From assembly GCA_001938485.1 (NCBI GenBank), contig MQRK01248175.1, positions 1-57,376 on the forward strand: a stretch of DNA of 57,376 nucleotides, in the 5' to 3' direction. The position numbers and the translations under genes are program-made. This stretch comes from Girardia tigrina (taxonomy: Eukaryota). The first letter of the stretch is position 1. Every line of letters starts with the position of its first letter. Below are positions 1-57,376 of the stretch, piece after piece. Under the pieces are notes generated by a model that was not told the DNA's origin, ran no database searches, and saw only the letters and a list, made by a program, of their open reading frames with translations.

Positions 1-250
1 GTTAGATTTAATATTCAAATTTTTAGTTTTTATTATTGTACTTTTTAAATAATTTTAATGATTTTATTTTTGTAAATTTTTAAATAATTAAAATCAAATT
101 AATGTTTAAAAATAACTATTAAAATATTTTATTAGTTATTTTTAAACATTAATTTGATTTTAATTATTTAAAAATTTACAAAAATAAAATCATTAAAATT
201 ATTTTAAAAGTACAATAATAAAAACTAAAAATTTGAATATTAAATCTAAC
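1..250. repeat. Near-perfect 250-bp AT-rich palindrome (foldback)
   Basis: 1-10 gttagattta is the reverse complement of 241-250 taaatctaac. The arms pair inward to the self-complementary centre aaaatatttt (121-130), with about 2 mismatches seen. Confidence 0.95.
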
Positions 251-392
251 TTTAAATAAATTAGTTTCAGATTATAAAAATTAAATATTGACAATCCATC
301 TGGTTAGGAGAGGCACAATCCCAAATCAACATACAACATTTAAACATACAAAAACTACACAAAAAACATCCACACACCAAATATTCCTCACA
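251..392 (-). repeat. Short TG-rich dispersed repeat, possible LTR or solo LTR
   Basis: Minus strand begins tgtgaggaatattt and contains tctcctaaccagatgg. Related segments lie at 6160-6254, 27683-27810 and 45400-45510. Confidence 0.5.
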
Positions 393-399
393 AGATACA

Positions 400-2100
400 C
401 CCTTTTTTAAATACATTCTGAGTTTCTAAAATAAAGTCTAGTATTCTATTCATGATCTTCGGAGCCAAGCCAATTCAAAACCAAATCGAGTTAATTGATA
501 TGAACAATCATTAATAACACTCGCTGATGTTCCCACAGATCTTTTTCAACATGTATCTGTAAGTATGCATTTTTTAGATCAATAATTTTACAATTTCCAG
601 ACATTTTTCTCTACTTGCGGAGCGATTCACTAACTGTTATTGTATCCATCGTGTGAGAATGAATAAACTTATTAACCTCCCTGAAATCCAAAACAGGTCT
701 TACCTTCCCTTTTGCTTCTTGTTTTACGCACATGAGAGGAATAATTCCATTCTTGTTTCTCTCAACTGGAACAAGTCATCCGTTATTAATCCATCTTTCC
801 AGTTCCTTAAATTACTCCTCCCTGCCTTCTTCACCCACCTTATATTGAGCCACAGTGTTCCGTAAAATTGGTTTTATGTCCTTCCCTTTCCATCTTACCA
901 CACATCGACTACCATCAAACATTGCTGTTAAGTCAACATCATCGATCACTGTGCACTCAAAAATATTTTTTCTACTCGCATAATCTATGACATGAAGATT
1001 TATCTTCTCATCTTGTTTGTTCGAATTCCATGACACATTGCCATCTACATAAATTTCAATACCTCCTAATTTCTTTATCAAATCCATTTTGAAAATCGCA
1101 TTAACACAAGGTACTAGTTTATTCATCACTAAAATATCTCTATTTACTCTTTTTCTTCCTACGGTTACTTCAACATTAACTTGCATTTTATACACTACTT
1201 TTATTCCACCCACTCCAGTGACCAATCCTCCTTTTTCGTTAATCTCTCCACAGCATACTTTTCTCTCGATCATACTCACATGCTGCCAGTATCTATCAGT
1301 GCCTGGACCTTTATACCATTTATCCAAGCACTCAAAATTAGTAGCGTCTGAATTATAATAGGAGAGCCAGTGACGCCTACAAATCTCCATTGTAGTTTAA
1401 ATTATTGCAATTGCTTGCAGAATGGCCCGGTTGACCGCAAGTATAGCATTTAGCAAAAGATGTTTTATATAGGCGCCCTTCATCCACCTTCTCGACACCG
1501 TTATTGGACTTTTGTGACCTTTCTTGGGGAGCGTTCTGCCACGAACGTTTCCCATCACTTCCTGGTGGCTGTCGAACATCATCTCGAATCAATTTATTGT
1601 CCTTGCTATTCCTGATGGCCAAAACAATTTTTTCTCGATTTTCCCTTAAAAATACATCGGCCTTACTGGCAATACAATCTAAACTTATCTTTGAATATTC
1701 GATCAAAGTTTGTATTTTTTCCTTCACATTCGACGGAAAAGAGCGGATAAAAAATAACCTTATTGTATTTTCGTCGGTAATGCGACACTTTGAGCATAAG
1801 AGCTTTATATCACTCAATAAACTCTGGGCACTTTCATCGCCGTTCCATTTTGTTTGCTTAAATTCATCAAAAACTTCCACATCATTTTTTTGAAACATTT
1901 CTTTCTATGCCGATTCGATTTCATCGATATCGCATTACCGCGATTTATCTAAATTAACCCAGACATCATATGCATTACCTTCTTGCAACATTGACATAGC
2001 TTTAGCCAAATCTATGACTTTAGCCCGATCGAGCCACTTCTCAATATCCTCTTCTTCATTGTACTGTTTAACATTTTTAATCAATGTCTTCATCTTGACT
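400..2100 (-). mobile_element. Truncated, degraded LTR retrotransposon (gag, protease, N-terminal RT)
   Basis: Gag has a CCHC knuckle CYTCGQPGHSASNC (ORF 1377-1898). Protease ALIDTGS lies in the -1 frame. RT motifs KVRPVLDFREVN, IDLKNAYLQI and LAPKIMNRIL are broken by stops and frameshifts. Homologous to the element at 22135-25750. Confidence 0.85.
1344..1401 (-). promoter_or_regulatory. Programmed -1 ribosomal frameshift signal (gag/pro)
   Basis: In-frame U_UUA_AAC (plus 1395-1401), 6-nt spacer, stems GGAGA/UCUCC and GCGUC/GACGC in H-type pseudoknot order. The -1 frame reads KLQWRF...VQALIDTGS. Confidence 0.75.
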
Positions 2101-3218
2101 GAGTAGCTTGTAAGTTTGAACAAATTGAGATGAAACAAAAAAACAAATCTCTCTTTTAATAAAAATTTATTGTTACGGCAAAAACCTCAATATTAAAACA
2201 AATATTTCATTAATAATTATATTTTTTAAAAACACAATTTTAATGTCTTTCCCATAGAGAATGAGCACATTTTCGATTTTTAAACGAGTATTTTAGCAAT
2301 TAAATCACATGCGATTTTCTTTCTTTTTTTACTTTATCCGTATATGATATATAGCATTTTTTCCGACGCAATTTTCTTTACCTTCTAATGATTCGTTTGA
2401 GAACTGAATTCAGCTCTACCACACCGGATTAAGCCGAATCCCCAAACAATATCTACTTATAAATTATAAGTAGTTTATATTACGCTAAAAAAGTAAAGAT
2501 AAAAAATTAAATGTAATAGTAATTTTATCATCTACAAAAGATAACAAAAAATTCTCTGAGCCAAGTAGATTTCTGTCAGTATAAAGAATGGATAAAAATA
2601 TTTTTTTTTGATATACTAGTTTGTGTTTTATGTAATTATTTATTTTTTGTTAAAATTTTAAATTAAAATATTCTTAAATTATTTGGCGATTTGAATATTT
2701 TAACTGACTCTCTTAATTTTATCGTCATTTGTCTAAAAAAGGTCAATAAAACAATAACTAAAACAATAACTACCTAACTAATAACATGAATGAAAAACGA
2801 TGGATGAAAGAAGTAAGAGAAATAAAATCAAATCCAAAATAGGAAATATAATTTATTATTTCATTATTAAAATTTTCCTTTTACAAAGTTTTTTTAATGA
2901 AACGTTTTTCCCGTTAAATTTAAATGTAAAGTTGATGAAAAAATATTTAAATTAGAAAAAAATGATAATTAATTAATCAATGTTAATTTCCATAAGAAAA
3001 ACGTAATGTAAAATAGATTATTCACGCTGGTTTTTAATTAGATTTTTCGCTTAATTTTTTACTGTACCAACACCAAATACAATTTTAATACAAAAATATA
3101 TGTTAGAAATTTAATTTATTAATAAATGAATTTTTTTTAAATTTTAGTTTTTAACAATAAAAATGTACAAAAATATTTTATAAACAAAAGCACACCATTT
3201 ATTAAATTTATTTTTTAT

Positions 3219-3257
3219 GACAATTAATTTCGACGGTATAACCGTCATCGTCAGGTC
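3219..3257 (-). ncRNA. Minimal type I hammerhead ribozyme motif (PLE-associated)
   Basis: Minus strand reads GAC-CUGACGA-U-GACGG-uuaua-CCGUC-GAAA-UUAA-UU-GUC: intact core boxes, 5-bp stem II, palindromic stem III. It lies about 70 nt 3' of a GIY-YIG ORF stop. Confidence 0.75.
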
Positions 3258-3328
3258 TCAAGAAAGAAATGAATTTTAAATCTGCTTATTTAGGCAAGCA
3301 GTGATTATGTCATCAATGGATTATTATG

Positions 3329-3760
3329 TCATCTAAACACGCTTAATAGGGTTTTCGANNNNNNNNNNNNNNNNNNNNNNNNNNNNNNNNNNNNNNNNNN
3401 NNNNNNNNNNNNNNNNNNNACCCTCTCCCAATAGTTTTTAAAACGAGAACACAGAATTTTAAAATCATTTATGTTTATGTTTTCATTCGACTTACAACCC
3501 TTTCTGTGTTCTGCAATATTACTCCCACCTACATTCCGCCCATGTTCTTGGATTCTACTACAGAGATGACGGGACGTCTCTCCAATGTATGTGGCATTAC
3601 ACCCATTACATGTAAATTTATATACGAGATCCGAACATAATCCAAATGGGGTTGGAGATTTATTACAAAACACATTTTGGATTTTATATGTTTGTGATAT
3701 TATTTTTAAATTAAAGGCATTATTTATGCATTATTTTTATTTCTTATTTTTGATAATCAA
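3329..3760 (-). mobile_element. Penelope-like element fragment, GIY-YIG endonuclease
   Basis: LVYKFTCNGCNATYIGETSRHLCSRIQEH...SNIAEH; contains an N-gap. Confidence 0.9.
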
Positions 3761-3769
3761 ACTGACATA

Positions 3770-4290
3770 GATCCATTTTTAGGATACTTAAATTCTTTGC
3801 ATCAAAATATTAAGTTTACAACAGAAACAGAGAATAATGGTAAATTATCTTTCTTAGATTTACTGATTGAAAGGAAAAGAGATGTTTATGAGACTGAGAT
3901 TCACAGAAAGAAAACTGATACTGGGTTATATACAACNNNNNNNNNNNNNNNNNNNNNNNNNNNNNNNNNNNNNNNNNNNNNNNNNNNNNNNNNNNNNNNN
4001 NNTGGTCATTATCATCAACTTATACAAAAAGTTGTGATAGCATTAACCAATTAACTAAATTATTAAATAAAAATGGTTATTCAAAATCAATTGTTGAGAA
4101 ATTGACCAAAGAAACAATTGATAAACCGATTATAAATGATAAAGAAGACTCAACAACTTTAAAATATGTTTTAAGCATTCCATATTCAGAGGGATTTGGT
4201 CAATTTAAACGTTCAATTTTAAAATTTATACCGTCGAAATTAATTGTCATAAAAAATAAATTTAATAAATGGCGTGCTTTTGTTTATAAA
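3770..4290 (+). mobile_element. Penelope-like element fragment (RT C-terminal/thumb, internally deleted) with partial terminal repeat
   Basis: HQNIKFTTETENNGKLSFLDLLI...HRKKTDTGLY, then SIPYSEG. 4226-4290 is an inverted copy of 3181-3242 (3' half of the hammerhead plus its flank). Confidence 0.85.
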
Positions 4291-5094
4291 CATAATTTGC
4301 CATTATTTTTTAATTTTTTGAAAAATATTTTACTTTTATTTTTTTTAAAAAATAATTAATTAATTTTCCTTTCTAAATTTGTTAATTTGATAATTTAATT
4401 TGTTTTAGAAAATATAAATTTGGTAATATTTATAAAAGAAAAAATTAAATATTTTTTTCCGAGTCATGTGGATTTCATTAATTTTTCGTTTTACTTTTAA
4501 AAACGAATCGATTTTACATAAAATTTTAGGAAAAAAATACTAATTGAAATGTGAATTAATTGGGGACTAGTACTTTTAACTGTTATTTTGGAGTTCTTTT
4601 TTAAATTTTATAATTTAATAAAATAATGTACTTTTAAAAAATGTTTAAAGTCTAAATATGGTTCTCCGACATATATTTATTTATATTAAAATTCATACAT
4701 TTTGTTTATATACAATAGGGTAAAATATATACTACCCTAGCCAAAAAGTCAACCGGACACATGATTTCTAGTAATCACGGTTTTAAATGAGTATAAAATA
4801 TGAACAAATATCATGGATTTGTATAAAATAAAAATTTCTTTATAATTTAACTCAGTTTATTAATAGTTTAACAATAAAAACTTTAAATCTCTGAATAATA
4901 AAAAATTATTTCAATCTGAGAACGATTTGTATTGGTTCAAAAGTCACCAGACAGGCTCAGACGTCACTCGACAGATCAAAAAACTTTTTAAAATTATATT
5001 AATTCTTAGAAAATAATAAACAAATTTATTAATATTAACAAACAGTAATAATAAATTTATTTAAATATAACATTTATATATACATACACTCAGA

Positions 5095-5730
5095 ATCACA
5101 TTTCGGTACCTGATTCATCCACTGCGCCCTGTTTTATCAATGATTGACACGGTTCAGTACAGAGTCGCGAAGGTTCTTGATTCACTATTGAGTCCTTTAA
5201 TTTCAAATGATCTTGAGATTAGGGATAGCTTTGATTTCAAAGATTTCATTTTGAATCATGTACCGAAATGTGATTCTGAGTGTATGGTCTCATTTGATGT
5301 CTCCAGTTTATTCAAGAACGTACCTATCGATGAAACTATTGATTTGTGTGAAAAAATATTGGATGGGAGCTCTAACTCTGTGAATAAAATAATGAAACAG
5401 CAGACACTGAAAGAACCTCTTAAATTTTGTGCAAAAAATGTACCTTTTCTTTTTAATGATGAATGGTACATTTAGGAAGACGGTGTCGCAATGGGTTCCC
5501 CATTAGCATCAACTTTGGCATCAATCTTTATGAAGAACCATTCCTAACATTCATGAATGGTCTTCATCCGAATATTAAATTTACCACAGAATTGGAAGTA
5601 GATAATAAACTTCCCTTTCTGGATATTCTTGTCACTAGGATGACTGGAGGCTATAAAACTGAATTATTCAGAAAGGCAACAGATACAGGTCTTTACACAA
5701 CACCAGAGTTTTTGTGAGGAAAAATACAGA
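5095..5730 (+). mobile_element. Penelope-like element RT fragment (pseudogene)
   Basis: PLRPVLSMI, SFDVSSLF, DGVAMGSPLA, HPNIKFTTELEVDNKLPFLDILV, RKATDTGLY. There is an internal deletion across the YxDD region. Confidence 0.9.
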
Positions 5731-5734
5731 GAGT

Positions 5735-6040
5735 ATTAAGAACACCAATATGGGTTTTTGAATCTTCATTTTCAATACAATTAAAATTGTCTTTTGGACA
5801 ACTCTCAGCAAAGCTTTCGTAATTCGACATCGTTCTAAATTGATGAATTTTAGTTAATGTTTTTTAATAAACAATTATTCGAACAAATTTTTCATTATTT
5901 TTAGATTTTATTTTTAAAGTTCAAAATTTGTAATTTTAGTAATAATTTTATCTACATATTAATTTTATTTAAAAAATGATTTTATGTAAAGAAAGAACAT
6001 TTATTTAATTTAAAACTTAGTTAAAAGCTATTTACTTTAT
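5735..6040 (-). repeat. Dispersed ~300-bp repeat with mini-ORF start MSNYESFAESCPKDN
   Basis: Clearly alignable with 57070-57376; more divergent relatives at 28180-28270 and 45020-45160. Confidence 0.85.
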
Positions 6041-6159
6041 TTAAATTTTTAATATGAAAATTTGAAACGATTTAATATTCTTAAAGTTTTTTAAATATCT
6101 TATGCAGTACTTTAAAATGCAAATTATACTCGACTAATTATTTATCGTGAACATCCAAA

Positions 6160-6254
6160 ATATCAATTTTCCATCTGGGTGGGAGAAACACATTTCCAAA
6201 TACTAAACTCAACATACAAAATTCAATATACCAAATTTAAAATATTCCTCATAG
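6160..6254 (-). repeat. Short TG-rich dispersed repeat copy
   Basis: Minus strand tatgaggaatattt ... tctcccacccagatgg, shared with 251-392 and 45400-45510. Confidence 0.55.
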
Positions 6255-7180
6255 GGTATGATAAAAGGCCTTGTAATTTTGGTGGTTTTTTATATGTTTT
6301 CGATGATTTATAAGGTGTTTTTAAGGGTTTTTAAGGTAATGGTGATGGTTTCTAAGGTGTTTTCGACTGTTTTTATATATATAATATTAATAGGTTATGT
6401 ATCATGGTTACGGTAACCTAGGTACTTTTGATGGTTGATGCCTAGGCTCAGATACTTTAGGTGATTGTGTAGGTGCTATGTATAATGTCTATGCACGTTT
6501 TAAGTATAATAGGAGTTTTAAACATGTGGATTTTACATGTAAAATAAAAGGTTATGTATCTTGGTTACGTTAACCAAGGTACTTGTGATTGTTAATGTGG
6601 TACATTAGGCAATTCACGAGGCATTGTTTGATGGTAAACAACATACATATATCCCATGGATTTCAGATATATACGAAAAAATCTATTTTTGAGCACTTTT
6701 TTGAGAATTTCAGAAATGTTCGAAAAATTCAATTTATCAGCACCTTTTTGAAAGTGTTGATGTGGAATCTGAATCTGCGTATATTGGTTACTATTCAAGT
6801 GCATCAGCACATTTTGGATATTCTGCTTTCTTCTGTCTCTAAAATAGATGTGCATTTTGTGTAAATTTGCATATTATGTTAATTATAGAGAAAATTAATC
6901 AATATATGAAAATTCTAATTGCACATTCAGATAGAGAATCAAAAGGTGCATTCAACAAAGGATATTGATTTATTGACAAGAGCACTTTTAAAAATTTTAT
7001 GTATTGATTTTTACACTTTTGCACATGTGCAACTTAAAAAGCACTATGCTAGCACATTAGAAATGTGCGGCACAAAGTGCACTATTGATTAGCACTTTTA
7101 AAAGTAGCGATTAGCACATTGGTGCACTTTGAAGCAATCGATTAGCACTTTTTTCATCGGTTTCTATAGAAAGGGTGACG

Positions 7181-7255
7181 GTTGCTATGGATACTATAAC
7201 CGTTACCATGGTTACAACCACTTAGTATCCGTTGCTAATGAAATAACATAGCAAC
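7181..7255. promoter_or_regulatory. Cluster of RFX X-box-like motifs
   Basis: GTTGCTATGGATAC (7181-7194), GTTACCATGGTTAC (7202-7215), and half sites GTTGCTA (7231) and TAGCAAC (7249-7255). Confidence 0.45.
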
Positions 7256-8133
7256 GAAGATATTTATGCTGTTTTGCTTTGCCTTCATCTTTGAGACTAA
7301 ATAATATAAGCAACTCTAATCAATTTATATAAATTTAAATCTTGAATTTTTCAATTTTGTTATTGATCTACCTGAGAAAATTTACCAAATAAATTTTTGC
7401 TTTGATCTTTAAGTATCTTCTTACTGATAAAAATGAAATTCTTTACGGGCCCCTAAACATCAGTTTTAAATCTAAACAATAAAAAAATTATTTCTGTTTT
7501 AAAAAAATAAATAAACCTAAATTATTTAAAAATCTTTTTTTGGATAACAGTACAAAATAAATATTTTATATTAATTAAAAAATCATCTTAAATTAATGGG
7601 ATCATTAAAACAGTGGCTTCGTCAATCGAAATTTTTTTCCAACCCAAAAACGACACTAAATAAAATTTATTACGTTTAATATAACACAATTAATTTTCTT
7701 CTGCTATTTCTATTTAAACGCTTATTTTAATTAATTTTTAAATTAAAAAATAATTAAAATATAATAAATTGAAAATATTAGAAAACATTTTAAAATATTT
7801 TGCTTCCTATTTATAGTGAAAAGGATTGTAACATTTTAAAAATATAATTAAAAACCAATTAAGATATTTATAATTTTTTTATGATTTTATTAATAAAAAA
7901 ACAAAAATTAATAAATAATAATAAAATAGTATTAAGAAAATTAATTACAAAATACGCGAACTTCTCTTCTGCCTAAAGCTTTTTCAATAACTGAGGAATA
8001 TCAAGAATTAATAATAAATTAAATTTAATTAAAATGCAAAATCTTTTGGTTCTTTTAAAAATGAAATTGTCATAAAAGTAAATAAAAGTGAATATAATAA
8101 AAATATTTTATTAAACATTTATCGTTATTTACA

Positions 8134-8263
8134 TGTGGTATTTGAATTATGAAATACAAATATTTGTATTAATTTGCGCATTTAATTGCACCTTTTGAAA
8201 TAACGTGTATTATTATTATGCTGAAATAAAGTTATTGATCCCTTTGCCTTTTCTTTTACAAAA
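8134..8263 (+). repeat. 5' LTR
   Basis: tgtggtatttgaattatg...aaagttattgatcc...ttttcttttacaa aligns to 11459-11576. Confidence 0.8.
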
Positions 8264-11200
8264 ATTATCACATTAATAATAATTGACAATGATGAAAATG
8301 AATCGACCTCAATTAATTGATAATTCGACTGAAGCATGTGACGGATTCATATTGCAGTTTGAGCGTTTTATACCCGTTACAAAGCCGGCCGAGGAAGACA
8401 AGTTAAATGTAATCTTCATCTGTGTCGGAGAGAAGATTTCCAGGTATTATGATGATGTTGTTTGGGCTGAACTAACTGACGATAAGATAAAGGCTGGTAT
8501 TAAATAATTCGCTTATACTCGTTAAAGCAATCCATTTATGATTTTGTCTGTACTTTGAGACAGATAATCAAATATTGACATTTTCCGGTGTCGTTTGCTG
8601 TTGAAGTGTTGCGTGACGCTTTTGCTCTAGGATTATATTCTAAAGAAAATTGTAAAACTGTATGCCAAAGTTTTGCGCTATTTCATAAAGTTGCCAGAGT
8701 TCAGTTTAGATGATGCTATTTCCGTGGTTCTAGTTAAGAATCCATGATTAATGACATGGAAAGTATCAATAACCAAACCTAAGACGTTAGTTTATCAAAA
8801 CATGAAATTTCGGCTAAAACGACGAAGATTCCTCTTAGTTGTAATCGTTATTGGTGTGGGTCAAAGTCAATACACTGAAGCAAGGAGTGGCACGCAAAAG
8901 AAGAGTATTATAGAAACTGAAACATTCAAGATCACTTTGAGTCAGCATGCAAGAACAAAAAAGCTTCAGCAGTGCAGTATTTTAGTAATACATAATCGTC
9001 AATTCCTAAATATTACCAAGGCAGTCGAAAATGTCTCATATTATGTGAATAAAGCAAAGGTAGATTGGTTTATTGATACTGATATTTCTTTATCATGAAG
9101 ATATCGCTAAAAATATGACAGTAAAGACATTATCCACACCGACCAAAATGCTCAAACTATAAGTAGTTCATTTATAAGGGTGATTGGTAAAGCAAAGATT
9201 CCTTTAAACATCGGTAATGACTGTCAGATTTCGACAAAAAATTTTATCATGCATCGTATCTGTGACGCGGTTATTCTGCGACATGTCAGCGCTTTCCCAG
9301 TCAAAATACTGCAGTTTAATTGTGGACTAAATCTCCCTATTCTCTCATTTGGTGTGGCCAGCCAATCATATGTAATCAATACTATTATTGATGTCAGACT
9401 CGGAGTTTCCTTCGAAGCCGTTCCCATATGTTGTCCACCAAAAAAACGATGAAAAGAAGATAAAAAGTACATCCATGATGAAATTCAAAAGCTACGCACT
9501 GAAGGAGTTATTGTACCTTCTAATTCTTCAGGGTTTTCGTTAATTCATAGTGGTACATTATAAAATTGAAAAACGTCGTATGGTAATAGATTATGTCTCA
9601 ACTATCAATATATTTACAGTGTTTGATGCCTTTCCAATACCGTTAATAGAGGATGTAATCGAAAAATTTTATGGAAATCACTATTTTAGTACTATTGCTT
9701 TACGTTCGGCTTACTATCGGTTTCCTCTACCTGTTAGCCAAAAACACTCCACTGCCTTTGAAGGTGACGACTCTCTATGGTAGTTCATAAGGTTACCTTT
9801 TGGAGTGACTAATGGTGTTCCAAACTTTTTCTGCATGATTAAAGATGTTCTGGTAGATTTGCCTGGCGTAGTTTATTACTACAATGACATAGTTGTTTGC
9901 TTTTCCCCTTTCATTAGAAATTCGACAATGTATAGATACTCTCAAGAAGTCTATAGCCTATATATTATTAGAAGTTCCGGACCCTAATGCTTTCTTACCT
10001 TAGAAACAGATGCTTCTGGTACGTCACTAGGCTCATCATTAATGCAAAAGGGGCGTCCAATCACCTTTTCTTCTCACGGTCTTGATAATATTGATAATAG
10101 TATTTGCATTTATAAAATCTGATGAAAAGTTTCACCAGTATCCTTTAGGGAAGTCTTTTAATATAATTACAGATGAGGAAACTCTAGTTTATTTATTTGA
10201 TGGGCGTCTTAAATCAAATATTAAAAATTATAAACCATGTCGTTGGAGATTGGAACTAGATTACAACATTATTTATAGACCCAAAGTTGCAAACCTAGCA
10301 CCTGAGGCCCTGAGTAGAGTCGCCGCAGTAACGAATAATGAACTCCCTAACGAGGATCAAAAGAATTTAGTAAGTCAAATCCACGATAACATGGGTCATC
10401 CGGGTATCAATGGTTTGTATGTTTTTATGAGACTTTGCAACTATAATTCTTTTTGACTTCTTATATTTCAGAAACAATGAAATGTACTAAACTAAAGCCA
10501 AAGTTTATTTAAATACCATCATCACCTCTGTTACAATCCATCAAAACTTGGCAAAAATCTCCATAGACTTTAAAAGTTCACTTCCAATAACAAATTCAGC
10601 ACACATTTTTACAATAGTCGACGAATATTCCCTTTATTCGTTTCCTTTTCCTTTATGTGAACCATCTACATCAAATGCTGTCTCCTACTTCATGTATCTA
10701 TTTACATTAATGGGGTATCCTAGTTATGTACATAGAGATAAAGGAACTCAACTTGCAAGTGATGAATTGATTGTGTTCCTGAAACACAGGAATTTCTGTA
10801 AGACACATACCACTCCTTTTGATTCATTGATCAGTACGAAAAATAAAAAGTATTATGTAAAAACGGCATAGCTTTGTTTGTTCAAAGAGGCAAAGAGTAT
10901 TTATAAATGGGAAGCAGAGCTTCAATTTGCTCTTGCAAATATCCGAGCATTTCCATCGCGTGCACAACACAATAGTTTTTTTTCAATTTTCAACGGCTAA
11001 GTATATTAGATGACCTCGCTGAATAGAATGAAAATTGAAATTATTCTGCAAGAAATTTTCCACCGTTGGTTAATCCCAGTGCACAGGCATAGTACAAAAA
11101 TATCTGTGATCATCAAAAAACGAGAACCGGTGAGAGAAGTTACAATTTTAGAAGTTTTGTCTGATTTCCATGTCAAAGTTAAAATCCTGAATACTTGATG

Positions 11201-11458
11201 GCAAGTTAATGTTTCATCCAGCCATCTGTCACCTGCTCCAGCAAATGTCAACCCGAATCGAATCATTTTAATGATGAAGTAGAGTTTCCTGTTTCTGCAA
11301 ATAAATATGATTTAGCAGAAGAAGGCTATGACGATGAATCCAATCAAAGTTCTTGTCATGCAAAACGAAAAGTACGAAAACCAGCTAACCTAGATGACTA
11401 CGTTTGTGAAAAATAATATTTGTTAAATTATTATAACATTTTCCTTTCTGTTCGTGAT

Positions 11459-11576
11459 TGTAGTATTTTAATTATGAATTATAAATATTTGTTTTAATTT
11501 GCATATTTTGAAATAACGAGCATTAATATTATTGTGAAACAAAGTTATTGATCACTTTATCTTTTCTTTTACAACA
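11459..11576 (+). repeat. 3' LTR
   Basis: tgtagtattttaattatg...aaagttattgatc...ttttacaaca, followed by the TSD ttaca. Confidence 0.85.
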
Positions 11577-11794
11577 TTACACTTCGAATTTCTATTCATA
11601 TTTTGTTATTTATTTTGTCGTTGAAAAAGAAATGCATGTTTTAATTTTTTTTATTTAATGTAAGTTTATATCAAAAAATCTTTTTTTAATATTAATTTTT
11701 ATATATCATAAAAAGCTTATTTTACGGCCTTGTTAAATATTTGTGGCAGTTATATTTTGATTTTGTAGTGCCACTATGTTTGATTTTGATTGAA

Positions 11795-12085
11795 TTTTTC
11801 AAGACGTGATTTTTGCATTATTTTCTTTTACAAGTTCAAGCTAGGGTGTAATGTATCTCAATCATCCCAAAAAATTATGAAGTATGTGGCGAAGGAAGTA
11901 CCAAAAAAGCACGGTGCAGCGCAGGTATTAAAAGTTTCGTTCCGACAATATAGACTTCAAAGATGAACTTCATGGTAGACGACAATCGGTAACTGAAAAT
12001 GAACAATTGAAGGTACTATTGGAGGCCGATTCATGTTCAGCTATTCGGGAACTCGCAGAAGAGCACAGCGTTGATCTCCAAACTA
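11795..12085 (+). pseudogene. mariner transposase N-terminal HTH fragment
   Basis: Broken reading frame FLYKFKLG...KFRSDNIDFKDELHGRRQSVTENEQLKVLLEADSCSAIRELAEE. Confidence 0.75.
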
Positions 12086-12779
12086 ATTTTATACCTAAAC
12101 AATTTAATGAGAACAGAGAAAGAACTAGTAAATCAAAAAATTAAATTTTTTATATCCATTCTTTATGCAGACAAAACTCTACTTTGCCAAGAAAATTTTT
12201 AAAAATTAAAAAAATTTAAAGTTAAATAAATTTTAATTAAAAAACATATTAAAAATTAATATAAACTACTTATAAGTTATAAGTAGATATCTTGCAATTA
12301 ATATTGTTAGGGAACTCCGAATTTTCCATTTTTTTCCAATTTTGGGATCTTTAAGAGTTTTTCGATCAATTTTTTACATAATCATTTATTGTCATTGAGA
12401 ATGAGTAAGTGTGCAAAGTTTGAAGAAAATTGATTGAGTGTAAGTCCTTCAAAAATATTTTTTTAAATTCCATGGATTATATATATATATATATAGAAAG
12501 TGAGCTATTAAAAAGAATGGAAAAAATATTCCAACAAAAACGAGAAGTAGTTAAACGCACACAAGTAATGAAAAACAACAATCATCTAATAACAAACGGA
12601 GACAACACAAAGCTTCAGACCATAATAAACAAAAATTAAACATACCAGACTTTTCTTTAGACAACAGAAATTCACCCAAATGTTGGTAAATATAAGCCAG
12701 CAAAACAATATATACTATAAGAATTAACAATTCATCTCACCAAAACCCAATAAAGATTAAGCCAGAAATAAATACAATG

Positions 12780-13000
12780 ATTAAAATAAATAAACCCTGT
12801 GAATCTTAAAAAAACTTTAAAACTTGGTATTTTACCTAACCTACAAACTTCAATATGTTCAGCAATATTGCTACCATTTCCGAATCGTCTGTGACCCTTA
12901 ATCTGCTTACAGAGATTACGCGAAGTCTCTCCAATGTATATGACATTACACCGATTACTAGAAAATTGATCAATAAGATCGTGGCTGAGATATGACGATC
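12780..13000 (-). mobile_element. Penelope-like GIY-YIG fragment
   Basis: Minus strand RCNVIYIGETSRNLCKQIKGH...GSNIAEH. Confidence 0.75.
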
Positions 13001-13146
13001 AACAATTTCAAAATACTGTGCAGTAATTTTAAAAATTATTGGGAGACGGTATTCTGTGGGGCACAGTTAATCAAATCCCTTAATTCATCAATTAACGTTA
13101 AATAAACCTCTCATCACTTTTTGCATATGTTGATTATATAATCACC

Positions 13147-13149
<3 letters not shown>

Positions 13150-13193
<44 letters not shown>
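13150..13193. repeat. (TA)n microsatellite
   Basis: Direct observation; abuts a Tc1/mariner TIR. Confidence 0.95.
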
Positions 13194-13196
<3 letters not shown>

Positions 13197-13221
13197 GGTG
13201 GGCCAAAAGTAACTACACAAT

Positions 13222-13387
13222 TGTGATATTAAAATGAATAATTAAAAAAAGCAGGATTAATTATAATTGAATATTTGTTTTAATATTCGATGTAATGTAG
13301 TAGTTTTACAAATATATATATTAATCGTCAATTGCATTTATTGAATTTTGGTTATCATATTATTAATATTATTGTCATAATATAACA
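13222..13387 (+). repeat. 5' LTR
   Basis: TGTGATATTAAAATG...ATAACA; few differences from 18264-18425. Confidence 0.95.
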
Positions 13388-13403
13388 TGGCGTCACGAGC
13401 AGG
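13388..13403 (+). promoter_or_regulatory. Primer-binding site, probably tRNA-Ser
   Basis: TGGCGTCACGAGCAGG immediately follows the LTR. It is complementary to a tRNA ending CCUGCUCGUGACG-CCA, which resembles metazoan tRNA-Ser(CGA) 3' ends. Confidence 0.75.
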
Positions 13404-13419
13404 TAAGAATAATTTTTTG

Positions 13420-14917
13420 GACGAATTTCTCTTTAGGGAAAAAGAAACAAAACTTTTCGTTTACAAAAAACATTCTGCAAGTTCAACCGCAATCAAGGAG
13501 CACGTAAAAAAACGTTCAAGAGTTTGTTAAGTTATTCACATTTGGTGAAAATGAAAGGAAGGAGGAATAGCAATTATTCCAGAAATATTTCGACGAGAAA
13601 ATTAACAAAGAGATTCAAAGTGATCCATCCTACAATCACGAATCGGAGAATATCGAGGACTATACTCAACGACTTTTAAAAATGTTGGAGAAGAAAGAAT
13701 CCAAAATAAGCAACATCAGACTTTTGTTCCAAATTACCCAAACAAAAAACGAAAACATCAGTGACTATGCCAAAAGAATACGCATAGGAAATCTTGGAAT
13801 AAAGGAAATAAAAGAAGACATAATGATTGAAGCCTTTTTGGAAGGTTTGACATATAGGACAATGGCAACGATCGTCCGTCTTTTTAAACCAAAATCACTT
13901 GAAGAAGCAATCGATCTTATCAAAGATTAATAACAGCCAACAAGACTCGTCGATGACGACCAAAATCTTTATTATATGAAACACGATCGGGAACATATAA
14001 AACAGTTAAAACTCTAAAACGAGAAACTGAAGAACGAGATCATTCGACTAAAGGCGATAATAGCGAGAACAAGAAATAAACCGCAATACAAACAATACGA
14101 GTCTAGATACGCAACTAAAGACATCCAACCATATTCAGGGGAGAAGAGAACGTGTTTTAACTGCAAGAAGATAGAACATATCGCTAAATTCTGCAAGGAA
14201 CGTAAATGCTATGGGTGCGGATCGACAAATCACGTTCTTCGAGACTGTAGCATCAAACGATTAAGATATTTCCAAGAAGAAGAAGAGATTTTGAGCGATG
14301 GGCCACCGGAGACGGAAAATGTCACATCAGAGGACAAACAGATTAATATGATTCATGGATCGGGATGTAGTAAAGAAAAATCGAAGATGATTTTCAACAA
14401 AAAACCAACGTTGGAGGAAGCATATAGCAATTACATTAACAACCACGGAGCACGTCCGAGAAAAAATTTATATAAATACGAACCGACATTAATATCGGAA
14501 TCTAGACTAGAGAAAGCTAGAAACAAACCAATCGTGCGGTGCAACACAGCGAATATGCCAGTGAAGGTTATGTTTGACACAGGTGCTGATCTTAATGTCA
14601 TTAGCCATGAGTTAGTTGATAAGATACGAGAACGGAATCCAGCAGTAAAAATTGACGACTCAAGAACTAAAATCACATGCGCAAATGGTACTACGGAAGA
14701 GTGCATTGGAAAAGTTCAACTAAATGTGGCAATCGGACCATATATTACAGCTCATGTTTTTGATATTATGCCAAAGATATTTCCTCACATTTTCATCGGA
14801 TTGAGAAGTATAAAGAAATATGAGATAAAGGTAAATGCAGGAGAGGACTGTATTGAAATACAGAATATGAAGATACCATTTATCTCGAAGACGATCACCG
14901 CAGAGTCTTTAAACTAA
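13420..14917 (+). pseudogene. gag: Gag-protease ORF1 (a few in-frame stops; start approximate)
   Basis: One reading frame joins the capsid-like QTKNENISDYAKRI, two CCHC knuckles (CFNCKKIEHIAKFC, CYGCGSTNHVLRDC) and the aspartic protease MFDTGADLN. It ends AESLN*. Confidence 0.9.
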
Positions 14918-14968
14918 GTGGGTCCGCATTGAGGAGTCGGAATGCGGGATACAGCCAGATAGAGACTC
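14908..14968 (+). promoter_or_regulatory. Programmed -1 ribosomal frameshift signal (gag-pro/pol)
   Basis: In-frame U_UUA_AAC 14908-14914 directly before the ORF1 stop. Stem CCGCAUU/AAUGCGG (14924-30/14941-47); loop GAGUC can pair with GACUC 14964-68. The -1 frame is the pol frame. Confidence 0.8.
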
Positions 14969-17900
14969 AGAATACTGAATTATACAGAATTATCGTATCA
15001 GAGAATATTAATACGTGGGGTGCTGCTGACTATTTTATCAAGGCTATGCTAGTAGACAATCACAATGAGAAGAAAAGAGATGAAAATAGATAGTTTATTT
15101 TTACGGGAGAAAAAGAGAAGCTCAGTGAAAAGGGACTGATGGCAATGGATAGTCTTATCAAATGCGACGATGGAGATGTATGGGTCAGATTGACTAACAT
15201 TGAAGGAGAAAATATACAGATTCGAACGGGGATGACGTTGGGGTATGCAGAGGTATATCAGGAGGACGAACAAATGGCAGAAAAAAGATCAATCTATAGC
15301 TTATCAAAGGAGAACCAGAAGAAAGAGGAAACTGCAATAGAAGAAATTCTGAAAAGCATTGAGGATAACATGAATGAAGAAAACAAGGATGCAAAGAAGA
15401 ATCTAATGGAAATTATACGTGTTAATAAAGAGATATTTAGTACATACCAATTGGATATTTGGAAAAGTGATCTAACAAAACATAGGATAGAAACTGAAGA
15501 CGAGAAACCGATTAACTTCAAACCCAGAAGTATACTCGTGGGGCTAGAACAGGAGGTACAAATAATGATCGAAGATATGGAAAAAAGGGAATTATAAGAC
15601 AAAGTACGTCTGCATGGAATTTCCCGGTAGTAGTAGCTAAGAAAAAGAACGGAGAGATTCGACTATGCGTATATTACAGGGCCCTAAATGCAAAGACAAA
15701 TCGTCCGATATTCCCAATCTCATCGTCAGAGGAGATTTTTGATAGTATTGGAGGATCCAAATACTTTTCAACACTTGATCTATCGAGCGGATATCACCAA
15801 GTACCAGTGGCAGAGGAAGATATACTAAAGACAGCGTTCAGCACCAGACACGGTCAATACGAGTTTGTAAGAATGCCATTCGGGTTATGTGGAGCACCAG
15901 CAACTTTCCAGAGATTGATGAATTTAATATTAAGAAAAGAGAACTNNNNNNNNNNNNNNNNNNNNNNNNNNNNNNNNNNNNNNNNNNNNNNNNNNNNNNN
16001 NNNNNNNNNNGGAAATGGTACTATCAAGAATAAAACATGCTGGGTTAAAACTAGCCCCAACAAAATGTAAGTTTATGGAAACAGAAATAAAATACTTGGG
16101 TCATATAATTAATGAACAAGGTGTGAAAACTGACCCAGATAAAATCAGTAGCATCAAAGAATGGAAGATACCCGGTTGTAAGAAAGAGTTACAAACATTC
16201 TTGGGGTTTTGTAACTATTACCGAAGGTTCATTAAAGACTACGCCACAATGTCCAGTTCCTTAAGCTCGATGTTAAAAAATGATTCCAAATTTATGTGGA
16301 CAGAAGAAACGAAAAGTATGTTCTATAAACTAAAAGAACAATTAACACAACCTCCAGTATTAGCCCTACCAGTGAAAGACGGTAAATATATTCTAGATAC
16401 AGACGCATCACACGATACGATTGGTGCAGTATTATCACAAGTACAAAATGGAGAAGAAAGAGTTATTTACTACGCATCGAAAACATTAACCAAGAGCCAG
16501 AAACAATACTGTATAACACGAAAGGAGCTACTAGCAATCCATACATTCGTTTTAAAATTCAAGCACTATTTAATCGGGTCACATTTTCTCGTCAGAACGG
16601 ATCACTAGGCACTAAAATGGCTCTTAAACTGGAATAGTCCAAACACATCACAGTACTGTATTTGGAAATCGGAACTTGAAATATTCGATATGGAAATAGA
16701 ATTCAGGAAAGAAAAGGAACACAAAAATGCAGATTCACTTTCCAGACCAGCACCATGTGAACAGTGCGCCATTTCACACGAAGACCCAAAAAGAAAAAGA
16801 AATGTAAAAGAATTTCATTCGGTGCACAACACTAGTGACAAAACTCGTAGCGAGTATTCGGAAAAAGTCGTCAATAAAATACAGGAACACGGTGACAGCA
16901 GCTACAACGAATGGGAGCAGGAGAAAGATGAGAAGTTAAGGAAGTTACTAAACCAAAAAAATAACAAAGATGAGATGAGAAGATACCAGTCCAACGGATA
17001 CGAGGTCAGAATTCGGGGTGATATAATATACTTGTTCAAAGACGGGATATATAGGGTAATGGTTCCAAAACATAAAAGAATGGAGATTATATGGAACCAC
17101 CACAAAAAATTGGGGCACCCAGGATTAGAAAAAAACTATCGAAGCCATCTCAAGAAAACATTGTTGGTGGAAAATGGCAAATGACATAAAAGAAACGCTG
17201 AGTAAGTATACACCTTGCATTCGAAACAAGGACATCAATAAAAGAATCAGGGCACCGTTGCAGAACTCGGTCACTAAAAAACCATTCGAAGTTATTGGAA
17301 TAGACATCACGGGACCTTTTAACAGAACAAGAAAAAGATACCGATACATCCTCTGGGTCATTGACTACTTCTCCAAATATATATGCCTAATACCGATGAA
17401 GACAATAACAGCAGAAGAGGTGATTAAAAAGTTATGGATCCACTGTATATCCAAATTCGGTATTCCGGAAATAATACATTCTGACAGGGGTACTAATTTT
17501 ACCTCGAATTTATTTGTTGAACACTGCCGAGCACTGGGAATCGAAAAAACACATACCTCATCATACTACCCACAAAGTAATGGATTAACAGAAAGATTGT
17601 TCAAGACTATAAAACCTATGATCAGTGCAGTAATGGAGGAAAGAAATATTCTATCCTGGAGTGAAGCACTACCGTTCGTAGAACTGGGAATACGAACGAC
17701 AAAACAAAAAACGACAAATTACTCTCCATATGAAGTACTTTTCGGACACAGACCACGGATTGATTTCAATTACCCCGAATACTTCACAGACACGGAATAT
17801 CGCAGCACAGAGGAATACGTAAATGAAATGAGACGGAAGATAAAAATTATACATGAAAACATCGAGAAAAATGCACGAGAACAAAACGAAAAAGATAAAG

Positions 17901-18247
17901 AGAGATATGATAAGAACCGATGGAGTACAAGATTGAAAATAGGACAGATGGTAATGATCAAGAACCAAGGAGCACAGGGGTTTGAAAGCAAATATATCGG
18001 ACCGTTTATTATCAAGAGAATTATTAACAACTGGACATTCATTCTTTATCACGAAGGGACTAATAAAGAAATTCAGCGAAACTACAATCAGATTAAAGAG
18101 CTAAAAAAAGGCAAAGTACAGAGCGAGAAAACAAAAATCCAAACCAGTATACGAACATGGAAATGGAAGAAGAGCGACCCGATACAGAGCAATGAGAGAA
18201 GGTACCCGACCAGAAGTACGAGAAACCCAACACCAGTATACAAATGA
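14911..18247 (+). pseudogene. pol: Pol (spacer, RT, RNase H, integrase), disrupted by a few stops/frameshifts and an N-gap
   Basis: RT: KTAFST, RMPFGLCGAPATFQR, FLGFCNYYRRFI. RNase H: LDTDAS, RKELLA, RTDH. Integrase: HKKLGHPG, IDITGPF, IDYFSK, SDRGTNF, SNGLTER, YIGPF. Confidence 0.95.
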
Positions 18248-18263
18248 TTTTCAAAGAGGGGAT

Positions 18264-18425
18264 TGTGATATTAAAATGAATAATTAAAAAAAGCATGATT
18301 AATTATAATTGAATATTTGTTTTAATATTCGATGTAATGTAGTAGTTTACAAATATATATAATCGTCAATTGCATTTATTGAATTTTGGTTATTATATTA
18401 TTAATATTATTGTCATAAGATAACT
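18264..18425 (+). repeat. 3' LTR
   Basis: Copy of 13222-13387, preceded by a PPT. Confidence 0.95.
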
Positions 18426-18531
18426 TATAATTTAATATAATATAATTTATTCTGTTTAAATTTTGTTTCAGGTTTACGTTTGTTAAAAAAATTTTAAAAT
18501 TATTTTATTCTACGGGCCTTGAATTTTTATC

Positions 18532-19352
18532 ATGCCAAGATACACAACGGAGCAAAGAATATTTATGATCGAATCTTCAATAAAATTCAATAATTCATTT
18601 ATTTCTGTTCAGCGCGAATTTCAAAAGCGTTATAAAACTAAAAATGTTCCAGAGAGAAGAACAATTTTAAATATTTTAAATACATTTTTGACTTCTGGAT
18701 GTGTGGTAGATGTGTCAAGATTTGGGCGTCCTAAGATTGTGAGATCCAAAGAAAATATCCAACGCGTAGAAGAAAATGTTCAATTTAAACCAAGATTATC
18801 GACAAGAAAACGTTCGAGTCATCTGAATATTTCGATGACATCTCTTAGGCGAATTTTAAAAATTGATCTGAAAATGAAAGCCTACAAGATTCAGATCTGC
18901 CAAAAACTTCAACCGAATGATTTTCAGAAACGAGTTCTGTCAGAATTCTGCAAAAGGTGGTCGAAATTACAGATTTCATTGGCAAAATGATAATAACTGA
19001 TGAGGCTCACTTTTGGATGGACGGGTATATAAATAAGCAAAATTGGAGGTTTTGGGGTTCAGAAAATCCCATGGAGGTTATTGAACGAACTTCAAATCCC
19101 CAAAAATGCACAGTGTGGTGAGGTATTACTTCTGAAGCAATAATTGGGCCTTATTTTTTCGAAGATACTGATGGTCACCAAATCAATGTGAATGGAATAA
19201 GATATCGTCAAATGATCAGAAAGATAGTTTTACCATTCATCGAAAATAAACCAGATATGTGGTTCCAACAGGACGGGGCCACATGTCACACTGCAAATGA
19301 GAATATGAATTTGCTAAGAGATAATTTTGGTGAGAGAATTATTTGGAGATGA
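18532..19352 (+). pseudogene. Tc1/mariner (rosa-like) transposase, frameshifted and truncated before the third catalytic residue
   Basis: MPRYTTEQRIF..., GRPK, TDEAHFWMDGYINKQNWRFWGSENP, IIGPYFFE, WFQQDGATCHTA. Confidence 0.9.
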
Positions 19353-19359
19353 CGTAAAC

Positions 19360-19392
<33 letters not shown>

Positions 19393-21124
19393 CGTACCTT
19401 ATTATTGATCAATTTTATTTTACTTTTTTTTATATTATTTATTTATAATTTTATTACATTGTTTGTATAATAAGTTTTCTTTATTTTTTGATTTGATTTA
19501 AAGCATTTTATTAAAATTCAAAAATATTATATTTCTTAATTGAAAAAATGATAAATTAATTTCCATTTCCATTAGTATCAAATTATAATGAAATTATTCA
19601 TAAGTTATGGATAATAAATAAATAAAAAGCCAATTAATAATGAAGGAAAATCCAGTTTAAAAAATTTACAACTCAGGAAATATTTGCATTGTTATAAATG
19701 AATACTGGTCTTGTAAATTCTGATTTAGAAAGATTAATCTCTTGATTTATATATGTGTGTGTTAATGTATATTAATTTTATTATAGAAATAATATAAAAC
19801 ACAATATAGTTAATACAAATCGATAAACAATAACTACAAATTTACGGGTTATTTGAAGTTCATGTAACATGCTTTGAGTTAGATTATCTTTCGAAAGAAA
19901 TATCAAAAACAAAAATTTCTGCCTCCTTAATCAAAAGAAACTACTCCAACCAAGCAGTGTAATTTCCTTTAATATATTTGAAATATTTCAAATTCTTATT
20001 CAACCGAAACATTTTACTTCACCAAATTAAGGACCAATTTCAAACCGAACCTGGTACAGACTAAATCAATCTATAGACACTCAAATCCAACTAATCTGAA
20101 GAAAACAATAATCAACACTCCAAATACCTTCACAATTGTTTCAGAAACCGTGTCTTTTTTAATACGAAGGAGAAAAAGGAAATCCCTTTGCATTCGATCC
20201 TTGAAAAAACTGCAGTTAACATCGGGAGAAGAGTCATGAAAAATACTGACTTCTAATTTCACTCATTTATCCGCAGGAATCAAATAATCCATTTTCGTAT
20301 CATTATGTATATTAAAGTAGCGTTTTTTATTAATATTTTTCAAATTGAGAAATTGATTAACGATTTTCATTTATTTTTTTAATTCATTTTTACATTCTCA
20401 CGAATCGTATTCTGTTAAAATTTGAATTATTCCACATCGTTTTTTAAACTTAAACAACTTTTTTTATAAATTTTCCAATATTAACTTTTTTACAATTAAT
20501 AAAATTCACTTTTAAACTTTTCTTCAACTTATTTTTTTTTCAATATTGATTTTTAACAAGCTTGAATTTTTATTTGAATTGAAATTGTGACAGTTTCTTT
20601 TTTTACAAAATTTTTCTAAACAAAAAAAACACATTTACATATCAACCAATCATATTCAGAAAATTACTTTTTACAAATCACACATACACACATACACACT
20701 GACAAAATCACTCCTCCCACTCCCACAACATCCAAATTTCAAATTGAATCGTGATTTCGAATCACAAATCACGTGATCAAATCGATTCAATTAATTTTTT
20801 ATTTAATTTTTTGGTGATTACTAATCACCAAATTTAAATTACTTACTGTAAATTATATATATTATTTAAAAAAAATTTTTTTTACTTTAATTACTTAAAT
20901 GTTATTTAACTTTTAATTTTTTTCTTTCAATTTATTTGCATTATTTTTCCCAAACTGGCAAAATGTTCGGTCAATCATTTCATTTTCCGCTCTAACGATC
21001 GTCCCTGTTTTGATGAAGTTCTAGAAAGAAATTTCAATTTTTAATTCTAGTCGATCTTTCAATCAAAACATTTACCCGTTAAATATTCAATTACGTTCAA
21101 CCAACATAACTGCTACATTTTTTT

Positions 21125-21523
21125 GTGATTATTTGGAATTTGTCGTCCAATTTTGAAATTACAAATCGGGGTTTAAATATTTCTAGAGGAAGCTTGAGGG
21201 ACAATATTTACACAAAAAAGCATATTGAACACAACATTAGGGTAACATTAGACAAATTATGTACAGATACAAGTATTAAGAAACGATTAAAAGAAAACAA
21301 TACTGAAGTATGCAAACAAATCATTAAAACACCATACTCTGAGGGATTTAGAGCTGTTAAGAAGAGTATTTGTAGAACAACAAGTAGTGCCAAAGTAGTC
21401 TCTGTCATATCCAAAGTTCAAAATTTCCTCTCAAATAAATCAAAAACAATTTGTGGTTTGCAAGCTAATCTGATATATAAAATAAATTGTCACTGGTGTC
21501 AAAACTCATACATCGGAGAGACG
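21125..21523 (+). mobile_element. Penelope-like linker/GIY-YIG fragment
   Basis: PYSEGF...NLIYKINCHWCQNSYIGET, then an abrupt switch to LINE sequence. Confidence 0.8.
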
Positions 21524-21524
21524 A

Positions 21525-22135
21525 TACTGGTTGAGTGCAGTATGAATTCCGGCCGGGAAGAGGAACTTAGTTGGCTATAAGTATCTTTAGGAAATTACAG
21601 GAGGAAGTGCGATAAAAGGCCATTAATATGTATGTCATCTTTATTGATTTGAAGAAAGCATACGACCGTGTCCCGGGAGTCTCTCTGGAGCTATTTAAAG
21701 AGACTAGGGATAAGTTTGAGAATGTTAGAGATCATCAAAGCTTTTGATGAGGGATTCGAAGGTTCTATGGGGGTTGAAACCTTCAATATGGATAAAGGAT
21801 TGTCTCAAGGTTGTGTTTTAGGGCCGCTCCAGTTCAATATTGTATTCGACACGGTTATGAAAAGAGCAATATTGAACGGTATCTCTGGAGGAGTGATGAT
21901 GAAACATGAAGACGGAAGCTTCCTTGAGATCAACAAACTAACCTATGCTGACGACCTCAGCCTGATTGACATGGACTGGAATAACTTGATAAATAATTTG
22001 AACATTTTAAATGCATTCCTTTTAGATTTAGGTCTTAAAATTAACATCGGTAAAACCAAAGTTTTGAACCTAGACGAAGATACTGTGATCTTTACTGCTG
22101 GGCACGAGCTTTCTCGATGCGCCGATCGCATCTCA
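21525..22135 (+). mobile_element. RTE-type non-LTR retrotransposon RT fragment
   Basis: QYEFRPGR, FIDLKKAYD, GLSQGCVLGP, LTYADDL, GLKINIGKTKVL. High similarity to 40250-40860 on the minus strand. Confidence 0.9.
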
Positions 22136-25100
22136 ACGTTTTTCCTCACTTCGTGATCTGAACGAAACCGAACTGATTCTGACGGTGCATGCCGCACGTG
22201 GATGACGTGATACATCCTCCCGTCTACTTCAACTTGATGTACTAATTGCGTCCTCGTGACTGTTCCGCGCTTCCACCACGACATGCAGCTGACTGCTGGC
22301 GCCGGTTTTACGAACACCACGTCCCCGACTGCCAGCTTTGTTGGTGGTGGATAATGCTGCGATCCCGGCTGTGCTTGATTGAAAGCTTTTGACAATGGTA
22401 ATCTTCTCTTTTGCGCAAAAACCGTCGACGCCGGAATTACTCCCTTTGCATTTGAGGTCGCGTTGTACCACGCAACCATCTCTTGGGCGGCTCTGTCGCT
22501 TCGAGCGACCATTCTCTTGATCTTTCGGTGGTTGCGTTCCACAATGCCATTGCCACTTGGTCAGTTTACGCATCGAAATCGGACCTCGATTCCGACCTAA
22601 GCAAAGAGCCCTGCCACACCCGATTCCCTGCAGGTGCTATAATTATCCAAAAAAAATTCATCTGGTGAGCCAAACCCGTTCCACCCGCTGTTCATAGCTG
22701 CACATATGTCCGGTTCGCTCTCCGATGCGATTTGGCGCCATATTGCAAACCAACGAAGGTCGCAATAGACCATTGTGAGGAATTTTTTGTTCCGACATGT
22801 GAAACGTCTACCGCGAAACGCTGCCATGTTCTCTTCACTCCCAGTTCTCCCTCATTCCAACGCACTGGCGACAGGTCGATTGAAGCACGTGGCTGGGAAT
22901 CCTTTATGACCGCATCGATCTGCTGTTCCGAGACCTTCTTGGGTCCCCAAATCTGCCTGGCTAGGATAGTGGTTCGTCGAACACCGAAGTGATTAATTTC
23001 ATGGAGCTTTTTAAGAACACCGACCGATTACTGCGACTCATCTGAAGAAACTGTTTCTGCTGCGGCTATTCTTTTTGCCATTGACCACCAATTGGCTAGG
23101 AAGCGAGTCAATACGTTCACTTTATTTTTCCTCGAGCGAACGAGTGTGACCGACACGCTCATCCGTTCCTCATCAACCACTTACTTGAACAGGTTGACTC
23201 TCCTCCTGATCAGCACCTCACTGAAAGCCTGAATTTTTATCGGCTCCGACGGGGATAGAGCAGCGTTGAGCCACTTATAGACTGTTACTGAATCTGTTAA
23301 AAGCTCAAATTCGCACATACCTCATTTTGCTACTTCCTTGAGCACCCGATTTGCTGCCTCAAGCTCTGCGAGATTGATGTGGTTGCTATCTTCTTTTGGG
23401 TGAAGCCAGCAGGTATCCTCGATCACCGACCCGTTTATTTCGACTCTAATGCAGACCGTGATTGAACTGGCGTCATACCATATTCGCTACCTTCCGACTG
23501 GCGGCACCTCCCAAACACCACGGATTGGATCATCTGATTTAACCCGTTCATATAGATGCTATAAAATCTCGGACACGTGTGGTTCCACCGGGGCGTCCCA
23601 GTCAGTATCGCTGGCGAGCCATTTAACGACACTGCATACCGGTCACAACCATTCGCACACCGGATAGTGGCCCACCAATCTTTTGGTCAACGCAAAAAGA
23701 CTACGCTGTATAAGGCCTTCCGGCAGTCTTGGGATACTCTCGTCCCGCTGCCACTGCAAATGTCCGTCAGCTCCCTTTTTAACTGCCAGCCCCAAGACAC
23801 GACCACTGTCAATGGCTATTGTGGGTTTTGCTTCCAGCCGATATTTCTTCAGCACAGATAAGAGGTGCTCTACCGAGACGTTCGCGGTGTTTATCACGAT
23901 GTCATCGTAGGTTGCATCGGTGTTGGCTTGCACCAATGGGCCGGATTCCAATACATGCATCAGGACCTTCTGCATGATTTTTGGTGCAATACTTAACCCG
24001 AATCCGAGTCGAGCTGAGTACCACGATCGGCCCTCATGATGTAATACTTGGTATGCCCACAATGATTGATCCACCTTGATCTCTGAGATAGGCACGCAGT
24101 AAGTTCACTATCGCTATTTTGCGTCCAATGCGGCGCCAATTCCGTAGTTTCTCTGCGAATACTACACTCCACGCGGTTTGGCTGGAGATTGAATAATTCC
24201 AGTTCCGGTAGTCAAGGACCGGTCGGACCTTCTCCTTCGCCTGTTGCATGACCGCCATTAGGGGCAGTGACGGTCGTCGTGGACTCTGGCATTCCACTAA
24301 CCACCCATTTGATTTCCACTCTTTTAATTCTGAATTTACTTCGGCTTGATGCTCTCTGACCGATGAATATTCTACCACGCTGTTGTGCACTGGAGGGGCT
24401 CGCCCTTCCTTCCAGTGCCACCGCACCATCCAGAATTCACCGTCAAAATCTGTGGTAAAATCTGTCTCCGAAATCTGAATTGCTGCCTACTGTCTGACGG
24501 CCCTCTCCCGATTTGAATCAACCGTCATCGCTCCGACGTGTGACGACAGTACTGCTACCGTCGGATTCTACCGGTCGATCTCTCCCAAGCCTGGATTCTG
24601 ATTGGAACCGGTTGATCCACCCGGATTGAACGTTGGTTCCGCTTTGCTTTTCCCGACGGAAACACCTCCCAACATGGAAATCATGCCTATTCCCAGCAAC
24701 ATATCCGCGCCTATTACACTCAGGTTACGGACAAGCAGGACCCAACACCGCATCTGGTACCCGAACACGCTGACATCCACCTAGGCCCCGAATTTAATCA
24801 CTATCAGATACTGGTTCCGCGTGATTCTCCGGAACCAACCACTGGTTGATCATAGACATCGAACACCCGGTATCCACCAGTGCTCTCACGGCTTTCACCT
24901 CAACTCGGACTTCGACTGTGGGTAGATGCGCAACATAAACCGCAGACCCCTCACCCACGCAACGATGAGGGCCTGCTAGTCTTTTCCCGGACGCTGCTGG
25001 CGGCGTGGGCATTCAACACAAAAGTGGTCTGCTAAATCACAGATGAAGCAATACCTCTGCTTGCCATTGATGGTGGATTGAACCAATTGTTCGTTCTCCT

Positions 25101-25750
25101 TTCGGCTCCGCTGCCCGCAGCCCCACCGGTTGTAGTTCGAGTGATGCGCTCGATATCCGCGATTTTTGCATTTTGTCGCCGCCGCCGTCACGTTTGCCGG
25201 TCAACTGTTCCCATGTCCATTATCATCGGAAGCCAAAGATGACGCCATCGTAGTCGCGTCCCTTATCCCTTAGTTCCTCAAACGGAAATTCTTTCCTTAC
25301 CGCTTCTGTCGATATATGCTTTGCAATCTCGTCCGGTAGACCGCACATAAAGGTGTGTCTCAGAAAAACTTCCTGGGGCGCTTGCCCCTGACAAACCGTT
25401 GTCGCGAGATGTCGCAGATCAGATGCGAATTCTTCAACTGCTTGGTCAGGTCGAAGATATCTCGAACGGAATTCTGCATACGCCTCTCTCGAGTCAGGAC
25501 TGTAGGCTCTCAGTAGCACTTCCTTGACCGCCTCGTAGCAGCCCTGCTTTCCGCTCGGTAACCCGGAAAACAGCTCAAACGCTCGTTCCTCGAGCAGCAT
25601 TGGCAGAGCAACCACATTTTCAATGTCGCAAACGGCTGCCGTCGTCTCGAATTTGCGACACCATTCTGCAAAATTTCCAGATCCATCGAATAACCGGACT
25701 GCATCCGTGAATTTTATTCGATTCATAAGCCGCGATAGCCTGACGAAGAC
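22135..25750 (-). mobile_element. GC-rich LTR retrotransposon body (gag-PR-RT-RH-IN), degraded; no paired LTRs recognised
   Basis: Gag 25223-25726 and knuckle CFICDLADHFCVEC; PR ALVDTGCS; RT VRPVLDYR, RLGFGLSIAP, TYDDI; RNase H WYDASS, HINLAELEA, LTDS; integrase FLTMV..RWFAIW, PDEFFLDN, ERNHRKIKRM. Confidence 0.9.
24918..24988 (-). promoter_or_regulatory. Programmed -1 ribosomal frameshift signal (gag/pro)
   Basis: In-frame G_GGA_AAA (plus 24982-24988), 5-nt spacer, ~11-bp stem GCAGGCCCUCA/UGAGGGGUCUGC, loop GUGGG pairing with a downstream CCCAC. The -1 frame is the protease ORF 24794-25012. Confidence 0.75.
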
Positions 25751-27450
25751 CTGAACAAAAATATATTTTAAATAATTCTGTCATTACACCAACTATTAAT
25801 TTAAACAAACGGATTTATTAATAATTTAATAAATCCATATAAAATCACATCACAATAGGTAATCATCAAAATAAGTTCAATAATTTTATAAAAGAAGCTT
25901 TAATCAAATAATATTTTCAAAATATTAAATTTGCGTTCACATGACTCAATAATATATGTGTATTATTTTTGTGATTCAAATTAATCAAATTCATTAAAAT
26001 AATTTTTAGTATTTTTACCAGATATTTTTGTTTTTTTTGCTGTTAGTTTTTTTGTTGTACTAGTGGAAAATTTAATAAATTTTTAATAATACAATAAAAA
26101 AAGCGGCATTTAAACAAAGATTTTTGACACTTTTTCAAATATAACATATTTTTCCCTAAAAAAATATTATTTGTTTTAATAATTGAAAAATAACCAATGC
26201 CTATCTGAAAAGGAAACGGGAAATACGATCAATCAATAATAATTAGATTGATGCACAAAACACATTGCATGAATAGTTATATGATTATAATAATTTTAAT
26301 TTTCATTTGTTTTGTTTAAAACAACAAAGTTAATTTAATATTAATTTGATTTTTCATTTGATAAAACGTTTTATCATAATTAGAAAAAAAATAATTTTTT
26401 AAATAGTATTAAAAATTATTTTAACTAACAATTCGTTATGTAATATAAATTCACATTTAAATAATATATATGAGTAATAAATATTTTTATAATAAATTGA
26501 AAAATACAATAAATGAAATGTCCTCTCTTTTGAGTACTCCGACCCTCGTAACGGTCTATGGTGGGATCTTTCAATTTCCCCAATTCAAATTATTGACGCT
26601 TTTACGTCGCCAATTACAGCCTTTCTTCGGTAGCAAAATTACCACTTTCGGCTATCTGTTTGATGACGCTAAGCGTCACTTGAAGCAGAGCAAACAATTT
26701 GGGAAACTCTGGGTAACTGCCGTCGCATTGTTAACGAATTTTTCATTTGTTGTCGCCTTTACTGCCACAGCTAGCATCTGAACGACATAAATTGTCATTG
26801 CTAGCTTTACCTCCAGTTTTAAACACTTATTTAGCTCCTTTAAAAAAGAAATTTTCGCAATATTCATAAAGATATGGCACTCGCCTGAACTACACGACCT
26901 GGCAATAACACATTCCCCAAGATTCAGTGCATGATTTTTGTCTAATAATTATACTGAATTCGAACACGGTTTCATTGTCCTGAAGCAGCTGCACTTGGCA
27001 GGACTACAACAAGCAACAGATATTCTTGATACTATTCATTATTTCAAGTTTCTCCCCTTGCGGAAATGTAAAAATGTAGTTACATTTTACTCAACTGCCT
27101 AACAACTGCCTAACATTTCTTTTGCTTTTTGAGCCACTGCAATTAGAGAAATCGTTGATTGTCCCGAGTTCTCATATCCACCTGCTTTTTACTCCAGATA
27201 TAACTTAATGTTAATTTCTTCTTCGAGTAATGATGTCGATTGTCAATTTGACTCATAATTGTATTATTGAAAACATTGCTGACCAAGACCTCCCGTTGAA
27301 TTGTAATCCAAAAAAGAGGCCGGTACGTCTAATTCTTTCTCCATTTATACCAATTTTTACTGTTTTATCTAAGAAAACTAGACCCATTGGGGCTCTTCTT
27401 GGAAATTTTCATTCTAAATAAATTTTCCACATTCAAAAAACTGCAGTTAA

Positions 27451-27656
27451 CACATTGAATGCTGAGTACGAGATATCTCGTACTTAGACGCTAAGTACGA
27501 GATATCTCGTACTTTGGCTTACATTACTAAGACGCTAAGTACGAGATATCTGCTGCGCGCATGAGATATGCCTGCCGCGCGGCAGTAAACTTTTTTGTCC
27601 CACGCGTAGCGCGCGTAGCAGACGTTCGGTGCATGATGTCAACAGCAGTCAATGTG
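27451..27656. mobile_element. piggyBac-type MITE (206 bp)
   Basis: TTAA on both sides; 14-bp TIR cacattgaatgctg / cagcagtcaatgtg (1 mismatch); internal repeated palindrome AGTACGAGATATCTCGTACT. Confidence 0.8.
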
Positions 27657-28584
27657 TTAATAACATAAATGTCAAATAGCATTGTGAATAATGTTTGATG
27701 TTTTGAGTTTGAATGTTGCCTGTTAATTTTGGATTGTATGTCTCTTATTCATATTACTGATTAATATTTTAATTTTTCTAATCTGAAACTAATTTGATTT
27801 AAATTTACATATATTTAAATTTATTTAATTTAATATTAATATAAAATGTTATTGTGAGGAATGTTCTGAATTGTTTGTTGATTTATATTTTGCATGTTGT
27901 GATTGGTATTTTCTTTGATTTCTACTAATTTGAAAATGATTTAATTTTAAAGTAAAAATATTTAAAATATATTTCAAATATAATTTTTCAATTTTTAAAT
28001 ATAATATGTAATTGTTTTAATGTAATTTAAAATCTCAATTTAATTGGAAAAAAATATATAGATTTAATTATAACCAAAAAGAGTTTTGATAATTAATTAA
28101 TATTATAATAATTTTCCAAATCGTTTTCAAAAGAGCTAGAATGACAGAAATATATTAATCAAGAAAAAATGTCGAATAGTGAAAGTAGTTTGAATAATTG
28201 TTGTAATGAAAATTCTGCTTGTGATAATAATAAATGTTCGAGAAATCATATTGATGTTAATAGTTATATCATTTGAAAAATTTAAATGTTCTTTTAAAAC
28301 AAATAAAGCAAATTAATACTTTAAAATAGTTAATGTTTGTTTTAAAGTTAAGCAATGAAATTTATTGTAAATATTTTTAAAGATTTTTCCGGTTCCATTT
28401 AGTTTAGATAATCGGATAAAGATCAGTATTCAATATTATACAAAGTTACGAAAATTTTGATTATATTCCTACTGATGACAAATCAAATTGTGATAATAAT
28501 AAGTGTCGAAAATATATATAATATTTGTCTCTGTACGCCAATGCTACTTACGCAGTTATCCGTCCAGTCGGGGGAGGCTTTTAT

Positions 28585-29293
28585 ATAATATTTTTCTAAA
28601 AAGTGTGTTGGTTTGTTTGTTAGTCGGTCACACTTTTCAATGTGAAATTGCGGACGAACCAGACTGAATCCATTTAAGATCGTGGTCAATGTAGATATCC
28701 CACATCAATACAATTCTGTTGGTGTAGTGCCTTTGCCGAAAGACGCCCGGAAGCTGATGAAATCGATCAAAAACCGTACAAGTCGTTAAATGGTAAATTA
28801 ACACCAATTTCGAATAATGACGATTTGGATGATTCCTAGACGGATTTTCGTGAAAATTTTATGAAAATATCAATAAAATACTAATTTATTTGATGAATGA
28901 CAATTTCTATCACTTATTTACTAATTATATTTCCAAAAATCAACCTAGGTTAAATTTGCAAAATTTCGTTATCATATGATTCACGGTTTGTCGGTCAAGA
29001 TCAAATTTTACTATGATCATATATATGCTGATAAAATGAGAAATATTGGAGGAAAAGTGAGTGAATCCACTTAAAGTTGAGATAGCTCTGCATAGTCCAC
29101 ATCGAGACGGTTCTGTCTGTATAGCGCCTTTGTCGATAGACCCTGGGAGCCGATTTATTTGACTGACTTTAATTAACACAGGATTCAAAACAATTAATAA
29201 TAAAGTATAATAATTACGATTTAAAAATTAAAACAGAAACTTTCAAAGTCGAAAATTTAGCTCACCCGTCATGTATGACGGGTATTTTTCTAG
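28585..29293 (+). mobile_element. Non-autonomous Helitron
   Basis: 3' GC hairpin ACCCGTCA-tgta-TGACGGGT (29264-29283) followed by CTAG|T; 5' (GTTT)n-gtcggtcac head. 5' edge approximate. Confidence 0.75.
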
Positions 29294-30561
29294 TTATATT
29301 AATGTTTCTAATAATCATATTACAATTTACACGTTAATGGGTGGTGATATGTAAGTGTGATGCCCTCGCGTCTTACCGTTAGTAACCGATAACCAGTATG
29401 AGTAATCACTTTGCACCAACTCTCAGTGGCCGGGTGTACGACATGTTAACCGCACTTTCATAAACAAATTTTAGTCAATAGCACATTTATCTTCGTATGT
29501 ATAACTATGTAAATACTTATATGCAAACTGACGTATGGTCACTATAGTGAAAAATAATTATTTGATTCTGTAAAAAAATATAAATTTTATTATTCGCATT
29601 GTAAATTGTTTTTTATTTACTATCGATAAACTATTTACTTATATTATTTACTATAATTTTAATTTAATAATACAGTTGAATGAATTTAATTAAACTCAAA
29701 AATTATATAAAATTATATAATTCATAACTATCATAAATAAAAGTTATTAAATTTTTAACCCCTTTTATTAATTATAATGTCAATTATAATTATTATAAAA
29801 ATTCCGCTTGAAAAATATTTTATTATGAAATTAAAAGTTAAATTTATCGTAAAATTTCCCCAACAAATTATGATGCTCCAATGGGTTTTTTAAATATAAC
29901 AATATAAATGACAAAATTTTGTTTTTATTAACTTAAATGGAAGAATATTTTTTGAATATTATTTCCGAAAAACAAATCTACCCAAAAAATTAAATTTTTA
30001 GTTTTCATCAAAAATTTTAATATTTTATTTTTATTATTTTGTGTAAAATGAGACCCCCTTATTTAACTATTTAAATTTACAAAATTTTCGATTTAATTTC
30101 CAAATTTACAAAAAAATCTTTATGAATATCCTTGAAAAGAAGAGATTTATTTTATTGGAATAAAAACAAGAAACTCTCCCTAAAATTAGTTATTAATGAC
30201 AAGATTTCCCTTTCCTTGCTCTGTCATTCAACCGAATGATGACGGGCTCAAATAATAGGAACGGGTTTTTAACACGATTTCTATGATTTGGTCATCCTTG
30301 AGAACAATATATATACTTATTATAAACATTTTACCCTACTACAATCTCTATTAATCCTTGTCTTCTTTCGTACTTCTCACAATAAGATTGTCATGCATTA
30401 TTAATTCTTATTCGTTTAGGACATGCCAATAATGTTGTTGTAAATGTTTTACAATTTTTACTTTTATTGTTTTGGTAAAACAGTTTTTCTTATGCTGCAA
30501 AGTACTGTTATTTCCTGTTTAGCAACATATATATAATAAATATTAATAAATATAACTCATA

Positions 30562-30885
30562 CTAGAAAAGAATCCGTCATACATGACGGGTGAGCTGAAT
30601 TTTCGTCTTTGAAATTTTCTATTTTAATTTTTAAATCGTAATTATTATAATTTATTACTTATTATTTCGAATTAAGTGTTGATTTATTTTTAATTAATTA
30701 AGTCGGCTCCCGGCGTCTTTCGGTGAAAGCGCTGCACCGATAGAACCACCTTGATGGGAGCTATCCAGATTGACCACGTCCTTACATGGATTTACTTCCG
30801 TTCCTCGGCCATTTTGTAGTTTTATCATTGGGTGACCGACAAACCAAACAAACATACAAATTAACATTTTAGACATATATAATAT
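30562..30885 (-). mobile_element. Non-autonomous Helitron, same family, shorter copy
   Basis: Inverted copy of the hairpin, CTAG end and about 150 bp of 3' sequence; same (GTTT)n-gtcggtcac head. Confidence 0.75.
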
Positions 30886-32009
30886 GTATTATAAACAATT
30901 CTTATCTTTCAAAAGGCTCTTTATTACAATAAGAAAGCCAGAAATTAATGAATCCAAAACTTATACTTTGAAAAGAAAAACAAAACAACTATTTTGCGCT
31001 TAATTATTTTTTACTTCACCAGAACGGCAACCCAGCTTCAGACAGGTTTGTATTAATTATAAATAATTATCATTCAGTTATTTGTATTTAATATCAGTAG
31101 GATCAAGTCTTCTACAAAAGGGAAGTTAAATGCCAACCCACCATTTATAATTGTTTCCATTATCACGGATAAAAATTTTATAAAAGAGATAAATATATGA
31201 ACAAAAATATAGTCAAAAACGGGAGAATTATTTTTTGTACTTTTTCAAACTAAATGAAAATCAAAACATTCTTATGAACATGTCCTACTTGGGTATAAAA
31301 TTTCACATTGATACCTTATCTGGAAGAGGCTTTAAAGGTGAAGTCAAATAATAGACAAAATCAATTAACTGTTCTCTATTGATCTGAGAACAGAAATTAA
31401 TTTAAATATTTTATTAATTAAATACGTGGAGTCAATAAATTTAACTTATATAAATTATTAATATGTAATAATTTAATTGTCGAAATGATTTCCTTTTGAA
31501 TCTTTCACAAAACAGTAATAAAATCAAAGAACTAATACGTTGTGCGATCCACAAGTCCTTAGACTCGACAAGAAAGCAAATACAACCATTTGAGAGCTGA
31601 TATGGCCTTTTTTAATCAAAAAATTTCAATAACTTTTTCATTTCTATTTACAGTTTAATTAGTTGTTTGATCATTTTATAAGTTTTTTTTTCAAGAATGA
31701 ATATGTCGTTTTAAGTGGTAAGCGGAAAGTTAAATTCTCATTTGCGTCTCAAAAAACATATTTCGTTATATTCTTTTGTTTTCAAAATTATGCAAAAGTA
31801 ATTTTTCAACAGTTCGAAAATACTGCAATTTGTTAGTCGAACTGAAAACTCAGTTTTTTCCGGTGTACATGTTTTTAGAAAAAAAGTTAACGTCGACTTG
31901 CCTTGTGTATGAAAAAAGTTAATGGAAAATTTGATTGCATCTGGTCATATCGTCTTCAATACATGTTAGACAGATTTTCACAAATCAGTTTGAATTGCGA
32001 ATGATTTGT

Positions 32010-32369
32010 TCGACATGGATTCGAGAAACAATGGAATTCTTTCATCATCGTGAAGTGACAATCATCAAACAAAGCCCATATAGCCCTGACATGAATCAGT
32101 GTGATCGATGGGTGTTCAAGCACCTGAAACATTCATTTCGAGGGCAGAAATTCGTAGACGGTGATGAGGTGAAAGGAAGAGCGGTGCAGGTGCTCCGCGG
32201 TCTCCCTGAAGAGAAATTTCGTCAAGAATTGTTATCAATGTATGAACATTGCAAACTAGTTGTAATTAATCATGGAAATTATGTAGTTTAAATATAATAT
32301 AGAATTGTTTGGAATTTTTCATAGAAGTTTTTTTAAACAATTCCGGGAACTTATTAGACAGCCCATATA
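32010..32369 (+). mobile_element. mariner transposase C-terminal fragment with right TIR
   Basis: SPYSPDMNQCDRWVFKHLK...HGNYV*; TIR-like ccgggaacttattagacagcccata-TA. Confidence 0.75.
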
Positions 32370-32371
32370 CA

Positions 32372-34030
32372 ATCCCGGGATCCCGAAAAAGGTTTTCCTC
32401 TAATCCTAGTATCCCAATTCTTTAATTTTTTGATTGATTTTTAGAAAATTATAAAACGAACGTGATATATTTATTTTCAAATAATGATAAACTTTGTTCT
32501 ACAAATTATATATTTAATACAACTTAAACAATCTAATATAGTAATCCACATGTTGAAAACAAAATCTCAATAAGGTGAGTTTACTAAGAGTATCATCACA
32601 AAGTCTGGAGCGAAGCCTTGTCATAAAAAGACCACTGGTAGAGAAAACTCGCTCTGCTTCATTTGTTGTAGGTGGAATGGTCATTAATGCTTATATAGAG
32701 ATTCCAGTATTTACCCACACTGACCAGTTTATTGATAAAAAGCAATTTCTCTTTGGATAGCGACTTTCACATTGTCATCAGCTGGAGAATTCGATAATTA
32801 ATGACAGTTTTTCAGCACATCCGTCAGCCTTTCAGCGATAGTGATTTCCTATGCAGGTTCTTTATCTACAAGGTTCATTTCAACTGTCCAAGGCACCAGG
32901 TGAAGTTTCTCGGCCAATGTGGTCAGAGTGTCCATGATGGGTGTGAGATCAGGATTGTTTTAATTTTTAATTCCTGTCGAGACAAGACATTTATCGTTGA
33001 CATCAGGACGCTTTCTTGCACTGAGATTCTTTTTTGAAATGCATTAACTATGGTAATCGCCATGTAATTCTTCTGCTTTTACAGCTTCTCAATAACAAAG
33101 CTCACACAAGTAATTACCATAGCAAGATTACATTCATAGCTGCACAGCGTTTTCAAAATGAGTACAACTGGATAAAGAGCTGAGCTAATTTCTTCAAGGG
33201 ACTGTATCTCTTCATCTCTAAATGTAATATTCACTTCGAGTTAAACTAATAATTTCTGAATAGCTTCACGTATGAATAAGAAGCGGTGCAGCATGGCATA
33301 CACGGAATTCCATCGCGTTTTAACGTCAATCACAACACATAACTCTTTTCTCTGTTCCTGTCGAACAAATTTTTGGAGGTTGTCATTCTTCACGGGACTT
33401 TGGTGAAAGACTTTTACTACCTTTCTTACTTTTGCAATGTCATTTTCAAATTTTTTCTATTTTGTAACTTTTTCTATTTTTCTTCGATGTGTCCCAATAC
33501 AGCTGTGCCTCTTGTAATTCATTCTCAAACTCGCTGTAACTATTATCATCTGACTCGTAGATGTTTTTTATGTATGTAACCATGGAATTCAGAAACGTAT
33601 TTTTGAAGTCTGTTTACTCAATCAATTTTTTCCAAACTTCGCACACTTACTAATTTTTTGATGAAAGTAATAAATCAAAAAACAATTTTGCAAAAAACGT
33701 TTTATCCCGTAGATTTCTATCGGCAAAAAGCATGGATATAAAAACTTTTTGATTTACTACAACATTTTACTACACTATTTACAAGAATAACAATTGTATT
33801 TTATTTTCTTAAATTGTATTTCAAATAATATCATTCATACTCAAAGCAGCTTCGAAGAATGAAGATGAGTGCTGTGCGACTACATTAACAAAGAGTCACA
33901 ATAAAATTTTCATGCACACAAGTAAGAAAGTGATTACAATTACTTAAAGAAAATCATCTCTGAATCACGGGATCCAGACAGTGCAATTCCGAAAAAATAT
34001 CCGGGATTCCGGGATGGAATTCCGTAGCCT
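32372..34030 (-). mobile_element. hAT-superfamily transposon, internally deleted
   Basis: Minus strand 33450-32555: IDVKTRWNSVYAMLHRF and the dimerisation motif IPPTTNEAERVFSTSG. CGGGAT/ATCCCG subterminal repeats at both ends. Confidence 0.85.
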
Positions 34031-35895
34031 CAAAAGAATTCAGGAATGATAAGTAGTGAAGTAAATGCGTTATGTGATGTCTACTTATGATATTTGAATG
34101 GATTTCATCTATTTTTCGTGCACGAAGCAGTTTTTTGTAGACATTAAACATGTTACATTGTATTTAACTTGCAGAAATTGACACATATTTATTTCCGTTA
34201 AATACGAGGATTCTACTAATAATCAAATATTTTATTCTTTATTTTTTCTATAATAATTAACCTCTAAGTTCTTTTGCAGTTTCAGATCCCATTTTTGGTG
34301 AAAGTTTGTGTTAGACAGTAGGACGTAACTGTGTAAAAGACATTTTGAGAGAGTATAACCTTAATAATTTTATTTTTAAGTACATTAGTATATGACAGGT
34401 TTTAAAAATATAATTGAAAAAAAAACTAATTTGAAATGCAATATCAAACATGTATTTGGCCAAGGAACCACTACTGAAGATATTTAGAGATATTAAGGCA
34501 AGAGTCGTGAACGGAACACGGCTATTGACAAAGATCAAGTATATGTCAAATCTAATCTACGTATAACACTTGAAGAGATTTCTACTGAATTGGGTGTATT
34601 GTTCCAAACTATTTCCTACATCATACAAGACATTGGAAAGTTAACAAAAGCTTAACTAATTACATATATATGTGCAATATAATAAGCTAAACATAGCATT
34701 CTAAAATAATGTTTATTGGAAAATTAGAAAATTACAGTACCGGTATAGAACAAAAGTTATATACACATGAATATTGTTAGGACATTGGAAATATACTAAT
34801 TCAAATTGCAGTCTAATTAAGGCATTCTCCCAAAGAAATTCAACTTAACGGCTCTTATTTGACCCATAAAGGCAGTCGAGTCGTACATGTCTCGCTGTAG
34901 GCCCCCTGGGAATGGTCCCCGATTCTTTTGATTGTATTTTACTCTTGCCGTCCTTTAAAAGAACAAATTTATTTCAACTGTAACACAATTTTTATATTAT
35001 ATAGGTCTTATATCTTTATCTGACGACTCCTGGACATTTGATGTTAGTTTTGAAATGTTTTCTAAATATTATGATCATCAATTAATCAATTAATCAATTT
35101 TTAATTAATGGATATTATTAAAAGAATTACCAAGAATAAAAATACTCTAAAGTACTTTGGGTTGGCAATTAATAATTAAAAATAAGAATAAGCTATTTGG
35201 TGACAAATGGATAAATTTATAATTATTATTAATTGATTGTTTCATATTTTTAATAATTTTAATTTATTATTCGAATTAAAAATGGAAAGGTTTCTATAAT
35301 TAAATGTTTTTGAATTTTTCAGTTAATATTTTTCTCAATTTGTTTAAAGAATAATCACAGTTTATTTCCAAAGATAACATTAAAATTCTTGACAAAAATG
35401 TTTATAAAAATGCAGATGATAAGTGTTTTCTTACAAGAAGAAAATTAGCAGAAAAAGAAGTTATTAACGTTATTACAACGGAAATAATAGTGGACTTGAT
35501 GTTAGGACATTAATGTTATTATTATTTGGAAATTTATTTGAAAACAAACTTCATTTATCAATGACTCTTATGCAACGATGTCCTGGGTTGTTCGGTAAAA
35601 GGGAATTAATTAGGAATTAACTAAGCTCAAAATTCTCTTTTACTAGCATAATATAAATTTGAAAAATAGGAAAAATATCTTAATTAATTATATTGAACAA
35701 AAATAATTTTACAGTAGGATACAAAAGATAAAAACGAACATCTGTAGACTTCAAAGAAGTGAGGTGTTCTGGATAGATAAAAACATATTAATTAGTGCTA
35801 GCTTAAGTAATACTAGCTTCCTATCTAGATGTACTTGATCAGAGTTCGTGTTTAGGAGAATCGGAGTGTATTAAAAATTGTCTTTTTTTGAAATA

Positions 35896-37238
35896 CAGGG
35901 TGAGTCAGAAGTCACTGGACAGTCATTATATTAGTGATCCAAGTGTACAAAAATGAGTTTACATCGATCAGTCGGTTGATATCTTGGTGTAAACTCACTA
36001 AGAAGATCATGTGAACACATCTTACAAATAGTCCATTTAAGTCAATAATTTCATATTTATAGTCGATAATTTCATCATTTAACAAACCTTAAAAATGGCA
36101 GAGTCAAATAATTCCAAACTAATAACTGAAGAATGCGTATTTCTCATAAAAAAACATTTTATAAAACGGACAACGAAAGTGAAATATGTAGACGATTCCA
36201 AGAAAAATTTGGTAGGGCGGTTAAAAGAGACACAATAGCGAATCTAATTTACCGCTTTGAAATAACTGTTTCCTGTGAAGATCTTCCTAGATGTGGTAGA
36301 CCTAAATCTGTTTGCAACTCTGAAAAAAGACAAATTATTACATATAATTTTACAAATAGTCCTCGAAGATCCACCAGACGAGCATCACAAGAGCTTAGCA
36401 TTTCTCAAACTTCCATTGTCAGTCTGCTGCACGATGTTCATTTAAAACCTTACCATCCACATTTACTCCACTCCTTGAATGAAGATGATTATGACCGTCG
36501 AGTTGAATTCTCTCAGATTTTTCAACAACTTTGCCATGAGGACGCTACATTTCCAGAGAAGATTATTTGGAGTGATGAGGCAACCTTCAAGCTTAACGGA
36601 CAGGTCAATCGTCACAATTCTGTTTACTGGGTCCATGAAAATCCGCACGAAATCCTACAAAAAGAAGTCAACGCAGTTGGTGTCGCAGTTTGGATTGGAA
36701 TCACTGCTTCCGATCTGGTAGGGCCGTTTTTCTTTGAAGGTTCTGTGACAGGTGATAGTTACGTGTCAATGCTTAACAATAATTTTATACCAGTGTGAAG
36801 AACTGGCCGCTTGGGGAGATGTGGTTTCAACAAGATGGTGCATCTCCCCATTACAGCATTGTAGCGCGAAACTGGCTCAAGGACAACTTTCCAAACAGAT
36901 GGATTGGTCGCCGCGGTTCGATCGAGTATCCTACTCGCTCCCTAGATCTTACTCCTCCTGATTTCTTTATATGGGGTCTGTTATAGAATTTAGTGTATGC
37001 CAAAAAGCCGGAAACAATAGATCAACTTGTGGCAATGATAATGAATTCTTGTACAGAAATTAGTGATGATTTATGCCGAAGTGTTTGCTATTCTGTCGTT
37101 CGAAGGACTGCAAAATGCATTGAAGAAGGCGGCCAACATTTTCAGCATTTACTCCATTAGATTGTGTAATTTTAATGTAATAATAAATTAAATTTTTAAA
37201 ACCTGTCGTTTTGACTGCCCGGTGACTTCTGACTCACC

Positions 37239-37241
<3 letters not shown>
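35896..37241 (+). mobile_element. Full-length DD41D (rosa/Visitor-type) Tc1/mariner transposon
   Basis: ~30-bp TIRs cagggtgagtcagaagtcac..., TA flanks, 1346 bp. Confidence 0.95.
36095..37160 (+). pseudogene. DD41D transposase (2 frameshifts, 1 stop)
   Basis: WSDEATF; 41 residues between the D of QQDGA and the final D of LDLTPPD; ends GGQHFQHLLH*. Confidence 0.93.

Positions 37242-37293
<52 letters not shown>
37242..37293. repeat. (TA)n microsatellite running into an N-gap
   Basis: Direct observation. Confidence 0.95.
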
Positions 37294-37554
37294 NNNNNNN
37301 NNNNNNNNNNNNNNNNNNNNNNNNNNNNNNNNNNNNNNNNNNNNNNNNNNNNNNTTAGTTTATATCGTAATGATATGTACAAATATTAAAATTTTTATGT
37401 GTTATTTTAAATTTTAAGGTTTAGAAAAAGTAAATAAAAATTTGTTACTAATTAAATTGCATTTGTGCTAAAAGATTTATTGAAAAATTAGGTATCATGC
37501 ATAGTTAAAAACGAATTTTTTTTAAAGAAGTAACATTTATTCTAGGATATTAAA

Positions 37555-38815
37555 CTGTTCTAAAGATTTTTATTCACTTTTAATATCTGGCACAGTCGAC
37601 TTTTTATTGACCTATACAATTTGATAACAATATGTCTTCTAGATGAGGTAATGAAGTGTATGGCATTTTTGATGGATAAGCAAAATTCTGCCTTATTTTT
37701 ATACTGAGAGTCATCGTAAACCATGTCGGATATTTTCTTCCACATATCCTCAGTAATATTAAATCTGGACTTTTCGCAGGCCAATTAAGTACAGAAATTT
37801 CACTTTCTTTCATAAATTCCTTTATAAGTTTGCTTTTATGAACCGAACTTTTGTCTTCCTGGAAGTAGAAATTATCACCACAGTTAAGTTTTATGATAGG
37901 AATAGCATTATGTATTACTAATTACTTATAATCTTTAGATCCGAATTTTCCTTCTATGATTTTGTATGAAAGAAGTCCGTTAAGCAGAACCATCATCCAG
38001 ACCATAACACTACCCCTTTACATTGGTGCTTTTGACGAGTATATTTCTCGATTTTTTTGTACATATGTCCTCTAATCGTCTGACTCATCCAATGCAACTC
38101 TTTTCTCATCCATAAATATTATCGTTTCCCAACTGTGGATTTCGTTAATCCATCTAGAAATATGATCAATTCTTCTGCTTCCTTGATAACGATATTTCTG
38201 CTTTAATTTTTTGATATTTGTAACCTACAACTATCAGATGTCTTTGTACTGTCCGAGTTGAATAATTTAAATCGCATTCTGCAATCAATTTGGACGAATT
38301 AAGTTTTTGAAAATTTGACTGCAAATGTTCTATCGTCCTCTTAATTGATAATTTCATATTTTTTGTTAATTTTTGTCGCGGTCCTGAGACATCTTTTCTT
38401 ATTATATCGACAAAGATTAATTGCCGAATTTCTTGAAATCGATAATCTTCTAGAAATCTCTGAATAATTCAACCCTTCCGTTTTCCACTTCCTTACCAAA
38501 TGTTTTTCAAAATAACTTCTCCTTTCTGTCTAGAATTTAAGAAAATATCTGTATATTTATAAATAATAACAATTAAACTGGGCAAATCGTTTAACAATAT
38601 AAAAAAATCTTACTTTTTTAAAAAATATGTCGACTGAATTTTTACATAATAAATAAATTTAAATGATTTATTTAAACAAATGCTTTATCCCTTTCCATTT
38701 ATACTAAACATAACACTTGACAAAATTATTTGATTCACTACATTCATTACTCAAAATAATGTTTATTTTATTTTATTTCTTAAATAATAAAGTGTTTTAA
38801 AAAATTTGTCGCCCA

Positions 38816-38816
<1 letters not shown>
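37555..38816 (-). mobile_element. Tc1-family DD34E transposon, degraded
   Basis: STRTVQRHL, WETIIFMDEK, FQEDK...LNWPAKSPD/NITEDMW (about 34 spacing across a frameshift). TIR-like ctgggcgacaaattt abuts (TA)n at 38817-38861. Confidence 0.85.
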
Positions 38817-38863
<47 letters not shown>

Positions 38864-38930
38864 AAATTGTTAAAATAGATAATTATTAAAAATATTTTTT
38901 AAATAATCAAAGTATCATAGTATTTTAAAT

Positions 38931-38967
38931 AATCATTTATCACGATCTTTGATCATCTTCAGCGACT
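38931..38967 (-). ncRNA. Degenerate minimal hammerhead motif
   Basis: CUGAAGA-U-GAUC-aaa-GAUC-GUGA (GAAA box mutated), about 150 nt 3' of a PLE endonuclease tail. Confidence 0.4.
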
Positions 38968-39104
38968 TTATTTGTCTTGTAATTGATTTTTTACTATTAT
39001 TTGTTTTTATAATAATTTATTTAATTTTTAAAAATAATATAGAAACAAAACTTTTAAGAATAATATTAGAGTTCAATGTTATTGTTTACTATTGTAATTA
39101 ATTT

Positions 39105-39300
39105 TATTTAAAAGTATTTAATGTTGAGGCTGCTTTATTATTTCCACTTTGTATGTTAATCAAGGGGTTATGATGTCGTATTAGAAATGATTCACAATAA
39201 AACATCTCATTATATGATTTTAAATTCTTCTGAATAATAGGAAATTCATGTTTTGAAATTGATGAAGTTCTTTCTTTACAACATTTGCAGTGATCAAGAA
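39105..39300 (-). mobile_element. Penelope-like GIY-YIG C-terminal tail
   Basis: Minus strand DHCKCC...CESFLIRHHNPLINIQ. Confidence 0.6.
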
Positions 39301-42065
39301 TCTTACTCGATCTAGTTGACTATGATTGTTCACTAATCCGTGTTTGGAGATGAGGATTTTTCTCTCCCTTGTGGGCTTCCAATCTCTTTCGAATGGTATT
39401 GAACCTCTAGGCTGTATAGAGGGTCCACCAAAACTCAAATGTTACTAGTAGCCCCCGAAATGCCTCCTATGGAGTTGATTAGTTTCGGTCTCTGATATCT
39501 TTTCGGCTTCCCTGTAAGAAACGGACACCTATTGGTTGTATATCCATGATTTTGTATGCCTTAGGCTGTATTCGTTGACTTATTTCAACTGCGAAGGAGA
39601 CATCTGTACTCTCTTCTTGCTGTGAGATCTGCAATCCTAAAAGTCAGTTGTGTTTCCCAGTACCTATCGCTTCCTCCACGCCCGTGGAGTTATTCGGGGC
39701 GTCAATCACGGATTGAATCTGATTACCTGGAATGTTAAAGTTTTCTTCAACTCTTTTTCTGTGTTACTTGTTATTATCATTGTCAGTACTCCAATTTCTT
39801 CTGTCAACGCCAATTTATGATCTCGCTTAAGGTGCCTGGTCAGCCACCTTTTGTTTTAAATGGTTTTTTACAATGGTAATTGTTGTTGTTGTGTCTCGTT
39901 GAGCTCATCAGGATTAGCGGAAGAGGAAACAAATGTGGGGGTCCAATGTCCAGGATGTCCATATGGATCTTTTCAATCTTGTTTTTCTTCCTAAATATGC
40001 GCGTGCATAGGTTATGAAGGGCATGTAATTTCTTAATGTTCTTATCCGCAGTTCTCCAGGTTTCACAGTCGTAGTAGACTACGGAGAATATAAATGCGTT
40101 GATAACTTTTTTCTTATTCCTCATACTCAGTTTGGAACTCTTCAGCACTGGTCTTAGTTCCCTGATCTTCTGGGTTCCTTTCTTGATTCTTTCCTTACCT
40201 TTCAGGTCCACGTTGCCTGCTGAAGAAACCGTGTATTCTAGGTAACGAAAACTAGAGACCCGATCAATACCGGCCTCAAACTGGTGCCCAGTAGTAATGA
40301 TCCGATTATCTCCGTTTAGGTTCAAAACTTTGGTTTTACCGATGTTAATTTTGAGACCTAAATCTAAAAAGAATGCATTTAAAATGTTCAAATTATTTAT
40401 CAGATTGTTCTAGTCCGTGTCGATGAGGGTGAGGTCGCCAACACATACTAGTCTGTTTATCTCAAAGACGCTTCCGTCTTCATATTTCATCATCATTCTT
40501 CCAGAAAGACCGTTTAATATTTCTCTTGTCATCACCATGTCGAATACATTATTAAACAGGAACGGCCCTAAAACACAACCTTTATGCACATTGTAGATTT
40601 TATTCCTCATAGAACCTTTAAATCTCTCGCGGAAAGCTTTGATGATATCCAACATTCTCCACTTTATCCCTAGTCTCTTTAAACAGCTCCAGGGAGACTC
40701 CCAGAGGACACTGTAGAATGCTTTCTCCAATTTGATAAAGATGACATACATATGAATTTCCTTACATCGCGCTTCCTCCTATAATTTCTTAAGGATACTT
40801 ATAGCCAACTGAGTTCCTCTTTGTGGCCGAAATCCATACTGCCACTCATACAGTATCACTTCGATGATCGGAGTGACTCAGTTTGCGATGATTCTGACCA
40901 GAATCTTTCCTCCTACATTTAATAAAAAATGCCTTGGTAGTTATTTAGATCTTTTCAAGAGTATTTACCTTTGAAGAAAATCACAACTTTAACCTCTCTC
41001 CAACTTCATGTGAATGCCTCTAGTCTGTTCCATTGTCCTTAAAGCACTCTTCCAGTAGGGTTAGTATTTTCACACACCCCCGCTTATAGATTTCATGGAT
41101 CAATCCATCAGATCACGCGTCTGTCCCACTCTTCTTCATTGTCTCCTCTACTTCCTCTCGCGTCGGAGGAGAATCCAAATCATCGAGATTCGGAATGTCT
41201 CCAGCAAAACATCCGTCCTTTCCTTCTGATCCAATGGGCTCTAAAAAAATTATTGAAGTGGTTAGTCAGCTCCGTGTTCCTAAAATGGTTCGAGGGAGTA
41301 CACAACGTGTTCTCCTTCGATTGTGATTTACGGAGAATACGAAGTTCCGTCGTGAGCTCCTTCAGTTTTCCTGCTCCGTCATTGTTGAGTATATTATTGA
41401 TTTGTTTCCTAAGAGCCTCGACTCTTTCACGTTTCCATCTTCTGATATTCTTCTAGTGAAATATTCTGCTAGTCTTTACACCTAGAAAAAGTGTCGTTGT
41501 TTCTATTCCTCACAAAGTCTCGCCCATTTTTCTCCAGTGAGTATCTTTAGATCCTCTAGGTTAACATGTATCCACTTTTTATTCGAGAGAGTTTGCTTTG
41601 ATCTTGTGCTTGCTCTCCGGACCACATTGCACATCGTTTGTAGACTTCCAATCGGTACCTTAAAATTGAACATGTGTAAATGTTTCGATTATCGTTTCTT
41701 TTTTCTTCATGATTGCTTCTCGATCCGGTATCTTGTGTTTGCGCTTGTTTTTGTTGGTTCTAAGCCTCTGCGGTCTTCTTCCTCCCTCTCGGACTCAGGC
41801 AGTTATAACTACCAGATCGTGGCCAAAAATAGTCGAATCCTGGATAGCTTTGGATGTCAGTGTACCTATTAGATCGATTTTTTTCAATAAAAAAGAGATC
41901 CAATAATGACCTCCTAGATGTTGCTGCGTGAATCCAGCTTGTTATCTGGATAAGCTTTTTCCTATAAAAGGTGTTTTCAATACGCAGTTCAAATAATATC
42001 GCCATCTCTGTCAGCAGCTCTCCGTTCTCCGACATCTTCACGTTCTCCAATGTAAGAGTTTTTAC
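39300..42065 (-). mobile_element. RTE-type LINE, 5'-truncated, degraded (partial APE, RT, C-terminal zinc fingers)
   Basis: APE: ENGELL, ENTFYRKK, LDLFF. RT: QYGFRP, KGCVLGPFLF, GLKINIGKTKV, SFRYLE, YDCETW. C2H2 remnants at 39815-39872 and 39530-39602. Confidence 0.9.
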
Positions 42066-43697
42066 ACTCGTAAAAATGAATATTTTACACAATATTAGCT
42101 TTCACTAAATTGACAGTTGTGGATTAATTGTAAGGTAATTTCTTAATTAAGATGTTACGGATACTATCTTAACATTATCGATAATTTTATAAATGTTATT
42201 CTGAAATCTTCTCAAACTTTCTAAATAAGGATTTTTTTAATTTTAACTCATTTTCCTTCATCATGTTTGATATGTTTCAAAAATAACTTAGTTAAACATG
42301 TTTTATAAATTGTTTGTTGAACTTAATTGTTTCAAAGCTTCATACTTAATCCACGGGAATTTAATTTGTAATATATTTGAATGTTAGACATATGGAAGAT
42401 AAATTTCAAACTTAGTGAACCAAGACCTTTATCATAATCTATCTACATTTTTGTGGAAATAGCAGATTACAGCAAATGTTGATTGAAAAACCAGACAGAA
42501 ACCCTTTCGGTGGGAATGAAACTCCAAACATTTCTTTGCTGACCCTGATATAAAAGCAGAAGGAAAAAGGCTATCAGAGTAAATGTTGCGCGGGAATTCT
42601 ACCTGATGTTATTTAATGAGGGAAGCTTTCGGCATTTTATAATTGGAAATTTACTTGAATTCTCAAGAAATTTAAATGCTTCAGATATTTCAAAGAGGAA
42701 TTTGAAATCGTTACTCCAACCAGTGTTTTCTGTATGTGGGAGTGTCACGTCTCCTCTGTATCTTGGCTGAAGAATTTCATATTCATTGGAAATGAACTCA
42801 ATGAAAATATAGTTCCTATTGGGCTTAACCGAATGCATCGGGAAAAACTATAAGCAAGCAAATGGCGAGTACTCAGGTTAATGACATGGTGTTGGAATCC
42901 GATATACTGAGTTTTTGTAATCCTTTTTTTGTAATGGATATAAAAAAAATTATTTTTTTGATTTACTAGTTAAATGTTAGTTATTCTGAAAATTACGGTT
43001 AAAATATCGAAATTAATAACACAATACTCAATTTTAATTGGCTTATTCATTTTAAATAAAGCATTGCCTAACAAATGTATTTCTTAAATTGATTGTTATA
43101 AATTTTAGAAATAATTTTTTTCATATATATAAATTATAAAATAGTAGCGAATTTTCCATCACACATTCCTCAGGCGCAGTGACATTAACTGTCGAATGTA
43201 TCACTCGGATCGGTAATTATGGACACTTTCGTTCAGAACTGATTCATTTATCTCTATTATTTACAAACTTTTTTTCACAAATAATATTTTTTAATTTCTA
43301 AATTTTTATATAAAAGTTATGTATATACAGTAATAATTTTATGTACAGTATACTATAAATATAGTTCATTTGTTGATCCATTGGTCAAATTACAGTGATC
43401 CCGAAAAGTTCTTATGATTTATTATTTGCGGTCCATCAGACCGGAAATCAAATTCATTCATATTTTATAAATTTGAAAGCAATTTTGAAGAGACAATTAT
43501 GATAAGATAATGGATGTCATATTATTCTACTTTTGGGATATTTATGAAGATATGAATAAGATAATAAAAGAACTGTATTCTTCTATGTATAATTAATTAT
43601 CTTTGATAATCCTTTTTATTCCTTTTATTTGTTTACGTTTACTTCCAATTCTAAAGTATATAAATGATATTAAGTTGACTTTGGGAAAGTCATGTTA

Positions 43698-44350
43698 CAG
43701 TCGAAATCTGGGAACCGTAATAATTTATTCGGATTAGAGGATTTCAAGATAACATAAATTATTTTGAATCATTCTCAAATAGCGAAGAAACGAAAGTAAT
43801 TTATGTTAACAAGATATTTATTAAATAAAACTACTTAGATAAACTGGTAATTAACATCAAATGTACATTATTTTTACAAAGTATATTAAACAATGCTAAA
43901 CAGTGACCACCATATTACAGCATTTATTTATATCTTATTGCATATTATTCCCTCATGTGAAAGAATTCAGTTAATTGTGGTTGTCTGTTTGTCTTTACTA
44001 ATTGGAGTAATACATCTTCACTCAGCTTTTGAACAGCATGGAGATGATATTCACTAAAACCGGAATGAGTCACCAAGAAGCACTGTGCTGTTTTTTATTG
44101 CTTCAAGTGTTTCCTGATCAGTGGAAACAGTAAATTCCTCAGAATCATTATACTTATTTTCCTCACCACTCAGCACATCTGGTGGTGCTGAGATAACAGA
44201 TTCCACTATCTCTATATCGGATAATCCTGTAGTAATTGTCTTGCTGTAGTCTATATTCACAAAATTTTCAAAATGCACTTCCGCTGATAATTAAAGAAAT
44301 TCACGTAATCTGTGAAACATATTGAAATCATCTTTCAGGTTGGTAATTTA
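43698..44350 (-). mobile_element. pogo/Tigger transposon 3' fragment
   Basis: FENFVNID...LSDIEIVESV...QETLEAI, terminal RQPQLTEFF, TIR-like TA-cagtcgaa at 43698. Confidence 0.7.
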
Positions 44351-45019
44351 CGCGATATGTAACGGAACATGCATAACATTTTTAAAACATCGTGAATTTG
44401 GAAGCTTCCCAATTACTAGAAGAGGATATTTCTTTCCGAAAATTGATTCACAGTTGAGGACAGTAATGCGTTTTTAGAATATTTACCACCATGAACATTT
44501 TCATGTGCAAATATTAAAGTTATTTCGAGAGTCAGTCACTAAAAAAGACCATGTTAATAACATGGAGACAATTGTCATTTTAATTTTTTTTATTTTCACT
44601 ATGAGGGAAAATTCGGAATATTGAAAGTTTGTTATTTTGTTTAGATTGGTGAAATTCCTACTCAGATGGGATTGATATGTTATTGATTAATTATATAAAT
44701 CTAATGAAATTAATGTAATAGATTAATGTTTAAATTCTAATTAATTAAAAGTTTTATAATTATAAATTTAATAATATTTTAAGTAAACAATTTTAACTTA
44801 TTGAATTTAATATAATTTAAAAACTAATATTTATTTTAAAAATTACTTAATGCATTTTTATCCAATAATATTTTTAGAAATTAAAAGTTAATATTATTCT
44901 TATCTCAATAATCAATTTAAAGATTTGAATACATCTACAAAAACATATTAATCAAGAACGATGCTTCACGTAGAAATTGCTACAGAGAAGGATTCTGTTT
45001 GTGTTGTAAATAAATTTTC

Positions 45020-45160
45020 TAACGGAAATTGTGATGCTGCTTATAATCATCTTTAAAGTCATCACAACTCTCAGAAGATCGTTCACTGTTTGGCATCGCT
45101 CTAATTGGTTTTTTATTTCTATTTTTATCATGATTATTCGAACCATTTTTCTAAATCTTT
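45020..45160 (-). repeat. Divergent copy of the MSN/MPN mini-ORF repeat
   Basis: gttcgaataat...ttagagcgATGCCAAACAGTGAA...ctgagagttgt, matching the landmarks of 5735-6040. Confidence 0.6.
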
Positions 45161-45399
45161 TTAAAATATTTAATTTCTAAAAATGTTTCTTTATAAAAAC
45201 TCAAAATAATAAAAATGTTATAAAATTATTAAAAATGAATTTAATTTAAATTTTATTAGTTTTATTTACATCTAATTAAATGCTGTTCTTTTTTAAAAAA
45301 ACATTAAACTTAATTGTAATTGTTAATTTAAAAAATATAAACCTATCAAATTATTATTTTAATTATGTTTGAATAGTCAATCCCTGTAAATACAAAAAA

Positions 45400-45510
45400 T
45401 ACCAATTTCCATTTGGGTGGGAGAATCAACATTCTAAGATCAACAAACTCAAATCACCATGCAACCTCAATATATTCACACATTCATACAATTTAAAATA
45501 TTTCTCACAG
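45400..45510 (-). repeat. Short TG-rich dispersed repeat copy
   Basis: tgtgagaaatattttaaatt...tctcccacccaaatggaaattg. Confidence 0.55.
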
Positions 45511-46341
45511 ACCTAGTTCCTCACAGTTTACGATGTACTGTGGTTAATATTTCGTCATGATATGTCTTGAAACTACATGCTTCCAGTGTAAAATGACACA
45601 ACCTAGAACATCACAACTTTCCCCAGACATCTTCTTTGACGAAATATCATGCTGCTCTTTCCATCTGTTTTCTCAATGAATATCCACTTCAACATCAACT
45701 GCAATTTTCTTTATCGAATTTTCTTTTTTCCAGTTTTTTTATTCTAATTTTTGGATTTTTAAGTTTTTAGTTTTTACAATTTTTGAAAATGTATAGATAA
45801 AAGTTAGTTTTCTGAAATACATTTTCAGAAAAAAGTTGTTCTAAATTTTAAAATTTAATAAAATCCGGATTAAACAAATTCATTTCTTCACTTTTACTTC
45901 ATCCGGATTAAACGAATTTCAGGATTATACGCATCCTGATTACAGCATTTTCATTATATGTAGTAAACCGAATTTTTAATCGGGACTTAATATTTTATCC
46001 GGATTAAGTGATTTTGTCTGAATATTCAAAGATTTCCAAATAGAAAAGTACATTTAATTATTATAAATATACTTTAAATAAAATCAGAGGATCACTAAAA
46101 TCAAAACAATTAAGCCAATTAAACGTTTTATTTTCGTGTTTAATAATTGTGACGAATTACCAATCTCATATGCAAAAAGAAGTTTTATGATTGTTTGAAG
46201 AATGAAGACGTTCAAAAAATTCAACAAAATATTTAGGGATGTTGGATAAAGTACAGCAATGAAGAAGAAAAATCCTCTGAGAGTTGACAATGAATCGAAA
46301 TATTCTTTTTAATGTAAGTAGTTTGCTTTCATTTATTTCTA

Positions 46342-47793
46342 AGGTGTGTCCACTAAAAAAGTGCACAAGTTTTAAAACATCATAACTTTTTAATTAGACC
46401 TTCAAATTGACGGAAATCTGAACAAAGACTAGATCATAATAACACAATAACTATTTTATTATATCAAACTATTAAGGCCATAAGAGTTAGCAAGCATTAT
46501 TCTTTGTCTAATATTTGCAAATAATGTCCTAAAATATAAATTGTTAAACTGCTTTGCTTTAGTTTTGATTCTGCGAATCAACTGGTCTTCAGAATCGGCA
46601 GTCCAACCCTTTTCATACACCTTCTCCTTTAAATGAGCCTAAAACTTTTCAATTGGGCGTATTTGGGGAGCACAAGGTGGATTCGAATCCTTTTTGACAA
46701 ATGGAATTTTGTTGTCCTCTAAGCACTTCAGACTTGCTTTGGCGTAGTGACAAGAAGCAAGATCTGGCCAGAAGATGAAGTGACCAGCTGGGTATTTCTC
46801 ATTCAGATNNNNNNNNNNNNNNNNNNNNNNNNNNNNNNNNNNNNNNNNNNNNNNNNNNTTGCTTTGGCGTAGTGACAAGAAGCAAGATCTGGCCAGAAGA
46901 TGAAGTGACCAGCTGGGTATTTCTCATTCAGATAAGGAAGCAAACGCTTCGTTAAGCACTCGGAGATATAAATATCCTAATTAGAAGCTACATATTTCCA
47001 TTTCCTGATGTACAGGTTTGAAATGCCTCGTCTGGAAACAGTTGCCCGAAACCAAAACTTTTACTGGGAATTTCTCTCGAAATTTAAGGCGAATATTATC
47101 AGGTACATCACCGAACTTCTTTTGGTCCACATAATAACCCGATGTCATTGCTCCGGTGAGTGTAAAATACGNNNNNNNNNNNNNNNNNNNNNNNNNNNNN
47201 NNNNNNNNNNNNNNNNNNNNNNNNNNNNNNNNNGATTTTGCAACCTGGCTTTCTGGCGAATAATCTGTGTCGGAGTAACCTTTGGGGCTTCTTTCCTCTT
47301 TCGAAACACTATGTTATTAGTCTTGAGCATCTTTTGCACGTAAGACTTTGAACCATTCATTTCTCTACCTAACTTTCTCACACTTTGTCCAACAGTCAAA
47401 GTTGCACGCTGCAGAAGTCTCTTCATTTTGTCTGACGCCATTTTAACAGGTTTCCTTCCACTTCCTACTTTTCTTTCAATGCTGCGGGTCTTCTCATAGC
47501 GTTGTATTATTGCATATATACCTCTTCTGGAAAAATGAATGTCAGTAAACTTTGTCACAGTCTCACTTTTACTGTGCGTTTTGAAAAAAATTGATTATAT
47601 CTTCATGTCGTTTTGAAATCATTATAATTGTCTCTAAAATAAAACATATTAAACCAAAAATTTTAAATACCTGCTTTACTATTTCTAACCTATTAAAACA
47701 AATATTTAAATTCCAAATTTATGAAATTAAATAATATTACATTAAAAAGTTATGATGGTTTTCAAACTTGTGCACTTTTTAGTGGACACACCT
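46342..47793 (-). mobile_element. Full-length DD37E (ITmD37E-like) Tc1/mariner transposon
   Basis: TIRs aggtgtgtccactaaaaa(a)gtgcacaagttt with TA flanks. GSGRKP; FWPDLASCHY...NPPCAPQIRPIE gives 37 residues between D and E. Two N-gaps. Confidence 0.92.
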
Positions 47794-47794
47794 T

Positions 47795-49110
47795 AAGTAC
47801 ATCTGAAAATTTTACTCATAAAGATATTGAAGATAAAATTGTTGCACAGAATTAAATGAACGTAATTTTTTTGGTTTTTTAAGATTTAATGTTAAGAAAA
47901 ATGTCTTTAACCTAAGTAACATTAAGTTAACAGATGATGAATTAAATGTATATTTACAACAAAATAAAAATCAAATTAATAAAGATTTTTTTAATTTTAA
48001 AAAATATGATTAAGAAAAAGATAAATATTTGAAAATTTGATTAAGGAAGTTTGTTAATAAGGATTAACGATTTTGATTATATTAATAAATTAATGATATT
48101 CTAAAATGTTGTCAATCAAACACTTACACTTTCAGCAGCATTTGAGCAGCATATTCCTATTAGAAATTACAAAGAGAAACGTAAGATTTTTTCTTGCTTG
48201 TCGGTAATGAACTCTTTATTCGACAATTTCGTCAGAGACAATTTTCTTTTCTTTCTAATAATTCTTGAACAGGAAAATATTAGTAAAAGGTACATTTTTA
48301 GGTAAAGAATCCCGTTCATTTTCGCAAAATAAATAAATAAGAAAACAAACATTCGAATGCACAATCAATAATGAAAGCACACACATCAAACGCGAAAGGT
48401 TACAAAAGCACTCGAAAACAAACACAAAAGTCAAAGATTACACACACACACAAAATAATAATAATGCAGTGTCAGTAAGTAGGACACTACACCAACAGAT
48501 TTATCAATCTTGCAGCACTAAAAATAACAATGTAAAAATTAAATATATTTTAACTGTTTTTTATCCAGAAGGATTTAAGACCTTTAAAAATTCATTTTTA
48601 AAAGCTGTACAGAACAGAGTAAATTTAAAATTAATATCACATACCCAAAACAAAAAAAGTAATTTCGGTAATATATCTCTCATTTCATCAGAAATGTGTT
48701 CGGATCTCGTTTATTAAGGTACATGTAATAGATATAAAACCACATCCATGGGAATGACATAACGTCATCTCAGAGAATCTAAGTAAACAGTCAAAATGAA
48801 GGTGAATATAATATTGCAGTGTATATAAAGCGATATAAGGGTGGCATGCTACCTAAAAATTTTGAAATTCTGTGCAGTCAATTTAAGTATTATTGGGAGA
48901 GAGTGACATATAAAGCGTTATATATAAGAGCTTTCTATCCAAAAATTAACTTTCAAACAACAATCTCTACAACTGTATTATGTTTTTTCGAAAAGATATA
49001 ATGATGAGTATTGATTTAATAATCATTACCTGCACCATATAAATATCATTCTTTTTAATAATCATCTGTTTTGATGATGACGGTCAATTCGTCGAAATAA
49101 ATTAGCATGA
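47795..49110 (+). mobile_element. Penelope-like element remnants (N-terminal motif, linker, endonuclease tail)
   Basis: VFNLSNIKLTDDEL near 47900; YPEGFKTFKN, CSDLVY, FEILCSQFKYYWER..ALYIRAFYPKINFQ at 48469-49001. Confidence 0.7.
49067..49107 (+). ncRNA. Minimal hammerhead motif (C3 mutated)
   Basis: UGUU-UUGAUGA-U-GACGG-ucaau-UCGUC-GAAA-UAAA-UU-AGCA, about 65 nt after a PLE stop. Confidence 0.6.
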
Positions 49111-50287
49111 AGATAAAAACTTTTAACTAGCTTAATTATTTACTTTTAATTATGTTTTAATAATTTTAAAAATATAAATCCATTTGAACTTTAACATTGA
49201 TGAAAACTATTTATTTACATCATAAAAATTATAAATCACTATTAAAAAGAGTAGTTTATAATTTATAATTTTTAAAATTACAAAAGTGATACAAAATTAT
49301 ATAAACTCCTACTTTCGAAAAGTATTGAGAATAAAATGTAACTTCTCGTCCTATCTCGGGTGCTATTAAGTATTTTCATGAGCAAAGCCGAGAAGCTTTA
49401 CTGGTTCTTTATAATAAAACAATAACTTAATATTTATAAAAAAAATTTATATTTTATTCGTTCTGCTTTTATTCTAAAATTAATATGGTCCGTAAATAAT
49501 AAAAAAATATAATATTTTAAACATGATCAATTAAATTATTTTTTTATTTTTATCATTAATTTTCTATAATTCTAATTGCATAAAGAAATATTTAAAATAA
49601 CTCTAACATAGTTTAAATATAAAAAATAAAACTAACAATTTTTATATTATTATTATTAAATTTTTATACTTCATTGAACAAAATAATCCTTTTTCTAATT
49701 ATTATAATATTTAAAAAATTCGCTCGAGAGCCAAATGGCAACAAGTCATACGAATGGAAGAAATAATTATATCAATTAAATATGAATTTGAATATAATAA
49801 AATTAAAGATGACATAAATTATGCTAAATTTTTTATAAAAAACGAATATTATTTCAAAAATAAAAAGAGACAAGGAAATTGTGAAGATTATATTTATTAT
49901 TATTATTGTTAGTCGCATTTATGTTTAAAATTCGATGATGTTTGATTCAGGATTAGAAGTCATAATTTTATACAAACCTTTACTAATGAACATTATACAC
50001 CAATTTAAACTAATTTCTTCTCGTTAATTTAATCATTTCGTCAAAATCGATTTATCGATTTTCTATTTTTGTATAAATTTATTAAACCTTCACTGTTAAA
50101 ATTATCTCTAAAATTTACTACTTTTGTTACAAAATATTTAACTTATTTTAAATTTAATTTATAATGAACTTTTTATTTTCAAAATAATTTCCTTCCATAT
50201 TATAAATTTTGACAAATTCATTGTTTTTATTATTTATTTTAAAATTCTCATTTTAAAACTTTTACTAAACATTTTCCTTTTCAAATA

Positions 50288-51759
50288 CAGTGCGTTCAAA
50301 AAGTAACTGTGCACCTGCAATTTCAAAACAAGAACGATATCCCGTGTTCTAAAAATCAATAACAAAATATTTTGAATAGTCGATTTTATGTGGAGAACAA
50401 TGACCGTCTCTTAATTTATTAAAAATAACAAGAAAAGAGTCACAACAACTGCTGGAAATGCCCACCAAGTTCGTGAATACAAACGTTAATTCGACGTTTC
50501 AAGTTTTCGAACACTCGATGAATTTCCTTTTGGGTGATGGCTTCAATTTGGTGTAGGATGTGATCACGTAGGTCTTGCAAAGTTTGTGGTTTGTTTCGGT
50601 AAACCTTTTGCTTTATCGCTCCACACAAGTAAAAGTCTAAAACACTTAGATCTGGGGATCTTGGCGGTCAAATTCCTTTGGAAATGATTCTCTTCGGGAA
50701 GATCTCATTCAAAAAACGAAGCGGAATGTTTGCGGTATGTGCTGTTGCACCATCCTGCTGAAACTAACCAGTCGATCGTTCTTCTTTAGTTAACTTGTCG
50801 ATGAAAGCAGAAAGGATTTCCTTGCAGTACCTTACTGATGTTATGGTTTCAGTAAAAAAGATGGGACCAATAACACGCCTCCTAGACATGGCACACCATA
50901 CTCCAACTTTCAAGGAATACAGAGGCTTCTCAACAAATTCATGCGGATTTTCACTGGACCAAACTCGAGAATTTTGGCTACTCACATATCCAGACAAATG
51001 AAANNNNNNNNNNNNNNNNNNNNNNNNNNNNNNNNNNNNNNNNNNNNNNNNNNNNNNNNNNNNNNNNNNNNNNNNNNNNNNNNNNNNNNNNNNNNNNNNN
51101 NNNNNNNNNNNNNNNNNNNNNNNNNNNNNNNNNNNNNNNNNNNNNNNNNNNNNNNNNNNNNNNNNNNNNNNNNNNNNNNNNNNNNNNNNNNNNNNNNNNN
51201 NNNNNNNNNNNNNNNNNNNNNNNNNNNNNNNNNNNNNNNNNNNNNNNNNNNNNNNNNNNNNNNNNNNNNNNNNNNNNNNNNNNNNNNNNNNNNNNNNNNN
51301 NNNNNNNNNNNNNNNNNNNNNNNNNNNNNNNNNNNNNNNNNNNNNNNNNNNNNNNNNNNNNNNNNNNNNNNNNNNNNNNNNNNNNNNNNNNNNNNNNNNN
51401 NNNNNNNNNNNNNNNNNNNNNNNNNNNNNNNNNNNNNNNNNNNNNNNNNNNNNNNNNNNNNNNNNTCGCACGAAAGACATGTTCAATCAAAAATATTCTC
51501 TCCTCCGTTTACAAAACCATTTTCAATTGGAATTAACTTCGCAATAAATTGACTTTCGTCAATGATTAGATTGAATATCAAAATTATATTTTTTTTTAAA
51601 AATTTAAAACGCTCAGTGTCAAGGTCAAAGTGTGTAGGTATGTTTTTTGTTCACGAATCTATTTCATAGAAATTTGCATTTAAAAAGTCTGCTACAACGC
51701 TGATTATCTAAAAATAAACCAGACAATGAAAGGTGCACAGTGACTTTCTGAACGCACTG
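50288..51759 (-). mobile_element. Full-length rosa-like Tc1/mariner transposon with DD38D spacing
   Basis: 29-bp TIRs cagtgcgttca(a/g)aaagt(a/c)actgtgcacct with TA flanks. FHLSGYVSSQNSRVWSSENP, FQQDGA...SPDLSVLD, GGHFQQLL*. The N-terminal half is in a large N-gap. Confidence 0.92.
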
Positions 51760-52689
51760 TATATCGATTTTAATTATTCTAAACTTTCTGGATTTTTAAA
51801 CTTTATGTACTTTTCTTGTTTTAAAAAATAATTTATAAATTATTTGGCGAATTGAAAAATTTAACTAACTCTTCATAATTATTATTATTGTTATTATTAT
51901 TAATATACTATTATTACAAAGTTTTTGGAAATTTCAATCAAAGATTTCAAAACAAAAACATTAATTTCTATTTTTTCAAAAAAAATTTCCTTTTTCAAAA
52001 TAAACTGATTAAAAATGTTCGAATTCAAAATTGAAATTAGTAATTTAGAAAAAATTTGTTAAAAGAAATTTTGCCTTTTCTTTGGCTGTTCTTTTATGGT
52101 ATTAACTTTTGCGATTTTGAATTAATAATATTAAATAATATTCAACTACATATTTTTTAAAATTATCAGATTTTCTGTATTATGTTTAAAATAATTTAAA
52201 ATAAGATTATAATCTAAATAATTATATACATATATTGTATATTGAAGTTCAAGCATTCCATAAAATTGAAGTACTTTCCAATCTTGAATTCCTTTTCCAA
52301 TACTTAGATGATGTCTTAGTTTAATCTTCAAATTTAGAAGAGCTTTCACATGGAGTTTCAGTCAGAATTTAGTAGATATTCCTTACACTATTTGCAAATG
52401 CAGACTTCTGGGAGCGTTGCAGCAATTAAATTATGCATAAAAAATAAAATAAATTATAAAAAAATGAAGGTAGTTTGTTTTGACTCCTCCATCTTAACCT
52501 AAAGTTTATAACACCTCCAGTCAAACATGCAACTTATCCATATGAACGTTGTTGGTAATTAAACATAGATATTCAGAATTTTCGCTTTTCACGAAAATCA
52601 AAATTTATTTTTATTTAGTCTCTCTGTTCCATTAAATATTTAACTTTTTTGAACTTGCTAAATTTTATTTATTTATGTAATTTGAATTG

Positions 52690-53000
52690 AATAATTTTTT
52701 GGGAGGAATGATGATTCATATGACAGTCCTAAATGTAGTATAATGTTTGAGGGGGCAGTTTTTATTGTGTTGAATGTGTTTTTTGGATAGTTGTGAAGAA
52801 GGTTTAAGTGATTAACATTTCGGGTAGATTTGGAAGGAGCATTTATAAAATGTTGTTAAGCTGTTCAAGAAATCTTATACTTTGATCTCAAGTATTTTTC
52901 CTGTTGGATTTTTGTCCTCATCTATGGAACAACTTTTTTGTTATTCTTTAAAATTTTGAAGTTATGGGAGAAAGGAGTTAATATGTTTTGAAAAACTAAT
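52690..53000 (-). mobile_element. Highly decayed Penelope-like RT fragment
   Basis: TPFSHNFKILKNNKKVVP resembles the PLE YGLPKIHK..PLRP region; weak. Confidence 0.35.
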
Positions 53001-53999
53001 AAGAAGTTCTTGAATTCTTTAACAATTGTTATTTTACATTATATATCGACTTTGGTATGTGCATAAAAAACTAACGCCACTCTTAAGGTGGTGTGAATCT
53101 CTTTATACAGTTTCAAGTAAAAGGATAAAATAAAATTATTTTAATATAATAAATTTAATCAACAATAAATAAAAATATTAATTGGACAAATAACAACAAA
53201 CAACAAATTTGATCACAGAAAGTAGAGGAGAGTTTAAGAATTAAATAAATAAATCTTACAATATTCTTTCATTCCTTTTCTATACTCAATAGACGCTTTC
53301 CCAGTTTTCTTTTCACAGAAAGGAGACTGCTCGCTTACTGGACTTGGCTGGTTTATTATCTCTGTTTAGTGTTGACTGGACCCGGATCCAAAGAAAACGT
53401 CGGTGATAGGAATGATTTGAGGTAGATATAGTTGAATAATATATACATATAGCTCGAAAGTAGAGGTTTGATTGATTTCACGAGCTGAACAAAGATATCG
53501 ACAATAATTTTTCTTATATCGAATTAGTTCACAACGAAATTAAGGAATTGAGCATACAAATATTTTCCATATTAATCATATAATTTAATTTGAAGTATAA
53601 TAATAAAAAATTTTAATACAAACATAATAATAATAAATACATATATGATAGTAATAATGAAATAATACATAATAATAAAAAAGGTACATTATATATTCAG
53701 TATCTAATTTAACTATATTTAATATAAATAAATTCATCAATTATAAATTCATATTATAATAGTATAATCACATACGACGATAATAATAAGTACATCTATG
53801 ATGATAATAATAATAATAAATTAATAATTATATATTTCATACATTAAAATACGGTAGTTTAATATAAATAAAAATTCGTAAATTTAATTAAAAAAATATA
53901 ATACAGTAGATAATACAGTATGTATTCTTGAAAGCGTTTGTAGCTTTTCAAATTAAAAGAGATTTCACCAGGAAAATACACAGAGATTTATGTCATGTA

Positions 54000-55540
54000 G
54001 TTATCAAAAAGACAAAAAAAATATATCGGAAATCATATTATGCTACCAGATTTAATGAAAGAGTTACAAATCGTTAGATGAGAATGTCAGGAATGCATAC
54101 GCAGAAAGATTCCAAGCGAAAAAACAAAAGAAAAGTTGATTCCAATAAGAAGTGACGAGGTTTTAGAGCAAGTCTTGATGTACATCGCATATGTAGGTAA
54201 CAAGAATAGCATGTAACCATATTTATTGGTCAAAGTGGATCAGTTTTCGAAATTGGTCTCTTTGACAGAGATTAGAACTCAAAACGAAGACACCATAGTT
54301 CAATGCGTGTTGATAAAATGGATATATAGATTTGAGAAGCCAGAAACAATATTAACAGACAATGGAAAATGTTTTACTGGCGAAAAATGGAAAGAATTTC
54401 GCAGGAGATGCGGAATCGAACAACGATTTAGTAGCCCATTTCAACATCAATCAAATGGGCTACCAGAAAGAAATTTTCTAACAGGGAGAGACATGATAAT
54501 AACAAACAGAGGAGACATAGACAAACAATCATGGTGGCAAATTATTCCAAAGATAGAGGTCTGTCTAAATGCAACGGTCCAGAGTACGACCTGATATTCG
54601 TCTTTCGAAGTTGTGTTTGGTAGAAAAATAAACTTACATGCGGCAGCAGGAATATCTAAAACTGAAGGGAGGAACGCGATCAAGATGAAGGTAAGAGAAA
54701 ATTTAGGGAAAGCGGCAAAACGAATGGAAAATTGTGAGAGAGAAAAGAAAACAAATCGACATTTTGAAGATAGTCAGAAGGTCTTTGTAAAAATATATCC
54801 CACAAAAAACAGAGAATGAACACTTTCCCATTCGATGGACCGTATCATTTTACAAGATATATATCGCCACACCAATTGGAAATACAGAATCTGAAAGATA
54901 GAAGCTTAATTCGTCGAAGGATTGAGTGGATTAAGAAAATTAAAAACGAATTATAAAAGAGGGTAAAATTGTGATTAGTTATTAATTTGTTTAGGTATTC
55001 TAAAAAGATTTTAAATATTAAATATATTCTACTTGTTTAAATTATGACTTCTGAATTGAAACATGGAAATTTAACTTGTTTTTATTCTGTTAGTTCTGAA
55101 ATGAAAATTATTTTTAAGAAAGAGATTAAGTCGGTAATAAGTTGTTGTTATTGAAGGAAGATTTCTCGATCCATTTCGAATGAATTGCAGTAAGTAGAGT
55201 ATTAGTTTTTGGTATAATTTTTAATGAAATTTTAGTTTTTCGCTGGAAGCCAATCAAGATAAAATTAATATAAGTATTGGTAGTTAGCAGGAGAGAGCAT
55301 ACGTGTCGTATAAAGTCTAGATACTAAATTAAAGCTGAGGCTGGATTCGAATTGACATTCTAGATGTAAAATAAGATTTATAAGTATTTCAATACCATTA
55401 AAACCCTGTAATGTATTAGCCTACTTATCATAGCTGGTAGATTTAGGAAGCCTGTATAAGTAATCTTTGTCTTTGTAAAGTGCTGGATCTCATTAGTCTG
55501 AAATATAAGGTTGTTGCAATGCTATTTTTTGGCGATTGAG
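54000..55540 (+). mobile_element. Ty3/gypsy integrase fragment, PPT and probable 3' LTR
   Basis: CQEC, VKVDQFSK, ILTDNGKCF, SNGLPER, DGPY; purine tract aaaagaggg then TGTGA at 54970. LTR end uncertain. Confidence 0.8.
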
Positions 55541-56191
55541 CACATCAATTAAATTAATCAAAATACCTGATTACTTGTTTTAATAATCAGTATTTAAAAA
55601 ATTAGAAAAGGCAGAAATTCGAACCACTGCCAAGTGCAAGATTCTATGTGAAATCTCAGTATCAGAAACTATCCGAAACAACAATAGTGTATTTGTTGGT
55701 TTAATGATAGAGGAGATAATCTAAGCGATGTCGAATACTTTGAATTTTATATTAAAAAAGTCAAAATGAAAATACAAATATTAAATTAACCATTAAAAAG
55801 CAAAAGAACTTTTGATAAATTAAATTCTTCATCAAAATTATAAAATCTTTGAACTATTATTTTTTTACAGTAAGTTAAAACAATTTTCTTTAAAATTATT
55901 GTTTTAATTTACCGACTTTTCTTTGATCTTCTATTGAAATAAGTTAAAAAATACATTGACAGTTTATCAAGTTTAGGTTAAGGAAATCATTTACCAAATA
56001 CATGATGATTATTATTCTTTGATGTTTTTTTACTATGAATTTGTTTCCAGAAAAAACAAATATTAAAAATTATACTTTTCGTTATTTGTTCTATCAAATT
56101 CAATTTGTATATACAAAATATACAATGAACTAAGCTGTAACTAAGCAATATATAAAAAGATGAAGTTCATCCATTAAAAAATATATTTAAC

Positions 56192-56230
56192 GACAATAAA
56201 TTTCGACGGATCAACTATCAACTTCAGGTC
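56192..56230 (-). ncRNA. Degenerate minimal hammerhead motif
   Basis: GAC-CUGAAGU-UGAUAG-uuga-UCCGUC-GAAA-UUUA-UU-GUC, downstream of a PLE endonuclease. Confidence 0.55.
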
Positions 56231-56299
56231 ACTATGATTTAGTTCGCCTGTATATAAAGGCAAAAATGATGATTATGTAATCGATTGCATGAAATTACA

Positions 56300-57060
56300 C
56301 TAATTAAAAATTCTCAATAAGCTGCTTGAGACTGCCGATTGAACATTGATTTTAGGGCAACGTGACTTAATAACTATCAAATGCTCACAATAAATCTTGA
56401 AATTATCAATATTAATATTACATTTATATTTTTCCTATGTTCTACAATTTTGCTCTTCTTCTCTTTTCGTTCATTTACTTGAATTCGTTTACAGAGATGA
56501 CGGCCAGTTTCTTCAATGTATGTATCATCGCACCTATGATATTTATATTCATAAACAATATCAGAACAAAGTTCCAAAGACGTAATTACTGAGCATTTCG
56601 AATTTTATGAGATCGTGATATAATTTTTAAATTGCATTCATTGTTAGTTGCCTTTAACAATGCATTTTTAAGGTTTTTAAATCTTTCAGAATAAAGTACA
56701 ACAAAGCAATATTTAACCATGTTATTATTATGTAATGATTCTTCAATTTCTGTCTTCGAATCATCAGGAGAAGTAAAACTCTGATTTTTCAAATACCCTT
56801 TTAAGAGTTTCTTATCCATCGTTTCCTTTATTAATTTTTCAAGAAGAGATTTAAATAACCAGGGTGAGTTAACAAGGAAATTAGTTTATTACAACTTTTT
56901 ACAGATTAATGAACAGTTGAAGGCTATAGAACAGTTGAATTATATAAAGATTTATCAGTTTGCTTCTTATAAATCCAGTCTCATAACTAAGAAATTTTCT
57001 TACAATCAAAAGATCTAGTAAAGGTGAGATTCCATTCGTCTCATTGTTAACTGTAAAAAC
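56300..57060 (-). mobile_element. Penelope-like element fragment (RT thumb, linker, GIY-YIG)
   Basis: NNETNGISPLLDL, LYSERFKNLKN, CSDIVYEYKYHRCDDTYIEETGRHLCKRI. Confidence 0.85.
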
Positions 57061-57069
57061 AACTTATGT

Positions 57070-57376
57070 ATTATTAAGAACACCAACATGGCTTTACAAA
57101 CTTTTATTTTCATTACAATCAGAATTGTCTTTTGGACAACTCTCAGCGAAACTCTCCTCATTCGACATCGTTCTAAATTGATAATTTTTTATTAATGTTT
57201 GTTAATAAACAATTATTCGAACAAATTTTTGATTATTTTCTGATTTTATTTTTAAAATTCAATTTTGTAGTTTTAGTATTAATTTTTATTTACATATTAA
57301 TTTTATTTAAAAATTAATTTATGTAAAGAAAGAATATTTAATTAATTCAAAACTTAGTTAAAACTATTTATTTTAT
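57070..57376 (-). repeat. Dispersed repeat with mini-ORF start MSNEESFAESCPKDN (runs off window end)
   Basis: Collinear with 5735-6040 over about 300 bp. Confidence 0.85.

Follow-up and report, generated by a model that had tools for sequence, protein, structure and literature searches.

The alpharetrovirus (ASLV) protease forms the final part of Gag, the PEG10 protease heads ORF2, and Skipper of Dictyostelium has a frame change between protease (PR) and reverse transcriptase (RT), with three ORFs and gag/pro readthrough. In Rous sarcoma virus (RSV) gag-pol, a pseudoknot-stimulated -1 shift gives Gag-Pol (PMC5009743, PMC3542737). Of 51 animal LTR elements, 28 were counted as having a -1 arrangement, and pseudoknots are given for PEG10 and for Ma3 (PNMA3) (PMC5009743). 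In the general scheme the protease usually heads ORF2 (PMC3587641). GAG-PROT first ORFs occur in some plant groups, and in Ogre (Tat lineage, plant Ty3/gypsy) ORF1 encodes GAG-PROT and ORF2 RT-RH-INT, with splicing (PMC6317226). In single-ORF elements every domain comes from a single product, and the CsRn1 clade is characterised by a CHCC knuckle and a tRNA-Trp primer-binding site (PBS) (PMC2582038). Skipper carries a chromodomain (PMC5911963). A dUTPase lies between protease and RT in the bdelloid elements Juno/Vesta/TelKA and in basidiomycete gypsy elements, and rotifer Mag is without frameshift or dUTPase (PMC5408684). In the literature searched (Gao 2003, Repbase and GyDB lay outside the search) no Ty3/gypsy element was found to be described with a -1 shift immediately behind its protease, and no such junction is described in the excerpts of PMC8556966, PMC6238403, PMC2774666, PMC5911963, PMC3587641 or bioRxiv 10.1101/2024.11.28.623418.

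A stretch of 57,376 nucleotides from Girardia tigrina (contig MQRK01248175.1, forward strand; hereafter the window) was analysed. A first-pass annotation had read one of its elements as having an alpharetrovirus-like arrangement, Gag-PR followed by pol in the -1 frame, and this reading is supported by the sequence conservation and covariation described below.

Element anatomy and the gag-pol junction

Positions 13222-18425 are occupied by a decayed Ty3/gypsy LTR element (Table 1). LTRs, a PBS-like site, a polypurine tract and the domain order PR-RT-RNase H (RH)-integrase (IN) were all present. The 5' and 3' LTRs differ by three substitutions, two short gaps and the last base, and the flanks of the window copy differ when checked for a target-site duplication. 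The Gag ATG (13387-13389) overlaps both the LTR end and the PBS-like site, which we take to be of tRNA-Ser type; the Gag start position is identical in L057, L116, L123, L132 and L184. The primer tRNA gene was looked for and none was found, the three matches being PBS copies in truncated elements. Pol terminates at 18245-18247, and no ORF of env size was found between the integrase and the 3' LTR. Among solved RTs the closest was Ty3 (255 bits, E-value 1e-74), followed by 8r0s at 180 bits; the foamy-virus-type Pr125Pol gave 127 bits, and retroviral RTs gave E-values of 1e-36 or weaker among the matches listed. A Pfam TPR_20 match on the spacer was dismissed, its score being below the cut-off.

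Table 1. Coordinates of element features in the window.
Feature	Coordinates	Strand	Evidence or remark
5' LTR, TG...CA, ~166 nt	13222..13387	+	Comparison with 3' LTR
PBS-like sequence, 3' of 5' LTR	13388..13403	+	
ORF1, Gag-protease	13387..14914	+	Broken in window copy
Capsid-like region, PF03732 (Retrotrans_gag)	13643..13852	+	Pfam, E 2.7e-05
Two CCHC zinc knuckles	14153..14248	+	Pfam PF00098, two stretches
Aspartic protease, DTG at 14576-14584	14534..14890	+	PF13975, PF13650, PF09668
Slippery heptamer U_UUA_AAC (14908-14914) and ORF1 stop UAA (14915-14917)	14908..14917	+	
Predicted H-type pseudoknot	14924..14968	+	Starts 9 nt 3' of heptamer
dUTPase-like beta domain, start of -1 frame	14980..15255	+	Predicted fold; interrupted by TAG 15091 in window copy
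Reverse transcriptase	15639..16110	+	Pfam; frame break near 15580; assembly gap 15946-16010
RNase H	16297..16605	+	Pfam; stop 16606 in window copy
Integrase (H2C2, rve core)	17062..18247	+	Pfam; frame break near 17129
Polypurine tract, 5' of 3' LTR	18253..18261	+	
3' LTR	18264..18425	+	LTR comparison

The window copy is dead, with stops at 13928, 13931, 14015, 15091 and 16606 and frame breaks near 13506, 15580 and 17129; the first three stops and the change near 13506 fall in ORF1. An unbroken ORF1 relative of 510 residues (P0002) is 96% identical across a 299-residue query. The knuckles and the DTG protease had been placed in one frame ending in U_UUA_AAC-UAA, and Pfam domains and phasing agree with this. 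The capsid-like region, assigned to the same frame, does lie in it but is severed in the window copy by the stops at 13928, 13931 and 14015. The protease domain is complete upstream of the slip site (PF09668 positions 12-108 of 109).

In the protease frame TTTAAAC reads T_TTA_AAC, and pol is in the -1 frame. In the window copy the latter stays open from 14908 as far as the TAG at 15091, and beyond it up to 15595. The first-pass annotation had joined it, across one TAG, to an ORF at 15139 taken to include RT; the register was correct, but that ORF is spacer, because in this copy the RT core is encoded in a different frame, past the break near 15580. The two proposed pairings were both located. 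S1 consists of CCGCATT (14924-14930) and AATGCGG (14941-14947), S2 of GAGTC (14934-14938) and GACTC (14964-14968), the 3' strand of S2 lying 16 nt past S1. The loops of the predicted knot are 3 nt (L1), 2 nt (L2) and 16 nt (L3). The usual spacer between heptamer and 3' structure in -1 programmed ribosomal frameshifting (PRF) is 5-9 nt. Canonical PRF features were thus present as an in-phase X_XXY_YYZ heptamer, an open -1 ORF and a predicted structure after a 9-nt spacer.

The heptamer alone carries little weight, because 26 canonical heptamers occur within the element. The fixed two-stem geometry was found at one of 4790 element positions, the junction itself, and at three of 5157 positions of the metagenome element L132, one of which is the L132 junction. 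ViennaRNA, run without pseudoknots, recovers S1; in some folding windows the 3' strand of S2 is paired instead with the spacer, a segment that would be covered by a ribosome positioned on the slip site. Rfam gave no family at the junction (best E-value 1.1).

Conservation among copies and diverged lineages

The genome was searched for copies; 404 candidates were obtained, 40 were scored and 30 loci, the window included, were compared. TTTAAAC was present in 29 of the 30 loci and was directly followed by TAA in 28. DTG was in frame with the slip site in 22 of the 24 loci reaching it, and the register was kept to position 15000 in 29 of 30. In copy L018, 361 of 361 codons of the -1 frame are free of stops, RT motifs included. 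The ORF1 stop at 14915 was common to 27 of 29 other copies. TAG 15091 was found in one of 28, and the capsid stops 13928, 13931 and 14015, in 0/11, 0/11 and 0/12 other copies, are private to the window copy. By this comparison, the frame break after the protease is not copy damage. Agreement among the copies reflects inheritance, not selection, because they are 95-98% identical. Contigs from four sequencing runs (three studies; runs with under 0.1 of words left out) gave no indel between 14274 and 15579 among those listed, and those covering the region gave no joint skipping the junction. When the genome was scanned with a pattern of slip site, stop and the starts of the stems, 340 matches were obtained; the control pattern gave 66.

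Distant-protease searches and a metagenome scan added five lineages, giving six with junction DNA, designated A (that of the window copy), A2, B, C, D and E. Protease identity to the window was ~90% for A2, 64% for D (L132), ~50% for B and C and 29% for E. L132 has unbroken ORFs (Gag-PR, 532 codons; Pol, at least 1093 codons) and the same junction type. It was the one clade member among the metagenome contigs, which also gave four distant loci; in three of these four (L134-L136) the protease frame extends into the spacer and is shared by RT. Long open frames on four contigs were N runs, not fused gag-pol, and a library of viral contigs gave no relative.

Across the six lineages the heptamer was retained in 110 of 120 distinct junctions and the stop followed directly in 117, as TAA, TAG or TGA. 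The slip site of lineage E is G_TTA_AAC; deviations from XXX are tolerated, with G_UU as XXX in equine arteritis virus, according to PMC3542737. The common spacing is stop, 6 nt, S1 (7), 3 nt, S2 (5), 2 nt, S1', 16 nt (13 in E) and S2'. Lineage E was scored by position, because its 3-nt gap was misplaced by MAFFT. When each lineage was represented by a single copy, pairing was intact in 41 of 42 cells of S1 and in 30 of 30 of S2 (71/72 together), against 15-21 (S1) and 0-16 (S2) in slid controls; these stem controls lean toward structure, because rows were hand-picked and the structure was derived from such sequences. In nine distinct rows without E, 98.1% of the cells were paired and both sides had changed at 4 of 12 pairs; the covariation score was reached by none of 500 shuffles and the pair-type count by 207 of 500, values that are not probabilities, because the structure was read from the same sequences, copies were hand-picked and rows are related. 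Part of the stem conservation could reflect the peptide of the -1 frame. Lineage E and the window have 19 of 60 bases equal upstream of the slip site and 27 of 40 from it onward. A model built without E detects the E junction with E-values of 0.008-0.11 (three of five E loci given). The first-pass annotation had raised a copy-specific indel as the contrary case; slip site, stop and frame break proved common to copies, sister families and the unbroken L132, and the predicted pseudoknot covaries.

The wider clade and the domain after the proposed shift

A protease profile was run against 1.84 billion representatives (50%-identity library), giving 161 clusters at E <=1e-30 and 3134 at E <=0.001. 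The slip site was read in DNA for the six lineages and inferred from protein tails for the other ~140 relatives. All of the best 150 relatives end 0-35 residues past the protease match. The dipeptide [LEGKVP]N, which is slip-compatible because X_XXA_AAC-type sites would encode it, occurs in 133 of 147 parsed tails of this set (background mean 48, maximum 62); three of the 150 were unparsed, and 14 of the 147 are without an xN dipeptide, several of them with GK. Forty-eight tails end in N, with ~11 expected from all 150. In 27 of 30 tails that extend past the slip site, the GV/GA encoded by the loop stands six codons downstream of the slip dipeptide, the distance also seen in lineages A and E. 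Among the matches listed, the stop lies well downstream of the slip site in many relatives, and a knuckle is present in 94 of 94 matches of at least 440 residues. Two CCHC knuckles were found in 78 of the best 150 relatives. The ESM Atlas returned generic gag/protease clusters only (scores <=0.90).

Gag-PR and Pol matches were joined on one contig for L132 only. Within the best 120 Pol matches, the protease profile was matched by none of the 107 unnamed relatives and by two of the 13 more distant, NCBI-named rows. Longer fused Gag-PR-Pol forms were searched for and none was found (weak evidence). An RT tree was built from 70 of 134 rows in a quick version, without bootstrap or curated clade references. 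The 54 sampled RTs of the group, lineages A-E included, formed one clade (SH-aLRT 100, stem 0.65), and the 13 NCBI-named RT rows and L134-L136 fell outside it. The named rows outside the clade include K02A2.6-like ones, which we take to be linked to Mag (the tree has no curated Mag reference). Judged by these tails and this tree, the Gag-PR / -1 Pol layout appears to be a real, conserved feature of the whole clade. The clade-wide extent and the dUTPase-like fold after the shift had both escaped the first-pass annotation.

The first 180 residues of the L018 -1 frame were subjected to fold modelling, and one of five models reached a pLDDT of 70 (70.7). In a VIA search with this model the top 20 rows were dUTPases, dCTP deaminases or herpesvirus proteins with a derived fold (best match Z 8.5, rmsd 3.4, 96 aligned). 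Every row listed by Foldseek was dUTPase-type (best E-value 1e-3). A profile of the domain matched 73 of the best 120 Pol proteins, none of them NCBI-named. Pfam dUTPase gave no match, and 0 of 107 Pol proteins matched any of the patterns that we assumed for catalytic motifs 2, 3 and 4 of trimeric dUTPase. The domain after the shift is thus predicted to fold like a dUTPase and is probably a non-enzymatic relic. It appears to be dispensable, because lineage E is without it.

Expression of Pol and comparison with known systems

The aligned sequences themselves show the layout, a slip site and stop that are in frame, the conservation of these over copies and lineages, and the covariation of both stems. 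From these, -1 ribosomal frameshifting at U_UUA_AAC, with the predicted H-type pseudoknot, from the Gag-PR frame into the dUTPase-like/RT/RNase H/integrase frame is considered highly likely. For most ribosomes translation would end at UAA, with Gag-PR as the product. A minority, stalled by the predicted pseudoknot, would slip by -1 at U_UUA_AAC and synthesise the full polyprotein Gag-PR-dUTPase-like-RT-RH-IN, and within the particle these domains would afterwards be cut apart by the protease. Because most ribosomes would stop at UAA, each Gag would come with a protease, and RT, RNase H and integrase would be rationed.

Synthesis of Pol might instead be separate, through reinitiation or internal initiation or from a subgenomic mRNA, with the structure serving that or packaging. 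An AUG does occur 25-48 codons into the -1 frame in lineages A-D, and gene callers assign an M start to 90 of the 107 Pol proteins. The called starts are scattered, however, from codon ~-18 to +71, with V or L in 17 of 107, and the four lineage-E copies followed over 200 codons (L168, L170, L174, L180) are all without Met in the -1 frame, well into RT, so that AUG reinitiation fails for this lineage. Separate synthesis, which also leaves the conserved in-phase heptamer 9 nt 5' of the stem unexplained, is regarded as improbable. Even less probability is assigned to splicing of Gag-PR to RT, the route taken by Ogre, which has an equal ORF split and uses an intron (PMC6317226). Here the two ORFs overlap and leave no spacer region; in a crude motif scan of five lineage examples, none had an acceptor and two had a donor-like site; and contigs of the four runs (three studies, two runs guessed to be RNA) gave no junction-skipping joint, which is weak evidence.

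Two further readings were given almost no credence. A single gag-pol frame, broken by damage in the window copy or in one defective master, would suit the many further stops and frame breaks of that copy. Those other breaks are specific to it (found in 0-1 of 11-28 copies), whereas the 14915 stop is shared by 27 of 29, the break after the protease recurs in lineages as distant as 29% identity and is implied in 150 of the 150 best relatives, and the search for fused longer forms, though weak, points the same way. Stop-codon readthrough promoted by the pseudoknot would match the murine leukemia virus arrangement of stop, short spacer and pseudoknot (PMC3542737), but the -1 position of the Pol frame excludes it as the route to Pol. 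Further zero-frame stops stand at 14930 and 14960, the ORF1 stop varies between TAA, TAG and TGA, and in many relatives it lies well past the slip site.

Frameshifting being the preferred reading, its position would set the protease-to-RT ratio in the particle. We lean slightly towards a broader view, in which these elements would form a deep, undescribed Ty3/gypsy lineage of more than 100 families that independently adopted alpharetrovirus-style expression, with Gag-protease as the main product, a pseudoknot-driven -1 shift, a dead dUTPase fold at the head of Pol, and a single conserved knot geometry combined with many non-canonical slip sites. A metavirid clade with the RSV layout would, if true, be an independent case in which to study the way a capsid tolerates one protease per Gag without premature cleavage. 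More than 100 related putative frameshift cassettes, of apparently fixed geometry and varied heptamers, would provide a natural series for the rules of -1 shifting. The junction would also be a clear classification marker for elements whose Pol is annotated without protease.

The first-pass annotation had called protease at Gag stoichiometry unusual for a metavirid. The -1 shift after the protease is indeed unusual, but the stoichiometry is not unique, given Ogre GAG-PROT (PMC6317226) and single-ORF elements (PMC2582038). With alpharetroviruses the element shares a -1 shift and a pseudoknot (both predicted here) and a protease ending Gag, and by analogy an RSV style of expression is inferred as a likeness in strategy. 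It differs from them in being without env, in an RT far nearer Ty3, in its compact 45-nt knot and in the dUTPase-like domain after the shift. In animal -1 gag/pol elements, PEG10 and PNMA3 the protease usually comes after the shift, whereas here it comes before. The ORF split is shared with Ogre, whose ORFs lie ~274 bp apart with an intron, whereas here they overlap at a slippery site. Skipper also changes frame between protease and RT, but is a three-ORF element with gag/pro readthrough and a chromodomain. In Juno/Vesta/TelKA and the basidiomycete elements protease and dUTPase are both in pol, whereas here the predicted shift falls between them and catalytic motifs were matched in 0 of 107 Pol proteins. 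Two adjacent CCHC knuckles are found in the Mag clade and in the window element too, and distinguish the latter, together with a different PBS, from CsRn1. The ingredients are each known, Gag-PR in Ogre by splicing and frameshifts in PEG10 and RSV; as far as the literature searched goes, what is new is their combination.

Gag start and flanks of the element

The Gag ATG of the decayed Ty3/gypsy copy straddles the boundary between the LTR and the primer-binding-site (PBS)-like site (window 13387-13403): its A is the final LTR base, and its TG are the two bases that open the PBS-like site. The same LTR/PBS-overlapping Gag start was found at five other loci (L057, L116, L123, L132 and L184). Among the matches listed, long protein relatives had the N-terminus MAS in 28/92 and MAT in 8/92. 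A (TA)22 tract occupies window 13150-13193, and the element starts 28 nt beyond it. A target-site duplication was looked for at the element flanks in the window and was not found.

Relatives in other contigs and remnants in the window

A near full-length relative was assembled from run X1, a leaf-litter metatranscriptome library, as a 5077-nt contig covering window 13272-18343; this contig may be derived from DNA carry-over rather than RNA. Three contigs (L212, L215 and L216) have in common a segment that includes a 20-nt PBS-like site, and none of them had an intact gag-pol behind it. L216 contained a distant protease fragment at 580-920, ending close to an A-rich run, with no RT downstream.

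Remnants of other transposable elements in the window
Positions (strand)	Type	Content
21946-25780 (-) and 815-1904 (-)	LTR-type, GC-richer	ORFs labelled by eye as putatively gag-like, RT-like with YDDI, integrase-like
18523-19320 and 36130-36795 (+); 21653-22153 (+); 39843-40409 (-); 54025-54636 (+)	transposon pieces, mixed	presumably parts of Tc1/mariner-like transposases and fragments of LINE-like RT; also an integrase fragment

Slip sites and junction RNA

EN was the most frequent slip dipeptide (43 of 133 protein tails, P0031-P0173, among the matches listed), and VN, PN and GK were likewise present. Read from the protein tails, these dipeptides imply many putative non-canonical heptamers in the relatives.

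At the junctions of lineages A-E, the pseudoknot loop L3 can base-pair with the 6-nt spacer, lengthening stem S1 downwards. Lineage E (L167:2498-2800 and other E loci) keeps the frameshift cassette without the dUTPase-like domain, and its RT lies ~100 codons nearer the junction. The spacer/L3 pairing is formed by differing sequences across lineages A-E, and is predicted as a possible alternative conformation of the junction RNA.
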